From IMG/VR virus record IMGVR_UViG_3300033273_000548, positions 1-54,863 of that record: a stretch of 54,863 nucleotides of DNA; one strand, written 5' to 3'. The stretch is from a virus (Duplodnaviria > Caudoviricetes). Below are positions 1 through 54,863 of the stretch, one piece after another. The notes beneath the pieces were generated by a model. The model made no database searches. It was not told the DNA's origin and saw only the letters and a list, made by a program, of their open reading frames with translations. The number at the start of each line of letters is the position of its first letter. Within the stretch, counting starts at the first letter, position 1. The position numbers and the translations under genes were made by a program.

Positions 1-146
1 CCACACCACAACCAACCATTAGGATCTAACCAGAAGTGACTCATTGTGCCACCATAACCTTCCTCAATGTCTTTGGTTTGACATTCAGTTTCCGTGAAGT
101 GATTGCCAAGATTATATGAGGATCGGAAGTAATCAAACATTCCCAT
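1..146 (-). CDS. Hypothetical phage protein, runs off the window edge (MGMFDYFRSSYNLG...)
   Basis: Open frame read manually from ATG at 146 to the window start; overlaps the stop of the upstream ORF. Confidence 0.6.
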   Translation of the reverse strand, partial: MGMFDYFRSSYNLGNHFTETECQTKDIEEGYGGTMSHFWLDPNGWLWC

Positions 147-537
147 CAGAATCTTCCTCAATAACTGTACCCATTGGACCTTTCTCCAATCGTGCCCATT
201 CTTCTTCTAACTTCTTCCAATCTTCAAACTTAGCCTTCAAATCCTCATCCATCGTCATATCATATTCTTCGGCAACCTTACGCATATCCTCGTGAGAACG
301 CATATCATTAAATGCCAAAGAACATGCACCTTTCATGATGGCAATGTCATTATGTCCCATCGTGCGGGCAATGGTGCCAAAGAAACGGAAGAGTTGAACA
401 CAGTTAAGATCCTCACAAGGAATCTCAAAGGTATAATGCTCCTCAGGCAGAGTTTCATCATCATAGATACCAGAACCACCATAGGTAGGAGTCCATTCAG
501 TATCAAACTGAACTTTCAGGGTTGCTTTGTAAGTCAT
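133..537 (-). CDS. Hypothetical protein (134 aa)
   Basis: ORF in a tightly packed minus-strand run. Confidence 0.7.
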   Translation of the reverse strand: MTYKATLKVQFDTEWTPTYGGSGIYDDETLPEEHYTFEIPCEDLNCVQLFRFFGTIARTMGHNDIAIMKGACSLAFNDMRSHEDMRKVAEEYDMTMDEDLKAKFEDWKKLEEEWARLEKGPMGTVIEEDSDGNV

Positions 538-722
538 TTTCCTTCGTAAAATTCAATTTTGAGTTGCCAGATAAGATCGTCAAATCGTTTCTCAATCTTA
601 GACATTCTTTCTTCAATCATGTCCATACGATATTCTTCAATCGCTTCACGTTTGACTGAATAGGGGTCAATAGTAGCCATTGTGCCTTGAAGTGAATTTA
701 ACAGAGGTTCATCAAACAACAT
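534..722 (-). CDS. Hypothetical protein (62 aa, MLFDEPLLN...)
   Basis: Track ORF trimmed to internal ATG at 722; ATGA overlap with the next gene. Confidence 0.55.
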   Translation of the reverse strand: MLFDEPLLNSLQGTMATIDPYSVKREAIEEYRMDMIEERMSKIEKRFDDLIWQLKIEFYEGK

Positions 723-888
723 CAGGAGCAACCTCTCCACGAATTTCTGCGAGTTTTGCAGTAGCGAGACACTCAACCATAGTCCAATAGAGTTCACCAC
801 TCATAGGGAAGTTTTGATCACAGAAATACTCTGCGGTATCTTCCTGTAGTTGTTGAAGTGAGTTTAGAGTGTCGCGGTCGGTGATCAT
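712..888 (-). CDS. Small hypothetical protein (58 aa, MITDRDTLNSLQQLQED...)
   Basis: Read manually (below track cut-off); lies directly downstream of a sigma70-type promoter. Confidence 0.65.
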   Translation of the reverse strand: MITDRDTLNSLQQLQEDTAEYFCDQNFPMSGELYWTMVECLATAKLAEIRGEVAPDVV

Positions 889-911
889 TGGAGTTCGATG
901 CGTGTGGACTT

Positions 912-940
912 ATAATAACAAGGTGGGCAGGACTTGTCAA
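912..940 (-). promoter_or_regulatory. Sigma70-like early promoter
   Basis: TTGACA-17 nt-TATTAT in an intergenic gap. Confidence 0.75.
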
Positions 941-957
941 GGGGTGTGGACACCTCT

Positions 958-2619
958 TTAAGTGGTCGCCTGTCCTGTGGTATCGGATGAGAACTTATTC
1001 TTTGTTATATTCGTCGTTGGTTCAAACTTGGAGAGGTCCAATGCTTCCAATTCTTTTATTTGTCTTGTGAGTTTGTTAATATCTGCATCTGCGTTTGCTC
1101 TTCCTTGTAAGAAAGTAAATGCAATACCCTCCAATTTATCCCTAAGAGTTCTGAGACTTGCAGCACCAGCTAATGTCGAATTAATGACAGGAGCATGTTT
1201 TGCAATGAGAGCATCTCTTGCTGCCTCTGCACTAGTAATAGCAGCATCTAATGCAGAACATCCACTATAACTGGGATTTGTTGGACTGACACTTAAAGTT
1301 GTAATATTGGGAGTTGCTGGAAAAGTACTACCAGTAGTAACTGTTACTGTTTCGCCTTCTGATACGGCAAAAATAGAGGTTGACAATCCAGTCCATGGGA
1401 AAGTAGTTGAATATGTGGAAACCTGTTTAGCAGGCCAACTATAGTCTCCATTATAATAAACTCTATTTCCATTACCACAAGCGGGTTCTGGATCATATTC
1501 TCCCAAAACTTCTCTCCATTGGAATGGTCCAACAGGAGATCCATTGTTAATTAATATAGCAGTATGCCCTAATCCAACTCTGTTGGTATCCATGATTGCA
1601 ACAGTTACTGGATCAATCGGATTGTTTGTAGGATCAAACTCTTCGATTACAGACTGCGTAGTTCTTATGACAGTAAAGTTTGTATTATTTGCTGGTTGAT
1701 CAGCTGTTGTACTTAATGTAAAAGCTACAAAATCTGAAGTAATTCCAACTGTAAATGTAGTTGTACCAACACCAATAGCACCAGCACTAAGAATCAAAGT
1801 TGGAACGTCAGTATCTAAAGGTTCAAATTCTCCCGTATCTGGGTTAAAATCTGTAACTTGTATAATTGTTGTACCAATACCAACAACAGTTGTGTTTGGT
1901 GCTAGAAAACCTACATTTTCTATAGAAGCACCAATTTGAATCTCACTGGTTGATCCAATACCAACCTGAGCGATAATAGTACTACCAACAGAAGTTTGAC
2001 CGTTAAATTCTGTTGTGTCGATTACAAGAGTACTAATTCCATATCCAACAATATCGGGAAGATCATCAACACCAAATGTTATTGGGTTTTCCAAATCATC
2101 AGTAATAGTATCACCTGGCAAAATTCCAGCAGTTCCAGCAATTCCTGTATTTACAATCGCTAAAAGTGTACTTCCTGCACCAATAGTACCAAAAAATTCC
2201 GCAACAATATTAGATCCATAGTCTTGGTTCTTTGGTCTTCTGTAATATTTTACTCCATATCTATTTGATTGAATTCTTACAGCAGGATCTTTTTTCGCTT
2301 CATAGATCGTTTTTGTGATAAATTGATTACCACGTCCTGATACTTTAACTTGATAAGTTGACGTTTGTGTCCAAACTAAGTCACTCCTACAGTCAGCAGC
2401 AATCCTTGCATCATATGCACTTTTTACTACATCAATAGACGCATTGATTTCATCTATCAACGGCAAGACAGACTTGTCCATATTCTCGATGACAGCATCA
2501 TAACGATCAATTCTGACATCATATAACTTAAGTTGATCCGAGATTTGTTCTTTCTCTGCTTTTTTGGATTCTAATTCTTCCTTAAGCTCTGCAACAAAGT
2601 TTGTAGAGATTCCTGCCAT
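958..2619 (-). CDS. Putative virion structural protein (coiled-coil ends, Gly/Thr-rich beta-type middle)
   Basis: 553 aa; GIGST/GVGTT-like motifs; downstream of gp5; ATAAATA just upstream. Confidence 0.6.
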   Translation of the reverse strand: MAGISTNFVAELKEELESKKAEKEQISDQLKLYDVRIDRYDAVIENMDKSVLPLIDEINASIDVVKSAYDARIAADCRSDLVWTQTSTYQVKVSGRGNQFITKTIYEAKKDPAVRIQSNRYGVKYYRRPKNQDYGSNIVAEFFGTIGAGSTLLAIVNTGIAGTAGILPGDTITDDLENPITFGVDDLPDIVGYGISTLVIDTTEFNGQTSVGSTIIAQVGIGSTSEIQIGASIENVGFLAPNTTVVGIGTTIIQVTDFNPDTGEFEPLDTDVPTLILSAGAIGVGTTTFTVGITSDFVAFTLSTTADQPANNTNFTVIRTTQSVIEEFDPTNNPIDPVTVAIMDTNRVGLGHTAILINNGSPVGPFQWREVLGEYDPEPACGNGNRVYYNGDYSWPAKQVSTYSTTFPWTGLSTSIFAVSEGETVTVTTGSTFPATPNITTLSVSPTNPSYSGCSALDAAITSAEAARDALIAKHAPVINSTLAGAASLRTLRDKLEGIAFTFLQGRANADADINKLTRQIKELEALDLSKFEPTTNITKNKFSSDTTGQATT

Positions 2620-2656
2620 GATTATTATTGTCTATCAATTTATGGTTTAAATTTAT

Positions 2657-3559
2657 TTATGGGAACACTTTTGGACTAAACCAGAATCTATATTCTTCAT
2701 TATTTCCTGGATAATCCTTATATGTTGATCCCTTATATTCTACAATGTTTCTAGGAGTGTCTTTTCTCTCAGCAAATACTTTGTAGTAACAGTGTATTTT
2801 ATTGTCTGAATCATTGGAGACAATTATTTTGGTTCCACATTCGGAAACGTTGTAGAAAAGTTTCTGATGATTACCTATAGAAGTTAGTATAACATGAATA
2901 GATTTGGGGTCAACTAATCCATCCCAGTAATCTGGTAATGTTATAATATTTGAATCTTTAAGAGTTCCTTTGACATATACATCAGCAGTTGGACCTTCTG
3001 TGCAAACATAGCGAAGTCTCCAACCTTTTTTTAATGGATGATTAATATCAAAATTAGGACTTCCAACTGGTTTCAGTGGTGACCATGCAGCAAGAAAATT
3101 GGCATTTGCTGCAACAGTTGCAGTTATATCCCCCGTTAGAATTGCTGCATTTAAAATCGGAGTAGTTAACTTTGCGTTACAAGCTTTTACTCCAGCAGTT
3201 GTCTGTACAGCTGCTTTTGCACTTAGAGACACTGATCCAGCAAACGCCTGTTTCATATCAGCTGCGACTTTACTTGTGAATCCAAAAACATTTCCAAGTC
3301 CAGACCGATTAAAAATACCTATTTGATTATTAATTGCAACAATATTTGCAAGACCAATAACTTGTAAACTAATTGGACCACCAAGTCCTGGTCCAATCAT
3401 ACAATTAGCAGTTGGAATAGCAGGCAAACCAGCGCCAATCCAACATGGTCCATTTAGAACTGTAGTTCCGGGTACGCATGGAACAGCAGGTATGAAAGAA
3501 AAATCTAACGGACCTACTACTAACTTATCTCCAACATATTGTACTGGATGTGCTGGCAT
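2657..3559 (-). CDS. Putative tail spike/fibre-associated protein with C-terminal chaperone-like domain (paralog 1)
   Basis: C-terminal FDINHP..GWRLRYVCTEGPTADVY..LPDYWDGLV block seen in cyanophage tail proteins; lies in the gp5 operon. Confidence 0.55.
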   Translation of the reverse strand: MPAHPVQYVGDKLVVGPLDFSFIPAVPCVPGTTVLNGPCWIGAGLPAIPTANCMIGPGLGGPISLQVIGLANIVAINNQIGIFNRSGLGNVFGFTSKVAADMKQAFAGSVSLSAKAAVQTTAGVKACNAKLTTPILNAAILTGDITATVAANANFLAAWSPLKPVGSPNFDINHPLKKGWRLRYVCTEGPTADVYVKGTLKDSNIITLPDYWDGLVDPKSIHVILTSIGNHQKLFYNVSECGTKIIVSNDSDNKIHCYYKVFAERKDTPRNIVEYKGSTYKDYPGNNEEYRFWFSPKVFP

Positions 3560-3560
3560 A
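3504..3560. repeat. 57-nt perfect direct repeat, copy 1 (5' end of paralog 1)
   Basis: Identical to 4382..4438. Confidence 0.9.
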
Positions 3561-3564
3561 ACAA

Positions 3565-4437
3565 TTACAGAGTAAACAATCCATATTGAGCATTATCTCC
3601 AGGATAATCTTGAACAGAGTTACCTTCATATTCTGGAATATTCTTTTCAACGTCTTTTCTTTCTCCAAAAATGAGGTAACTATACTTACCAACCTTTCCT
3701 AGATTATTGGAAACTTTTACTTTAGTGTTACACTCTAGTAATTTTGCAGATAATTCTTGATATTCTCCGATTGGAGTTAGACTTATTGTGATAGTTTCTG
3801 AACGGACTAAACCAGTCCAGTAATCTGGCAATTCTATTGTATCATTATTTTCTATTACACCTCTGACATAAACATCTGCTGTTGGACCTTCAACGCAAAC
3901 GTGTCTAAGTCTCCAACCATCTTTTGTTGGGTGTTTAATATCGAATGGTTTTTTCGTTGCTAATAGAGCAGCTTGAGTTGCATTTATTCCTGTTGTTGCT
4001 GCAATGTTTCCAGTAATAATTGTAGCGGCAGCTAAAGGAGTCGTTGTAGTAGCTGAAGCAATTTTTGGTCCAGCGGTAACTTGTGTTCCAGCTTTTGCAC
4101 TTAGTCCAGTGGTTGCAGAGAATCCAGATTTTATACTTGCACCAAGTTTGGAAGTAAATCCAAAAATATTTGCTAATCCACTCCTATTACTTACTCCAAT
4201 TTGATTAGTAATAGAAACAAAGTTAGCAACTCCAAGAACTTGCAAAGAAACTGGTCCACCAAGTCCTGGACCAATCATACAGTTAGCAGTTGGAATAGAA
4301 GGCAAACCAGCACCAATCCAACAAGGACCATTGAGAACTGTGGTTCCCGGTATACAAGGTGTCGCAGGTATAAACGAAAAGTCTAACGGACCTACTACTA
4401 ACTTATCTCCAACATATTGTACTGGATGTGCTGGCAT
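3565..4437 (-). CDS. Putative tail spike/fibre-associated protein with C-terminal chaperone-like domain (paralog 2)
   Basis: N-terminal ~70 aa nearly identical to paralog 1; FDIKHPTKDGWRLRHVCVEGP..LPDYWTGLV. Confidence 0.55.
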   Translation of the reverse strand: MPAHPVQYVGDKLVVGPLDFSFIPATPCIPGTTVLNGPCWIGAGLPSIPTANCMIGPGLGGPVSLQVLGVANFVSITNQIGVSNRSGLANIFGFTSKLGASIKSGFSATTGLSAKAGTQVTAGPKIASATTTTPLAAATIITGNIAATTGINATQAALLATKKPFDIKHPTKDGWRLRHVCVEGPTADVYVRGVIENNDTIELPDYWTGLVRSETITISLTPIGEYQELSAKLLECNTKVKVSNNLGKVGKYSYLIFGERKDVEKNIPEYEGNSVQDYPGDNAQYGLFTL

Positions 4438-4438
4438 A
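4382..4438. repeat. 57-nt perfect direct repeat, copy 2 (5' end of paralog 2)
   Basis: Identical to 3504..3560. Confidence 0.9.
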
Positions 4439-4451
4439 TTTCACCTCCCAA

Positions 4452-5012
4452 TCATTCAAAGAACGCACCAAATTTTTTCACAACTCCCAATATTTTAGAC
4501 AATATACTAGATTGTCCTTCTTCACCACCAGAGTTAGAAGTATTTTGCATATTTCCATTAGTATCTACTGTTTGAGCACCAATGGATACATTATTTGACA
4601 TAACTGTATTAAAGTTTGTTCCTTTTAAACTTTGTATAGGAGCATTTACTGCAAATTGTTTTCCAGAGGTAATAGTAACCTCACCAGCACCATCTGATGC
4701 TACTAATCTAACATTTTTGCCTCGAATAATTATATCACCATCCATGGCATCAATAATAATATCACCTCTTTTGGTTCTAATAATTTTCGCAGGAATGCCA
4801 GATGAAGCACTGGGATCGACTCCAGACAAATCATAAGAAGTTTTATTAGTTACTGAACGGTGTTCGCCATCAGTAGTCCAAGAAAATCCCTGGCCATGAT
4901 CAGTGTAAACAGCATAGTCTGTGATTTTTCCTGTTGCGGCTTGTTCAGTGCCTGACTTTACGACATAACCAGGTTTCTTTTCAAAATACTCCTTCCTTCC
5001 TTCATCTGCCAT
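4452..5012 (-). CDS. Baseplate spike-associated protein (resembles a gp5 C-terminal beta-strand repeat)
   Basis: Immediately downstream of gp5; GDIIIDAMDGDIIIRGKNVRL beta-repeat pattern. Confidence 0.5.
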   Translation of the reverse strand: MADEGRKEYFEKKPGYVVKSGTEQAATGKITDYAVYTDHGQGFSWTTDGEHRSVTNKTSYDLSGVDPSASSGIPAKIIRTKRGDIIIDAMDGDIIIRGKNVRLVASDGAGEVTITSGKQFAVNAPIQSLKGTNFNTVMSNNVSIGAQTVDTNGNMQNTSNSGGEEGQSSILSKILGVVKKFGAFFE

Positions 5013-5047
5013 GAGTTATACAGAACTTACAATGTTCATATTATTTA

Positions 5048-7339
5048 TTACTCGTCATCTGGGTTTGAAACACAATCTACAATGTTTACAATAGTATTAA
5101 TTCCAACTCCACCAGTAGTTCCATTAATAAAGTTATCAACCAAGTCAGGATTATCTTCAATAAATTGAGGAACAAACTGAAGAACTGGATAAACAGCTGC
5201 TCCTTGACCTGTTCTTGTGTTTATACTGACAAGTGGAACTCTTCTGAACTTATCGGGACAATCTCCCATTTTTTCATATCCAATAATAGAACCATTCTTT
5301 GTAAGAATTGGTTTATACATGCAGTTACCAACTTGTATAGTATCTGAGTCTGTATATCCAATTCCAGGTCTTTCTATGACAAAATCGGTGTTAATTCCAA
5401 TAACATTATCAGACAATCGTCTATCACCAACGTCTAAACATGGTGCCTGAGTGGTTCCTATTCCAACTCCATCTTCTATTGGTCTACTGAAAGTTTCTTC
5501 AGTTAGATTAGTTTGGCAATATCCTCTACCAGGATTAATAATATAAATTCTATCTATTTTTCCATCCTTGTCAATTCTTGTTTTTGCCTGAGCACCTTTA
5601 CCATAGTTTGAATTATCTACTATTTGTATGTCTGGTGGAGCAGTATATCCACTTCCAGGATCACACAACAGGAAAGTAACAATACCTCCATCTATTTCGG
5701 AAACTACAGCTTTTGCTCTTGCACCTGTACCATCACCACCATAAATTCTAACTTCTGGTGGAATACATTTATTAAATCTAACTCCTGGAGGCATTGGATT
5801 TAAATCATCCTGATTCTGAGGATTTACAATTCTCTTTCTACAATCCGAAAATGGTGTATTATCATCACCAAATAGAGACAGGAATCCTACTGAGAAGTCT
5901 GGACTTCCCAATCCACTTAAAACATCCATATTACTTAGAATGTTATCCCATAAATCAGAACCTGGGAAACTTGCACCACTAAATGGATCCCAAGTAGTAA
6001 TTCCTCTACAAGCTAATCCATCGCATTGAAGGAAACTTAAGAGTTGACTAATTATGTTTAAGGAACCAGTTAATGCACCAGTAATAGAACTAATTCCATT
6101 TGCTAACCAGTCAAGTCCACTCATGACGGTAGCTAAAGCTCCGTCAATCATCTCTGCAAGTTTGTTTATTAATGAACTAGTAACTTCTTCGGCAGCACAC
6201 CTTGGTACGTTTGGACTTCTACCCAAAAGACCATTTAATAGTCCCTGCAAAAAGTCCAGTATTAACGGGAATAACTTCTCAAACAAACAGAAAATGATGT
6301 TTAAAATATTTTTTGCTGCTTCTGAAATAGGGAGTGCAATTGGTGATGGAGTAACTAGTCCAAGTAATTTAAATAATTTTCCTATTAACTTAAAAATGTT
6401 ATCACGCATCGCATTGATAACAAATTTAACAAGAGATGCGATGGATCTAGCCACACTGTTGACAGTGTTTCTAATGTCTACAACAGTATTTCTAATCGGA
6501 TCTATAAATCCTAAAGCAGTTTGTTCTAAACTATTAATCGTAGCAATAAAAGATTGCAATTTCTCAGTAATTTGAGCTAAAATATTATCCCCACACCCGT
6601 TATCTGTGGGTACTTGTCCAGCATCACCTTGTGCTTTGAGGAAGCCTAGTTCAGCTATATCATCACTGAATAGAGTGTCAGACGCTGAAAACGCTCCCTC
6701 ATAAGTAGAACCAGCTTGACTTAAGAATTCTGGACCTAATCCAGTGAATCCGGGTTCGAGATCTAATGATGCAGCTGTAGAAAAATCAACACCAGAAGAC
6801 ATTTGAAAAAAGTTCTCTGATCCTAATTTTTCATTTGTTTCCTTTGTTTGTCCTTCTTGTTGTTGTTTTATTCTTGTTGCAGCGTTTGGACGATTACCAC
6901 CACTTACTGCATATTCGCCTTTACTTCCAGTAAATGGTTGAAATGGTTGTGGGTTGTCAACATTTTCAACCATAGGGCTTCTATGGAAACAACTCATAAT
7001 AACTGGTTGTTGAGCTTCTTCCCCATCTAAGAAGAAACCTACAACAGATTCACCACCAACAAGTAAAGGTGTTTTTCCAAAACCTCCTTGTGCTGGTGAA
7101 CCGTCTGCAGCACTGGTTAATATATGAGCCCAAGGCAAATCATTATCAGCCAGTTCGTTTCTATCGAAACTATGATATCCGATAATTCTTACTTTACATC
7201 TATATCCCCAAGCTTCTTTGCCAGCGTCAATGTCTACTTTTGCATTGCGCCATACTTCTGGATCGGCAACTTGTCCGATCCACCAGACGAAACCGTCTCT
7301 GCCTAGGAAATTAGATTTTAAAAAAGATTCATCGATCAT
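5048..7339 (-). CDS. gp5: Baseplate hub subunit gp5 (N-terminal OB-fold)
   Basis: GRDGFVWWIGQV..RCKVRIIGYH..LPWA..GESVVGFFLDGEEAQQPVIM is the T4 gp5 N-terminal signature. Confidence 0.9.
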   Translation of the reverse strand: MIDESFLKSNFLGRDGFVWWIGQVADPEVWRNAKVDIDAGKEAWGYRCKVRIIGYHSFDRNELADNDLPWAHILTSAADGSPAQGGFGKTPLLVGGESVVGFFLDGEEAQQPVIMSCFHRSPMVENVDNPQPFQPFTGSKGEYAVSGGNRPNAATRIKQQQEGQTKETNEKLGSENFFQMSSGVDFSTAASLDLEPGFTGLGPEFLSQAGSTYEGAFSASDTLFSDDIAELGFLKAQGDAGQVPTDNGCGDNILAQITEKLQSFIATINSLEQTALGFIDPIRNTVVDIRNTVNSVARSIASLVKFVINAMRDNIFKLIGKLFKLLGLVTPSPIALPISEAAKNILNIIFCLFEKLFPLILDFLQGLLNGLLGRSPNVPRCAAEEVTSSLINKLAEMIDGALATVMSGLDWLANGISSITGALTGSLNIISQLLSFLQCDGLACRGITTWDPFSGASFPGSDLWDNILSNMDVLSGLGSPDFSVGFLSLFGDDNTPFSDCRKRIVNPQNQDDLNPMPPGVRFNKCIPPEVRIYGGDGTGARAKAVVSEIDGGIVTFLLCDPGSGYTAPPDIQIVDNSNYGKGAQAKTRIDKDGKIDRIYIINPGRGYCQTNLTEETFSRPIEDGVGIGTTQAPCLDVGDRRLSDNVIGINTDFVIERPGIGYTDSDTIQVGNCMYKPILTKNGSIIGYEKMGDCPDKFRRVPLVSINTRTGQGAAVYPVLQFVPQFIEDNPDLVDNFINGTTGGVGINTIVNIVDCVSNPDDE

Positions 7340-7341
7340 TA

Positions 7342-7569
7342 TTAGTCATCGTAGATTAGACACTCTGGTTCAGATGGATTTTGATCACAATAGAGTTCGA
7401 GTGCTGTGGGATCATGGTGATCACCTGCTTCAATCTCTTCTTTATGATGTTCCACGTATTCTTCTAGATCATGTAGTTCTTCCTCAATATGACGACGCAT
7501 TTGAGGGGAAACGGTTGGGTCTTGAAGGATCTCTTTATCCTTCTTGATGTGTGTTTCTATGTCTTTCAT
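7342..7569 (-). CDS. cp12: CP12 Calvin-cycle inhibitor (auxiliary metabolic gene)
   Basis: C-terminal LELYCDQNPSEPECLIYDD CP12 motif. Confidence 0.92.
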   Translation of the reverse strand: MKDIETHIKKDKEILQDPTVSPQMRRHIEEELHDLEEYVEHHKEEIEAGDHHDPTALELYCDQNPSEPECLIYDD

Positions 7570-8858
7570 TGTTTTGCTCCGTACAGGCCGTAAGAATCTC
7601 TCACGAGTTTCAAAGAAGAAAGCATTTGACCGCCTTCAAAATGGTGTCTCACTTCTTTTATTAAGTAGTTACCGCTTTGTTCTGGGTCTACCTCTGCACC
7701 CTTTCCTGCATCAACTTCTTGAAATTGTGCGTAAAGAATGTTTCCTGCTTTCAGATTTATGTTCATTGGTACTACAATATTTAGTGCTTGTGTGAAAAGC
7801 AAGTTATACCTGGCAAAGGATTTTGCCATATCAGTAGCATCTCTACCAGAATCTTCAATATCTCCAGTGGGATCCAACATACCAACATCAGCAGATCTAA
7901 ACATTATCCTTGAAGGTCTATTAGCAAAATCAACTGGAAATGTTGGTTTGGATCCTCCTAATTTTGCTTTTAGTTCGGAACCTAGTCCATAACTTATTCC
8001 GTCCACTTGATTCTTATAAAGATCATAGACATAAGTTACGTTAGCATACATTCCGACTCTGAGAGACTTCATTAGATCAACATTTTTTTCAAAACCATAG
8101 TTTAGTATATTAAAGTCATTTTCAGGTTTATTAGCCTCATTGATCGGACTATAATTATATTTGGGAATATCTTCTTTTGATGTACTCCCAACCTGGACTT
8201 GAGTTGATGAAACTAACGATTCAATACTTCTGAAATTAAAACCATCTCTATTCTCATAAAATAGAAATCCAGCAACTCCTTTCGCAATGTTTCCATTCTT
8301 TCCAGAAGTTGAGGTAGTTGGAATACCTTTTGGTCCCAACCAAGTTAGAATATGAAAAGGTTTTTTGAGTGTACCAATGAAACCATAAGAATTTGAGGTC
8401 TTCTCTATATTAGTCGATTTAAACTTATTTGTCTTTAATACATCTTTTAGTATAGATTCTACGTGTTCATTTATAGATCTTTTGTTGAATTTCTTTTGAA
8501 CTCTAGCAGTTTCATTAGTCAATCCTTCTCTAGAACATAAATGTAGAGTGAAAAATTCTTTAGAACCATCAGAAGTTATTCCACTGACTTTATAAACATA
8601 CATGGAATATTGTCCATCAAGTTTAAAATCACCAGAAGCAGTTTGTATATCAACATCTACTCTTTCTCCACCACGAATTGGAAGACCATTGTAAATCGAA
8701 TATGTTGCAGCACATTGAATTGTCATCATCACAGATGGTGACAAGATATCTTCATAATAATCACAAAAAAGAATAGCGTTAGTTAGATCTATTGTTCTCT
8801 TTGTGACTTCTGATGTAATAGTAAGAGATTTATATTTTAGAAGTGTTACTGCTGACAT
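7566..8858 (-). CDS. Baseplate hub protein (gp27/late-control-D-like)
   Basis: YYEDILSP, FLFYENRDGFNFRSIE, SGNYLIKEVRHHF..LVRDS motifs; position next to gp5. Confidence 0.65.
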   Translation of the reverse strand: MSAVTLLKYKSLTITSEVTKRTIDLTNAILFCDYYEDILSPSVMMTIQCAATYSIYNGLPIRGGERVDVDIQTASGDFKLDGQYSMYVYKVSGITSDGSKEFFTLHLCSREGLTNETARVQKKFNKRSINEHVESILKDVLKTNKFKSTNIEKTSNSYGFIGTLKKPFHILTWLGPKGIPTTSTSGKNGNIAKGVAGFLFYENRDGFNFRSIESLVSSTQVQVGSTSKEDIPKYNYSPINEANKPENDFNILNYGFEKNVDLMKSLRVGMYANVTYVYDLYKNQVDGISYGLGSELKAKLGGSKPTFPVDFANRPSRIMFRSADVGMLDPTGDIEDSGRDATDMAKSFARYNLLFTQALNIVVPMNINLKAGNILYAQFQEVDAGKGAEVDPEQSGNYLIKEVRHHFEGGQMLSSLKLVRDSYGLYGAKQ

Positions 8859-8859
8859 A

Positions 8860-10839
8860 TTACGTTGACGATAGAGTGGTTAATAATGCCGTCTTAAATA
8901 AACTATTTAACACTACACTTGGATTGGGTGGGGGCATCACTATAGTTCCACCACCTCCACCGCCAGAATTAATTACCATTGGTCTTTGTCCTCCACCCAA
9001 TACAACTGGATCTTGACTGATTGGAATAACCATTACTTGGCTTTGTTGAGTGTTATAGGATGGGTATTGTTCCAATCCTTGTGAGAGAGACTTTCTTGCA
9101 GATGCTACTTGTGTTGGTGATACTTTTGCAGCAACAGGCATAGACTGATATTCCTCAACCTTTACCTTATACTCTTCCATCTCTGCATTGTATTTTTCTA
9201 TAGCTTTTTTAAAAGAAGCTGCACCAGATCTACCAGTAAATTTACTTCTATCTGGTCTTACAGGTTCTGTCGGTGGTGTTATTGTTGCTTTAGGATTTGG
9301 GTCAACAGTAGGTGGTTCCTGTTGTTGTTCATTATATTTCTTCACGTCAGCATTATATTTTTCCATAGCATTTTCGTATTCTTTTGCACCAGATCTTCCA
9401 GTAGCAAAGTTACTTCTTTCTGGTCTTACAGGTTCTGTCGGTGGTGTTATTGTGGAAGGTGTTCTAACTGTCCCTTCAGTCTTTTCAGTCTTTTCAGTAC
9501 TGCCAGGCACACTAGTTTGCCCTGGCGCAGCTTCTGCATCAGCACTTTGAGTTACTGTTACATCACCACCAAATCTAAAATAATTATCAGCTTCACTACT
9601 AGGATCTACAGCTCTTCCATTTTTCCAAAGTTCAAAGTGTAAATGTGTACCTGTAGATCTCCCAGTGTTTCCAACGACTCCAATTACCTGACCGGGAACA
9701 ATATCTTGCCCCTTGGATACTGAAATTGAACCATCAGCTAGATGAAAATATTTTGTCGTTGAACCATCTGGGTGATCTATAACAACAGCATTTCCAGCAC
9801 TACCCAAATATCCAGCATAACCAACTTTTCCCTCTTGAATTACACTAATGGGCTCATGATCTACTCCTGATCCAGCATAATCATTTCCATTATGGTTTCT
9901 TCCCCAACGGGGACCAAATCCACTTGTTTTAGTAACACTACTTGGTGCTTTACCGCCAGATGCACTAACTTTTTGTAGTTTTTCATCTCCATATGGTTTA
10001 CCACCACCTTGTTTGTCTGGATATTGAGCTCCAAGTTCTTGATTTGGTTCTTGTCCAGTTACAGATGCAATAGCATTTGCAGAACCCGCAATACTAGTAT
10101 ATGCATATTTTTCAAACTTAAACACTACATCATCAAATTTATTTGTAATATCTGAGAAAGTATTTTTTTGTACCGCAGCAGATGATTTTTGTTTTGTTTC
10201 ATTCTCTGCTAGTTTTTGTTCTTGTTTTTCTTTTACACCTTCACCGGTAATTGCCTCATGCGCTCTATCTCCCAAGAATCCACCCAGGAAGTTTCCTGCC
10301 ATACTTCCTACCACGAATCCCAGACCAGGGACAGGAATTAGGGCCTGACCAATAGCACCACCTAAGAGAGAACCAGCGAGAGCACCACCAGCACCTGCAG
10401 CAGCTTTTCCTACACTCTCGCCTTCAGCAAGTCCTGTTGCAAAGTCTAATCCAGCAAAAGCAGCATTTGCGATACCAACAGCTTTCAGACCACTCAATCT
10501 TATACCTTTACCCTTTGGTATAGCACCACCTTTTTGGCCCCTCCTACCTCTAAAGAAGTCACCAACAAATGATGCAACATCCATAGCTCCAGAAGCTAAG
10601 GCTGATAATAAACTTCCAGGTCTACCAAAAGTGGACGAAACATTTGTTGTAGTTATTTTGTTTATCTGTTTTTGATCTGGGAGTTTAATTGCTTCTAAAT
10701 TCTTGGTCTCGACGTTCATGAATCTCAAGAAGTCGTCTAGGGAGTTTTTGGTTCTCCCCATTTGAGCTCTTGATCTATTAATTTTTACAATATTATTAAA
10801 AGCCGATACTAAAGGAGATCTTAATGGAGTGTCTGACAT
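8860..10839 (-). CDS. Virion-associated protein with M23 metallopeptidase domain
   Basis: HNGND (HxxxD), GNAVVIDH, YFHL, GNTGRSTGTHLHFE; Gly/Ala-rich tape-measure-like N-terminal part. Confidence 0.85.
   Translation of the reverse strand: MSDTPLRSPLVSAFNNIVKINRSRAQMGRTKNSLDDFLRFMNVETKNLEAIKLPDQKQINKITTTNVSSTFGRPGSLLSALASGAMDVASFVGDFFRGRRGQKGGAIPKGKGIRLSGLKAVGIANAAFAGLDFATGLAEGESVGKAAAGAGGALAGSLLGGAIGQALIPVPGLGFVVGSMAGNFLGGFLGDRAHEAITGEGVKEKQEQKLAENETKQKSSAAVQKNTFSDITNKFDDVVFKFEKYAYTSIAGSANAIASVTGQEPNQELGAQYPDKQGGGKPYGDEKLQKVSASGGKAPSSVTKTSGFGPRWGRNHNGNDYAGSGVDHEPISVIQEGKVGYAGYLGSAGNAVVIDHPDGSTTKYFHLADGSISVSKGQDIVPGQVIGVVGNTGRSTGTHLHFELWKNGRAVDPSSEADNYFRFGGDVTVTQSADAEAAPGQTSVPGSTEKTEKTEGTVRTPSTITPPTEPVRPERSNFATGRSGAKEYENAMEKYNADVKKYNEQQQEPPTVDPNPKATITPPTEPVRPDRSKFTGRSGAASFKKAIEKYNAEMEEYKVKVEEYQSMPVAAKVSPTQVASARKSLSQGLEQYPSYNTQQSQVMVIPISQDPVVLGGGQRPMVINSGGGGGGTIVMPPPNPSVVLNSLFKTALLTTLSST
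9251..9453. repeat. Intragenic duplication (35-nt identical cores at 9251-9285 and 9419-9453; period 168 nt = 56 aa)
   Basis: Encodes TITPPTEPVRP.RS.F..TGRSGA..A.EKYNA twice. Confidence 0.85.
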
Positions 10840-10843
10840 ATTA

Positions 10844-12640
10844 TTAACCGTCTACGATGTTATAAACCATTTTTGAATATAACAAAAGGAAGTTATCACT
10901 ATTGGATGGACTTAAAAGTGGAACCGATGGTCCAGTTTGTTTTCCTCCACCTCCTCCAGAGATAACACCACCACCTCCTCCACCGCCTCCGCCTTGAGGT
11001 TGTGGACTTGATAGATTTAAAGGAGCAACTGTTACCTGTGGAGTTGTTGAAGCTGGTGGTTGAGAAACTGTCTGTGCAATTTGTTGTTGGTCTTCCTTCT
11101 TCATGGTTGCTGGCATAACATTAGGAACCTCTGGTGTGGTTACCTTTGGATCTGATGTTTGTGGTTCTAGACCTTTTTCTTTTTGAAGAACTGTCATAAT
11201 ATTTCCATATGCCTTGTTCATACCATCATTATCATAAGCACCACTACCAGAAGTCTTTTTAACAGAAGCAAACTGAACTGCCAATCGATCATTAAATTGA
11301 GCATCAGTAATTTTTCCAGCTTTCCATTCTTGATATCCAGCAACATTCAAATAATAATCGGACATCCTATCCTGAGTTTCTTTATTAAAAAGTGTCTTGG
11401 AAGTATCAATACCCATTTTTTTAGCAACAGCTCTAACTTCCATCATCTGATATGCTCCCATAGCAGCACTTCTATCACTACCATCTGCACTATTATATCC
11501 AAGTGATTTTTGGTGATTTAAATAATCAGTTTGAAGATCATGAACTTGATCAATAGTCATCTTCGTAATATCTTCTCTACCTCTAGAGAATGTATCACGA
11601 TTTCTGGAATACATTGAACTATAATCATTACCAGATTCAAGTTGTCTAATCGCTGTCTTCAAATCTGGTGCGTCGGTGACGGCGGCGCCTCCACCACCGC
11701 CTCCGCCTCCGCCTCCGTCATCTTCTGTAGAAGTCATTGGAAGAGCTGAGGGAGCTGATGGCGATGAAGTTATGTCATCCTTTTCTGCACCACCTGTAGT
11801 CAAATGTTCTATCGCCTTTGAAAATCTGTCTAGAATTAATCCAAATCTATCTAATAATACTGGAGGAATGATACCCTCAGATGATGGTACAGTTTGAACT
11901 CCACCACCCCTATCCATCATACCACTAACTACAGCTGTACCCAATCCTCCAGCTAAAGCAGCACCACCCAACATCATACCGGGGCGGCGTCTCATCGCTC
12001 TCATTATGCCTGTGGGAGCACTTCTTTTTAATCCTCCACCAGGAACGTTAATATCCAAATTAATTCCTCCTGGTCCACCTGAAGCCTGAGGTAAACCAGA
12101 GAGCTGTTTTACTATCCTCCCGATGGTTTGTCTAACTATTCTTGCGACTCTAAAAGAATCTCTAAAGATTCTTTGGAGTGCTTTTAAATTGTTTCCAAGA
12201 GTTTTTACATTCCGTTGATTGCCCAGGAACTGTATATACCCAATAGCTTCCCTGTATAGATTTAGGAAATTGCCTAGAATAGCATTTGGTTTTGCAGCAT
12301 CAATCTTATCTAATCTAGACCTATAATTTTCTCTTACTTCAGCAAGTCTTTGGGTGACAAGTTGAGTTACATTATTGTTTATTGACGATACTTGATTTTC
12401 TACGTTGTTTAATATATTTGTAGACAACGTACTGATCATACTTCCGAGATCAGGTGGTCTTGCAGCAACTCCAGAAACTGATGCTCGATTAAATTGAACT
12501 ATTTTATTTGCTGCGTTCGAAACGATTCCACGTCCTAAGGGACTTCCACCAGTAATAAAATTGGCAGCACCAGAAGGTGATCCTCCGCCGGACCTTTCTC
12601 TAACAATACTTCCTGGATTAAGGGGGGAACTAACTGCCAC
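10844..12640 (-). CDS. Virion-associated protein with lysozyme-like (lytic transglycosylase/GH104-type) domain
   Basis: IRQLESGNDY..ITKMTIDQV..AAMGAYQMM..FNKETQDRM motifs; poly-Gly linkers. Confidence 0.7.
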   Translation of the reverse strand: MAVSSPLNPGSIVRERSGGGSPSGAANFITGGSPLGRGIVSNAANKIVQFNRASVSGVAARPPDLGSMISTLSTNILNNVENQVSSINNNVTQLVTQRLAEVRENYRSRLDKIDAAKPNAILGNFLNLYREAIGYIQFLGNQRNVKTLGNNLKALQRIFRDSFRVARIVRQTIGRIVKQLSGLPQASGGPGGINLDINVPGGGLKRSAPTGIMRAMRRRPGMMLGGAALAGGLGTAVVSGMMDRGGGVQTVPSSEGIIPPVLLDRFGLILDRFSKAIEHLTTGGAEKDDITSSPSAPSALPMTSTEDDGGGGGGGGGGAAVTDAPDLKTAIRQLESGNDYSSMYSRNRDTFSRGREDITKMTIDQVHDLQTDYLNHQKSLGYNSADGSDRSAAMGAYQMMEVRAVAKKMGIDTSKTLFNKETQDRMSDYYLNVAGYQEWKAGKITDAQFNDRLAVQFASVKKTSGSGAYDNDGMNKAYGNIMTVLQKEKGLEPQTSDPKVTTPEVPNVMPATMKKEDQQQIAQTVSQPPASTTPQVTVAPLNLSSPQPQGGGGGGGGGVISGGGGGKQTGPSVPLLSPSNSDNFLLLYSKMVYNIVDG

Positions 12641-12821
12641 GATTTGATGCCTGTTGTGCCTTTAGGTTTTCTTCTTCAATATGCATTTTCAAGAGGGTGA
12701 GATAAATGTCTCTCTCCCAAGGCATCATGTTTTCAATCTCAGTTAATGAATATTTATGGAACTGCATGAGAGCGAAATTAATGCGGAAATATGACTCAAG
12801 ATCAACGTGAGCCATAATCAA
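12630..12821 (-). CDS. gp51: Baseplate hub assembly catalyst gp51
   Basis: YFRINFALMQFHKYSLTEIENMMPWERDIY. Confidence 0.9.
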   Translation of the reverse strand: MIMAHVDLESYFRINFALMQFHKYSLTEIENMMPWERDIYLTLLKMHIEEENLKAQQASNRGS

Positions 12822-13546
12822 CCGAAAAAACTCGTTAATCCCTCCAAAGTTACAGAATTTTCAACTTTAGTGTTTGGATTGGTGACCTTAAATGTATGAG
12901 ACAGTTTAGGCATTGTCTCAAAGAACTTCTCAATCTTTTTAAATTGGTCAGCATTCATGCTCTCAATGAATTCAATCAAATCTTTTTTAGTGCAATCCGA
13001 CGCAGCCCATGCTTCGTCTTCAGTGAAAATGGTTTCAATACATGAGGAAATAATCTCAAAAGATTTTTCAATTGTGGATAAAGATTCTTGAGTAGTAAAA
13101 TCAAAATTATTTTTGATGAACTGATCCAAAGATGGATATTTCATCTTAATAGCAATTGAGTCATCTAGTTTAATCTCTGTTGTGTGTTCTTCTGATTTTT
13201 CAACTTTTATTTCATCAACGAAAATCTTTACAGGAACTTCAGTGGTTCCATCATCAGAACAAGTGATGACAAGATCAATCGCTTCTCCAACAGATTTTCC
13301 ACGAACATTGAGGAAAATATATTCGATATCAAAAGAAGGTAGATCTTCTACTTTGACTCCTCGTGTCTGAATACAATCTTTCAAAACATTTTTAATAGCA
13401 AGAGTAATTTGTTTTACATCTTGACTTTCTAGAGCTAAGATTAGAACTTTCTCTTCTTTTACAAGAAAGGGACGATATTTAATCTTTTTTCCTGATGAAG
13501 GCAACTCAAGTTCATAAATCGGAGTCGCAATTTTTGGTAATGGCAT
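12818..13546 (-). CDS. gp26: Baseplate hub subunit gp26
   Basis: MPLPKIATPIYELELPSSGKKIKYRPFLVKEEK..FDIEYIFLNVRGKSVGE..LEGLTSFF. Confidence 0.92.
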   Translation of the reverse strand: MPLPKIATPIYELELPSSGKKIKYRPFLVKEEKVLILALESQDVKQITLAIKNVLKDCIQTRGVKVEDLPSFDIEYIFLNVRGKSVGEAIDLVITCSDDGTTEVPVKIFVDEIKVEKSEEHTTEIKLDDSIAIKMKYPSLDQFIKNNFDFTTQESLSTIEKSFEIISSCIETIFTEDEAWAASDCTKKDLIEFIESMNADQFKKIEKFFETMPKLSHTFKVTNPNTKVENSVTLEGLTSFFG

Positions 13547-13579
13547 AACGGTTTCAATTCATATTTTTATTTAGAGCAG

Positions 13580-14554
13580 TTATTGTGGAGGAGTTAAACC
13601 AGTTGGTGGATCTATACTAGCATCAACTCCAAAGACGGGCTGAGTGTACATATTTTGTCCATTATTAAGATTAGCCCAAGAGATTGTTGGAGAAGTTAAT
13701 ACACTTTCTCCATTATCTGTAGTATTTTGGTCTTGATAATTATTTTGTCCTGTACCAAAATGATTTAATATGACGTATCTATCATAATTAAAAGTAACGG
13801 TAGTTCTTGTAATTGTACTACCTTCATATGTTACTGGTAAAGCTGTTAAATTGGTTGGAAATGCATTAATGAATTTATAGGTCAACATATTGGGTGTTCT
13901 TGTGATATCCCTAGTGCGATTATCTACGTGAATATCCCTTTCAAATTTTGTAATTGCAACATCTCTCTTATACGTTTCTGGATATCTAAATCTAAAGAAT
14001 TGGTTGTCATTCATTTGACCAACCCCACCTCTGGGATTTCCTTTTATTAATCTACCTTTTGTATTATACAAAGGATTTATGAAGTTCAACCATTCTTCGA
14101 ATAGACGAATTATACCATACTCAGCATCCACATAGAATGTCATAGTTATTTCTGGAAAGTCCCTTCTCACAGGAAATCTTTCCACAATACCTTGTCTACT
14201 ACCAGTCTCTTCCGCTAAAGTCATTGAAATTCCAGGTAGAGAAGTTTCATTGCACATAAATTCATATCGGAGAGAATTTAGTGCTTGACCACCATTTAGT
14301 ACTTGATTACCTAAAACTCCACAAGTCACCAACCAAGCATTAATATTAATATCAGATTTTTCTGTTGGATAAGTATCTCCTAAAAATAAACTTACTTTGA
14401 ATTGGCTTGTAACTGATAGTTCGCCAAACAGATCCCTAACCGAAGGAACAGCCGAACGAGCATCATTCGTTTCCCGAGGTAGAGTCATCCTCGCATAAAT
14501 TGGATCAATCCTATATGGATTATTGGGATAATCCGGTCTAAACGGTTCGGACAT
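13580..14554 (-). CDS. Tail-tube-fold protein (gp54/gp19-like tail tube initiator)
   Basis: CNETSLPG, MTFYVD, FEEWLNFI, YKFINAFP, TVTFNYDRY motifs; between gp26 and gp4. Confidence 0.7.
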   Translation of the reverse strand: MSEPFRPDYPNNPYRIDPIYARMTLPRETNDARSAVPSVRDLFGELSVTSQFKVSLFLGDTYPTEKSDININAWLVTCGVLGNQVLNGGQALNSLRYEFMCNETSLPGISMTLAEETGSRQGIVERFPVRRDFPEITMTFYVDAEYGIIRLFEEWLNFINPLYNTKGRLIKGNPRGGVGQMNDNQFFRFRYPETYKRDVAITKFERDIHVDNRTRDITRTPNMLTYKFINAFPTNLTALPVTYEGSTITRTTVTFNYDRYVILNHFGTGQNNYQDQNTTDNGESVLTSPTISWANLNNGQNMYTQPVFGVDASIDPPTGLTPPQ

Positions 14555-14555
14555 C

Positions 14556-14563
14556 TATAAATA
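14556..14563 (+). promoter_or_regulatory. T4-type late promoter
   Basis: TATAAATA just upstream of gp4. Confidence 0.75.
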
Positions 14564-14582
14564 TTACTTAAGGATCTATACT

Positions 14583-15026
14583 ATGTATATGAGTTATAAG
14601 GGAAAATATAGACCAGAGAATCCCAGAAAATATAAAGGTGACCCATCCAATATCATTTACCGTTCTCTTTGGGAACGTAAATTTATGAGATATTGTGACT
14701 TAAATGAGAGTGTAAACCAATGGCAATCTGAAGAGTTCTGGATTCCATATCGTTCTCCTCTTGATAATAGAATTCACAGATACTTTCCAGACTTCTTTGT
14801 TAAGTATAAAGACAAATCTGGTAAGACAAGAGTTATGGTCATTGAGATCAAACCTAAAAATCAAGTAGTAATGCCAGAACAGAATCCCAAAAGAAGAACT
14901 AAAGCATGGGCATATAAAGTTCAGACTTGGGTTGTCAATCAAGCAAAGTGGGAAGCAGCAAAAGAATTCTGTGCAGATCGTAACTATGAATTTAAGATTA
15001 TGACAGAAGAGGATCTAGGCATATGA
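14583..15026 (+). CDS. gp4: Head completion nuclease gp4
   Basis: YKGKYRPENPRKYKGDP..YRSLWERKFM..HRYFPDF..EIKP..NQAKWEAA. Confidence 0.93.
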   Translation: MYMSYKGKYRPENPRKYKGDPSNIIYRSLWERKFMRYCDLNESVNQWQSEEFWIPYRSPLDNRIHRYFPDFFVKYKDKSGKTRVMVIEIKPKNQVVMPEQNPKRRTKAWAYKVQTWVVNQAKWEAAKEFCADRNYEFKIMTEEDLGI

Positions 15027-15550
15027 GTTTTGACGGCATATTCCAACCTGGAGAAGGTTTTGGATACGATCTAATTAAAAAGTATAAAGGAAAGAATGTC
15101 AAGAGTGACACTTACACTGGAGAACTCAGACAATATCTTGGTGAACTTGAACAGTTTAGTATTCACGAAATTGATACAGGCGGGATAGAAGTTGGTAGAT
15201 TATACTTCTTCATTTATGGAGCGTCAACTCCTGGACTAAAGTTTCATGATACACAACCATTGGCATATATTACAGAAGTAAATTATAATGAAGGTTATTT
15301 CATAGGAACAAATTTACATTACCTAAATCGTAAAGTAAGAGAGGGAGTTGCAAAAGGCTTAATAAATAGTGGCAGTACCGTAGGTGTACCTCGCAATACT
15401 ATTCATCGTTATAAATTTTCTGGGGTCAGTGGAGGATTTTTAAGAGTTCCAGAAAAAGATTGGCCCTCCGTTGCATTGTTACCAACTGAAAAATTCGTTG
15501 ACGATAGAGGACAACCTTTCCCGAACCATAGAGCCTGGAGCGCACCTTAA
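15023..15550 (+). CDS. gp2: DNA end protector protein gp2-like
   Basis: GRLYFFIY..HDTQPL..GTNLHYL..LPTEKF; directly follows gp4. Confidence 0.7.
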   Translation: MSFDGIFQPGEGFGYDLIKKYKGKNVKSDTYTGELRQYLGELEQFSIHEIDTGGIEVGRLYFFIYGASTPGLKFHDTQPLAYITEVNYNEGYFIGTNLHYLNRKVREGVAKGLINSGSTVGVPRNTIHRYKFSGVSGGFLRVPEKDWPSVALLPTEKFVDDRGQPFPNHRAWSAP

Positions 15551-17035
15551 GTGGCATACACAACCGTTAAAAAATCTCTAACTACTAAAAATGGTGTTAA
15601 TTATGACCTAGAGTATGACACCGAAAATGGAGGCGTTCAAGTACTTCAACAGAACGCTCCCCCAGGTACAGCTCCAATTTATTTGGATGGTTCTTTTGCT
15701 CCTTCAGCTACTACTTTAGGTTATAGTTCTACCGAACAAACACAACTCCATCAAGAAATAATAGGACTGATTCAAAACGCTCATACAGCAGTAGGTGGAG
15801 TTAATTCTGGAGCAAAACTTCCCCAATGGGCTCAACCAGGATCAACGAATAATCAACCAGGACAAACTTCAGTACAACCTACAACGACTGTTGGAAGTAT
15901 ACAGAATATATGGGGTGCTTTAATAGATCCAGTTCAAGCAATTGAGAATGCTGCAAGTAACTTTGATGGTGTTGGTAATGAAGAATCATTATTTGGGACA
16001 AAAAAAGATACATCACTAACATATCCGAATGATCTAATGCACTCGCAACAAGATCATTTCGTTATTGCAATGTACAGTTATAAACCATCGAAAGGTAAAC
16101 AATTATTTGGAGCAACAGGAGAGGCTGCAAAAGACAATGCTAGAAATATTCTGAGATATGGAGTACAGTCAAACGGCAATTTAGAAAACCATATTGGTAC
16201 TGTATTTTTACCAATGCCACAACAGATGCAAGATGGCAACTCTGTTAGTTGGGGAAGAGATGAAATGAGTAATCTTGCTGGTGCAGTCACTGCAAATACG
16301 GCAGGTAATTTTGCACCAACTTTAATGGCAGCCGGTTTAGGTGGAAGTCTCGGTGGAGCACTTGACTTGTTGTTTGGTGGTGGAGGAGGGGCAGGTGCTA
16401 ACGCTGGTGCAAAATTGGGATTACAGGGAAAAAATATACTTGATTTGGTCAGTAAAGGCGGTGTTAGTAATGAACTTGCGAGTCTAATAGGTGCTAGTGC
16501 TACTTCTAAAATTTTAAAAGCAAGTGGATTTGCTGTAAGTCCCGAATCAATTCTTGCAAGAGCTCAAGGAATTGTTCCAAATGGCAATTTAGAATTGTTA
16601 TTTGAAGCTCCCAATCTAAGATCCTTCAATTTCAGTTACAGACTTTCCCCGAGAAGTGCCCCTGAAGCGAGAACAGTTAGAAGAATAATTAGATTTTTCA
16701 AACAAGGTATGGCTCCTAAAAAAGCAAATGCTAGAGCTGGAGAAGGTACTTTCTTCCTAGGAAGTCCAAATGTATTCAAATTGGAGTATAAAAATGGAAC
16801 AAAAGAAATTAATGGTGTAAATAAGTTTAAAACCTGTGCATTAATTGATTTTAAAGTAAATTATACTCCTGACAATAACTGGGCAGCTTATGATGGTGGA
16901 CAACCAGTTTCCACAATTATATCATTGACTTTCACAGAACTTGAACCTATTTTCGATACGGATTATCAAGAAAACAATAGATTCGCAACCAGGGGCGATC
17001 TATTCTCAGTAAACTCAGATTCAGTGGGGTACTAA
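15551..17035 (+). CDS. gp48: Baseplate tail-tube cap gp48
   Basis: LPMP..DGNSVSW, PNGNLELLFEAPNLRSFNFSYRLSPRS..EA..IIRFFKQGMAP, LTFTELEPIF. Confidence 0.88.
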   Translation: MAYTTVKKSLTTKNGVNYDLEYDTENGGVQVLQQNAPPGTAPIYLDGSFAPSATTLGYSSTEQTQLHQEIIGLIQNAHTAVGGVNSGAKLPQWAQPGSTNNQPGQTSVQPTTTVGSIQNIWGALIDPVQAIENAASNFDGVGNEESLFGTKKDTSLTYPNDLMHSQQDHFVIAMYSYKPSKGKQLFGATGEAAKDNARNILRYGVQSNGNLENHIGTVFLPMPQQMQDGNSVSWGRDEMSNLAGAVTANTAGNFAPTLMAAGLGGSLGGALDLLFGGGGGAGANAGAKLGLQGKNILDLVSKGGVSNELASLIGASATSKILKASGFAVSPESILARAQGIVPNGNLELLFEAPNLRSFNFSYRLSPRSAPEARTVRRIIRFFKQGMAPKKANARAGEGTFFLGSPNVFKLEYKNGTKEINGVNKFKTCALIDFKVNYTPDNNWAAYDGGQPVSTIISLTFTELEPIFDTDYQENNRFATRGDLFSVNSDSVGY

Positions 17036-17038
17036 GAA

Positions 17039-19375
17039 ATGGGATATTTCAACGAATTACCAAATTTACAAATATTAAACAGAACAAAAAATAAAGTTTC
17101 AAATGATGAAACTTTGATCATTAAAAATTTCTTTAAGAGAGCAAAACTTAGAGAAGATATTGGATCCATATCATCAGCATTTGAAGTCTATATGATTAAT
17201 GGTGATGAAAGACCAGAACAGATTGCAGAGAAATATTATGGTGATCCAGAACTAGATTGGGCCATTTTACTGGCAAATAATATTACCAATATTAATAACG
17301 AATGGCCCTTGACTTTAGATGGATTTAATAAATTCATGATCCACAAATATGGATCTGAGGATGCATATGAGGATATTCATCATTACGAAACTCTAGAAGT
17401 TAAAGACTCTTTTGGAAGAGTAGTTTTTCCTGGTGGTCTAAAAGTTGATGAAGAATTTTATAATGCTCCAAGATATGAAACCATAACAGAAATTCCAGCA
17501 GGAATAACATTTCCGCCAATTTATGTTCCAGGAACTCAAGCAGTTTTGAATCCGGTGATTGGTGCTGGCAATTCAATTGCAGATATTCAAATTGCAAATG
17601 CTGGACTTGGTTATCAAAAAGTCCCAACCGTAAATATATCTCCACCACCAGTAACAGCAAATGCATCAGCATCATCAAGTATTTCAGAATTTAAAGTTTC
17701 TGGAATATCAACACTTGATGGCGGCCAGGGATATAATTTTCCCCCAACTGTTCTTTTTAGTGAACCAATTCAATCCGTTCAAGCAACAGCGGTTTGTGCT
17801 TTAGGTGCCACTACTGGACCAAATTTAGATAAAGTTGATGCAATAACTTCTATAGAAGGTGGTCTTGGTTATGGTGTAACTGCGCCACCTGTAACTTTTT
17901 CTTTCTCTCCTCAAGTTGTTTATGGTGTGTATAACAACCAGTCCAGTACTGTTGTCGGAAACGATGTCGAGGGATTTTACTTCAAGACTGAAGGTGATAA
18001 ACTTTACACATCTAGTTTTACAGGCACAAACCAAATAAAACAATATAATTTAAGTGTTGACTGGAAAGTATCAACAACTTCTTTATATTATGAATTGGAT
18101 GTGAGTGGTGAATTTGGTTTTACAACAGGTGTAGAATTTAAACCAGATGGAACACTAATGTATGTTACTGGTGGAACTGGTGGAAGTTATACTATCGCAA
18201 CTTATGAATTATCTACAGCATGGGATCTTTCTACAGCAAGTGTATTGAATACTGTTTCAATCGCTTCGCCTGGTGGAATAAGATTTAAACCAGATGGCAC
18301 TTCCGTCTTTGTTCTAGATTTCACAAATCCGGATACAATTAAAGAATATACCCTTGCAACTCCTTGGAGTATGTTATCTAGAAGTGGATCTCCAGTAAGA
18401 AGTTATCAAATCATAACTCCATCTAGTGATAATAATATTTTGGGATTTAACTTCAATCCCGATGGAACAAAATTATTTGCAACTAGTGAAGGCACGTCAA
18501 GTGTATATGAATTTGATATGGATGCCTGGGAAATTGATACCGCAGAATATAAGTACTCATTCTATGTTGGAGATAGAGTTCAATCTCCAGCTGATGTATT
18601 CATTAAAACAGATAGAGAAAAATTTGTAGTTGCTGGAGGTAACTTAGATAGAATTTATGAATATAATACCACGTCAACTGCAAAAGGAATAACTCAAATA
18701 GATGATGGAAAGGTTAGTGGAATTGTTATTACTCAACCTGGAGTTGCATATACTGTTGCACCAACAGTCACTATAGGAGCTCCGTTTCCCGCAGTTCGAG
18801 CAGAAGGAACTCCGAACTTAACCAGTGGAATTATTACAAGTATTACGATAACAAATCCTGGATTTGGTTATACTGTTGCACCAACAATAACAATCGGCGA
18901 AGCACCAATATCAAGACAAGCTGTTATAGTAGTAACTCTTTCAAATACAGGTATTGGAACTTTTAAAATTGCTGATGGAGGACTGAATTATGTTACGACT
19001 CCAACAATTACGTTAGATGCGCCAGATGAAGTGTTAAACACTCCAGACAATACTGAGTATTCACAAAGTTTAAAAACTTGGAAATGGAATGGTACTGTGT
19101 GGCAAGAAAAAGTCACCGATGAATTCCAATACTTTGAACCAAATACTCAAAATATTGTAAAAGTTAATGGTAATGTTCTATCTAAACCAGTTACAAATTA
19201 TGAATATGAAAATAATTTAAATGAAGAAAAGAGAAAAATCACTCTATTAAAACCAGAGTTTATCTCAGTAATTGTAACTGATCTTAGAAATATGATGGTC
19301 TATGATGAAGATGATCCAAATTATATTGACAATAAGTTGAAGAAAACTTATAACGAAAGAATTATGGGAATATAA
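17039..19375 (+). CDS. gp53: Baseplate wedge subunit gp53 with ~500-aa internal insertion
   Basis: gp53 N-part (KNFFKRAKLR, ERPEQIAEKYYGDPELDW, EWPL, IHHYET) and C-part (VTNYEYE..NEEKRKITLLKP) flank repeats. Confidence 0.85.
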   Translation: MGYFNELPNLQILNRTKNKVSNDETLIIKNFFKRAKLREDIGSISSAFEVYMINGDERPEQIAEKYYGDPELDWAILLANNITNINNEWPLTLDGFNKFMIHKYGSEDAYEDIHHYETLEVKDSFGRVVFPGGLKVDEEFYNAPRYETITEIPAGITFPPIYVPGTQAVLNPVIGAGNSIADIQIANAGLGYQKVPTVNISPPPVTANASASSSISEFKVSGISTLDGGQGYNFPPTVLFSEPIQSVQATAVCALGATTGPNLDKVDAITSIEGGLGYGVTAPPVTFSFSPQVVYGVYNNQSSTVVGNDVEGFYFKTEGDKLYTSSFTGTNQIKQYNLSVDWKVSTTSLYYELDVSGEFGFTTGVEFKPDGTLMYVTGGTGGSYTIATYELSTAWDLSTASVLNTVSIASPGGIRFKPDGTSVFVLDFTNPDTIKEYTLATPWSMLSRSGSPVRSYQIITPSSDNNILGFNFNPDGTKLFATSEGTSSVYEFDMDAWEIDTAEYKYSFYVGDRVQSPADVFIKTDREKFVVAGGNLDRIYEYNTTSTAKGITQIDDGKVSGIVITQPGVAYTVAPTVTIGAPFPAVRAEGTPNLTSGIITSITITNPGFGYTVAPTITIGEAPISRQAVIVVTLSNTGIGTFKIADGGLNYVTTPTITLDAPDEVLNTPDNTEYSQSLKTWKWNGTVWQEKVTDEFQYFEPNTQNIVKVNGNVLSKPVTNYEYENNLNEEKRKITLLKPEFISVIVTDLRNMMVYDEDDPNYIDNKLKKTYNERIMGI

Positions 19376-19404
19376 AAAAAGGAGGGTAGTTAAACCCTCC
19401 TTTC
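19374..19404. terminator. Intrinsic terminator between convergent gp53 and gp32
   Basis: AAAGGAGGGT-agttaa-ACCCTCCTTT hairpin with A7 tract (U7 on the minus strand). Confidence 0.85.
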
Positions 19405-19409
19405 TAGTA

Positions 19410-20339
19410 TCAGGACTCAGCGAGTCGTTGGAAGTAACTCAGTGCATCATCTGCATCTTCGTCAGTGTCTTCTTCATGAGCAGTCGGCTTAGGAATTTCA
19501 TAAGCAGGAGCAGAACGCTTCTCAGAGTAGTCTCCACGACGTTCGGCTTCCCATTGTTGATCTTCTTCGACTACTTCAGGGTCTTGAGTCTTGGGAACGC
19601 CACGGACTCCCAGAACGTAGTCTAGGCGCTTCTTCAGATCTTCATAGGACTTGAAGTTCTTGAGGTCAGAGAACTCATTAAGATCATTCAGGTTATTATA
19701 GATCTTCTCCAGTTTATCATCATCATCCAGCAGAGGTTCGACACGATCGAACTCGGACTTGTCGTAGTTCCAGTAACCTTCAACCTTGCGAATCTTCAGT
19801 TTGAAGTTTGCACCAGCCCAGAAATCAAAGGGATTGATAGCTTCTTCATCTGCAAACTGAGGTTGCATTGCTTCGGTGATCTTGTCAAAGATCTTCTTAC
19901 CGAACTTATACAGGAACACACGACCCTCGTTCTCGGGGTGTGCAGGATCAGCAACAACGTAGATGTTTGCGTAGTAAGACAGTTTACGTTTCTGTTTGCG
20001 AGCAGTCTCCTTGTCACGGTCAGAACCACTGTTCCACAGAACACGGTTGTGTTCGGACACAGGATCCTTCTGACCGAGAGTAGTCAGAGAGTTCTCGATA
20101 TACCAACCACCAGGGCCTTGGAACGCATGGCTCCAGACTTGTGCCCATGGAAGTTCACATCCTTCAGGCGCAGGAAGGAATCGGATTACTGCATAACCGT
20201 TACCAGCCTTATCGACTTCAGGTTTCCAGAAGCGGTCATCAGCACCACCTTCACCACTATTCAGTTTTTCTACTTTCTTGATCAGTTTTTCAGTCAGTGA
20301 ACCAGCACGGGACTGTTTCTTGAGATCAGCAAAAGACAT
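19410..20339 (-). CDS. gp32: Single-stranded DNA-binding protein gp32
   Basis: MSFADLKK..DDRFWKP..GNGYAVIRFLP..HAFQGPGGWYIENSLTT..acidic tail; start trimmed to ATG 20339. Confidence 0.96.
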   Translation of the reverse strand: MSFADLKKQSRAGSLTEKLIKKVEKLNSGEGGADDRFWKPEVDKAGNGYAVIRFLPAPEGCELPWAQVWSHAFQGPGGWYIENSLTTLGQKDPVSEHNRVLWNSGSDRDKETARKQKRKLSYYANIYVVADPAHPENEGRVFLYKFGKKIFDKITEAMQPQFADEEAINPFDFWAGANFKLKIRKVEGYWNYDKSEFDRVEPLLDDDDKLEKIYNNLNDLNEFSDLKNFKSYEDLKKRLDYVLGVRGVPKTQDPEVVEEDQQWEAERRGDYSEKRSAPAYEIPKPTAHEEDTDEDADDALSYFQRLAES

Positions 20340-20385
20340 TTGTATTTCTCCGTATTTGTTGGGATTTGGCCTTTGGGACGACTTT

Positions 20386-20414
20386 ATCTTACAGGTTGCA
20401 AGAAGGGTTGTCAA
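20386..20414 (-). promoter_or_regulatory. Sigma70-like promoter of gp32
   Basis: TTGACA-17 nt-TAAGAT. Confidence 0.7.
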
Positions 20415-20417
20415 GCC

Positions 20418-20687
20418 CTAGTCTTTAGGCATTTCCTCTGGATTTGCCAGTTCCATTTCAAATAAAAGAGGATGACACATTTCTTCTATCAAATAACTTG
20501 ACCAACGATACATATCATCCGATGTGTATGAGTAGTGATTGTTTGCTTCAATTTGAACATATGGATCATCTTGCATGATCAATGGAATATCATCAAATGT
20601 GAACGGTATACCATTTACAAAATACATATCTACAATTTCACCATTGTGGTAACAATATGCGGAAGTAATTTGATAATGGTAAGACAT
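20418..20687 (-). CDS. Hypothetical protein
   Basis: 89-aa ORF in operon context. Confidence 0.6.
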   Translation of the reverse strand: MSYHYQITSAYCYHNGEIVDMYFVNGIPFTFDDIPLIMQDDPYVQIEANNHYSYTSDDMYRWSSYLIEEMCHPLLFEMELANPEEMPKD

Positions 20688-20692
20688 TTTCT

Positions 20693-21028
20693 CTACTCGT
20701 CTAATCCTGTGATTTTATCTAGTCGATCAAGAGTTGCTTCCATTTCGGAAAACAACTCATTAATATTATTCCCCTCAAATCCTAAAATTTCAGCAGCATC
20801 TTGAATTCTTTTTTTCATTTCAAGAGCTTCTGGGTCATCTGAAAGAGAAACTCTAAAATACAAGTTTTTTTGTTTCTCAAGAAAAGTTTTCATCAATTCT
20901 ACATGATCTTTCTTCTGCTCTTTAGTCATTATAGGAGCTTTGAAAGTTTCTTCAATAATTTTTTGCTGAAGTTCTTCCATCTCTTTGATGGCTTCCCTTA
21001 CAATTTCGGATTGGAAAAATCCACTCAT
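20693..21028 (-). CDS. DUF1825-like protein
   Basis: FFQSEIVR..LEKQKNLYFRVSLSDDPEA. Confidence 0.75.
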   Translation of the reverse strand: MSGFFQSEIVREAIKEMEELQQKIIEETFKAPIMTKEQKKDHVELMKTFLEKQKNLYFRVSLSDDPEALEMKKRIQDAAEILGFEGNNINELFSEMEATLDRLDKITGLDE

Positions 21029-21615
21029 AATACTATTTCCTTTAGTGTCTTAGTATACTTTTCTTTATCAATATTTATGAAAGATTTATATTTTTTTATC
21101 CTTAAACTGACGGATTCCCACACTGGATCTATAAGTTTTTTATCAAAATTTTCAGAAAACATCAAGATCATATCCATAATTACAAGAGTTTCTATGGATA
21201 TACCTTTTTGTAGATATTTTTTAAGAATTTCTGGATGTGAAGAACCTTTTACTTCAAAAAGTTTTTCAAATGTTTCTTTATGACAAAAGATTTCAGCTTC
21301 AGTTTTAAACAGATAAAAGAGACTTTGCGATCTCTTCAACCAATTTGCATAATTTTGTTCACCTGATTCAATAATCTCACCAATCCAAAGTTTTGCTGGA
21401 TCATCACATTCTATAAAGTTTGCAAGAAAGTATAATTTTATTTCCTCATTATTTTTCTTCCGAGACATTCTTTCGAAGAAATAACGATCTTTCCTCTTAT
21501 TAAATGCCTCTTTGGAAGCACGAGACTTTCCGCAATATTGATGATAGTCGTAGTTTGGTTTAGTGAAATGATTCTTGAATGCAAGGTATGTTTTGTATAC
21601 CTCGATTGGAGTCAT
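21025..21615 (-). CDS. gp59: Helicase loader gp59
   Basis: YKTYLAFKNHFT..YDY..FNKRKDRYFFE..ISIETLVI. Confidence 0.88.
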   Translation of the reverse strand: MTPIEVYKTYLAFKNHFTKPNYDYHQYCGKSRASKEAFNKRKDRYFFERMSRKKNNEEIKLYFLANFIECDDPAKLWIGEIIESGEQNYANWLKRSQSLFYLFKTEAEIFCHKETFEKLFEVKGSSHPEILKKYLQKGISIETLVIMDMILMFSENFDKKLIDPVWESVSLRIKKYKSFINIDKEKYTKTLKEIVL

Positions 21616-21878
21616 TAGAATACTAGTTTAGCACGACTTGTTTTTTTCAAAAAGTTAAGTTGAGTTGCTTCGTGTTTAAGTTTCTCTTTCAGTGGTTTTG
21701 AAATCAATTTAGAGACTGATTCAAATTCAATGCCGTTCTCTTCGCAATAAGTGACAATGGCTTCAATGTAATTAATTTTTGAAGTCATTACCAGATACTC
21801 AATGTCTTGGGCGAACTTGGACTGACAGAGAAACTTCTCCTTTATTAGATTGTTTACATCTTCAGTGTTGTTCTGCAT
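21615..21878 (-). CDS. gp33: Late transcription coactivator gp33
   Basis: FAQDIE..NYIEAIVTYCEENGIE..KLISKPLKEKLKHEA; start trimmed to ATG 21878. Confidence 0.88.
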   Translation of the reverse strand: MQNNTEDVNNLIKEKFLCQSKFAQDIEYLVMTSKINYIEAIVTYCEENGIEFESVSKLISKPLKEKLKHEATQLNFLKKTSRAKLVF

Positions 21879-21882
21879 AGGT

Positions 21883-22551
21883 TTAATCTGTGTGATGAGA
21901 GACGAACTCTCGGATGTACTTGGTAAGAAGTTTAATATAGTGACTCTTGTTCCGTTTTTCATAAACATGACAATCTCCATTTTCAGCTACCATAATGGTA
22001 ATCAATTTTTCGACTGCGATACCAGTCATTTCATAATACATGCAAGCGTAAGCTACTTCCTGAACGAAGTAGTTTTCAATCCACTCTTCGGGTTTAATCT
22101 TTGATGAAGTCTTAAAGTCGATGATTGCGAGTTCTCCCTCGTATTCTGCAATGCAATCAACGCGACCCGCAAGTCCTAGGTAGTCACTATAAAGTGACTT
22201 CTCTAAAGCATGTATATTATTTATACGGTCTAAATATGGTTTGGCTTTGAGGAAGAGAAATTTAGTAGAAGGAAGAGGGTTATAATCATCTACATTTTCA
22301 TTAAGCATGTACTTCTCAACGAGATCATGGAACTTTGTTCCACGAGCAGTAGCAATCCGAGTGACTCTATCAGCTTCTTCATTACCAACTCTTTTACGCC
22401 ACTCTACGAACTTCTGGCGTCCGTAAAAACTAGTCACAGAAGTAATTGACGGATACATTTTACCAGAGGGGACTTTATAAAAACGAGTCCCCTCAATAGT
22501 TTCTGCCTTCAAGTCAACTTCTTCTTTCAAATAATCAAGATGTTTAAACAT
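21883..22551 (-). CDS. PD-(D/E)XK exonuclease
   Basis: YPSITSV, RGTKFH, AGRVDCIAE..IIDFKTS, YFVQ..AY. Confidence 0.88.
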   Translation of the reverse strand: MFKHLDYLKEEVDLKAETIEGTRFYKVPSGKMYPSITSVTSFYGRQKFVEWRKRVGNEEADRVTRIATARGTKFHDLVEKYMLNENVDDYNPLPSTKFLFLKAKPYLDRINNIHALEKSLYSDYLGLAGRVDCIAEYEGELAIIDFKTSSKIKPEEWIENYFVQEVAYACMYYEMTGIAVEKLITIMVAENGDCHVYEKRNKSHYIKLLTKYIREFVSHHTD

Positions 22552-23312
22552 TACATACCCATAGCCAATTTAGTAACAATGTAGTTTTTGACAAGACCAG
22601 AACGGACAATATCATCAACTCCAAACTCTACAGTAGAGAAATCATACTCCATTGCACGAATGATTTTCATAAAATCTAGAATCCCATTTTTTTCATGGGT
22701 TTTTTGTAAGTCTGTTTGAGTAGCATCACCACAGAACAGAATCTTACTATTTTCACCAATACGTGTAATTATACTATCTAACTCATGAAAATTCAAGTTC
22801 TGCATCTCATCAACCAGAACGATTGCATTATCTAGAGTAGTACCACGAATAAAACTTGTAGACCAGAAAGAAATGGTTTCCTGTGCTTTAAGATTTGCAT
22901 AGAGCATCTCAAAGTCCGAATCCGTAGAAAGTTCAAACATGTACTTCACCATATTCTTATAAGGAATCTGATAAAGTGCGGCTTTGTCTTCGTGGTCTCC
23001 AGGAAGGAAACCAATCTCTCTTGTAGAAACTAATGATCTTACGATGTATACTTTTTCATATGGTGTATTTTCATCAAGAACATCTCTTAGTGCATGGTAA
23101 AGAGCAATAAATGTTTTACCTGTACCTGCGGCTCCGTAAGAAAAAAGATTTTTGCCTTCTTTATAATAATCGAAAAACTTAGTTTGATTTTCGGTCATTG
23201 GTTGGATGTCCACCATCAAATCGGTATTGATGGGTTTCTTCCTTTTCATCTGTTTTGCACTCATGCTACCAATTCCACTGGCAGCTCCATTCTTTCTTTT
23301 TCTTGCAGGCAT
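22551..23312 (-). CDS. phoH: PhoH-family ATPase
   Basis: GAAGTGKT Walker A, GFLPG, RGTTLD..VDEMQN, GDATQTD, DIVRSGLV. Confidence 0.95.
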   Translation of the reverse strand: MPARKRKNGAASGIGSMSAKQMKRKKPINTDLMVDIQPMTENQTKFFDYYKEGKNLFSYGAAGTGKTFIALYHALRDVLDENTPYEKVYIVRSLVSTREIGFLPGDHEDKAALYQIPYKNMVKYMFELSTDSDFEMLYANLKAQETISFWSTSFIRGTTLDNAIVLVDEMQNLNFHELDSIITRIGENSKILFCGDATQTDLQKTHEKNGILDFMKIIRAMEYDFSTVEFGVDDIVRSGLVKNYIVTKLAMGM

Positions 23313-23314
23313 AG

Positions 23315-23563
23315 TTAGATCTTTTTAACTCGTGAACCAGGTGCTTTGGAGGCTTTTTGTAATACATCGTTCCAGCCTGGATTTCTGGAGACGAGTTTAT
23401 CCTTCCACTCGCCGACTTCACCAGATGCTGGACAAGTAGATGGATCACTCCAATCTCTTTGCCAGTCTGGATTGTCTGCACACCACTGAGACCATTCGTG
23501 AACGCTCATTGTAACGTCCTTCTGTTCCCCGGTGTTTTTGTTAATTACAGGATACGTCGCCAT
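23315..23563 (-). CDS. Cyanophage-type hypothetical protein (MATYPVINK...)
   Basis: Start trimmed to ATG 23563; upstream of phoH; ATAAATA upstream. Confidence 0.75.
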   Translation of the reverse strand: MATYPVINKNTGEQKDVTMSVHEWSQWCADNPDWQRDWSDPSTCPASGEVGEWKDKLVSRNPGWNDVLQKASKAPGSRVKKI

Positions 23564-23591
23564 TAGATAATAATTTTCAGGGTAGTAATAT

Positions 23592-24446
23592 TTATTGTGG
23601 AATTTTATGTGCAACATAGTGTTGATTGGACACTTGTTGTATATCCCATTGTACCACAGGTTTCACATAATAACTACTGTTTTCCTTTAGTTTGTACTTT
23701 TTATGATTCAATCTATTAAATTTTTCCAAAACTAGTTTATGTACAATGTTTTCATCCTCCACATTATTATATGTCTTAATGTGATTTCTAATAGCGTCTA
23801 GTAGTTCTGGATTTTTATGATATGCTTTGAAATTTTCTACTCGTTTCTTCGCTTCATGAGGTAGAGAAAATAAGGTCTTTTCACCAAATTGAATTTCTTT
23901 ATGTTTAAGTCCTAAACGTAAGGCTCTTTCATAGATTTCTGTATCTTCCCAGGCGGTAAAGTAAGATATTCTTTCATTATAACCACCAAGTTTAAAATAA
24001 TTCTCTCTAGTAATATAAAGGGTTCCCCAAAGAGCTTTGAAATATAGGTAATGTTGATACTGAAACATCTTTGATCTGTTATCTTCATGATAAAAACTCC
24101 AAGACTCATCAGTGCCAGTCAAAAAAGAATTTTCATCAATATCATGGTGTTCAAAGAAACTGAAGTATGGATTCAATACAGTATCAGAATCTAATTTCAG
24201 AATACGATCTCCCCTTGTCAAAGACGCAGCAAGATTAAGTGGCTGAGGTTGATTAAAATAGGGTTCATCTGGAACCGTAATGATTTTAATTTTGGGATCT
24301 AACTCACTTAGATGGGATATGGGTTCTTTAGAATTCCAGTCAGTTACAATGATCTCATCTATTTCATCATATTGAATCCATGAAGATATGGATACGGTTA
24401 GTGCAGGTCCCCTATTCCCACATGCAGATATTACTGAAATGCTCAT
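23592..24446 (-). CDS. Glycosyltransferase (GT2/GT7-like), paralog 1
   Basis: FNQPQPLNLAA, KLDSD (DxD), GGYNE..WEDTE. Confidence 0.8.
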   Translation of the reverse strand: MSISVISACGNRGPALTVSISSWIQYDEIDEIIVTDWNSKEPISHLSELDPKIKIITVPDEPYFNQPQPLNLAASLTRGDRILKLDSDTVLNPYFSFFEHHDIDENSFLTGTDESWSFYHEDNRSKMFQYQHYLYFKALWGTLYITRENYFKLGGYNERISYFTAWEDTEIYERALRLGLKHKEIQFGEKTLFSLPHEAKKRVENFKAYHKNPELLDAIRNHIKTYNNVEDENIVHKLVLEKFNRLNHKKYKLKENSSYYVKPVVQWDIQQVSNQHYVAHKIPQ

Positions 24447-25309
24447 ACTTTCACTGCTTCATATATTTGATCATTTACTTGAGTCAATTCCCAGTTATAA
24501 ATTGGTTTTGAATACCATTCAAGATTCATAACAGACTTCATACTTTTAACTGATATTGTTCCATCCTCTTTAGCTTCTTCAAACATATTCATCATTTTGG
24601 AAAGAACTGGTCTGTTTTGGTGATTTTTACTTTTACAGAGTTGTGCAATGTAATTATATACTTTATCACCTTTCAATTTTTTATTAGATTGACTCACCAG
24701 ATTACTAATAGTTTCAAAAGACTCAAAGTTTTCTACCCGATGTTTATCTGTATGAGCAATGTGTAGGGCTGTCAATCGTTGGACTTCTATATTTTTGGGT
24801 TTTAATCCATATGATATCAGTCTTACACACAACTCATCATCTTCTACTGCATAATACTTTCCCATATTCTCATTATATCCGCCAACTTCTCGGAAGACAT
24901 CAGTCTTAACATATAATATTCCCCAAAGAGGATATAAGAAGTACGCATCCATACCCTTTTGGTCAACACTATTACATCCAGATATAAAAATATCTTCCTC
25001 GATCTTATGACGATCGAAGAAGTTCCAATATGGGTTTAAGATATGATCACAATCCAACTTCAAAAGATACTCACTCTTGACTAAAGATGCAGCAAGATTG
25101 AGTGGTTGAGGTTGATTGAAGTAAGGTTCATTTTTTACCGAGATTATTTTTACTTTCTTACTTAATTTGGTTAGATGAGTTAGGGACTCATCGGAGTCCC
25201 AATCAGTTATTATAACCTCATCCACTTCATCAAACTGTATCCAGGAGGATACAGATATTGACAAGGGTTTTTTACGATTCTTACATGCAGTTATAATCGA
25301 AACACTCAT
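24443..25309 (-). CDS. Glycosyltransferase (GT2/GT7-like), paralog 2
   Basis: FNQPQPLNLAA, KLDCD, GGYNE..VEDDE. Confidence 0.8.
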   Translation of the reverse strand: MSVSIITACKNRKKPLSISVSSWIQFDEVDEVIITDWDSDESLTHLTKLSKKVKIISVKNEPYFNQPQPLNLAASLVKSEYLLKLDCDHILNPYWNFFDRHKIEEDIFISGCNSVDQKGMDAYFLYPLWGILYVKTDVFREVGGYNENMGKYYAVEDDELCVRLISYGLKPKNIEVQRLTALHIAHTDKHRVENFESFETISNLVSQSNKKLKGDKVYNYIAQLCKSKNHQNRPVLSKMMNMFEEAKEDGTISVKSMKSVMNLEWYSKPIYNWELTQVNDQIYEAVKV

Positions 25310-25494
25310 TGACTGATATCAAGTTGACAATAATCTAAGGATTCAATTTCTTCTGGATCTACTTCTTTTGTCTTGAGTTCTCCATTGGAATCGCTATACT
25401 CGATGATATATTTTTTATTATCTTCAGTTGTTCCAACAATTGTACATGATGTTGGGGCTTTATCCTTAGATACGGAATCGGTTTGATAGTACAT
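25306..25494 (-). CDS. Hypothetical protein
   Basis: 62-aa ORF with ATGA overlap to the glycosyltransferase. Confidence 0.55.
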   Translation of the reverse strand: MYYQTDSVSKDKAPTSCTIVGTTEDNKKYIIEYSDSNGELKTKEVDPEEIESLDYCQLDISQ

Positions 25495-25524
25495 ATTACA
25501 TTTCCTCGAAGGACACTTTATATA

Positions 25525-26157
25525 TCACCACTCCAAAGCTTCTGCAACGACAGGGAATTGTTCTTTGAATACTTCACGACATGCAAGAGCGATGTCCATA
25601 TGTTCTTTCTGAGTTCCATTAGCGGAACGCAAATTGATGTAATGGATCCATGATCTACATGAACCGGACATGTAGATACGAGTGGGCGTACAGAGAGGTA
25701 ATACATTTCGAGCACACTCCTTTGCAATTGATGCATCGAGCATCTCTTTGTAGAGTTTCATTCCTTCTTCAAAGTGTCGTTGCATTTTGATTTGGAACTC
25801 TTGACGGACAAACGGGTCAATATCATCAATAGAATTCTGACGATTCTTGGTGTCTTGCCTGCGTAGTTCAGGTAGAGGGATCGTCTCCGCAAGTAAGGAG
25901 GAATCAGCATAACGTTGCGAAAACTCTTGATATGTAAATGAGCGGTGCCGGAGGATTTGAGCCGCGATTGCACGGGTAGTCTCAATCTCAAGCGTCATGA
26001 ACGACTGTTCAAAGACACTCCAGTGGTTATGTTTGATGCAATACTTTAGAAGACCCGCAACGTTGGGATTCTCTTGATTTGCGGGATTACTGACACGAGC
26101 AACGTATCCCATCGTCGCTTCAGCATCAGGGGTAATAGAAACAAGTTTAACAGTCAT
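25525..26157 (-). CDS. thyX: Flavin-dependent thymidylate synthase
   Basis: HWSVFE, QILRHRSFTYQEFSQRY (ThyX motif), KECAR.VLP. Confidence 0.96.
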   Translation of the reverse strand: MTVKLVSITPDAEATMGYVARVSNPANQENPNVAGLLKYCIKHNHWSVFEQSFMTLEIETTRAIAAQILRHRSFTYQEFSQRYADSSLLAETIPLPELRRQDTKNRQNSIDDIDPFVRQEFQIKMQRHFEEGMKLYKEMLDASIAKECARNVLPLCTPTRIYMSGSCRSWIHYINLRSANGTQKEHMDIALACREVFKEQFPVVAEALEW

Positions 26158-26164
26158 TTAGTTA

Positions 26165-26347
26165 TCAGTCAGGGTAGCCGTCGTCATCATTAAAAACCTC
26201 GTCATAATCACCATAGTAGTGTCGAGGGTTGTCGTAATTTTCTCGTGTATCTATGTAAGAACTTGGATCGGAATAAACTTCGGATTCCAAAATATCCACA
26301 AGAGATTTGAGATTTTTCACAATAAGTTTAAGTTTTTCTTTGTCCAT
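26165..26347 (-). CDS. Hypothetical protein (MDKEKLKLIVKNLK...)
   Basis: ORF with acidic tail upstream of thyX. Confidence 0.7.
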   Translation of the reverse strand: MDKEKLKLIVKNLKSLVDILESEVYSDPSSYIDTRENYDNPRHYYGDYDEVFNDDDGYPD

Positions 26348-26381
26348 TCTCAACTTATGTATTCACTCCAAATTATACCAC

Positions 26382-26408
26382 AAAAAAAGGAGGGTGTCTA
26401 ACCCTCCT
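26382..26408 (-). terminator. Intrinsic terminator
   Basis: AGGAGGGT-taga c-ACCCTCCT followed by U-tract on the minus strand. Confidence 0.8.
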
Positions 26409-26417
26409 GAAAAATAA

Positions 26418-26591
26418 TTATAAAAAGATTCTCCTACATATTCGTTTACATTCGTTTTGGTTTAAAGCATCGCACTCAATCAAGCACTCATAATAATCGT
26501 TGATCTTTTGGTTTTCAGCTTCAAGTTCATCTATTGTGTCCTCAAAGTGTCGCCACTCATCGAATTGAGCTCTTGATAAGATATTGTGCAT
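26418..26591 (-). CDS. Small Cys-motif protein (ECLIEC..CKRIC)
   Basis: GGAGG Shine-Dalgarno before ATG 26591; has its own terminator. Confidence 0.7.
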   Translation of the reverse strand: MHNILSRAQFDEWRHFEDTIDELEAENQKINDYYECLIECDALNQNECKRICRRIFL

Positions 26592-26697
26592 GACAGTATC
26601 CTCCACTTTTACAATTTTATTTCATGACATTGTATAACAGTTCAGGGAATTTTAAAGCATTGATTTTTCCAAATTCTGTATTATCTAGGCATGTTTA

Positions 26698-26713
26698 TGT
26701 ATCTTACTATACA
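26698..26713. promoter_or_regulatory. Putative NtcA-binding site
   Basis: TGTA-TCTTACTA-TACA matches TGTA-N8-TACA; intergenic. Confidence 0.5.
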
Positions 26714-26736
26714 TTTGTAAATTTTTAACATAAGTA

Positions 26737-26766
26737 CAAAAAAAGAGAGGTTTTTTAACCTCTCCT
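26737..26766 (-). terminator. Intrinsic terminator of the riboswitch/DUF4278 operon
   Basis: GAGAGG-TTAAAAAA-CCTCTC then U-tract on the minus strand. Confidence 0.8.
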
Positions 26767-26925
26767 GTTATATATTGGTTCAATTTTTAGCAACTGTTCA
26801 AAGTATTCGTGCAAGTGTATCCGATAGCAGGACCAGTATGTTACCCCTCGATATTTGAGTAGATAACAACTGGGTGGTCTGCTGTCTTTGTCCATGTCAT
26901 CATAATGATAGACATAGTTCTCCAT
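26755..26925 (-). CDS. Small DUF4278-like protein (56 aa, LKYRGVTY motif)
   Basis: Read manually: MENYVYHYDDMDKDSRPPSCYLLKYRGVTYWSC... Confidence 0.6.
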   Translation of the reverse strand: MENYVYHYDDMDKDSRPPSCYLLKYRGVTYWSCYRIHLHEYFEQLLKIEPIYNRRG

Positions 26926-27021
26926 TTATCTTTTGGTTAATAGAAGGACTTCTCCATAAATTAGAACAATAAAGCTTACACAAAACAAAGTTCCTAATCC
27001 AGCGACTTGTAGTGCTTGCAT
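26926..27021 (-). CDS. 31-aa hydrophobic peptide (MQALQVAGLGTLFCVSFIVLIYGEVLLLTKR)
   Basis: Fills the gap between two DUF4278-like ORFs; single transmembrane-like segment. Confidence 0.5.
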   Translation of the reverse strand: MQALQVAGLGTLFCVSFIVLIYGEVLLLTKR

Positions 27022-27025
27022 AGTT

Positions 27026-27190
27026 CTATTTATTATAAGTGTGTCCTCTATAGCAGAAAGTACCATGTACTTCGTCAGTTCCTGGTTGACACTCATACTT
27101 GACGCCACGATAAGTGGTCATCATGATTTGAGCATCGTGAAGAGCTGCTGCTTTCTTGATCTGATTACGAATGAGATTGAGTGTGTTCAT
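27026..27190 (-). CDS. DUF4278-like protein (54 aa; TYRGVKY and CYRGHTY motifs)
   Basis: Read manually: MNTLNLIRNQIKKAAALHDAQIMMTTYRGVKYE...; directly downstream of riboswitch-like element. Confidence 0.75.
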   Translation of the reverse strand: MNTLNLIRNQIKKAAALHDAQIMMTTYRGVKYECQPGTDEVHGTFCYRGHTYNK

Positions 27191-27199
27191 TTGTCGTTA

Positions 27200-27408
27200 C
27201 CTGAAAAAATGGGTGAGTTTTAAGTCTCCCGTTCCTTCAGTCGTTTGCGTCCCAATGACACTCAGGCACAGATTCCTTTACGGTTTCTACAAGTTCTACC
27301 TTCACCAAAGGAGGTAGATCTTGATGCTTAGAGATTCTCAACATAAGAGTCTCAGCATCCTGGCATGTCATTGTTGAATACAAAAGTAATTCAAACATGG
27401 GATGAACG
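27200..27408 (-). ncRNA. Glutamine-II (Downstream-peptide)-like riboswitch, unit 2, with ORF-sized P2 loop
   Basis: CGTTCA-TCCCA[...]TGGGA-CGCA-AACGACTGAA-GGAACG-GG; P1 CGTTC/GAACG; possible CTGAA/TTCAG pseudoknot next to the DUF4278 ribosome-binding site. Confidence 0.65.
27237..27398 (-). CDS. 53-aa protein embedded in riboswitch unit 2 (MFELLLYSTMTCQDAE...ECHWDAND)
   Basis: Uninterrupted ORF read manually; ATG in the P2 5' arm, stop in the aptamer 3' junction. Confidence 0.65.
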   Translation of the reverse strand: MFELLLYSTMTCQDAETLMLRISKHQDLPPLVKVELVETVKESVPECHWDAND

Positions 27409-27411
27409 CTC

Positions 27412-27644
27412 CGTTCCGCGACTTACTTGCGTCTCACACTAACATATCGTTACATTGACCTTCTACTTTCGATCTAAGATAACCTAGAAGATTATATTTA
27501 GATCGTCTGTCCAGATTGTCATCCATAAGGATTTCAATCTTCTGTTGTAAGAACCTTTCACACGACATGTGCCACCCATAAGGTGAGTCGTCGGCATGAT
27601 GGGCAAGGGTCAATGCCAGTAAGATACTGAGCATGAGATGAACG
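27412..27644 (-). ncRNA. Glutamine-II-like riboswitch, unit 1, with ORF-sized P2 loop
   Basis: CGTTCA-TCTCA[...]TGAGA-CGCA-AGTAAGTCGC-GGAACG; begins right after the predicted transcription start. Confidence 0.6.
27434..27634 (-). CDS. 66-aa protein with signal-peptide-like N-terminus, embedded in riboswitch unit 1
   Basis: MLSILLALTLAHHADD...; ATG in the P2 5' arm and TGA in the P2 3' arm. Confidence 0.65.
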   Translation of the reverse strand: MLSILLALTLAHHADDSPYGWHMSCERFLQQKIEILMDDNLDRRSKYNLLGYLRSKVEGQCNDMLV

Positions 27645-27652
27645 ATGTGGTC

Positions 27653-27681
27653 ATTATAGACCGTTCAAGCTATATAGTCAA
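27653..27681 (-). promoter_or_regulatory. Sigma70-like promoter driving the riboswitch operon
   Basis: TTGACT-17 nt-TATAAT; predicted start near 27646, at ATCGTTC. Confidence 0.75.
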
Positions 27682-27689
27682 GCAGTTTG

Positions 27690-27703
27690 GTAAAATGCGA
27701 TAC
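27690..27703. promoter_or_regulatory. Putative NtcA-binding site
   Basis: GTA-TCGCATTT-TAC (GTA-N8-TAC), 8 nt upstream of the -35 element. Confidence 0.45.
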
Positions 27704-27707
27704 AATT

Positions 27708-27923
27708 TTAAGAATTGTCAAGATTGTACTGCATTATCATAGCAAAAACTTTTGACTTTAAGATTTTAAGATACTCTTGTTCTTCTGCAGGTCTCCTAGG
27801 AGAACCAGGCCAGGCTTCGATTGAATAACAAATATGGTCATAGAAAACTCTAAGTTCGTCTATTCCCATATTCATTTGGCAATACCAATCGCCTTCAAAT
27901 AGTTCAAAAGCATCTTCGTCCAT
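27708..27923 (-). CDS. Hypothetical protein
   Basis: 71-aa ORF downstream of petE (WPGSPRRPAEEQEYL). Confidence 0.65.
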   Translation of the reverse strand: MDEDAFELFEGDWYCQMNMGIDELRVFYDHICYSIEAWPGSPRRPAEEQEYLKILKSKVFAMIMQYNLDNS

Positions 27924-27928
27924 ATAGT

Positions 27929-28252
27929 TTAATTAACGTGTACTGTACCGATCATACCAGCGCCTTTATGTGGAGCACACCAGTATGTGTAGTCACCTGT
28001 TTCAGTAAAGGTGACATCGAACTCTTCACCAGGAAGCAGTGCAAGTGCCTCATGATCAAGTTCGGGATGATCTTCCACGATTACATTGTGTGGTGGAAGC
28101 ATATTGTTGACAAAGTGAACAGATTCTCCTGTAGCAATAGTAACCTCTGCTGGATCAAAAACAAGGTTGCCATCGGCACCCATCATGACATCTACAGCCC
28201 AAGCAGGTGCAGCAAGAAAAAGTGTAGATAGTAGTGCAAAAAGAAATTTCAT
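27929..28252 (-). CDS. petE: Plastocyanin
   Basis: Signal peptide (AWA|V), PHNV, and YWCAPHKGAGM copper ligands. Confidence 0.96.
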   Translation of the reverse strand: MKFLFALLSTLFLAAPAWAVDVMMGADGNLVFDPAEVTIATGESVHFVNNMLPPHNVIVEDHPELDHEALALLPGEEFDVTFTETGDYTYWCAPHKGAGMIGTVHVN

Positions 28253-28324
28253 TGGGTATTTGCAACTAGTTTATGTAGGCGGATTTTCATCAAATGGGTT
28301 GTGTGCCCGTGACTACATTGTTAT

Positions 28325-28576
28325 TTAAGCAATTCCTTGTGCAATATCTAATGCTCTACTAGCAGTACGTACTAATCTATATTTCTTATTATTTTTTGTA
28401 TATGGTATAGACAATGAAAAACCCAGAAGATCACCATCTGGATCATCTGGGATACCTACTGGTTGAACAAAAAATATACCTGCGTGGGCAACACACTTCC
28501 AACCTATGTCTACAAAACCCAAATCTCTTAATGCACATTCAAGTTTTAAAGAGTAACATGCTTCCTCTAACTTCAT
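28325..28576 (-). CDS. Hypothetical protein
   Basis: ORF trimmed to ATG 28576. Confidence 0.6.
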   Translation of the reverse strand: MKLEEACYSLKLECALRDLGFVDIGWKCVAHAGIFFVQPVGIPDDPDGDLLGFSLSIPYTKNNKKYRLVRTASRALDIAQGIA

Positions 28577-28597
28577 GTACGGAAATCCGAACAATAA

Positions 28598-28792
28598 TTA
28601 TTTAGAGATTCTTTCTTCTAGTTCATTGATACGACTAAATTCTGCATATGCTTGTTCGGATCTTTCATGCAGAATATCCATGAGATCATCATAAATCACA
28701 TCAATCTCAACATAATCGTTGAAATAAGTTTCAAGGGCTTCTCTTAGGTATCTTTTACGATTCCATTCATGAGAATAGGGTTTGTAGTCCAT
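28598..28792 (-). CDS. Hypothetical protein (MDYKPYSHEW...)
   Basis: Trimmed to ATG 28792, downstream of a consensus promoter. Confidence 0.65.
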   Translation of the reverse strand: MDYKPYSHEWNRKRYLREALETYFNDYVEIDVIYDDLMDILHERSEQAYAEFSRINELEERISK

Positions 28793-28814
28793 GGTAATGA
28801 TATTATATGGTTCT

Positions 28815-28843
28815 ATTATAGAGTCATGGATTGTTTTTGTCAA
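28815..28843 (-). promoter_or_regulatory. Consensus sigma70 promoter
   Basis: TTGACA-17 nt-TATAAT. Confidence 0.8.
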
Positions 28844-28970
28844 TCCCAAGTTCTTCAAGGTAATCCAACCACCACTGAGGATCTTTACGTTGTTTCCAGC
28901 GAGGAACTTCCAAACCTCTCTCAGAGTACCACTCATAGAGTGCTTGATCTATTTTCTCAGAAATCTCCAT
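28824..28970 (-). CDS. Hypothetical protein (MEISEKIDQALYEWY...)
   Basis: Trimmed to ATG 28970. Confidence 0.55.
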   Translation of the reverse strand: MEISEKIDQALYEWYSERGLEVPRWKQRKDPQWWLDYLEELGIDKNNP

Positions 28971-29160
28971 CACCCTCTTCCTTTTCATCAACGTCTGCAT
29001 ATGCGTCTGCCACATAAGGTCCGTGTGGTTTGAGTGATTCTTCTCGGACATAGTTCTGTTCAGAATTTACAGCAGATACCCATACAGCGAGTTTCATTAC
29101 TATGTAGATAATAACAAGTGGTAAAAAGCATCCGATTAGTACGATAGTTTCAGAAGTCAT
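28957..29160 (-). CDS. Small membrane protein
   Basis: N-terminal hydrophobic helix. Confidence 0.6.
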   Translation of the reverse strand: MTSETIVLIGCFLPLVIIYIVMKLAVWVSAVNSEQNYVREESLKPHGPYVADAYADVDEKEEGDGDF

Positions 29161-29357
29161 TGATCAACCTCCCAACACTTTTCGAATTTGTCTCTTAATT
29201 CATTTAGAACAATTTGTTGTTGAAATTCTTGAATGTAATCATTTATAACTTTTTCTTCTTCTGTTAACTCCATACGATATCTCATCTTACAGTCAATGAG
29301 TTGAACCATGTTCATGTAATACTCAGTGCCCCTATTGATGAACTCTTCGTAGGTCAT
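29157..29357 (-). CDS. Hypothetical protein
   Basis: ATGA-coupled ORF. Confidence 0.6.
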   Translation of the reverse strand: MTYEEFINRGTEYYMNMVQLIDCKMRYRMELTEEEKVINDYIQEFQQQIVLNELRDKFEKCWEVDQ

Positions 29358-29554
29358 TTTTCTTTATTGACTACTTTTTCGTATTCGTCAAAACTAAATT
29401 CACTGGGTACAAGTTGATTTGCCAACTTATCTCTTAAATCATTAATTCTTTTTTCATCATACTGTTTAAATGAGCCCACTTTATCCACTTTCTTATAATA
29501 ATGAAGTGCATTAAGTATGATTGTATAATCTTCTAGTGTTAAATCAAAATTCAT
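29354..29554 (-). CDS. Hypothetical protein
   Basis: ATGA-coupled ORF. Confidence 0.6.
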   Translation of the reverse strand: MNFDLTLEDYTIILNALHYYKKVDKVGSFKQYDEKRINDLRDKLANQLVPSEFSFDEYEKVVNKEK

Positions 29555-29787
29555 AAGAACATTCCATTGTCACTCATGTACTTGAGTGTTTCTTTTAAGT
29601 TTCCTCTGTGGTTGAGTCCAATTGCGATTTGAGGATACTCTGCCTCACTACCAAACTCTGCACGAAACTGTCTATCACTGAAATCAACCCCAAGTAAAAA
29701 CTCCCTTACATCTTGATCACATGCTTCAAGAACCATTTTTGCTCTTTCTGATTCTTGACTACCGTTACCATAAACTAGTGCTTGCAT
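29551..29787 (-). CDS. Glutaredoxin-fold protein lacking CxxC
   Basis: ALVY..SQESERAK..EF...YPQI..G layout parallels the glutaredoxin at 31848-32084. Confidence 0.55.
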   Translation of the reverse strand: MQALVYGNGSQESERAKMVLEACDQDVREFLLGVDFSDRQFRAEFGSEAEYPQIAIGLNHRGNLKETLKYMSDNGMFL

Positions 29788-30104
29788 TAGTCTCTTTGCC
29801 TCCAATCATCAGGTTTGTCTTGTTTGAACCAATCAACAATCTCGTCCGCAGATTCAAATCCAGTTCTATAATTAGATGGGTCGGGATCTCCTAGTCCCAT
29901 CTTATTCATAAAATCGTCCATACTACCCTCCTGCATATCGGGATTAGCAGCCTGGCGTCTTGCTTTCCTTAACCATTCTCTAGCAGTGGTATTTGCCTTA
30001 CCAAGTTTTTCTGCCCAGATCATGTCTGACAATTCAACTTGTTCTCCCTGAACAATCTTTTTGCAGATTTCCTCAAGACGTTTACGGTATGCAGTAGAAA
30101 GCAT
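29787..30104 (-). CDS. Cyanophage-type hypothetical protein (MLSTAYRKRLEEIC..DWRQRD)
   Basis: 105-aa ORF; TAAATA upstream. Confidence 0.7.
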   Translation of the reverse strand: MLSTAYRKRLEEICKKIVQGEQVELSDMIWAEKLGKANTTAREWLRKARRQAANPDMQEGSMDDFMNKMGLGDPDPSNYRTGFESADEIVDWFKQDKPDDWRQRD

Positions 30105-30141
30105 GTATACCTCTCGTACTAAGAGTATTTAGAGTATTATA

Positions 30142-30468
30142 TCACCTTTCAATGTAACTTAATGTGTGATTTGATGCATTAAGTTGATGAATAATGACAT
30201 CACATCCGATCTTAGGATCACAATCTCCACAAGTAAAAATGTCTACAGCAGCTTCACCTTTTTCTGGCCAAGTATGAATACTAATATGACTTTCCGAAAG
30301 TAAAGTCAATACTGTCACTCCTTGTGGTTCAAATTTCTTGTAAATTGTCTGTACAACCGTAGCACGACTTACTGATGCTGCGTCTTCTAAAAGATCAATA
30401 AGAAATTTGTAATCATTTAATTTATCAAATGGACAACCATACAGGTTGAGCAAATAATGTTTACCCAT
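30142..30468 (-). CDS. speD: S-adenosylmethionine decarboxylase proenzyme
   Basis: FEPQGVT..LSESHISIHTWPE..DIFTCG pyruvoyl cleavage motif. Confidence 0.93.
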   Translation of the reverse strand: MGKHYLLNLYGCPFDKLNDYKFLIDLLEDAASVSRATVVQTIYKKFEPQGVTVLTLLSESHISIHTWPEKGEAAVDIFTCGDCDPKIGCDVIIHQLNASNHTLSYIER

Positions 30469-30711
30469 TTATGTAGGATTATCCTCCTGATCCTTGAGTA
30501 GGCGACTTACAATTTTTTCTTTCCCATCCATCATAGCAATAGTATATATTGAAGATCTCATATATCTTTTAAGTTTTTTATATTGCTTTTTAACGTCGTT
30601 AATTGCATCGAGATTCATCTCAATGTTGAGATCTCCCGACCTTATTTCTTTTTCTTGTTTTCCTTCGGGTTGTACCCCCACATCTTCGGGTTCACTGTTC
30701 CTTCTGTCCAT
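30469..30711 (-). CDS. Hypothetical protein (start uncertain)
   Basis: ORF abutting speD. Confidence 0.5.
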   Translation of the reverse strand: MDRRNSEPEDVGVQPEGKQEKEIRSGDLNIEMNLDAINDVKKQYKKLKRYMRSSIYTIAMMDGKEKIVSRLLKDQEDNPT

Positions 30712-30920
30712 TCCATTCCTCTAAAATCACGATATTTGTCCCAATACTGATCAAAGATATCAAGTTTAAGTCCTTGAACAATATCATATTTTTCTTCACC
30801 ATTGTCTCCATAAGTAACAAGATAAGTATCTCTTGGGAGATTTTTATCTTTTGCAGCTTCTGGTGAACAATTGGATTGAATTACGTTAATTGATTTACCC
30901 ACTAAGATCGATTGCCCCAC
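30642..30920 (-). CDS. Hypothetical protein
   Basis: DIFDQYWDKY..GTVNPKMWG; operon context. Confidence 0.65.
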   Translation of the reverse strand: MGQSILVGKSINVIQSNCSPEAAKDKNLPRDTYLVTYGDNGEEKYDIVQGLKLDIFDQYWDKYRDFRGMEWTEGTVNPKMWGYNPKENKKKK

Positions 30921-31456
30921 TGAATGTCTGGATAAGCTTCTGTAACTAGTTCTTTGGTGATATTAAATTTTGTTCCGAGTTTTTTATCTTTTGCAAGACA
31001 AACAATCTCACACTCTCCAGGATGAAGTTGTTCTAGAATATTGATGAACATCGTCTCTTTTTTTAGACGATTCATTGAATCATTACCACCTTTCACAAAA
31101 TTGTAAAATTTAGTCCACTCCTTACGAATTGAAGTTTGTGGATTTTTATCTGCGTCTTGTTTTGCTTGAATAGGAACTTCTCCCTCTGGGAGAACTGAGA
31201 CAATAGTATCATCAAAGTTCCAAATTAAAACAGACTTAATAAAGTTTTCATTGTAACTTCTTAGAATCTCAAGTTTTTTTGCCTTGGTTCTTTCTGAAGA
31301 AACTGCAGAGAAAATTTCATGGACAAATGAAGTCGGAGTTAATGAAATTTTCTCTGCTTTTTTTGTTGTTGGTTTACGAGTCGTAGTTTTCTTAACCGCA
31401 GACTTAGGAGCCGCAGGTTTTCTAGTTCTAGTCGTCGTCTTCTTCGTAGTCGTCAT
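30902..31456 (-). CDS. T4-like phage hypothetical protein with basic N-terminal tail
   Basis: LIWNFD..LPEGEVP..ETMFINILEQLHP.E; start trimmed to MTTTKK. Confidence 0.75.
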   Translation of the reverse strand: MTTTKKTTTRTRKPAAPKSAVKKTTTRKPTTKKAEKISLTPTSFVHEIFSAVSSERTKAKKLEILRSYNENFIKSVLIWNFDDTIVSVLPEGEVPIQAKQDADKNPQTSIRKEWTKFYNFVKGGNDSMNRLKKETMFINILEQLHPGECEIVCLAKDKKLGTKFNITKELVTEAYPDIQWGNRS

Positions 31457-31652
31457 AGCTATTTTCAAATCGTACTGCAATTACTTCATCAGGAATAATC
31501 TGTCCATTTTCATCAAACATTTCTGGATGAGCGAAAACTTGTTGTGGAGTGTTGAATAATATATGTTCTTTGGCCAACCAACCGATGATTCCACCGATCA
31601 TTAAGAACATAACCGTTACCATACAGTATATGGTAATAATTGGTGCTGTCAT
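31428..31652 (-). CDS. Small membrane protein
   Basis: Transmembrane-like helix then HPEMFDENG. Confidence 0.65.
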   Translation of the reverse strand: MTAPIITIYCMVTVMFLMIGGIIGWLAKEHILFNTPQQVFAHPEMFDENGQIIPDEVIAVRFENSYDDYEEDDD

Positions 31653-31656
31653 GGCC

Positions 31657-31851
31657 CTACCTCCGAGATTCTGCTTTTTTTATATCGAATGAGAAGTTAA
31701 AGTAAAAATGAATCTCTCGTCTGAGAAGAGAAACCATCTTACCAAAACTAATTTGAAACGTTTTAGGTGTTTCGGGTTTTTCTCCTCCTTTTCGTAGTAA
31801 CAATTCCACACCTTTATTTAGGTGGAGCTCTTTACCCCCTCCCATAATCAA
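31657..31851 (-). CDS. Hypothetical protein
   Basis: LNKGVELLLR; operon context. Confidence 0.55.
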   Translation of the reverse strand: MIMGGGKELHLNKGVELLLRKGGEKPETPKTFQISFGKMVSLLRREIHFYFNFSFDIKKAESRR

Positions 31852-32084
31852 ATCAAAGAAATTTCTTTAAGATACTCGATAGTATCTGTGCATCCGCCTA
31901 AAGGTTTTTCACCAAGGACAACCTGTGGGAAAGTCGATCCTTTACCAAACTGAGTATAAAACTCGTCTTTGGTGAAATCCTCATCTAGCATGTGAATTTG
32001 ATAGTCTTTCCCACAAAGTTCCAAAACTGTTTTTATTTTATAACAGAAAGGGCAATCTTTTTTTGAATAAACTGTAAATTTCAT
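31848..32084 (-). CDS. nrdC: Glutaredoxin
   Basis: CPFC active site, TFPQV, GGCTD. Confidence 0.9.
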   Translation of the reverse strand: MKFTVYSKKDCPFCYKIKTVLELCGKDYQIHMLDEDFTKDEFYTQFGKGSTFPQVVLGEKPLGGCTDTIEYLKEISLI

Positions 32085-32123
32085 TTACCAATAAAAATAT
32101 TTTGTGGTCAGATGTGTATCGAA

Positions 32124-32152
32124 ATACTACACTAAAAGGATTAATCTGTCAA
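32124..32152 (-). promoter_or_regulatory. Sigma70-like promoter upstream of glutaredoxin
   Basis: TTGACA-17 nt-TAGTAT. Confidence 0.6.
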
Positions 32153-32350
32153 TTATTCCTCCAAAGGCCCACCAGTTCGCCAAGGTCTTGGTTTTGATGC
32201 AGGTTTTTGCTTCAATTGTTGTACCAAATGATCAGCAAATGCTTCCATCTTATCAGGATGAATTTGTACGATTCCCGCTTCTTTTACTGCATTGTTGATG
32301 CTGTAGATTTCGTTGTCGTCCAGTTTTCTGCCGTCAGCTGGAAGGGTCAT
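32153..32350 (-). CDS. Hypothetical protein
   Basis: 65-aa ORF with GGAG upstream. Confidence 0.6.
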   Translation of the reverse strand: MTLPADGRKLDDNEIYSINNAVKEAGIVQIHPDKMEAFADHLVQQLKQKPASKPRPWRTGGPLEE

Positions 32351-32435
32351 AAGAAAGGCTCCGTTTGATTGTGTTAGTATTTTAACACACGATCTAGTAA
32401 TATCTAGTAGACTTAATTATTTTTTTAGATTTCAG

Positions 32436-32909
32436 TTACCCATAGTTATAAAGCTTCCATTCTTCGACGTTGGTTTTCTGAAGATCGAAGATCATTTTAT
32501 TGACGGGAGCTCTTGGTTTTCTAACCAATTTCATGTTTGTTTGTTCAAGCAACATACTACCTTTCTTGGTATTGCAAGAGCTACATGCAACTACAAGATT
32601 TTCCCAAGTATCACCGCCACCTTTACATCTAGGAATTACATGATCGATAGTTAGTTTTGATTTGGCACCACAATATTGACAAGTATAACTATCTCTTTTA
32701 TAAATCATCGAACGAGATGGAGAGATATTCATAATCTTAGCTAAAGGAAGTCGTACATAATTTAAAAGTCTTATTACTCTTCCAGAAAGAACTTGTGCCT
32801 TTTCTTTAAGTAACAAGACTACTGCTCTTTTCCAACTTGTGAAGTTTATTGGTTCGTAACTAGAATTTAGAACCAACACTGTTTGGTAGGGTGATATGGG
32901 AAGTTCCAT
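32436..32909 (-). CDS. HNH endonuclease (McrA-like)
   Basis: RD.YTCQYCG..LTIDHVIPR.KGG..WENLVVACSSCNTKKG. Confidence 0.92.
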   Translation of the reverse strand: MELPISPYQTVLVLNSSYEPINFTSWKRAVVLLLKEKAQVLSGRVIRLLNYVRLPLAKIMNISPSRSMIYKRDSYTCQYCGAKSKLTIDHVIPRCKGGGDTWENLVVACSSCNTKKGSMLLEQTNMKLVRKPRAPVNKMIFDLQKTNVEEWKLYNYG

Positions 32910-32936
32910 AATTGGTCTACGTACACATAGTATCTA

Positions 32937-34526
32937 TCAAACTAACAATTGTCCTGTTTTTTCAAACCAGAGATAATCTAAAGAAGATTCTTTCAATGTA
33001 TTAATTGCATCCATGGGAGTCTCCACTAAAGGATCTCCAGACAAATTAAAACTAGTATTCAAAAGTATTCCATGTCCAGATAACTTTTTGAATTCTTGTA
33101 AAAGTTCATATAAGTATCCATCAGATACGGTTTGGATTCTACAAGTGTTATCTACATGGGTTACTCCTGGAATTATTTTAACATATTCTTCTTTTACTGG
33201 AAAGCATATTGTCATGAAAGGACTTGACTTTATTCTACCCATATCAAAGTAAATATTCGCATCTTCCTCCAGAACTATGCAAGCAAATGGTCTATACCAT
33301 TCTCTCTTCTTTATTCTATTGACAATCTCTCTGGCGTTTGGATTCAATGCATTGAATAGTATAGATCGATTACCTAATGCTCTTTGTCCAGATTCAGCGA
33401 GACCACTATAAACTGCAACCGATTTATTTTGATTCAATAAATTAGCGATTTGGTTCAGAGAGGTATGAGTACCAACGTATGAAGATACATCATGATTTGT
33501 ACCGTGAATAAATGTATTTTCAATGGGATTTGGCACTTTACCTGTTAATTGAATATAAGAATTCATTGCTGCACCGATACTTATACCATTATCGTTACAC
33601 AACGGTTCAAAATAAAATTCTACATCTGGGAACCTTTGCAGATAATAGTGATTTGCTACAATATTCATACCGTAACCACCAGATATGCAGACTTTTTTAA
33701 TTCCAGTCTTCTTTATAGAATCCTCTATTAAATCTCCTACAGATTCTTGTGTTTGTTGTTGAACTTCATAACAAAAGTCTGCGTGTAGTTTGTAATTATC
33801 ATTTCTTATTTCTTCAATCTGAGTAGTCAGAAAGTTTTGAATTTCTTTTGAAGAATTATGAAAAAAGTTATTGTTGAGAATATTCTTGAATACTTTATTT
33901 GAAGATCCATAGGAAGACAATCCCATTGCCTTTCCACAATCATTTTCGTTACCACCCATCACTATAGCAGCAACATTGTATATGGATCCTATACCAAATA
34001 CATTTATATTGTGATCATGAGTAATCCATCTGTTCAGAATTTTTTCTGGAGCATATTCTGATGGAATATCACTTATATAATTTTTATAGAGAAGTTTGTT
34101 TGTTTCTCCTTTAAAGGAAAAAATACTTTCAACTTCCCACAGATTATCTTTTACGTTTGATCCAGCTCCATCTACTACTACGACTAAACTTTCATCAAAC
34201 TTACTATTATAAAAAGAAAGAGAAGCATGATTTAAATGATGGTCTTGTTGTAAAACCAACTGTACATTTGGATTGTGTACTTTACAGACCTCATCAGAAA
34301 GTATTGAAATTAATTCATCTGGGTGGTTGAAGTTTGATATGCAGATTACATCCAGTTTTTTATTTAATTTGGAAGAAATACCAGAGATTAATTTCAATAA
34401 AAATTGATCATCATCGTCATGCTTTTTTCTTGTATATCTTTCTACTAAAAAATATTTTTCTAATTTTCCATCATTGAGAATGCAAACCGAAGAATCATGT
34501 CCTAAATGAACACTGAGGATTAACAT
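32937..34526 (-). CDS. Carbamoyltransferase (NodU/CmcH family)
   Basis: GHDSS, HHLNHA, GKAMGLSSYG, RALGNRSIL, KKREWYRPFA, HVDNTCRIQTV, LLNTSFN. Confidence 0.93.
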   Translation of the reverse strand: MLILSVHLGHDSSVCILNDGKLEKYFLVERYTRKKHDDDDQFLLKLISGISSKLNKKLDVICISNFNHPDELISILSDEVCKVHNPNVQLVLQQDHHLNHASLSFYNSKFDESLVVVVDGAGSNVKDNLWEVESIFSFKGETNKLLYKNYISDIPSEYAPEKILNRWITHDHNINVFGIGSIYNVAAIVMGGNENDCGKAMGLSSYGSSNKVFKNILNNNFFHNSSKEIQNFLTTQIEEIRNDNYKLHADFCYEVQQQTQESVGDLIEDSIKKTGIKKVCISGGYGMNIVANHYYLQRFPDVEFYFEPLCNDNGISIGAAMNSYIQLTGKVPNPIENTFIHGTNHDVSSYVGTHTSLNQIANLLNQNKSVAVYSGLAESGQRALGNRSILFNALNPNAREIVNRIKKREWYRPFACIVLEEDANIYFDMGRIKSSPFMTICFPVKEEYVKIIPGVTHVDNTCRIQTVSDGYLYELLQEFKKLSGHGILLNTSFNLSGDPLVETPMDAINTLKESSLDYLWFEKTGQLLV

Positions 34527-34753
34527 TACTCGTCGTCAAACATTGGACCAAATTTACCACTACTACCAGGTTTTCTCTCTTCCAACATATCAAAGATTCC
34601 GTCAAAAGATTGGATATGATCAATTTCTTTAATTAAGTTTGCAATTTGACTGCAAACTAATGGGCGTTCTCCCCTTGCAGCAAAAGCAAGTGCATTACGC
34701 AATGAAGACTCAGCTTCCTTTAGAGAGTCTTCGACAGTTTTAGATAGAGCCAT
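34526..34753 (-). CDS. Hypothetical protein
   Basis: MALSKTVEDSLKEAESSLRNALAFAAR. Confidence 0.7.
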   Translation of the reverse strand: MALSKTVEDSLKEAESSLRNALAFAARGERPLVCSQIANLIKEIDHIQSFDGIFDMLEERKPGSSGKFGPMFDDE

Positions 34754-34934
34754 TTAAACGATCCTCACATTTACGATAAAAAGTCCCATTAACGTAACAG
34801 GACTTACCAGGTTCGTAGTATTTTACCACATTAGATTTAGGTGGGTCAACTACACAAAAATCTCCCTGACCAGTAGTAAATCCTTCAAGACATAATGCTG
34901 TTACAAAGGGAGCAAGAAGTTTAACGGTATACAT
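34740..34934 (-). CDS. Hypothetical protein
   Basis: Overlapping operon ORF. Confidence 0.55.
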   Translation of the reverse strand: MYTVKLLAPFVTALCLEGFTTGQGDFCVVDPPKSNVVKYYEPGKSCYVNGTFYRKCEDRLNGSI

Positions 34935-35103
34935 TCTCTGTATCTAGGTAAGAAGATCCATATGCATACGGTTGAAGAGTATCAAGAATCTCATTTAATT
35001 CTCGATACAAGGTACGACAAGTAGGATTGCCAATCATACCCTTTTGATATTTTCTTACAGCAGTAAAAATTAGTTTGAGTTGGTGTGAATCAAATTTTTC
35101 CAT
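34921..35103 (-). CDS. Hypothetical protein
   Basis: Overlapping operon ORF. Confidence 0.55.
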   Translation of the reverse strand: MEKFDSHQLKLIFTAVRKYQKGMIGNPTCRTLYRELNEILDTLQPYAYGSSYLDTENVYR

Positions 35104-35741
35104 TATACCTTTCTCATTTCATAACTACCATCTTTACGATCAACCCACACCACACTATCACCTTCTTTTAGGTCTGCAGCTTTCAGAAGATCGTCGGGGA
35201 AGGTGATATAGTAATCACGCACTCCATCAATAATAGATTCTTCTACAGGAAGAGTCCAAGATTTCTTCTCTTCTTTTTGTACTACAATCTTTTCGGTACT
35301 TCCAGGTTTCCTCTTTGTGACTGTTTTGCCACCATCGGGAGATTCATAAACCCAACCCCCTTCATATTTCAGTCTGGTGGGATCATTTCTAGAAAATTCT
35401 TCTACGATTGCTTCATAATGTTCTTTTGTCCAACCATCATTTTCTTCATCAGATTTAGCTTTATCGCACATGGCATCCAGTTCTTCTTCAGTATAGTTGT
35501 GAGATTCTTCTGGATAGTAATTTTCTTCCCAGAAATCACTCCAATTATATTTGCAATCAATAAGATCCTTGAGCTTTTTGTTTTTATCTAGATAATTTTG
35601 ATGATACTCGATGTTGGAGCTAATTGCATCCTTTACAACATCGTAAATTTCCTGTGCAGTGATATCATCACAGTTGATAGAATCGTGTACCCATTCTTCG
35701 AGTTTTTGAAGGGAATACTTTTTATAATCAGAAGAGTCCAT
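35103..35741 (-). CDS. Hypothetical protein with C-terminal AbrB/MazE-like domain
   Basis: YYITFPDDLLKAADLKEGDSVVW. Confidence 0.6.
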   Translation of the reverse strand: MDSSDYKKYSLQKLEEWVHDSINCDDITAQEIYDVVKDAISSNIEYHQNYLDKNKKLKDLIDCKYNWSDFWEENYYPEESHNYTEEELDAMCDKAKSDEENDGWTKEHYEAIVEEFSRNDPTRLKYEGGWVYESPDGGKTVTKRKPGSTEKIVVQKEEKKSWTLPVEESIIDGVRDYYITFPDDLLKAADLKEGDSVVWVDRKDGSYEMRKV

Positions 35742-35907
35742 GGTCTTCGGTTATCAAGGCTTCTATACTAGTACGTATTTGTTCGTCTGTCAACCCATTC
35801 ATCCAATTCCATCTTTCATCAGTGGGATCCCACTCAAATGCAAAAGATCCATCGGGATTTTGAATGATATTCAGACCAGATTCATCTAATAACTTCCTAT
35901 TAGTCAT
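35728..35907 (-). CDS. Small hypothetical protein (59 aa, ..QNPDGSFAFEWDPTDERWNW..)
   Basis: Read manually; fills the intergenic gap. Confidence 0.55.
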   Translation of the reverse strand: MTNRKLLDESGLNIIQNPDGSFAFEWDPTDERWNWMNGLTDEQIRTSIEALITEDHGLF

Positions 35908-35940
35908 TGTTGTTTTTCGTTAACTACTTTTTGGGGCAAA

Positions 35941-36828
35941 TTATTTAGATTCCCATTTTTTGTGAATTTCTTCACTTCCTAGGAATTTGTATAAATCATC
36001 CAATCTTACCTTAAGAGTCATTTTATCATCATTTGGTTTACCATACATGAAAAAGTCTTCCAATGAAAAATTGTGATGATGTTTTGTCCACCATTGTGTG
36101 ATTAATTTAGTACATATCATGTCCAATGGCGACATCTCATGATTATTCTGTTGATTGTCTCCACCAAGACGAACGTTTAAATTGAAAAGAGGAAGAGAAT
36201 ATGTGATTCCAATATCGAATAATACATCATCTTGTATAATGTGTTTTTTACTGTATTTTCTATGATAAGAGTTATCGCAAAATGTCAATCTATACTTACC
36301 ATCTCGATATAACATATCTTTTAACTTTTTTGCATATCTACGATTGATTAGATATGCAGCTGCAGATCCAGAGTCTATTCTGGGATGCAGAAACATCGGA
36401 ACTTCTAACTGATCTTTCTCATATGGGGTAACATAATATAGTTGTATACATTCCCAGTTTTCTGGCAGATTATTTTCAACGTAATCCCAATCAAAATTCC
36501 AATATTTTATATTATCCAAACAAAGGTCATCCTCCATGAGGATACATGTTTCTGATGGATGTTCATCATACCAATTTATTACTGTTTCGATATTGTTTAT
36601 TGCAACCGACATCAAAGACAAACATTCAAGGATTCCGTCTTCAACTACCACATCTTTCCACTCATCATACTTTGAAACATGATATTTTGATGCAGGAACT
36701 CGACGAAAATTGGTTATGCCCCAATAATTAAATTGATCTTCCATCCACTTTTTTCGATCAGTACGATGATCTAGGTTTATGTAATAAACCAAAGGAAAAT
36801 TTTTTAACTTATTTTCCAGATCCATCAT
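35941..36828 (-). CDS. Glycosyltransferase family 25-like, paralog 1
   Basis: YYINLDHRTDR, LMEDD, WECIQL, AAAYLINRRYAKKL. Confidence 0.8.
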   Translation of the reverse strand: MMDLENKLKNFPLVYYINLDHRTDRKKWMEDQFNYWGITNFRRVPASKYHVSKYDEWKDVVVEDGILECLSLMSVAINNIETVINWYDEHPSETCILMEDDLCLDNIKYWNFDWDYVENNLPENWECIQLYYVTPYEKDQLEVPMFLHPRIDSGSAAAYLINRRYAKKLKDMLYRDGKYRLTFCDNSYHRKYSKKHIIQDDVLFDIGITYSLPLFNLNVRLGGDNQQNNHEMSPLDMICTKLITQWWTKHHHNFSLEDFFMYGKPNDDKMTLKVRLDDLYKFLGSEEIHKKWESK

Positions 36829-37787
36829 TCCCTCTCAAGATCTAAAGTAACACAATGGAAAATACCACTCAAGGTTCTGCCATGTCTCATCGGGAGCATT
36901 GCACACTCAATACCGTGTTTTTCCAGTTCTTTCCTAGTTGGTTCCTGATGTTCCTCCAAAGCAACTAAATTTGGGTTGACACTGAAAAGATTCATATTCA
37001 CCCATTCCGAGGCATGGTTGTATCCAGGATAGTATCCAATATCTACAGGTTCTGGACACCAAATCACATCCCAGTTTCTAAAAGGTTCTGGTAAAACATC
37101 AACAGACTTAATTCTTTCGGGATTCAACAACATCAAACCCTCACGGAGAAATGCAATCGTCGTATCTATGTGCATATAACTGTATACACCCTTAAGAAGG
37201 TGTACTTTTGCACGATCTTTGAGCATATCTTGAAGTAAACATGCTCCAGACACGTTTCCACTATTAGAAACAAGATACAAAATATCATCATTCGCACGAA
37301 GCACGTTAGCTGCATCAAAAGCAGGAGTAACTTCAGTAAGTGCAAGAGTGTCCTTATCGCCCACACACTCCTCATTATACAGTCCCTCAACGTCCTTACA
37401 GGGAACAATAATCGTAGAGTCTAGTCTATCTATAATCGGTCGCCAGGCGTCTCTCCGACACCTTAGAGGCATCGGTGTAGCTACTGTTAAATCCTTATGT
37501 GTGAAAATAACGTCTCTTGGACAGAAATTATAATAATCAGTGGGAGTTCTCTTTGGGCGTACAACTTCTACATTTTCTCCGAGAAGAAAACTTACGAATT
37601 TTTCTAAATCTTCATTGGCTTCGTCTATTACTTGTTTGGGATATGGTCCAACAGGAACATCTGAAACGTCTTTCCTGTCGGCATAGTTAATTGTACGAAC
37701 ACTCAAGTCTACTTCAGGAACTGTTGCATAGTCTGCAACTCCCACCACTACTTTCTTCAGTTTATCCCATTCATTCTGACTTTTCAT
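36825..37787 (-). CDS. Amidinotransferase (StrB1/glycine amidinotransferase family)
   Basis: NEWDKLK.V.VG, CPRD, FDAAN, HIDTT, GIFHCVTLD carrying the Asp-His-Cys catalytic residues. Confidence 0.9.
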   Translation of the reverse strand: MKSQNEWDKLKKVVVGVADYATVPEVDLSVRTINYADRKDVSDVPVGPYPKQVIDEANEDLEKFVSFLLGENVEVVRPKRTPTDYYNFCPRDVIFTHKDLTVATPMPLRCRRDAWRPIIDRLDSTIIVPCKDVEGLYNEECVGDKDTLALTEVTPAFDAANVLRANDDILYLVSNSGNVSGACLLQDMLKDRAKVHLLKGVYSYMHIDTTIAFLREGLMLLNPERIKSVDVLPEPFRNWDVIWCPEPVDIGYYPGYNHASEWVNMNLFSVNPNLVALEEHQEPTRKELEKHGIECAMLPMRHGRTLSGIFHCVTLDLERE

Positions 37788-38284
37788 CGTATAATACCAG
37801 TTACCTGAATTGCATATCTATCAACCATACTAAAATTATAAAATGCATGTTCATCATCATAATTCCAATAAAAACAATCCCCAGCTTTCCATTTACAATG
37901 TGCAGTATCTTTGATTTGCAATATTTGACCTGGAGAATTATCTTCTAACATTACCATACATCTTATGACTTTTTTAGAATCGACATTATTCAACTCTACA
38001 TACTTTCCGTACAAGTCAGTATGAAGAGGTAAATATTGTCCGGGTTTAAAGTAATTAACTGCTGCAGCAACTTTATCAAAATCCGAAAAATGAGGAATAA
38101 TATAATTTTCCACGCAATTTGGCATGGGATTAGGCATCTGGTACTTATAAATTGATAATTTCTGTTTATTATGACCAGAACTCAAATATTGATTTACTAA
38201 GGATTCATCCTTATGAGTTGAGTACACATAATTAAGTCCTTTAAACTCCCTAACGTCCCAGTTTGGTTTTATATGGGTAATCAT
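37784..38284 (-). CDS. Cupin/2OG-Fe(II)-type hydroxylase
   Basis: PGQYLPLHTD (HxD)..W..EHAFYN..R...Q.TG; start trimmed to ATGA overlap at 38284. Confidence 0.7.
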   Translation of the reverse strand: MITHIKPNWDVREFKGLNYVYSTHKDESLVNQYLSSGHNKQKLSIYKYQMPNPMPNCVENYIIPHFSDFDKVAAAVNYFKPGQYLPLHTDLYGKYVELNNVDSKKVIRCMVMLEDNSPGQILQIKDTAHCKWKAGDCFYWNYDDEHAFYNFSMVDRYAIQVTGIIR

Positions 38285-38868
38285 TTGAACAACGACATCT
38301 CCTTTAAATTTGGGTAATTCCTGGCCGTCCATTTTTTGGCCGGAGATTTTTTCCGACATTTTAGTAATTCAATACCGGTTTTCGCCAGCTCAGGCGTCAT
38401 GTAGTAATGGTAACCAATACTAGTTATGTCTTGTTCAGCCCATGGACGAGTAAGATCACGACCATCGTAAGACATTTTCTTTAACGCATCACGATCATCC
38501 CTATCTTCCAAGAGGATCATACCTCCACGACCAAGATTCAAATGTTTTTTGAACTGAAAACTCAAACAAGTAAACGAACCTCGTTCATAAACACCCTCTC
38601 CCCACAATACAGCACCATCAATGATGTTTGAATTATGAATACGATATGAATCTTCCCATTCTTCATCACGCCAGGACCAATCTAAACCTAACTTCATAAA
38701 GGTCATTGGTATAGAAACGTAAGTTCTTGATGGTATGGAAATGTTATTATCACCAGTATGTCGTAGACACAACTCAATTGCATGGGTACAACAGTCCGTA
38801 GCAACTGCATATGGAGAACCGAAGAACTCTGCAACCTGTGATTCAAATTCAGTAACGTACTCAAACAT
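38281..38868 (-). CDS. Short DegT/DnrJ-family PLP aminotransferase
   Basis: FE..VAEFFGSPYAVATDCCTHAI, IDGA, CLSFQFKKHL..GRGGMIL, GYHYYM. Confidence 0.82.
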   Translation of the reverse strand: MFEYVTEFESQVAEFFGSPYAVATDCCTHAIELCLRHTGDNNISIPSRTYVSIPMTFMKLGLDWSWRDEEWEDSYRIHNSNIIDGAVLWGEGVYERGSFTCLSFQFKKHLNLGRGGMILLEDRDDRDALKKMSYDGRDLTRPWAEQDITSIGYHYYMTPELAKTGIELLKCRKKSPAKKWTARNYPNLKEMSLFK

Positions 38869-39747
38869 TCAGGAACCTTCCGTGGATTTATCTGGACCAA
38901 CAAAAAATTGAGATGTCCTATTCATTAAGAATTTATCATTTAGTTTACCATAAACAAAAAATTCTTCAAGAGTATACTCGTCTCTCAATTCAGTCCACCA
39001 TTTTTGACAACACTTATATGAAAATTGTAAGTCAAGCCTTTCCTCTTTTCTATTGATGTTTTGTGCATAACTACCCATATCCTGATTGATTGAAATCAGA
39101 GGCAAGCAATAGGTCTTTCCATTGTGTCCAAGAAAATAATCAACAGTAAGATTTGGACCTCTTGTTTCTGTAGGGGATGCCAAGTAGTTACAAATTCTTT
39201 GAGAGAGGTCAAACCTACCCTCTTTACAATGCAGGGACACTATCTTCTCAGCATATCTTCTATTAATTAATGATGCACCAGTACTGTGACCAGACAGTAT
39301 TGGATGCAGAAAACAAGGATAGACGTATGGATTTTCATAACTAATTTGAATACAGTCCCAATCATATGGGATTCTATTCATCAAATATTCCCAGTCAAAA
39401 TGCCAATATTCTATGAAACTAAGATCATAGTCATCTTCCATGAGTAGAAGATACTTTTCACTGGTTGTTTCTAACCAATTCTTTATGATCGTTAAGTAAG
39501 AAATAGCAATACTAATATCGGTAATGTGACCATCCCTTGTCTTACAGTCATCAAATGGATTAACAATTACCAAGTCTTTCCATTCTTCATATGTGGAAAG
39601 TTGATACTTAGAACCAGAACACTTAGTATAGTCTTTGATTCCCCAGTAATCGTATTGAGTTTCAGTATACTCTACTTTATCTGGACGTTCATCTAGAGTT
39701 AGTAGTCTAATGGGAGGGAATCCTTTTAATTTATCTTTTAAATTCAT
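38869..39747 (-). CDS. Glycosyltransferase family 25-like, paralog 2
   Basis: LMEDDYD, IPYDWDCIQ, ASLINRRYAEK. Confidence 0.78.
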   Translation of the reverse strand: MNLKDKLKGFPPIRLLTLDERPDKVEYTETQYDYWGIKDYTKCSGSKYQLSTYEEWKDLVIVNPFDDCKTRDGHITDISIAISYLTIIKNWLETTSEKYLLLMEDDYDLSFIEYWHFDWEYLMNRIPYDWDCIQISYENPYVYPCFLHPILSGHSTGASLINRRYAEKIVSLHCKEGRFDLSQRICNYLASPTETRGPNLTVDYFLGHNGKTYCLPLISINQDMGSYAQNINRKEERLDLQFSYKCCQKWWTELRDEYTLEEFFVYGKLNDKFLMNRTSQFFVGPDKSTEGS

Positions 39748-40592
39748 TCGAAATCCCTCGGTGTTATTATTTTATCATTTGGTTTTCCATAAGTAAAGAA
39801 TTCTTCCAACGTATACTGATCTCTAAGTTCTTCCCACCATTTCTTATATGCTTTATAAGAAAACTCCAGATCTTTTCTTTCTTTTTGTCTATCAATATTC
39901 TGAGCCCAACTTCCTAGATTCTGATTAACAGAAATCAAAGGTAAACAATAGGTCTTTCCATTGTGACCAAGAAAATAATCTGTAGTGAAATTGGGCATCT
40001 TCAATCCAGCATAAGACCATTTATAATTGGAATGTTGTTGAGAAAGATCAAACTTACCGTCCTTATAGTGCAAGTCTATAATCTTTTCTGCATATCTCCT
40101 ATTAATTAGTGATGCACCTGTATCATGTCCAGATAGAATTGGATGAAGAAAACAAGGAACCATCTTCTCATTTTCAAAACTCATTTGAATACAGTCCCAA
40201 TCATAAGGAATGTTATTCATGAGATATTCCCAATCGAAGTGCCAATGTTCGATAAAACTTAGATCATAATCATCCTCCATGATGATTACATAAGGATCAC
40301 TACTTGTCTCCAACCAGTTCTTGATGTTTACCAGGTGAGCAACAGTTATAGAAAGTTCTGCAATGTGCCAGTTCTTTCTCTTGTATCCTTCAGGAAAAGG
40401 ATTCAAGACAACTAGATCTTTCCAATAATCTTCATAAGTTGAGAGTTGATACTTGGATCCAGAAACTACAGTGTAGTCTTTGATTCCCCAGTAATCATAT
40501 TGAGTCTCCGCATACTCTCTCTTGTCTGGTCTTTCATCAATAGTTGCCAGAATAATTGGAGGAAGTCCTTTGAGTTTATCTTTTAGATTCAT
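39744..40592 (-). CDS. Glycosyltransferase family 25-like, paralog 3
   Basis: IMEDDYD, IPYDWDCIQ, ASLINRRYAEK; very close to paralog 2. Confidence 0.78.
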   Translation of the reverse strand: MNLKDKLKGLPPIILATIDERPDKREYAETQYDYWGIKDYTVVSGSKYQLSTYEDYWKDLVVLNPFPEGYKRKNWHIAELSITVAHLVNIKNWLETSSDPYVIIMEDDYDLSFIEHWHFDWEYLMNNIPYDWDCIQMSFENEKMVPCFLHPILSGHDTGASLINRRYAEKIIDLHYKDGKFDLSQQHSNYKWSYAGLKMPNFTTDYFLGHNGKTYCLPLISVNQNLGSWAQNIDRQKERKDLEFSYKAYKKWWEELRDQYTLEEFFTYGKPNDKIITPRDFE

Positions 40593-41391
40593 GATTAACT
40601 TTCAATATCAATTGTTTTCTTTTGGGCGAATTCAAATAAAAGATATCATCCAAGGTGTATTGTGATGATTTAGTTTTCCACCAAGAGAGAACTAATTTAT
40701 CACAGGTCTTAGACATAACATTTACATTTCCATTTCTAAGACCATCACTTATAAAATTATAGTTAGTAGTAAAAACTGGTATGGAATAAGTGACTCCTAT
40801 CTGGTATAGAACAAAATCTACAGACTGGTAGTGATAGTCTGGCCAATTTTTATTGTATCCATAGTTGGAATATAATTTAAATTTACCATTCTCGCAGTGA
40901 AGTTTAATCAATTTCTCTGCGTAAGATCTATTGATCAACACACATCCTGTAGAATGATTATTGTGTGTCCACTTGGAAAGATTCATCTTAATGAAGTTCT
41001 CACCAATAATATGTAACTGAACGCACTCCCAATTACAAGGCAAACTATCGAGTAAAGTTTTCCAGTCAAAGTTCCAATACTCAACAGTATCAAAACATAA
41101 ATCGTCCTCAACTATCAGACAAGTCTCGGACTCATTAGAATTATACCAATCAATTATACCATGAATCCTATCTATCAGTGTAGCAAGAAACCACACTTCT
41201 GTACGAAGTTTATCTGTTATGACTTTTGGATTCCATTCTTCGTAGTTCTCTACAGAATATCTCGAAGAGTTGACTCTATGATAGTTAGTTATTCCATAGT
41301 CGGAGAACTGTTTCTCTATGTGTTCTCTCCGATCTATTCTGTGATCTAGATTGAAATAATATACTGGCGGAAGACCATCTAACTTGGTCAT
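40576..41391 (-). CDS. Glycosyltransferase family 25-like, paralog 4
   Basis: YYFNLDHRIDRR, IVEDD, LPCNWECVQL, LINRSYAEKL. Confidence 0.78.
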   Translation of the reverse strand: MTKLDGLPPVYYFNLDHRIDRREHIEKQFSDYGITNYHRVNSSRYSVENYEEWNPKVITDKLRTEVWFLATLIDRIHGIIDWYNSNESETCLIVEDDLCFDTVEYWNFDWKTLLDSLPCNWECVQLHIIGENFIKMNLSKWTHNNHSTGCVLINRSYAEKLIKLHCENGKFKLYSNYGYNKNWPDYHYQSVDFVLYQIGVTYSIPVFTTNYNFISDGLRNGNVNVMSKTCDKLVLSWWKTKSSQYTLDDIFYLNSPKRKQLILKVNHESKR

Positions 41392-42182
41392 ATTCTCACA
41401 AATTCTACCATTTCACCATCATTTATCTTCCCATAAGAGAAAAAATCATCTAAAGAAAAATTATCTCTCTTATTTTGCCACCAATTATAGTAAATATCTC
41501 TACAGAGGAAATGATGTTTCTTCGGAACTTTATCCAGATAAGGATTCTGAGTTATCAACGGTATTTGATATGTTTTGCCAAGAAATGGAATAAAAGTATC
41601 TAGAGAAACAACCCTATAGTTATGGCTAAAATTACTATTTCCATACTTACGAATCAACAGGTACTTTTCTTTGACATAATGCAATTTAATTAATTTCTGA
41701 GCAAAATGTCTATTAATTAACATTGGCCCATAAAAACTTTCCTGATCTTTTGGATGCAAGAAAAATTTAATATATCTAGTAGATTCAAATCCAAGTTGAA
41801 TGCAGTCCCAATCATAAGGAATGGTCTTCATTAGATATTCCCAATCAAAATGCCAATAATCTATCAAATTTAAATCATAGTCATCTTCAAAAAGGATCAA
41901 ATATTTTTCATCAGTAGTATCTAACCAATATTTGATCATCTCTAAAGTAGAGAGAGTAATGGAAGCCGTTAATTTATGTGATCTCTTTCTAATAAGTTGT
42001 GGAAAATGCAAAATGTCTTTCCAACTATCATAGTCATCGACTAGGTACTTTGATGCAGAGAATCTCGTCACATTTGTGAGATTCCACTTATCAAATTGTT
42101 TTTCCATGTATCTTCTTCTATCTTTTTCTGAGTCTAGATTTAGATAGTAAATAGTTGGAATTCCTTTGAGTTTATCAGACAT
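41388..42182 (-). CDS. Glycosyltransferase family 25-like, paralog 5
   Basis: YYLNLDSEKDRR, LFEDD, IPYDWDCIQL, LINRHFAQKL. Confidence 0.78.
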   Translation of the reverse strand: MSDKLKGIPTIYYLNLDSEKDRRRYMEKQFDKWNLTNVTRFSASKYLVDDYDSWKDILHFPQLIRKRSHKLTASITLSTLEMIKYWLDTTDEKYLILFEDDYDLNLIDYWHFDWEYLMKTIPYDWDCIQLGFESTRYIKFFLHPKDQESFYGPMLINRHFAQKLIKLHYVKEKYLLIRKYGNSNFSHNYRVVSLDTFIPFLGKTYQIPLITQNPYLDKVPKKHHFLCRDIYYNWWQNKRDNFSLDDFFSYGKINDGEMVEFVRI

Positions 42183-43347
42183 ACCAAGTAATAATAGAAT
42201 AACGAGTTCCTGAAGTTACTGGCATGACTTCGTGAGGGAACATAAAGTTTGAAGGGAACATCACGATAGATCCTTTACCACCTCTTATCATAATTTCTCT
42301 ATCAAAAAATGCAAACTCACCACCCTCATAGTTATCATTGAGTAAAAAAGAACAACTTACTGTTCTTTGTTCAGCCTTGAATGAATCTGTGTGTTGAGTA
42401 TAAAACTGACCTTCCTTATATCTCAACAAACCATAACCAGTATCAATCTCTGAAGCAACTTCCGAAAATAATTTTCTATATTCATTAATCGCAGTTGAAG
42501 CACAAACAAATAAATCCTCATCTATTTTTTTTCTTACTTCAAAATTTTTACTAATTATGATATCCTGTGAAATATTAATCGCATCGCAATTTCTTATATC
42601 AGTGTTGACATTACCACTACCTACACTAGTTTGTATCCAATCATCACTACTACAATATTCTTCCAATATTCTATCACACAGTTCTTCAGGAACTATATTT
42701 TCCATGGTAAAAATATAGTCTTCTAAACATTTACCACCAGAAGCAACCTGTTCTGTTTTTTCTGGAGGAGTCTCTTCTACAACTGGTTTTTCCTCAATAG
42801 GTTTAGTATTTTCTTGCAATTTATCAAAGTAAGCATAAGAACAATCTCCACGACTTCTAACGTAATGCAAAAATACCTGAGTGTAGTATTCTCCACCATA
42901 CTCTTCTCTCCAATGTGGAGCCTTCTTCCCAAGATAGACCATAGCATCTCCTGGGTTAAGATCCACCTTAACTTCTTTACCATTTGGCGTCTCAATCCAT
43001 ATAGGCCAAGACTGATCGCCATGAAGATGGAGAGTCAGTGAAATTTCGCAGGCATCTCTATCTGTATGCTTCTCTAATACGTTACCATTCTTATATGTTC
43101 TGGCATAAGAATAGGTGGGTAAGACAGTTTCACCGATCGCTGTAGAAACTTCAGGAGTTTTTTCGCAAAGAAGTTCTAGAAAGGGAATATAATTATAAGT
43201 AGAGAATGAATTTGGAACTTGTGGATCTCCACCTATATTGTTCTCTTTACAATACTCCGCAAACTCAAAGGAAAGTTTAGATGATCTTTCTTTTGAGATG
43301 AAGTCATGTAAGATGACATAATTGTTTTCTTCTAAAGTTTTTCTCAT
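42175..43347 (-). CDS. Two-domain 2OG-Fe(II) oxygenase (prolyl-4-hydroxylase-like)
   Basis: Domain 1 LEKHTDR..CEIS..PHWR; domain 2 YTQHTD..YEGGEF..FPSNFMFPHEV.PVTSGTRYSIITW. Confidence 0.9.
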   Translation of the reverse strand: MRKTLEENNYVILHDFISKERSSKLSFEFAEYCKENNIGGDPQVPNSFSTYNYIPFLELLCEKTPEVSTAIGETVLPTYSYARTYKNGNVLEKHTDRDACEISLTLHLHGDQSWPIWIETPNGKEVKVDLNPGDAMVYLGKKAPHWREEYGGEYYTQVFLHYVRSRGDCSYAYFDKLQENTKPIEEKPVVEETPPEKTEQVASGGKCLEDYIFTMENIVPEELCDRILEEYCSSDDWIQTSVGSGNVNTDIRNCDAINISQDIIISKNFEVRKKIDEDLFVCASTAINEYRKLFSEVASEIDTGYGLLRYKEGQFYTQHTDSFKAEQRTVSCSFLLNDNYEGGEFAFFDREIMIRGGKGSIVMFPSNFMFPHEVMPVTSGTRYSIITWYV

Positions 43348-43362
43348 AATAAAAAATAAAAT

Positions 43363-43842
43363 TTAAATTTCTTTTAAAAGTTCCTCAATATCATAGAAAA
43401 GGTCATCCTCTCCTTCTTCAGCACTTGCCTCGGTATCTGTATCTACATCTTCCCCCTCTTCATCATCCTCTCTAGGAGTGTAGGATAAGTGTTCTCTATT
43501 AAAATCGAGGAACTGAGCTTGACGCAACTCTTCTTCTTGCTTTTTCCTTTGATCTTCTGCAATTCTTTCTTGTTCTATAAAAGATAGTTCTTGATCTCTC
43601 TTTTCTTGCCACTGACTAAGAGCCTTTGTAAAAACACAAAATCCATCTATACCAAAGACATTAGTTTGAAGTGGTTGTGCGGGTCCAACAAATTCGATCT
43701 CTCCCTCTTCAGTTTCATCATCCCAGTGAACTGCATGAATTGTTTTTTCTTCATAATCAGGAATCCAAGATAAATCAATATTAAAATAAGCAACACCATC
43801 AACGGCTACAACAGAATCTGAAGGAATAATTGTTACTTTCAT
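43363..43842 (-). CDS. Hypothetical protein (possible tail-fibre assembly helper)
   Basis: MKVTIIPSD..V.VDG..IHAVHW..GEIE; adjacent to collar genes. Confidence 0.55.
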   Translation of the reverse strand: MKVTIIPSDSVVAVDGVAYFNIDLSWIPDYEEKTIHAVHWDDETEEGEIEFVGPAQPLQTNVFGIDGFCVFTKALSQWQEKRDQELSFIEQERIAEDQRKKQEEELRQAQFLDFNREHLSYTPREDDEEGEDVDTDTEASAEEGEDDLFYDIEELLKEI

Positions 43843-43843
43843 T

Positions 43844-44197
43844 TTATTCTCCTGAATTTGATTGTGGTAGAGTATTAGTATTTGTACTAGTTAGAGAAGT
43901 TACATTAACTGGCATAATGCCACTCTGTTGAAGGCCTTCAATATATAGTTGTCTGTTCTCAGTATTGGATTTCACAACTTCATTTCTAAAAGATTCAACA
44001 GCAGCACCAGTTTGTCGTTGTTGTTGAGAGTTTTCAATTGTCAACATGGGCATCCAAGAAACGGCACAAGCCCAATGGTCAACGTCTTGTCCCGTATTAG
44101 GATCCATTCCTCTAACATGCATATACCAAGAACACTTGTGTTCTACGCAATCTTTTTTAATTAGAGGACAAAAATTTCCAGATTGATTTTTTTTCAT
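43844..44197 (-). CDS. Cys-rich hypothetical protein
   Basis: FCPLIKKDC..C.W..G..PNTG..W.CA..AAVESFRNE. Confidence 0.7.
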   Translation of the reverse strand: MKKNQSGNFCPLIKKDCVEHKCSWYMHVRGMDPNTGQDVDHWACAVSWMPMLTIENSQQQRQTGAAVESFRNEVVKSNTENRQLYIEGLQQSGIMPVNVTSLTSTNTNTLPQSNSGE

Positions 44198-44232
44198 ATG
44201 ACAAACAATAATATTTTGTATTATACCACAGA

Positions 44233-44751
44233 TTAACTGAAACTACACACGATAACATCCATGTACAAGATTCTCATATCAAAGGATCCAGTGAAATTAC
44301 AAGTACCAGCCCATGGGTGACTATGAGCATTGCCGCCAGTTGACTGATTGCCGGTGGAGGTGGAATTACGACTCCATCCACCGCCATACTGAACATCACC
44401 TCCTCCAGTATAACTCAACGTAACAGCAGGACTACTGTGTTCATGATAAGGAATTTGAGGATTTGTCAAAGTATGATTACCGGCAATACCTGTCATTGGA
44501 ACACTTGGTTGAGAAACTGGTCGAAGGGATGTTGGAAATATACCACTGAATGTAGTAGTACCTCCTGTTCCGCCGCCAGTTCCACTTACAACTCTAAGTG
44601 CTTTATCATTATTGGCGGTTGATTTAACCCAACCAGTAGGAGCATTTGCTTGATAAAAAACAGATACAGAATTTTGTGGAACAATTCCATACTTAGACCC
44701 TAGAGTAGAGGCATCACTAAATGTTATTCCAGAAGATGTTAAAGTAGCCAT
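44233..44751 (-). CDS. Short tail fibre/collar-like protein, paralog 1
   Basis: FYQANAPTGW..NDKALRVVSG.GG..GG, HTLT..QIP.H.H, HSH motifs. Confidence 0.7.
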   Translation of the reverse strand: MATLTSSGITFSDASTLGSKYGIVPQNSVSVFYQANAPTGWVKSTANNDKALRVVSGTGGGTGGTTTFSGIFPTSLRPVSQPSVPMTGIAGNHTLTNPQIPYHEHSSPAVTLSYTGGGDVQYGGGWSRNSTSTGNQSTGGNAHSHPWAGTCNFTGSFDMRILYMDVIVCSFS

Positions 44752-44788
44752 ATTCTATATAATTTAGACAACCGTATTGTTGAAGTAT

Positions 44789-45382
44789 TTATCCATCGAA
44801 AGTACAGACAAGAACATCAATGTATTGAACTCCTGTGGTAAATGGGGTGGAAAGGGGTCCACTACCAGAAACTGGGTGCTTATGACCATAGCCTGCAGGT
44901 GAGGTGGGTCCATAAGTACTTGATGGATAAGATCGTTGAAATCCTCCATTATTCCCATAGTTAGCAGCTCTTCCAACATCGCCGCCGTTCCAATAATTAA
45001 AACTTCCATCTGGGTTATAAACTGCAGGAACTGCTGATAGAGTTATTCCGGCAGTGGGATGTGAGTGGAACGGCATTTCAGTGTTACCTGTTCCACCCTC
45101 ACCCAATTTATAAAGTCCAGTTTCGTCAGTAGTAGTTAAAGTTCCTTGATAAAGAAATGCGTCTCTTAAAACAGTTGAAAATGCAGTATAACCACCCGAA
45201 GATCCACCAGATCCAGAAACAACTCTTAGTGCTTTATCATTATGAACTTGTTTAGTCCATCCTGTAGGCGCTGAGGCTTGGTAGAAAATCCAGCTTGTAT
45301 TTGATTGGAAAATCCAAGTTCTTGTATCTATCGTGGTAGTGTCATTAAATTGGATTCCAGTTGGTGTTAATTTTGTTGCCAT
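44789..45382 (-). CDS. Short tail fibre/collar-like protein, paralog 2
   Basis: FYQASAPTGW..NDKALRVVSGSGG, EMPFHSH, GHKH, QYIDVLVC. Confidence 0.7.
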   Translation of the reverse strand: MATKLTPTGIQFNDTTTIDTRTWIFQSNTSWIFYQASAPTGWTKQVHNDKALRVVSGSGGSSGGYTAFSTVLRDAFLYQGTLTTTDETGLYKLGEGGTGNTEMPFHSHPTAGITLSAVPAVYNPDGSFNYWNGGDVGRAANYGNNGGFQRSYPSSTYGPTSPAGYGHKHPVSGSGPLSTPFTTGVQYIDVLVCTFDG

Positions 45383-45416
45383 AACCTACTTATGGATATT
45401 AATCATACCTTTTGAG

Positions 45417-45424
45417 TATTTATA
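45417..45424 (-). promoter_or_regulatory. T4-type late promoter
   Basis: TATAAATA upstream of the collar genes. Confidence 0.7.
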
Positions 45425-45426
45425 AC

Positions 45427-45609
45427 TCAACATTGCTCCCGTTTGTTGAACTTCTTACGACACTTCTTCACTTCCTTCATCTCCTCTTTAATCATCTGGT
45501 AAGCATCCTCAGCCTTGATTCTACCACCAAGTTCCATGGCACAGATAATTTCAACTCTAGTTCCAAAGTGTTTCAGTGCTTCTTCAAAGCAATTTAGTTC
45601 TTCATACAT
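45427..45609 (-). CDS. Hypothetical protein
   Basis: MYEELNCFEEALKHFGTRVE. Confidence 0.65.
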   Translation of the reverse strand: MYEELNCFEEALKHFGTRVEIICAMELGGRIKAEDAYQMIKEEMKEVKKCRKKFNKREQC

Positions 45610-45811
45610 CGATTTTATTCTCTGCTAGGATATCTATACGAGCATCAAGAGAGTTCCATGCCTCATACAAAGCATTACTTTGAGATACGTTTTCTTCTTC
45701 CAACACTTTGACTCGATTTTCAAGTTCTTCCAATCTTTCAAGAATAGAATTTATTGGTGGTTCTTCCTTAACTCCCCACTTTTCAAAGAACCAATAAGGA
45801 TTGGTCTTCAT
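45602..45811 (-). CDS. Hypothetical coiled-coil protein
   Basis: 69-aa ORF in operon. Confidence 0.6.
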   Translation of the reverse strand: MKTNPYWFFEKWGVKEEPPINSILERLEELENRVKVLEEENVSQSNALYEAWNSLDARIDILAENKIDV

Positions 45812-45936
45812 TTTTTATCGTTGGTATTGTTTTCTGCTACAGTTCTCCAATATTTGGCAAGGGCTTGGGTAGTCTCCTTAGTCTCTTCCCACTCCCAAGT
45901 ATCACCAGATTTTACAACGAATGTTCTCTTAGTCAT
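45808..45936 (-). CDS. Small hypothetical protein (42 aa, MTKRTFVVKSGDTWEWEE...)
   Basis: Read manually; ATGA-coupled; follows a promoter. Confidence 0.55.
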   Translation of the reverse strand: MTKRTFVVKSGDTWEWEETKETTQALAKYWRTVAENNTNDKK

Positions 45937-45962
45937 AGTTTTATTCGGTAAGTTCACCCCAC

Positions 45963-45991
45963 AGTATAACACAGGTTAGTGATTCTATCAA
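45963..45991 (-). promoter_or_regulatory. Sigma70-like promoter
   Basis: TTGATA-17 nt-TATACT. Confidence 0.6.
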
Positions 45992-47229
45992 GTCTTTGGT
46001 TTAACTTTAATAATATCCCAAATTCTTTGGAACTCTGGAAAAGTTTCAATAACATTCTCATTTCTTATCTTATCAAATCTTCTCATTGAATCTAAGAACT
46101 GGGGTAGTAATTTTATTTCTTGATACAAATCGATGTAAGTAAGAAGACTTTTATAAAAACTGATAGATCTTTTTGCCTCATTGGGAATTAAGAACTCTTC
46201 GATATGTTTTCTTATATTTTCTTTTGCTTCTTCTTTTGTTTTTTTATCTAGAATCCAAACTGTCTGTTCTCTTGGAGTCTGCATAAAATTAAGGAAAAAG
46301 AAATCAACATCTTTCATCAAACCACTATTGTAAAGTTCCTGATGCAACTTAGTGACTTCAAATATATTCAAAGCCTGTACGGTACAATCAAAATGTATCT
46401 GATGGGTTTCCTCTCTGTCCTTATACCTTTCTCTAAATTGTTTGGCATGAGACACAAACCTTTCCCAATTAAATCCTTTTCGAATTAGTTCTCCTCTGGC
46501 ACCAATGCCATCAACACTGACATGAAGTTGAACTTCACTGGTAAACTTATCCCAAGTATCAAAAATATGTCTACCCTTATAGGAAAGATTACTAAAATTA
46601 CTATTATAAGCTAAGGCAACTTTATCATTTCTACCCAATTCAATAAGTTTATCTAAAATTTTCCAATGTTCATCAATGATTAGGGACTCGCCACCAGAAA
46701 AATATAGACTGTCTACCATTTCAATGTATGGTTCAACCTCTTCATATGTTTTTTCTGCAGCATCCCATCTACCAGAAACTTTACCAAAGACTTCCTGTTC
46801 CCAACTAGAACTCGATGTCCAGTGACACATTCTACATTTGAAGTTACACTTACTACTTAACTTCAAATCCCACCAGATAAATCCTGGTGTGTTTACGGTA
46901 TAGTCATCATTAGTATCGTATACAAATTCCTTATACCGACGAAAGAGATCGTGATTGAAGTCCTGTCTCAAAGAACTCTTCCCTGCTGATTGATTGTTAT
47001 AACACACCTGGCACTCTTTGCGGGGAGTCCCGTTTACCATGTCCTCACGAAATTTTCTTATGGGTTCATCGTTCCAAATTTCCCATAGAGACTTTTCTTT
47101 TATATCACCGTAAGTATATTCAGAAACACAACATGGTTTAACTTCACCATCTTGTCTAATATCTAATGCCAACCAAGGGGCACAACAAAAAACTTCACCT
47201 CTTGGTTTTATCTTTCTCTTATTAATCAT
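45988..47229 (-). CDS. Radical SAM protein with N-terminal SPASM/twitch-type domain, paralog 1
   Basis: CCAPW..DGEVKPCC..G.I..SL.EIWN..CQVC; CNFKCRMC; FSGGE; SVDG. Confidence 0.9.
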   Translation of the reverse strand: MINKRKIKPRGEVFCCAPWLALDIRQDGEVKPCCVSEYTYGDIKEKSLWEIWNDEPIRKFREDMVNGTPRKECQVCYNNQSAGKSSLRQDFNHDLFRRYKEFVYDTNDDYTVNTPGFIWWDLKLSSKCNFKCRMCHWTSSSSWEQEVFGKVSGRWDAAEKTYEEVEPYIEMVDSLYFSGGESLIIDEHWKILDKLIELGRNDKVALAYNSNFSNLSYKGRHIFDTWDKFTSEVQLHVSVDGIGARGELIRKGFNWERFVSHAKQFRERYKDREETHQIHFDCTVQALNIFEVTKLHQELYNSGLMKDVDFFFLNFMQTPREQTVWILDKKTKEEAKENIRKHIEEFLIPNEAKRSISFYKSLLTYIDLYQEIKLLPQFLDSMRRFDKIRNENVIETFPEFQRIWDIIKVKPKT

Positions 47230-48547
47230 CAGTCAAAAACCTTTTCAGTTCTGGAAAAACTTCTAGAGAATTTTCATTTCTTATGACATCCAATCCATGC
47301 ATATACTTTCTAAACGTTGGAATCAGATGTTCATTTTTATCAGCAGATAAAAGTTTCAGAACAGACATGTACTGATTGATCGACTTATTTGCTTTTGCAG
47401 GTACGAGATAATTCTTGATATGATACTTAATTTGTTCTCCCAATACTTTTCTAGCTTCGGAATCCAATAAGGTAATAGACAAGTAATCGGGCGTATGCAG
47501 AAGACATAGATTGAAGTCATCCCAATCCTTGATTATTCCACGCATATAAAACTCTTTATGTGCATCAATAAAGTGAAAACTATTCAATATCTGCACAACA
47601 CAGTTAATTGATAGTCTCTGATTTGGGAATTTACTTCTAAGATTTTTATAATTATCTAAGAATCTCTGCCAATCAAATCCTTTTCTAATTAACTCACCTC
47701 GTTTTTCTATACCATCACAACTTATTTGAATTGCTAGATTTGGAAATTGTTTCCACAACTCAAGAACATCATAATCTTTATATTTTAGTGTACTAAAGTT
47801 TGTATTGTATGATATTCTAACTTCCCTATTTCTACCCCGTTGAATTAAGTTATTCAAAATTTTGTAATGGTGGTCTGCAATTAGAGGTTCTCCTCCAGCA
47901 AAGTATACTTCTTCAACAATATCATACAATGGTTCAATATCTTCAAGAACTCCTTGTATATCAACCTGTGGATATTCTCCAGGAATATTAAACTCTTTTC
48001 GCATTTCCTGTTCCCAAGAGCTACTGTATCCAGGTCCACACATTCTGCACTTGAAATTACAGACGTTATTAAATCTAAAATCCCAATAGATTAAATTAAA
48101 TCTATCAAATGTGCCGTCCTCTTTTGTTTCTTTAACATACTTGTAGTGTGAAGAATAAGTATGATTCATATTCTGTCTTGCAGATACGTGGCCAACTTCT
48201 TCTTCTTTATAACAAGTAATACAATAGTTGGACTTCTTTCCACATAACATATTCTTGCGAAGTCCTCGCATCTTCTCATTATTCCAGATTTCTTTCAGCG
48301 ATTCATTCATCAAAGAACCCATTCCAAATGTTCTAGACTCGCCACTACATTCTGTAGAGATAATTTCTAGGGCACTTTCTCTAGTTTCATCTTCCCAAAC
48401 TTGAGTCAGGTTAAAAGATCCTTCTTCATCTGGATCTTCACAGGGCATCAAACAACATGGGTAAACATCTCCATTAGGAGCGACGTTCATATGAACCCAA
48501 GGTGCCATGCAAAAGGTTTTGTTCTCACTCATCGGTACGGTGTTCAT
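47222..48547 (-). CDS. Radical SAM protein with N-terminal SPASM/twitch-type domain, paralog 2
   Basis: FCMAPW..NGDVYPCC..SLKEIWN..CITC; CNFKCRMC; FAGGEP; YNTN. Confidence 0.9.
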   Translation of the reverse strand: MNTVPMSENKTFCMAPWVHMNVAPNGDVYPCCLMPCEDPDEEGSFNLTQVWEDETRESALEIISTECSGESRTFGMGSLMNESLKEIWNNEKMRGLRKNMLCGKKSNYCITCYKEEEVGHVSARQNMNHTYSSHYKYVKETKEDGTFDRFNLIYWDFRFNNVCNFKCRMCGPGYSSSWEQEMRKEFNIPGEYPQVDIQGVLEDIEPLYDIVEEVYFAGGEPLIADHHYKILNNLIQRGRNREVRISYNTNFSTLKYKDYDVLELWKQFPNLAIQISCDGIEKRGELIRKGFDWQRFLDNYKNLRSKFPNQRLSINCVVQILNSFHFIDAHKEFYMRGIIKDWDDFNLCLLHTPDYLSITLLDSEARKVLGEQIKYHIKNYLVPAKANKSINQYMSVLKLLSADKNEHLIPTFRKYMHGLDVIRNENSLEVFPELKRFLTDD

Positions 48548-49191
48548 TGGACCCTATCCTTTTTAGATTTAATTCCGTCCCAGACTTGGTTGTCTAGCCA
48601 ATACTCATCAACATATTTAACATACTTCTTGTTGGGGTCTTCCGAAATAAATTTAAAAATATCTGGATTATCATAATCAACAGGAAAATCTAGGAGTTTA
48701 CTAACCCACTTGAGATAATAATTTCTATGTAAAAAGAATGCTTCATTGTCTAAAAAGTGTACTTTAAAACCACTTCCCATTATTTCATTCTGATAATAAT
48801 GCATTGCTGTTCCCAGAGTAACTTCTCCACGAACCCTTTTTTGTTGTTCACAATTAATGTTCTGGTCTCTTACAATAATACAGATTTGAACATCGATTCC
48901 AAGAGAACTGGCCTTCTCTGCAAACTCTCTAATCTTTGGAACATACCGTTCACCATCATAAAAGAAGGGACAACTTACATTCGCCAACCAATAATCATAA
49001 CCTCCAAAATCTTTACCAGATAACTCTTCTGGATGTACCCAATACTTTGCAAAGTATTCTTCATCACTAGGAACCCAATACTTATCCAATAGACTTTTCC
49101 ATCCACCTACTTTTGGATGTGTACTAAAAACTCTACTAAAGAAATGGTTTCCAGATCCCTGTGGACCTGTGATGATCACAAGTTTTTTCAT
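48544..49191 (-). CDS. P-loop/sulfotransferase-like protein, paralog 1
   Basis: IITGPQGSGNHFFSRVFSTHPKV..IIVRD. Confidence 0.6.
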   Translation of the reverse strand: MKKLVIITGPQGSGNHFFSRVFSTHPKVGGWKSLLDKYWVPSDEEYFAKYWVHPEELSGKDFGGYDYWLANVSCPFFYDGERYVPKIREFAEKASSLGIDVQICIIVRDQNINCEQQKRVRGEVTLGTAMHYYQNEIMGSGFKVHFLDNEAFFLHRNYYLKWVSKLLDFPVDYDNPDIFKFISEDPNKKYVKYVDEYWLDNQVWDGIKSKKDRVQ

Positions 49192-49808
49192 ATGGATTTA
49201 AGAGAGATGCCAGTCTTATTGCAATTGTCCAAAAAGTACTCATCAACATGATGAACGTACTTATCATTGGGATCCTTCGTCAGGATTTCATCTATTCGAG
49301 GATCCCACCAAGCAATAGGTATGCCCACATTTAAAGTTTGGAGATAATATCTCTTGTAAAGATATAGTAACTCATAACTTAAAAAAGTAACATCAGGAAA
49401 GTTAGGGAGTTGTTTCATAAACAACGGAAGAGTACTCTCTTTCCTGAGACGATCCTGTTGATGTCTAAGTATATTTTGATCCCTACCAATTACCAGTATC
49501 TGAGTTTCAATGCCTTGTTTTTCTACTTCTCTAGAGAATTGCATGATGTTTGGTTCCCACTTTTTCTCCTGAATACCAAGTGGGACACTAACACTTGTGA
49601 AGAAATACTCGTGAGTGGACCAATCAAAGTCTTTTAGTTTTGATGGATCTTTCCAATACTCACAAAAAGGTTCTGCAAATCTATGAGCTTCCCAATAATT
49701 ATCGAGAAGAGTTTTCCATCCAAACACCTGTGGATGTAAAGAAAATATTTTGGACCACAAATGATTTCCAGATCCTTGTGGTCCAGTAAGGATTACCAAT
49801 TTTTTCAT
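49188..49808 (-). CDS. P-loop/sulfotransferase-like protein, paralog 2
   Basis: ILTGPQGSGNHLWSKIFSLHPQV..VIGRD..LSYE. Confidence 0.6.
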   Translation of the reverse strand: MKKLVILTGPQGSGNHLWSKIFSLHPQVFGWKTLLDNYWEAHRFAEPFCEYWKDPSKLKDFDWSTHEYFFTSVSVPLGIQEKKWEPNIMQFSREVEKQGIETQILVIGRDQNILRHQQDRLRKESTLPLFMKQLPNFPDVTFLSYELLYLYKRYYLQTLNVGIPIAWWDPRIDEILTKDPNDKYVHHVDEYFLDNCNKTGISLKSI

Positions 49809-49825
49809 TACAAAATAAATTCAGA

Positions 49826-50503
49826 TCAGACAGCAATAGCAGTGTTCTTATTGCTGATCTCAAGAAGATCATAACGCATTTGTTCTACCATTGCAAGAAT
49901 GCGTTCCTGAACATCTGCAGCACCTTCAACCAGTTTCTCTAGTTTCCAACCACCAATGTTAGAGTGGAAACCCTCGTCCTTAGCGATTGCAGCATAACGT
50001 GAAGAGATGAAATCATCTTCGACACACTCAGCCATTTCATACCATACCGCCTCTGCACGACCCTCAGCGACGAGTTGGTATGCAGCAAGTGCAGCAGGGT
50101 CAGAAGATGCCTCATACTTGTCTAGGAGTGATGCACCCTTAGCCTGTGGTGCAGCTTCTTCAGCAGCAAATGCAGCAGCAACATCTAGTTCTTCACCAGA
50201 GATGTGTTCAATGACTTCCTTAACCATGCGGAAGTGTTTTGCTTCGTCCTGTGCCTGTTTGGTGAGAAGTTCTAACTCGGTTACATCCATAGATGCAGGA
50301 GCAGCAGCGATCTCTGCAGAGATTGCTTTCATATTTGCTGCTTCGTTTACCATACGTCCACGGAAGTGTTCTACCATGTGTTCCTTACTTGGGTTAGAAG
50401 CGAAGAAACGACGAACGTTTTCACGGGACTGGGCAAAGAGTTCCGTGTTGCCCTCTCTGATTTTAGCTACGAATTCTTTTCCAGTTAACATTTTAGTTTT
50501 CAT
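49826..50503 (-). CDS. Ferritin-like diiron protein
   Basis: Helical, with NE..DEAKH..AE..DEGFH (two ExxH motifs). Confidence 0.75.
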   Translation of the reverse strand: MKTKMLTGKEFVAKIREGNTELFAQSRENVRRFFASNPSKEHMVEHFRGRMVNEAANMKAISAEIAAAPASMDVTELELLTKQAQDEAKHFRMVKEVIEHISGEELDVAAAFAAEEAAPQAKGASLLDKYEASSDPAALAAYQLVAEGRAEAVWYEMAECVEDDFISSRYAAIAKDEGFHSNIGGWKLEKLVEGAADVQERILAMVEQMRYDLLEISNKNTAIAV

Positions 50504-50518
50504 AAATCGACTTGTTTT

Positions 50519-50525
50519 TATTTAT
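50519..50525 (-). promoter_or_regulatory. Late-promoter-like ATAAATA upstream of the ferritin-like gene
   Basis: ATAAATA 15 nt before the ATG; overlaps the previous stop codon. Confidence 0.4.
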
Positions 50526-51472
50526 GCATGGTTAGTGCATCTGTCCGTTGAGAAAAACTCACTTGGTGGTAAATGGGCCTGAAATGATACGTCATCAGAT
50601 TCATATCCCATGTACCAGTTTTTAAGATAATCCATTTTCTGAACCCACATTTTATACATCTTACGAATTAATTTTTCATTCAATGTACCCAGATTCATTT
50701 CAGAATAAAGAATCTTAAGGTTCTCAATGGTATCATCTTCATTTAAGAACCAGTTACAATCCCATTGATGAGTGATGAGAGTTTTTAACAGATCATTATC
50801 AGTTTTATGTACCTCTGTAAGATTAAAGAGATCATCTACATTACTATTACAGTGGGACTTAATAGTTTGTTGAAGTTCTTTTGATAACTCTTGGAATCCA
50901 CTAACAGTTGTTGAATTTGTTATCTTATCTACATCAGTTATTGGGCCATCGTACCATTTTATATCAGGAATTGGCGCGAAGTCCTTATCCCAACTATCTG
51001 GATCCATATTATCATGTTCAATTTTTATACTTCTTAGTGCTGCAAAAAGTTTTGTATTGACAAGACAAATGAAATACTTAGATCTAAACATATCTGCAAC
51101 AGGATGTCTCACATCCCTCTTCAACATATCAGATAATGGATAGTAGATTGGTACATGTAATCTAGATATTAAAGTTTTTTGTTTGGGATCTTCGGAAAAC
51201 TGTTCAAACTTTTGATCAAAATCATTCACAAAAAAGTTGCGATGATGGATATATCCATTTGATTGATAAGAACTACCATGAAACATGTGAACATCAGACC
51301 AAACAGGTTTTTGATCTACCTTAGCAATAGTAGACATTGTTTTAAAGAAATACTCTACCTTCCCACGAAGAGTGTGATGATTGAAGTAAACTTCATCACT
51401 CATGGTGAGACAAGAACCTAAGAAGTGGCAACCATCCCAACCCAAATGTCCTATTAAAATATTATCGTTCAT
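50522..51472 (-). CDS. Hypothetical protein (possibly degenerate sulfotransferase fold)
   Basis: N-terminal ILIGHLGWDGCHFLGSCL loop; cluster context. Confidence 0.55.
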   Translation of the reverse strand: MNDNILIGHLGWDGCHFLGSCLTMSDEVYFNHHTLRGKVEYFFKTMSTIAKVDQKPVWSDVHMFHGSSYQSNGYIHHRNFFVNDFDQKFEQFSEDPKQKTLISRLHVPIYYPLSDMLKRDVRHPVADMFRSKYFICLVNTKLFAALRSIKIEHDNMDPDSWDKDFAPIPDIKWYDGPITDVDKITNSTTVSGFQELSKELQQTIKSHCNSNVDDLFNLTEVHKTDNDLLKTLITHQWDCNWFLNEDDTIENLKILYSEMNLGTLNEKLIRKMYKMWVQKMDYLKNWYMGYESDDVSFQAHLPPSEFFSTDRCTNHA

Positions 51473-52044
51473 ACTAATGTCACCAAAATGTCTGAGAAAG
51501 TTTTATCTACAACAACCTTCTGATCAAATTTTTCTTCAATCCAGTCAGAAGTGAAGTATTCCCATTTACATTTATGCTGCATACCAAACTCCAAGATTGC
51601 AGAATTTTGTTTCATGATTTCATTAAACAGGTATCCACTGTTTTTATATGCAGAATAGTTTGGATACTTAATTTGAAATCCTCCCACTTCATGCCACCAT
51701 GCATAACTAACCATGTCTGGACGATAGACCATCATGATCAAATCATCTGGAAACAACTTTCGTATATTACCTAGATAATATGACCACTCGTGACTCTTAA
51801 TTAACTTACATCCACCAGGAGTTGACCAAGCTTGATCAATATAATCTGCATCTAGAATCGTATCAAACTCCATCTCTGGCCCAAAATAAGCACCACGATG
51901 TCCATTATAACGGTGATGTATAAACTCACGTTCTGGAGTACGATCAGAAGTATTCATGCCAGACATCTTCTCTAAAGTCTGAGCTATACCACTCCAACGA
52001 GATCCAGGAACTCCGGTAAAAAATATCCTATCAGGCAATTTCAT
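51469..52044 (-). CDS. P-loop/sulfotransferase-like protein 3
   Basis: IFFTGVPGSRWSGIAQ..LIKSH..FPD..IMMVYRP. Confidence 0.6.
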   Translation of the reverse strand: MKLPDRIFFTGVPGSRWSGIAQTLEKMSGMNTSDRTPEREFIHHRYNGHRGAYFGPEMEFDTILDADYIDQAWSTPGGCKLIKSHEWSYYLGNIRKLFPDDLIMMVYRPDMVSYAWWHEVGGFQIKYPNYSAYKNSGYLFNEIMKQNSAILEFGMQHKCKWEYFTSDWIEEKFDQKVVVDKTFSDILVTLV

Positions 52045-52561
52045 GAATCAAGAGCAATTAAATGAATACTTTGCACACAAATGGAAGAGTAACATATCAC
52101 AATATTTTTATTGCGGTTGGAACTTAATTGATAATATTTGTGATGATGAGTGGGTTTTGGATGTGGGTTGTGGACCAAACCCATTTAAAGGGAAAATAAA
52201 GAACTTAATTGGTATAGATCCCGCGTATGATCAAGCCGACTATAAAGTAACAATAGAAGAATTCAAAACCGAACAGAGGTTTGATGTTGCTTTTTGTCTA
52301 GGAAGTTTAAACTTTGGATCTTATGATAAGATTATATCAGAAATAAGTTGTGTCGTAAACCTACTAAAACCAGAAGCAAGAATATACTGGAGATCCAATC
52401 CAGGTAGAAAAGATCACCAGCATAAAGACTGTGAACAAATTGAATTTTTTCCGTGGACTTTTGATCGTCACAAAGAGTTTTCAAAACAGTTTGGATTTGG
52501 GTGTGTAGATTTAAGATGGGATAGTAATCATAGAATCTATGCAGAATGGTCTCGAACATAG
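52043..52561 (+). CDS. Class I SAM-dependent methyltransferase
   Basis: VLDVGCG motif I, GIDP, FDVAFCLGSLNF, LLKPEAR. Confidence 0.85.
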   Translation: MNQEQLNEYFAHKWKSNISQYFYCGWNLIDNICDDEWVLDVGCGPNPFKGKIKNLIGIDPAYDQADYKVTIEEFKTEQRFDVAFCLGSLNFGSYDKIISEISCVVNLLKPEARIYWRSNPGRKDHQHKDCEQIEFFPWTFDRHKEFSKQFGFGCVDLRWDSNHRIYAEWSRT

Positions 52562-52749
52562 ATCTTTATAGGTGGTCCATCATTCCAGTGTCGTATAGCG
52601 TTGGCAACAATAGCCACATTGGTAACCATATAACAAATAAGAATAAAGGTGCGTATGCCAGCAATAATATCTGCTTCTCTATCATTCTTTCCCTCCTTTG
52701 CTCCTAGTGCTTTTGCCCAGATTCTCCAGGCACTTTTACTCTTTTTCAT
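52537..52749 (-). CDS. Small membrane protein
   Basis: WRIWAKALG.K..EAD.IA.IRT + transmembrane-like helix. Confidence 0.65.
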   Translation of the reverse strand: MKKSKSAWRIWAKALGAKEGKNDREADIIAGIRTFILICYMVTNVAIVANAIRHWNDGPPIKIYVRDHSA

Positions 52750-52921
52750 CCAGTTTAATCTCTCTCATCCCTTTAACATCAACGCCACGTTTAATCATGG
52801 ACATCATACCCTCCTGTGCGGAAGTCATATCAAAGTAACAAGCAACTCTATCTTTACCCCAGAGAACATAATCAACACCATAGAACCCATACTTTAATGG
52901 GTCACGCATTCTTGCCATCAA
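52736..52921 (-). CDS. Hypothetical protein
   Basis: Overlapping operon ORF. Confidence 0.5.
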   Translation of the reverse strand: MMARMRDPLKYGFYGVDYVLWGKDRVACYFDMTSAQEGMMSMIKRGVDVKGMREIKLDEKE

Positions 52922-53187
52922 TATCTCTCCGGTATTTGACTATAACATTCATCAGAATATTTGGATACTCTAGTTTTAATATACTCTAGATTCTTCCACT
53001 CTTCTGGAAAACAAAGTACAAGTGTATGAGTTTTTTCATGTAACGAACAGTGTTTGGTGTTCTCATCCATACACTTTACACCAATCTCAATAGTAATATA
53101 ATAGTCGGAAACAAAATAAACCCACCCCTCCAAGGGTTGAGGAGTTGTGTTCCAGATCACATAGTCATCAACTTTGGGATTGTACAT
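52918..53187 (-). CDS. Hypothetical protein
   Basis: YNPKVDDYVIW..EGWVYF..YITIEIGVK. Confidence 0.65.
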   Translation of the reverse strand: MYNPKVDDYVIWNTTPQPLEGWVYFVSDYYITIEIGVKCMDENTKHCSLHEKTHTLVLCFPEEWKNLEYIKTRVSKYSDECYSQIPERY

Positions 53188-53196
53188 TGTTAGAAT

Positions 53197-53427
53197 TTAA
53201 TCCTGTGGTTTGTGGTTTTTCATACCATCATGGTTGCCGTCACCAGGCAGTTTACCATATGCAAGATACTCTACTGCTTGAAGAGATCCAACAAGACGAT
53301 TCAAATCTTCTTGAATTTTTACATACTCATCATATGCTTCTTTCAATTCGCCTGCTCTGGCACGAAGTTGAAAAGTTCTTTTAGTGAACCGTTCAATCAG
53401 TTGTTCGTAATTTTCAGTCGGTTTCAT
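53197..53427 (-). CDS. Hypothetical coiled-coil protein
   Basis: 76-aa ORF in operon. Confidence 0.6.
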   Translation of the reverse strand: MKPTENYEQLIERFTKRTFQLRARAGELKEAYDEYVKIQEDLNRLVGSLQAVEYLAYGKLPGDGNHDGMKNHKPQD

Positions 53428-53732
53428 AGTTTGCCTCCTACAACACCACTATTTACAACTTTTGAAGTCTCATCAAGAGTTCCATCCTGAAGACACTTCA
53501 AATGCCATCGAGTCATATCCTTGACTACTTCATAATCCATACCAGTAATGAAGTGGGCACCAAAAGGTTCCTTTAAAATACTCGTATGCATACCAAATCG
53601 GGTCTTCTTAATATAGAAGGCATCATCAATCCATTCTACATCGTCTGGAACGTTTGGTTCAATAGTCCCTCCAAGAGAATCTTCAAGTCGAGCTTTTCTT
53701 TTAGTTTCAGTTTGTTGTGCCTGCTCTACCAT
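53424..53732 (-). CDS. Hypothetical protein (..WIDDAFY..NSGVVGGKL)
   Basis: Start trimmed to MVEQ. Confidence 0.6.
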   Translation of the reverse strand: MVEQAQQTETKRKARLEDSLGGTIEPNVPDDVEWIDDAFYIKKTRFGMHTSILKEPFGAHFITGMDYEVVKDMTRWHLKCLQDGTLDETSKVVNSGVVGGKL

Positions 53733-54063
53733 AATTGTCCTCCAAACGTACAATGTCTTCTTCGTCGCAATAACCTCTTTGGACTTCTATAAAAGATAGT
53801 CCAAACTCACCAGCAGTTGCTCTATGAATCTGTTTTACAGGAATATTAAATGTATCCCCAACAGAACATTTTAAAACTGTTTCTCCGTTGTTAATTACTC
53901 CAGTACCCTCAACCATAATCCAGTGTTCGTGTCGATGTTCGTGGTACTGAAGCGAAAATGATTGTCCCGGATTTACAATAATTTTCTTTACCTTATAGGT
54001 TCCATCCCTCGATTCATATATTAGTTCGTATGAACCCCAGGGACGTTCTGTTACTTCATGCAT
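53707..54063 (-). CDS. Stand-alone cupin, mannose-6-phosphate isomerase type II C-terminal domain
   Basis: RPWGSY..VKKI.VNPG..SLQYHEHRHEHW..IEVQRG..EEDIVRLEDNYGR. Confidence 0.88.
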   Translation of the reverse strand: MHEVTERPWGSYELIYESRDGTYKVKKIIVNPGQSFSLQYHEHRHEHWIMVEGTGVINNGETVLKCSVGDTFNIPVKQIHRATAGEFGLSFIEVQRGYCDEEDIVRLEDNYGRAGTTN

Positions 54064-54067
54064 TTAG

Positions 54068-54289
54068 TTACAAGTGATTTGGACATTTAGTAGCGACTGT
54101 AGCGACAGCTAAAGCACCAATGCCTGTAGACCCCCTAACAACTTTCCTCACTTGAGTTCCACCATATTTTTCATTAGCGTAGCTATAGGCAAGAAGAACT
54201 GATTTGAGAGTATCGTTACCTTTGTCACGATATGCACAAAATTCAGTCGCTACACTATTTAATAAAGTTACCAATGTGAGTTCAATCAT
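54068..54289 (-). CDS. Hypothetical protein
   Basis: 73-aa ORF. Confidence 0.55.
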   Translation of the reverse strand: MIELTLVTLLNSVATEFCAYRDKGNDTLKSVLLAYSYANEKYGGTQVRKVVRGSTGIGALAVATVATKCPNHL

Positions 54290-54453
54290 TTCTTAACCGT
54301 CAACTTGTAATCTTTCTTTTTAAGATTATGTCTCTTGATGTATTTGTCCGCATGTTCCTTACACTCGAACCAACAAACTCGTTTGTCTTTTTTGTCATTT
54401 AGATCGAGTCGATAAGGAAACGATTCATGTGGAAACAGTTCTGTCTCGGCCAT
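54286..54453 (-). CDS. Small hypothetical protein (55 aa, ..FPYRL..CWFECKEHADKYIKR..)
   Basis: Read manually; ATGA overlap. Confidence 0.6.
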   Translation of the reverse strand: MAETELFPHESFPYRLDLNDKKDKRVCWFECKEHADKYIKRHNLKKKDYKLTVKK

Positions 54454-54598
54454 CCTTGAGTTGGTTGTCTAATTCTTCTATACCAGAATACAGGTCTTGG
54501 ATTGATGTGGCAAGACTTTCTTGTTGTTTCTCGGCAGTTTTTTTATTGATCATCTTTTCATACTGATGAGCACCAAGGTTATCCAAAAAGTCATGCAT
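54425..54598 (-). CDS. Small hypothetical protein (57 aa, MHDFLDNLGAHQYEKM...)
   Basis: Read manually. Confidence 0.45.
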   Translation of the reverse strand: MHDFLDNLGAHQYEKMINKKTAEKQQESLATSIQDLYSGIEELDNQLKDGRDRTVST

Positions 54599-54601
54599 GA
54601 T

Positions 54602-54863
54602 CTATTCTCCTATATTGTGAATGACTGGTTTTTCATGTCTCAAAATATTATACAGAGATTCATTTTCTGCAGCAGAAACGGGAATAAACTCTGTATCTGG
54701 ATTAAACTCATTATCACGAACTGCCTGATTGATCACGATCGATCCTTCTTCACCAGACATAGAACGGTGGAATGTCATCTTAGGGACAACCAAAGCACCA
54801 CTAGTTCTATTCAAGTGAACAATGTGATACGGAAACTTCCACTCAGGATTCACTAACTCAAAA
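54602..54863 (-). CDS. Cupin-like hypothetical protein, 5' end outside the window
   Basis: YHIVHLNR.SGAL.VP..TFHRS.SG..GSIVINQA. Confidence 0.6.
   Translation of the reverse strand, partial: FELVNPEWKFPYHIVHLNRTSGALVVPKMTFHRSMSGEEGSIVINQAVRDNEFNPDTEFIPVSAAENESLYNILRHEKPVIHNIGE

Follow-up and report, generated by a model that had tools for sequence, protein, structure and literature searches.

In a window of 54,863 nucleotides, by which we mean the whole stretch of DNA analyzed, we found a region that probably encodes two tandem, long-range glutamine-type aptamers, each folded around a translated small gene. For both units, sequence comparison supports a first hairpin that is closed by a short stem and whose "loop" is a complete small-protein gene. 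We infer that these RNAs bind glutamine, and also the direction in which they regulate. The best explanation for the source of the window is a T4-like marine cyanophage, and for the region an early-promoter operon. The arrangement is common to hundreds of related phages. The features of the region are as follows.

27681-27653, minus strand: sigma-70-type promoter, TTGACT-17-TATAAT, with 11/12 consensus matches
27644-27639, minus strand: unit 1 pseudoknot 5' strand, CGUUCA (C1-A6 in Glutamine-II numbering)
27638-27630, minus strand: unit 1 hairpin 5' arm, TCTCATGCT (RNA UCUCAUGCU), holding the ORF1 ATG at 27634-27632
27634-27434, minus strand: ORF1, 66 aa, phrog_6471 (E 2.9e-37)
27440-27432, minus strand: unit 1 hairpin 3' arm, AGTGTGAGA (RNA AGUGUGAGA), with the ORF1 stop TGA/UGA (27436-27434) inside it
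27431-27428, minus strand: unit 1 CGCA, in which the linking strand CGC (27431-27429) is C17 G18 C19
27431-27411, minus strand: unit 1 core, consisting of CGC, linker AAGUAAGU, 3-bp stem CGC/GCG and GGAACGG, mapped to the numbering of Huang 2019
27417-27411, minus strand: unit 1 pseudoknot 3' strand, GGAACGG
27410-27403, minus strand: junction AG and unit 2 CGUUCA (27408-27403)
27402-27398, minus strand: unit 2 hairpin 5' arm, UCCCA (TCCCA), overlapping the ORF2 AUG at 27398-27396
27398-27237, minus strand: ORF2, 53 aa, phrog_504 (E 2.8e-26), with two conserved Cys
27254-27250, minus strand: unit 2 hairpin 3' arm, UGGGA (TGGGA)
27249-27246, minus strand: unit 2 CGCA, with CGC at 27249-27247, then the linker
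27240-27235, minus strand: unit 2 second-helix 5' strand, CUGAAG, holding the ORF2 stop UGA (27239-27237)
27235-27228, minus strand: unit 2 pseudoknot 3' strand, GGAACGGG, mapped to the crystal numbering
27230-27199, minus strand: ORF3 leader, with an inner and an outer helix and a Shine-Dalgarno-like AGGU at 27202-27199
27190-27026, minus strand: ORF3, 54 aa, a DUF4278-like (IF17-like) small protein, phrog_545 (E 7.4e-32)

Downstream of the promoter, the two units share one order of elements (CGUUCA, stem arm with AUG, ORF, stem arm, CGC and GGAACGG), and the DUF4278-like gene follows. The first-pass annotation had proposed this tandem layout, including the promoter and the downstream gene, and we confirmed it on the minus strand; the match of ORF3 to DUF4278 (24.7 bits, E 3.1e-5) is just under the cut-off of 25.3. 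Its finer claims were likewise confirmed: both ATGs overlap the hairpin 5' arms, the ORF1 stop codon takes up the opening three bases of the 3' arm's inner 5-nt part, and ORF2 reads through the 3' half of its aptamer, where core sequence encodes its tail, WDAND-stop. That annotation uses the type-1 name P2 for the hairpin, which is P1 in the nomenclature of the Glutamine-II crystal structure.

The -10 box of the promoter ends 8 nt before CGUUCA in the window, so transcription would be expected to begin 0-4 nt ahead of the aptamer. Among distinct upstream sequences, 39 of 48 for ORF-bearing units and 64 of 71 for units with a short hairpin have a -10 box, with no more than one mismatch, at a distance of 3-13 nt, mostly 7-9 nt.

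In each of the 12 GenBank phage loci that we fetched (from 413 matching records), and in 120 IMG/VR loci, both aptamer halves flank homologous ORFs. A 38-nt stretch (27396-27433), which spans the unit-1 core, the junction and the CGUUCA, arm and AUG of unit 2, is matched by 290 GenBank Synechococcus-phage records. The tandem junction also occurs in more than 120 IMG/VR contigs, but its invariance among these loci is by construction, because the 30-nt junction was the search pattern. An 18-nt junction pattern had 20 matches in genome contigs, where about 17 are expected by chance; the real element was present in 4, all of them MAG contigs, and the search gave no support for a host origin. Relatives of the region are present in contigs from 4 RNA-library runs. 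We do not take these as evidence of transcription, since contigs reveal neither strand nor start nor level, and DNA may be present in the runs.

We compared each unit with the solved Glutamine-II structure, in which the pseudoknot pairs are C1:G40, G2:C39, U3:A38, U4:A37 and C5:G36 (Huang 2019, PMC6698751). Both pseudoknot strands are present in both units (27644-27640 with 27416-27412, and 27408-27404 with 27234-27230), and their bases are invariant. In each unit the hairpin P1 begins directly after A6 and is followed by C17 G18 C19 and by G41, the partner of C19. The nucleotides that contact the ligand or form long-range pairs in the structure (C1, G2, G18, C19, C39, G40 and G41) are kept in both units. 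Unit 1 has an A at position 42, no counterpart of the crystal's A33:G42 pair, and a second helix of only 3 bp (CGC/GCG). In unit 2, the positions of A33:G42 are occupied by A (27237) and G (27228), and the outer helix covaries, although the predicted fold pairs A33 with a U. The position of the element ahead of a small DUF4278-type ORF also agrees with RF01704. The CGUUC and GGAACGG strands, the CGC and the stem arms are separated by about 160-215 nt, and the separated strands would have to meet by long-range pairing.

The first-pass annotation predicted that covariance models would probably miss such elements, and this prediction held for the window. Rfam gave nothing at gathering score, a search of 27000-27800 with E up to 10 returned only chance-level microRNA and sRNA rows, and neither RF01739 (Glutamine, gathering score 35 bits) nor RF01704 (Glutamine-II, 33 bits) matched anywhere in the whole 54,863-base record. 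That annotation also proposed scoring loop-less elements against these families, for which we used natural short forms; as with each of its refuting conditions checked here, the outcome favoured its reading. Rfam matches were found in 9 of the 11 short-form loci submitted (of 79), and S-SM1, one of the 12 GenBank loci, matches RF01739/RF01704. Single short forms scored 21-29 bits (21.4-28.7 for RF01704 and, without P3, 24.6-28.9 for RF01739), which is below the gathering scores, whereas L108, the lone tandem of two short units, reached 46.4 bits with RF01739. Thus, neither the window nor its short-hairpin relatives reached the 33 bits of RF01704, and a three-way junction with P3 scoring at least 35 bits for RF01739 was found in neither the window nor single short units. 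The presence of the same core in the short-hairpin relatives must be read knowing that the core was part of the search pattern. Our own model R1, built from 58 distinct short unit-1 forms, gave 48.4 bits to the 3' half of the window's unit 1, but the 5' side that it matched with this half was a spurious one close by; the real 5' half scored 6 bits by itself, and the ORF was not bridged.

The L108 alignment with RF01739 runs as a composite across both units, and it suggests a different reading, in which there is one aptamer. In this reading, pairing joins the outermost CGUUC (27644) to the final GGAACG (27235) in a type-1-like structure whose P2 is ORF1 and whose P3 is the remainder, ORF2 included. 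The alignment has exactly this form, and its 46.4 bits exceed both the gathering score and the 21-29 bits of single units; moreover, GAAGGAACG of unit 2 fits the type-1 consensus. One side of the proposed 3-bp P3 was part of the search pattern. A single aptamer seems improbable to us, because unit 1 retains a complete GGAACGG strand of its own, unit 2 retains its own CGUUCA and CGC strands, and the stem of unit 2 covaries.

Evidence that the distant arms of each unit do pair comes from covariation. The 9-bp unit-1 stem with two G-U pairs that had been suggested as possible is present; in the predicted fold of the 471-nt RNA, its pair probabilities are about 0.9-1.0, except for 0.50 at the closing U-A pair. 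The unit-2 stem, which is 5 bp in the window, has a pair probability of about 0.35. Minimum-energy folds contained the stem in 51/51 unit-1 homologues and 85/110 unit-2 homologues. In the unit-1 stem, 230 of 255 cells are paired, compared with 205 +/- 3.3 after shuffling, and in the unit-2 stem 531 of 550, compared with 500 +/- 2.3; in each case 0 of 2000 shuffles were as high, although these controls overstate significance because the sequences are related. A separate pair-counting tool found 88.7% of the ORF-closing stem paired, versus 26-64% with a slid partner. Position 3 of the unit-1 stem is U-A in 22 and C-G in 29 sequences, with zero mismatches, while position 4 has an A.A mismatch in 14/51. 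A tree of loop interiors requires a minimum of 8 and 9 changes of pair state. Compensatory changes, whose absence would have counted against the first-pass annotation, were therefore found in both units, in the form of U-A/C-G swaps.

It is important to consider whether only local halves matter, i.e., whether there is no long-range aptamer and the conserved sequence is a hairpin for coupling or processing that lies between small genes, or the relic of a riboswitch that was broken by gene insertion. A junction hairpin GAACG-GAG-CGUUC (27416-27404) can form, with a probability of about 0.34, and no covariance model bridges an ORF. We nevertheless regard this explanation as very improbable. The compensatory changes connect arms that are roughly 150-200 nt apart, and no upstream partner for such a hairpin is available to the 5'-most CGUUCA, yet this strand occurs as an exact CGTTCA, 4-10 nt ahead of the ORF ATG, in all 53 ORF-bearing unit-1 loci. 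In addition, both aptamer halves are intact even though neighbouring codons reach a median dS >1.

The enclosed ORFs appear to encode conserved proteins. Purifying selection, which had been named as a check, is evident in dN/dS values of 0.19 (ORF1) and 0.26 (ORF2). In the predicted structure of ORF1 (pLDDT 79.7), a hydrophobic helix at the N terminus accompanies a Cys25...Cys61 helical hairpin, and C25 and C61 are invariant in its alignment; a Foldseek search of the PDB with this model (E up to 0.001) gave no match. In ORF2, C12, W49, A51, N52 and D53 are invariant. A protein Atlas search returned only unnamed clusters for both proteins, which carry a viral label for ORF1 and no recorded taxa for ORF2. 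BLASTP found nothing between ORF1 and ORF2. Profile-to-profile comparison aligned their Cys-Cys spans (E 0.0012, probability 19%), which is suggestive at most.

We then consider how the loops vary among 133 related sources. In 79 of these, unit 1 has an ordinary hairpin of 12-47 nt, in 53 it has an ORF-bearing loop of 199-234 nt, and in 1 it is cut short by the contig end. Both units are complete in 128 sources, and in this set unit 2 is ORF-bearing in 127 and short in 1. S-SM1 is the sole short unit 1 among the 12 GenBank loci, and 78 further loci are short at the same site. On a local tree of 80 loci, unit 1 switched between the short and ORF-bearing states at least 13 times, and several unrelated-looking protein families occupy the loops. 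Both kinds of variant that the first-pass annotation had suggested looking for among homologous loci, loop-less and loop-swapped, thus exist.

This pattern is what would be expected of a cassette site, and it fits a view in which the genes are merely parked: the aptamers would switch only their downstream gene, while the ORFs sit in a tolerant loop behind a strong early promoter and are translated independently of glutamine. Consistent with such tolerance, the hairpin loop was found to be dispensable for binding (Huang 2019, PMC6698751). However, the ORFs come without their own spacer or Shine-Dalgarno sequence, and their boundaries are tied to the structure. In 167 of 167 ORF-bearing loops, the ATG is within the first 3-10 nt, in or just after the inner arm; it is at offset 4 in 148 of the 167, and in 109 of 114 loci for unit 2. 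Stops also lie at fixed structural positions: the unit-1 stop codon takes up bases 1-3 of the inner 5-nt arm in 37/53 loci, and the unit-2 stop is at the window's structural position in 108/114. Given these features, stem formation and initiation are not independent. Furthermore, no homologues of the loop proteins were found elsewhere in the 133 sources. We therefore consider glutamine-independent parking unlikely and prefer aptamers that are functionally connected to the genes they enclose.

Downstream of unit 2, the ORF3 leader offers a second set of conserved pairings. Its inner hairpin, GGG...CCC (27230-27211), is an alternative to the pseudoknot and has 88.7% of its cells paired. The outer helix is paired in 97.9% of cells; its 3' strand, the second-helix strand UUUCAG (27206-27201), overlaps the Shine-Dalgarno-like AGGU. 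The leader helices covary, and one outer pair is G-C in 55 sequences, G-U in 28, A-U in 23 and unpaired in 3. Two further candidates were rejected. An intrinsic terminator after unit 2 (GGGAG...CUCACCC and a U run) is found in the window only; it went uncalled in the terminator scan, and the U run is absent from relatives. Pairing of the ORF3 AUGAAC with GUUCAU, seen in the window's minimum-energy fold, is broken by ORF3 homologues with other second codons.

Because the preferred tandem aptamers fold around translated genes, access to start codons, termination and ligand sensing would be physically coupled. Each AUG lies in the 5' arm adjoining a pseudoknot strand, so that folding of the aptamer and occupancy of that AUG by a 30S subunit would be mutually exclusive. 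On structural grounds, glutamine would stabilize the fold and reduce initiation at ORF1 and ORF2. For ORF3, a glutamine-driven pseudoknot would compete with the two covarying helices, which tie up G40-G42 and the Shine-Dalgarno region; if the pseudoknot won this competition, ORF3 would be turned on, as reported for host type-2 switches. Since the ORF1 stop is in a stem arm and the ORF2 stop is in the helix that masks ORF3, each terminating ribosome would have to unfold an aptamer and briefly expose the next start.

A more elaborate scheme, which we put forward tentatively and consider possible rather than likely, joins these steps into a ribosome-gated, gene-enclosing riboswitch that has two mutually exclusive folds, both under selection, and that combines a reset, cooperativity and a cassette site. 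At high glutamine, a loop of about 150-200 nt would close around each ORF, its near-leaderless start would be hidden, and the ribosome site of the IF17-like ORF3 would be freed. At low glutamine, the secreted-looking Cys-pair peptides would be produced instead. Every terminating ribosome would reopen the aptamer and so reset it, the shared junction hairpin would couple the switching of both aptamers, and the hairpin would double as an exchange site for small genes among phages.

We found no earlier description of a glutamine-riboswitch hairpin that encloses a gene, although the supplements of earlier surveys might mention long insertions. A survey from the laboratory of the riboswitch discoverers gives only two glutamine aptamers in cyanophage genomes and describes riboswitch use by phages as rare (McCown 2017, PMC5473149). 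Most of the phage elements are invisible to covariance models, because a gene is inside the hairpin or the score is below threshold, and riboswitch use by phages may be underestimated. Annotation pipelines should permit very long insertions in riboswitch hairpins. If our reading is correct, an aptamer hairpin that hosts a whole translated gene would be a new design principle, in which ligand sensing and ribosome traffic are coupled by construction because start and stop codons are built into aptamer helices. It would also bear on how cyanophages read the nitrogen status of their hosts, and on possible phage control of an IF17-like glutamine synthetase inhibitor.

Among known systems, the closest is Glutamine-II (Downstream-peptide, type 2, RF01704), with which the phage units share CGUUCA, a hairpin, CGC, a linker, a second helix enclosing GGAACGG(G), a DUF4278-type ORF, every ligand-contacting nucleotide and a host group of marine picocyanobacteria. 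The type-2 motif is associated with a downstream small DUF4278-type ORF, and for both glutamine switch types expression rises after an ammonium upshift (Klahn 2018, PMC6212724). Unlike Glutamine-II, whose first hairpin usually spans about a dozen bases and has a short loop, the phage units have a coding first-hairpin loop (189 nt in unit 1 and 143 nt in unit 2), a start codon in the 5' arm, and a stop in either the 3' arm or the second helix. Within the second-helix loop of unit 2 there is an additional hairpin, unit 1 lacks A33:G42, and scores are under the Rfam gathering score. In vitro, the hairpin loop of Glutamine-II could be replaced with binding kept, and a two-piece aptamer was functional (Huang 2019, PMC6698751). 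The phage units resemble this two-piece aptamer in that it assembles from strands that no short loop joins; it differs in that the engineered split is elsewhere, passes through the pseudoknot and is non-coding. Tandem copies are a known feature of type 1 (Weinberg 2010, PMC2864571). The phage region shares with type 1 (glnA RNA, RF01739) this tandem arrangement, the score of L108 above gathering, and ACGCAAGUA of unit 1, which is one base off the consensus ACGGAAGUA. Unlike type 1, neither phage unit alone has a P3 hairpin, the window has no match, and both units enclose ORFs.

More distant parallels come from structured RNAs that contain genes. Group I introns can carry ORFs in their peripheral loops, and the Mg2+ leader of Salmonella mgtA contains the leader ORF mgtL; in both systems, a structured RNA tolerates or uses an internal translated ORF, and ribosome transit alters the fold. 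Group I introns, however, are ribozymes rather than ligand sensors, and mgtL encodes a short regulatory leader peptide, whereas the ORFs described here encode conserved proteins of 50-75 aa inside an aptamer hairpin.

The window, a 54,863-base IMG/VR virus record, represents part of a T4-like cyanophage genome (estimated completeness 28%), and the locus under study is laid out in it as follows.

Features of the locus in the window
27929-28252: plastocyanin-like ORF, a homologue of the phage S-SCSM2R gene that is annotated as PetE
27708-27923, minus strand: 71-aa ORF (phrog_628) between the plastocyanin gene and the promoter, ending 27 nt before the -35 box
27681-27653, minus strand: promoter, TTGACT-17-TATAAT
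27644-27639, minus strand: CGUUCA of unit 1, the first riboswitch-like element
Directly after this CGUUCA, minus strand: unit 1 5' arm UCUCAUGCU, with the ORF1 AUG at 27634
From 27634, minus strand: ORF1, 66 codons, inside the unit-1 hairpin
Minus strand: unit 1 3' arm AGUGUGAGA, containing a UGA
Minus strand: unit 1 3' core, CGCAAGUAAGUCGC, then GGAACGG, then AG
27408-27403, minus strand: CGUUCA of unit 2, the second such element
Minus strand: unit 2 5' arm UCCCA, with the ORF2 AUG at 27398
From 27398, minus strand: ORF2, 53 codons, in which UGGGA-CGCAAACGAC is read as W-D-A-N-D and the stop is the UGA of CUGAAG
After the end of ORF2, minus strand: GGAACGGG of unit 2
27190-27026, minus strand: ORF3, preceded by a 37-nt leader, with a phrog_545 match
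26926-27018, minus strand: 30-aa hydrophobic ORF downstream of ORF3
26755-26925, minus strand: 56-aa ORF whose YRGVTY motif recalls DUF4278
26766-26743, minus strand: terminator-like hairpin with a T run

The first-pass annotation had described a promoter, two ORF-enclosing units and a DUF4278-like gene on the minus strand, and this layout holds, with ORF3 scoring 24.7 bits against DUF4278, under the cut-off of 25.3. It was also correct that the UGA of the unit-1 3' arm is the ORF1 stop codon, and that ORF2 runs through the 3' half of aptamer 2 as W-D-A-N-D-stop. No match was found in a Pfam search of the 56-aa ORF, and the terminator-like hairpin is probably the end of the operon.

A blastn search with the locus matched 413 Synechococcus, Prochlorococcus and cyanophage records, and homology to other phages starts exactly at the first CGUUCA (query 307, window 27644). 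From these GenBank records we took 12, chosen for diversity among the best 40. The IMG/VR set comprises 120 loci, out of at least that many matching an exact 30-nt pattern of the junction between the two units, so in these loci the junction is invariant by construction and the sample is non-random. We compared 133 sources, i.e., the window, 12 GenBank records and 120 IMG/VR loci; one-base departures from the first search pattern occur in 13 unit-2 3' halves. Unit 1 is short in 79 of the 133 sources (12-47 nt between CGUUCA and CGC, with 25 arm combinations), carries a 199-234-nt loop in 53, and is cut by the contig end in one. Counting unit 1 and then unit 2, 75 sources are short/long, 51 long/long (including the window), one short/short (locus L108) and six truncated. 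The loop-less variants that the first-pass annotation had proposed to look for therefore exist for unit 1 in these 79 sources and for unit 2 in L108, and at the unit-1 site nature uses the aptamer scaffold both with and without a gene.

The 38-nt stretch 27396-27433, from the unit-1 core across the junction to the ORF2 AUG, is matched at ≥95% identity by 290 GenBank phage records. The only annotation they give it is "hypothetical protein", and at least one record gives none. In Synechococcus phage Sf-CH5, the otherwise invariant junction is interrupted (976-1568): a gene annotated as a homing endonuclease (994-1566) lies between the unit-1 3' half and the unit-2 CGUUCA. HNH endonuclease genes also occur just upstream of unit 1 in S-TIM5 (166-660 of the fetched locus) and Sf-FS3 (295-702). 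Homing may be directed at the invariant junction. Searching genome contigs with an 18-nt junction pattern gave 20 matches, of which 16 are due to chance. The true phage tandem element is carried by the other four (L136, L143, L147 and L150), all of them MAG contigs; one, 194 kb long, bears the label Synechococcus sp., and two belong to a MAG with the label Euryarchaeota. Binning of cyanophage contigs into MAGs is the probable explanation.

To relate the units to known aptamers, we mapped window positions onto the crystal numbering of Glutamine-II (Huang 2019, PMC6698751). Both units retain C1 G2 U3 U4 C5 A6, the linking strand C17 G18 C19, and G35-G41, which cover all glutamine contacts reported in the available text of that paper (C1, G18, C39, G40) and the long-range C19:G41 pair. 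A33 and G42 are present in unit 2, and position 42 is A in unit 1. According to the same text, Glutamine-II keeps its function when its first hairpin is swapped for a UUCG mini-hairpin and when the aptamer is split into two RNAs, so a long insertion in this hairpin is structurally plausible.

It had been suggested that loop-free forms be scored against Rfam, and natural short forms served for this. Among 11 of the 79 short-form loci, nine match one or both glutamine families at unit 1 (21.4-28.9 bits), and L014 and L026 match neither. The short unit 1 of S-SM1, the sole match among the 12 GenBank loci, scores 28.9 bits with Glutamine (gathering score 35) and 25.5 bits with Glutamine-II (gathering score 33); every single unit falls under the gathering scores. 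The tandem of L108 (3981-4070 in unit orientation, 6358-6447 as stored), the only locus with both hairpins short, reaches 46.4 bits (E 5.5e-7) with the type-1 model, in an alignment that spans the unit-1 5' part to the unit-2 3' part as one composite aptamer. As this alignment hints, the tandem may be able to adopt one nested switch fold as well.

The stem closing around each ORF was evaluated by anchoring its arms on the invariant flanks. Over five positions in 51 distinct ORF-bearing versions of unit 1, pairing is seen in 230 of 255 cells, versus 205 ± 3.3 when arms are exchanged among loci; in unit 2, the figures are 531 of 550 (110 distinct units) versus 500 ± 2.3. None of 2000 shuffles was as high in either unit. 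Unit-1 position 3 is U-A in 22 cases and C-G in 29, with no mismatch, and position 4 is U-A 18, C-G 13, A-U 2, G-C 1, U-G 1 and mismatched 16 times (14 being A.A). In unit 2, positions 1 and 3 swap between U-A and C-G, and position 4 shows C-G, U-A, U-G and A-U. An independent pair-counting tool, applied to the 51 unit-1 sequences after alignment with MAFFT, gave 88.7% paired, and 26-64% when the partner was slid by 1-3 columns. By this tool, double-change cells number 35, versus 13.8 ± 4 in shuffles. These compensatory changes across the ORF in both units bear out the covariation that the first-pass annotation had looked to. On quick trees of the loop interiors, with arms excluded, Watson-Crick type changed at least 8 times at unit-1 position 3 and at least 9 times at position 4, so the covariation does not reflect one inherited event; recombination could contribute to these repeated changes. 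Thermodynamic folds contain at least three of the five stem pairs in 51/51 unit-1 and 85/110 unit-2 homologues. In the predicted fold of the window, a 9-bp unit-1 stem (pair probability ~0.9-1.0, closing pair 0.50) buries AUG1, and the 5-bp unit-2 stem has a pair probability of ~0.35.

The loops themselves behave as protein genes. An ATG occurs in the first 3-10 nt of each of the 167 long loops (at offset 4 in 39/53 unit-1 and 109/114 unit-2 loops), after which an open frame fills the loop; in L041 the unit-1 frame appears broken, or the start codon wrongly chosen. In 37/53 unit-1 loci the inner 5-nt arm opens with the stop codon, and the choice among TGA, TAA and TAG accordingly covaries with the bases that precede the ATG. 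The unit-2 stop, in 108/114 loci, is a UGA or UAA within ACU(G/A)AAGG. Purifying selection on the embedded ORFs, on which the claim of genes within riboswitches depended, is evident in the three largest loop-protein groups (median dN/dS 0.26, 0.19 and 0.24), where most variation is at third codon positions. The loop proteins form about a dozen groups, all with a hydrophobic N-terminus and two Cys ~35 residues apart, and their homologues are confined to the two unit positions across all 133 sources. ORF1 is assigned to phrog_6471 and ORF2 to phrog_504. AlphaFold models ORF1 (pLDDT 79.7) as an N-terminal helix plus a helical hairpin predicted with confidence, and no match to this model was found in the PDB.

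Unit-2 ORFs of unrelated-looking protein groups all end in ...DAND in 108/114 loci (window 27237-27254). These endings are the aptamer core CGCAAACGACUGA read in one common frame, so the stretch doubles as protein code and RNA structure.

We assessed the helices of the ORF3 leader across 109 distinct sequences. In an outer helix (97.9% of cells paired), CUGAAG, which contains the ORF2 stop and abuts GGAACG, pairs with CUUCAG, which overlaps the start of the AGGAG ribosome site. One of its pairs is G-C in 55, G-U in 28, A-U in 23 and unpaired in 3 sequences; a separate count gave G-C 51, G-U 30, A-U 25 and A.C 0. In an inner helix (88.7% paired), G40-G42 pair with a downstream CCC or UCC, and G-C, G-U and A-U all occur at one position. 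The inner helix is incompatible with the pseudoknot and the C19:G41 pair yet is conserved, so a fold excluding the ligand-bound state is itself conserved. Such a competing helix is as would be expected of an expression platform. At the junction, GAACG-GAG-CGUUC (27404-27416) can form a local 5-bp hairpin (pair probability ~0.34, in a sequence fixed by the search pattern), which would occupy the unit-1 pseudoknot 3' strand and the unit-2 5' strand together.

The ORF3 start AUGAAC (27185-27190) is complementary to GUUCAU of the aptamer 5' strand (27638-27643), and the two are paired in the minimum-energy fold of the window. Most ORF3 homologues start with AUGAAC; the complementarity is lost where the second codon differs.

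Comparison among loci shows that selection acts on the parts of the aptamer and on the stems closing each ORF, and that it likewise maintains the leader helices and the coding capacity of the loops. Both glutamine riboswitch types reportedly raise expression after ammonium upshift in reporter strains (Klahn 2018, PMC6212724), and it was proposed that pseudoknot formation competes with a structure occluding the ribosome site (Huang 2019, PMC6698751). In the window the -10 box ends 8 nt before CGUUCA, which would place AUG1 only ~10-14 nt from the RNA 5' end; this spacing is conserved (≤1 mismatch to TATAAT) in 39/48 long-form and 64/71 short-form distinct upstream sequences. AUG1 has no Shine-Dalgarno sequence. 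Ribosomes might load before the 3' half is transcribed; once it is present, the stem and a glutamine-stabilised pseudoknot would hide AUG1 and AUG2. For ORF3, glutamine would recruit G40-G42 to the pseudoknot, together with the outer-helix A-A-G, and so free the ribosome site. Ribosomes terminating at the two stop codons would have to melt the unit-1 stem and the unit-2 masking helix, which would reset the switch and couple ORF2 to ORF3. The junction hairpin, by holding one strand of each pseudoknot, could make both aptamers switch together. Of these inferred steps, the weakest is the one that says which way ORF1 and ORF2 are controlled.

The original observation is thus confirmed, and its structural interpretation, i.e., long-range aptamers around ORFs, is supported. 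A literature search for ORFs located within riboswitches or aptamers found nothing, and the available main-text passages on cyanophage, glnA, Downstream-peptide and Glutamine-II riboswitches gave no description of a gene inside a glutamine-riboswitch hairpin. Known already are tandem glnA RNAs (Weinberg 2010, PMC2864571) and a glutamine riboswitch in T4-like cyanophages (PMC9964418, PMC9602691), and the available text of McCown 2017 (PMC5473149) reports only two glutamine aptamers in cyanophage genomes. Set beside these, the locus is, on comparative grounds, a new and widespread form of glutamine riboswitch whose aptamer hairpin closes around a translated gene, with glutamine binding and regulation predicted.
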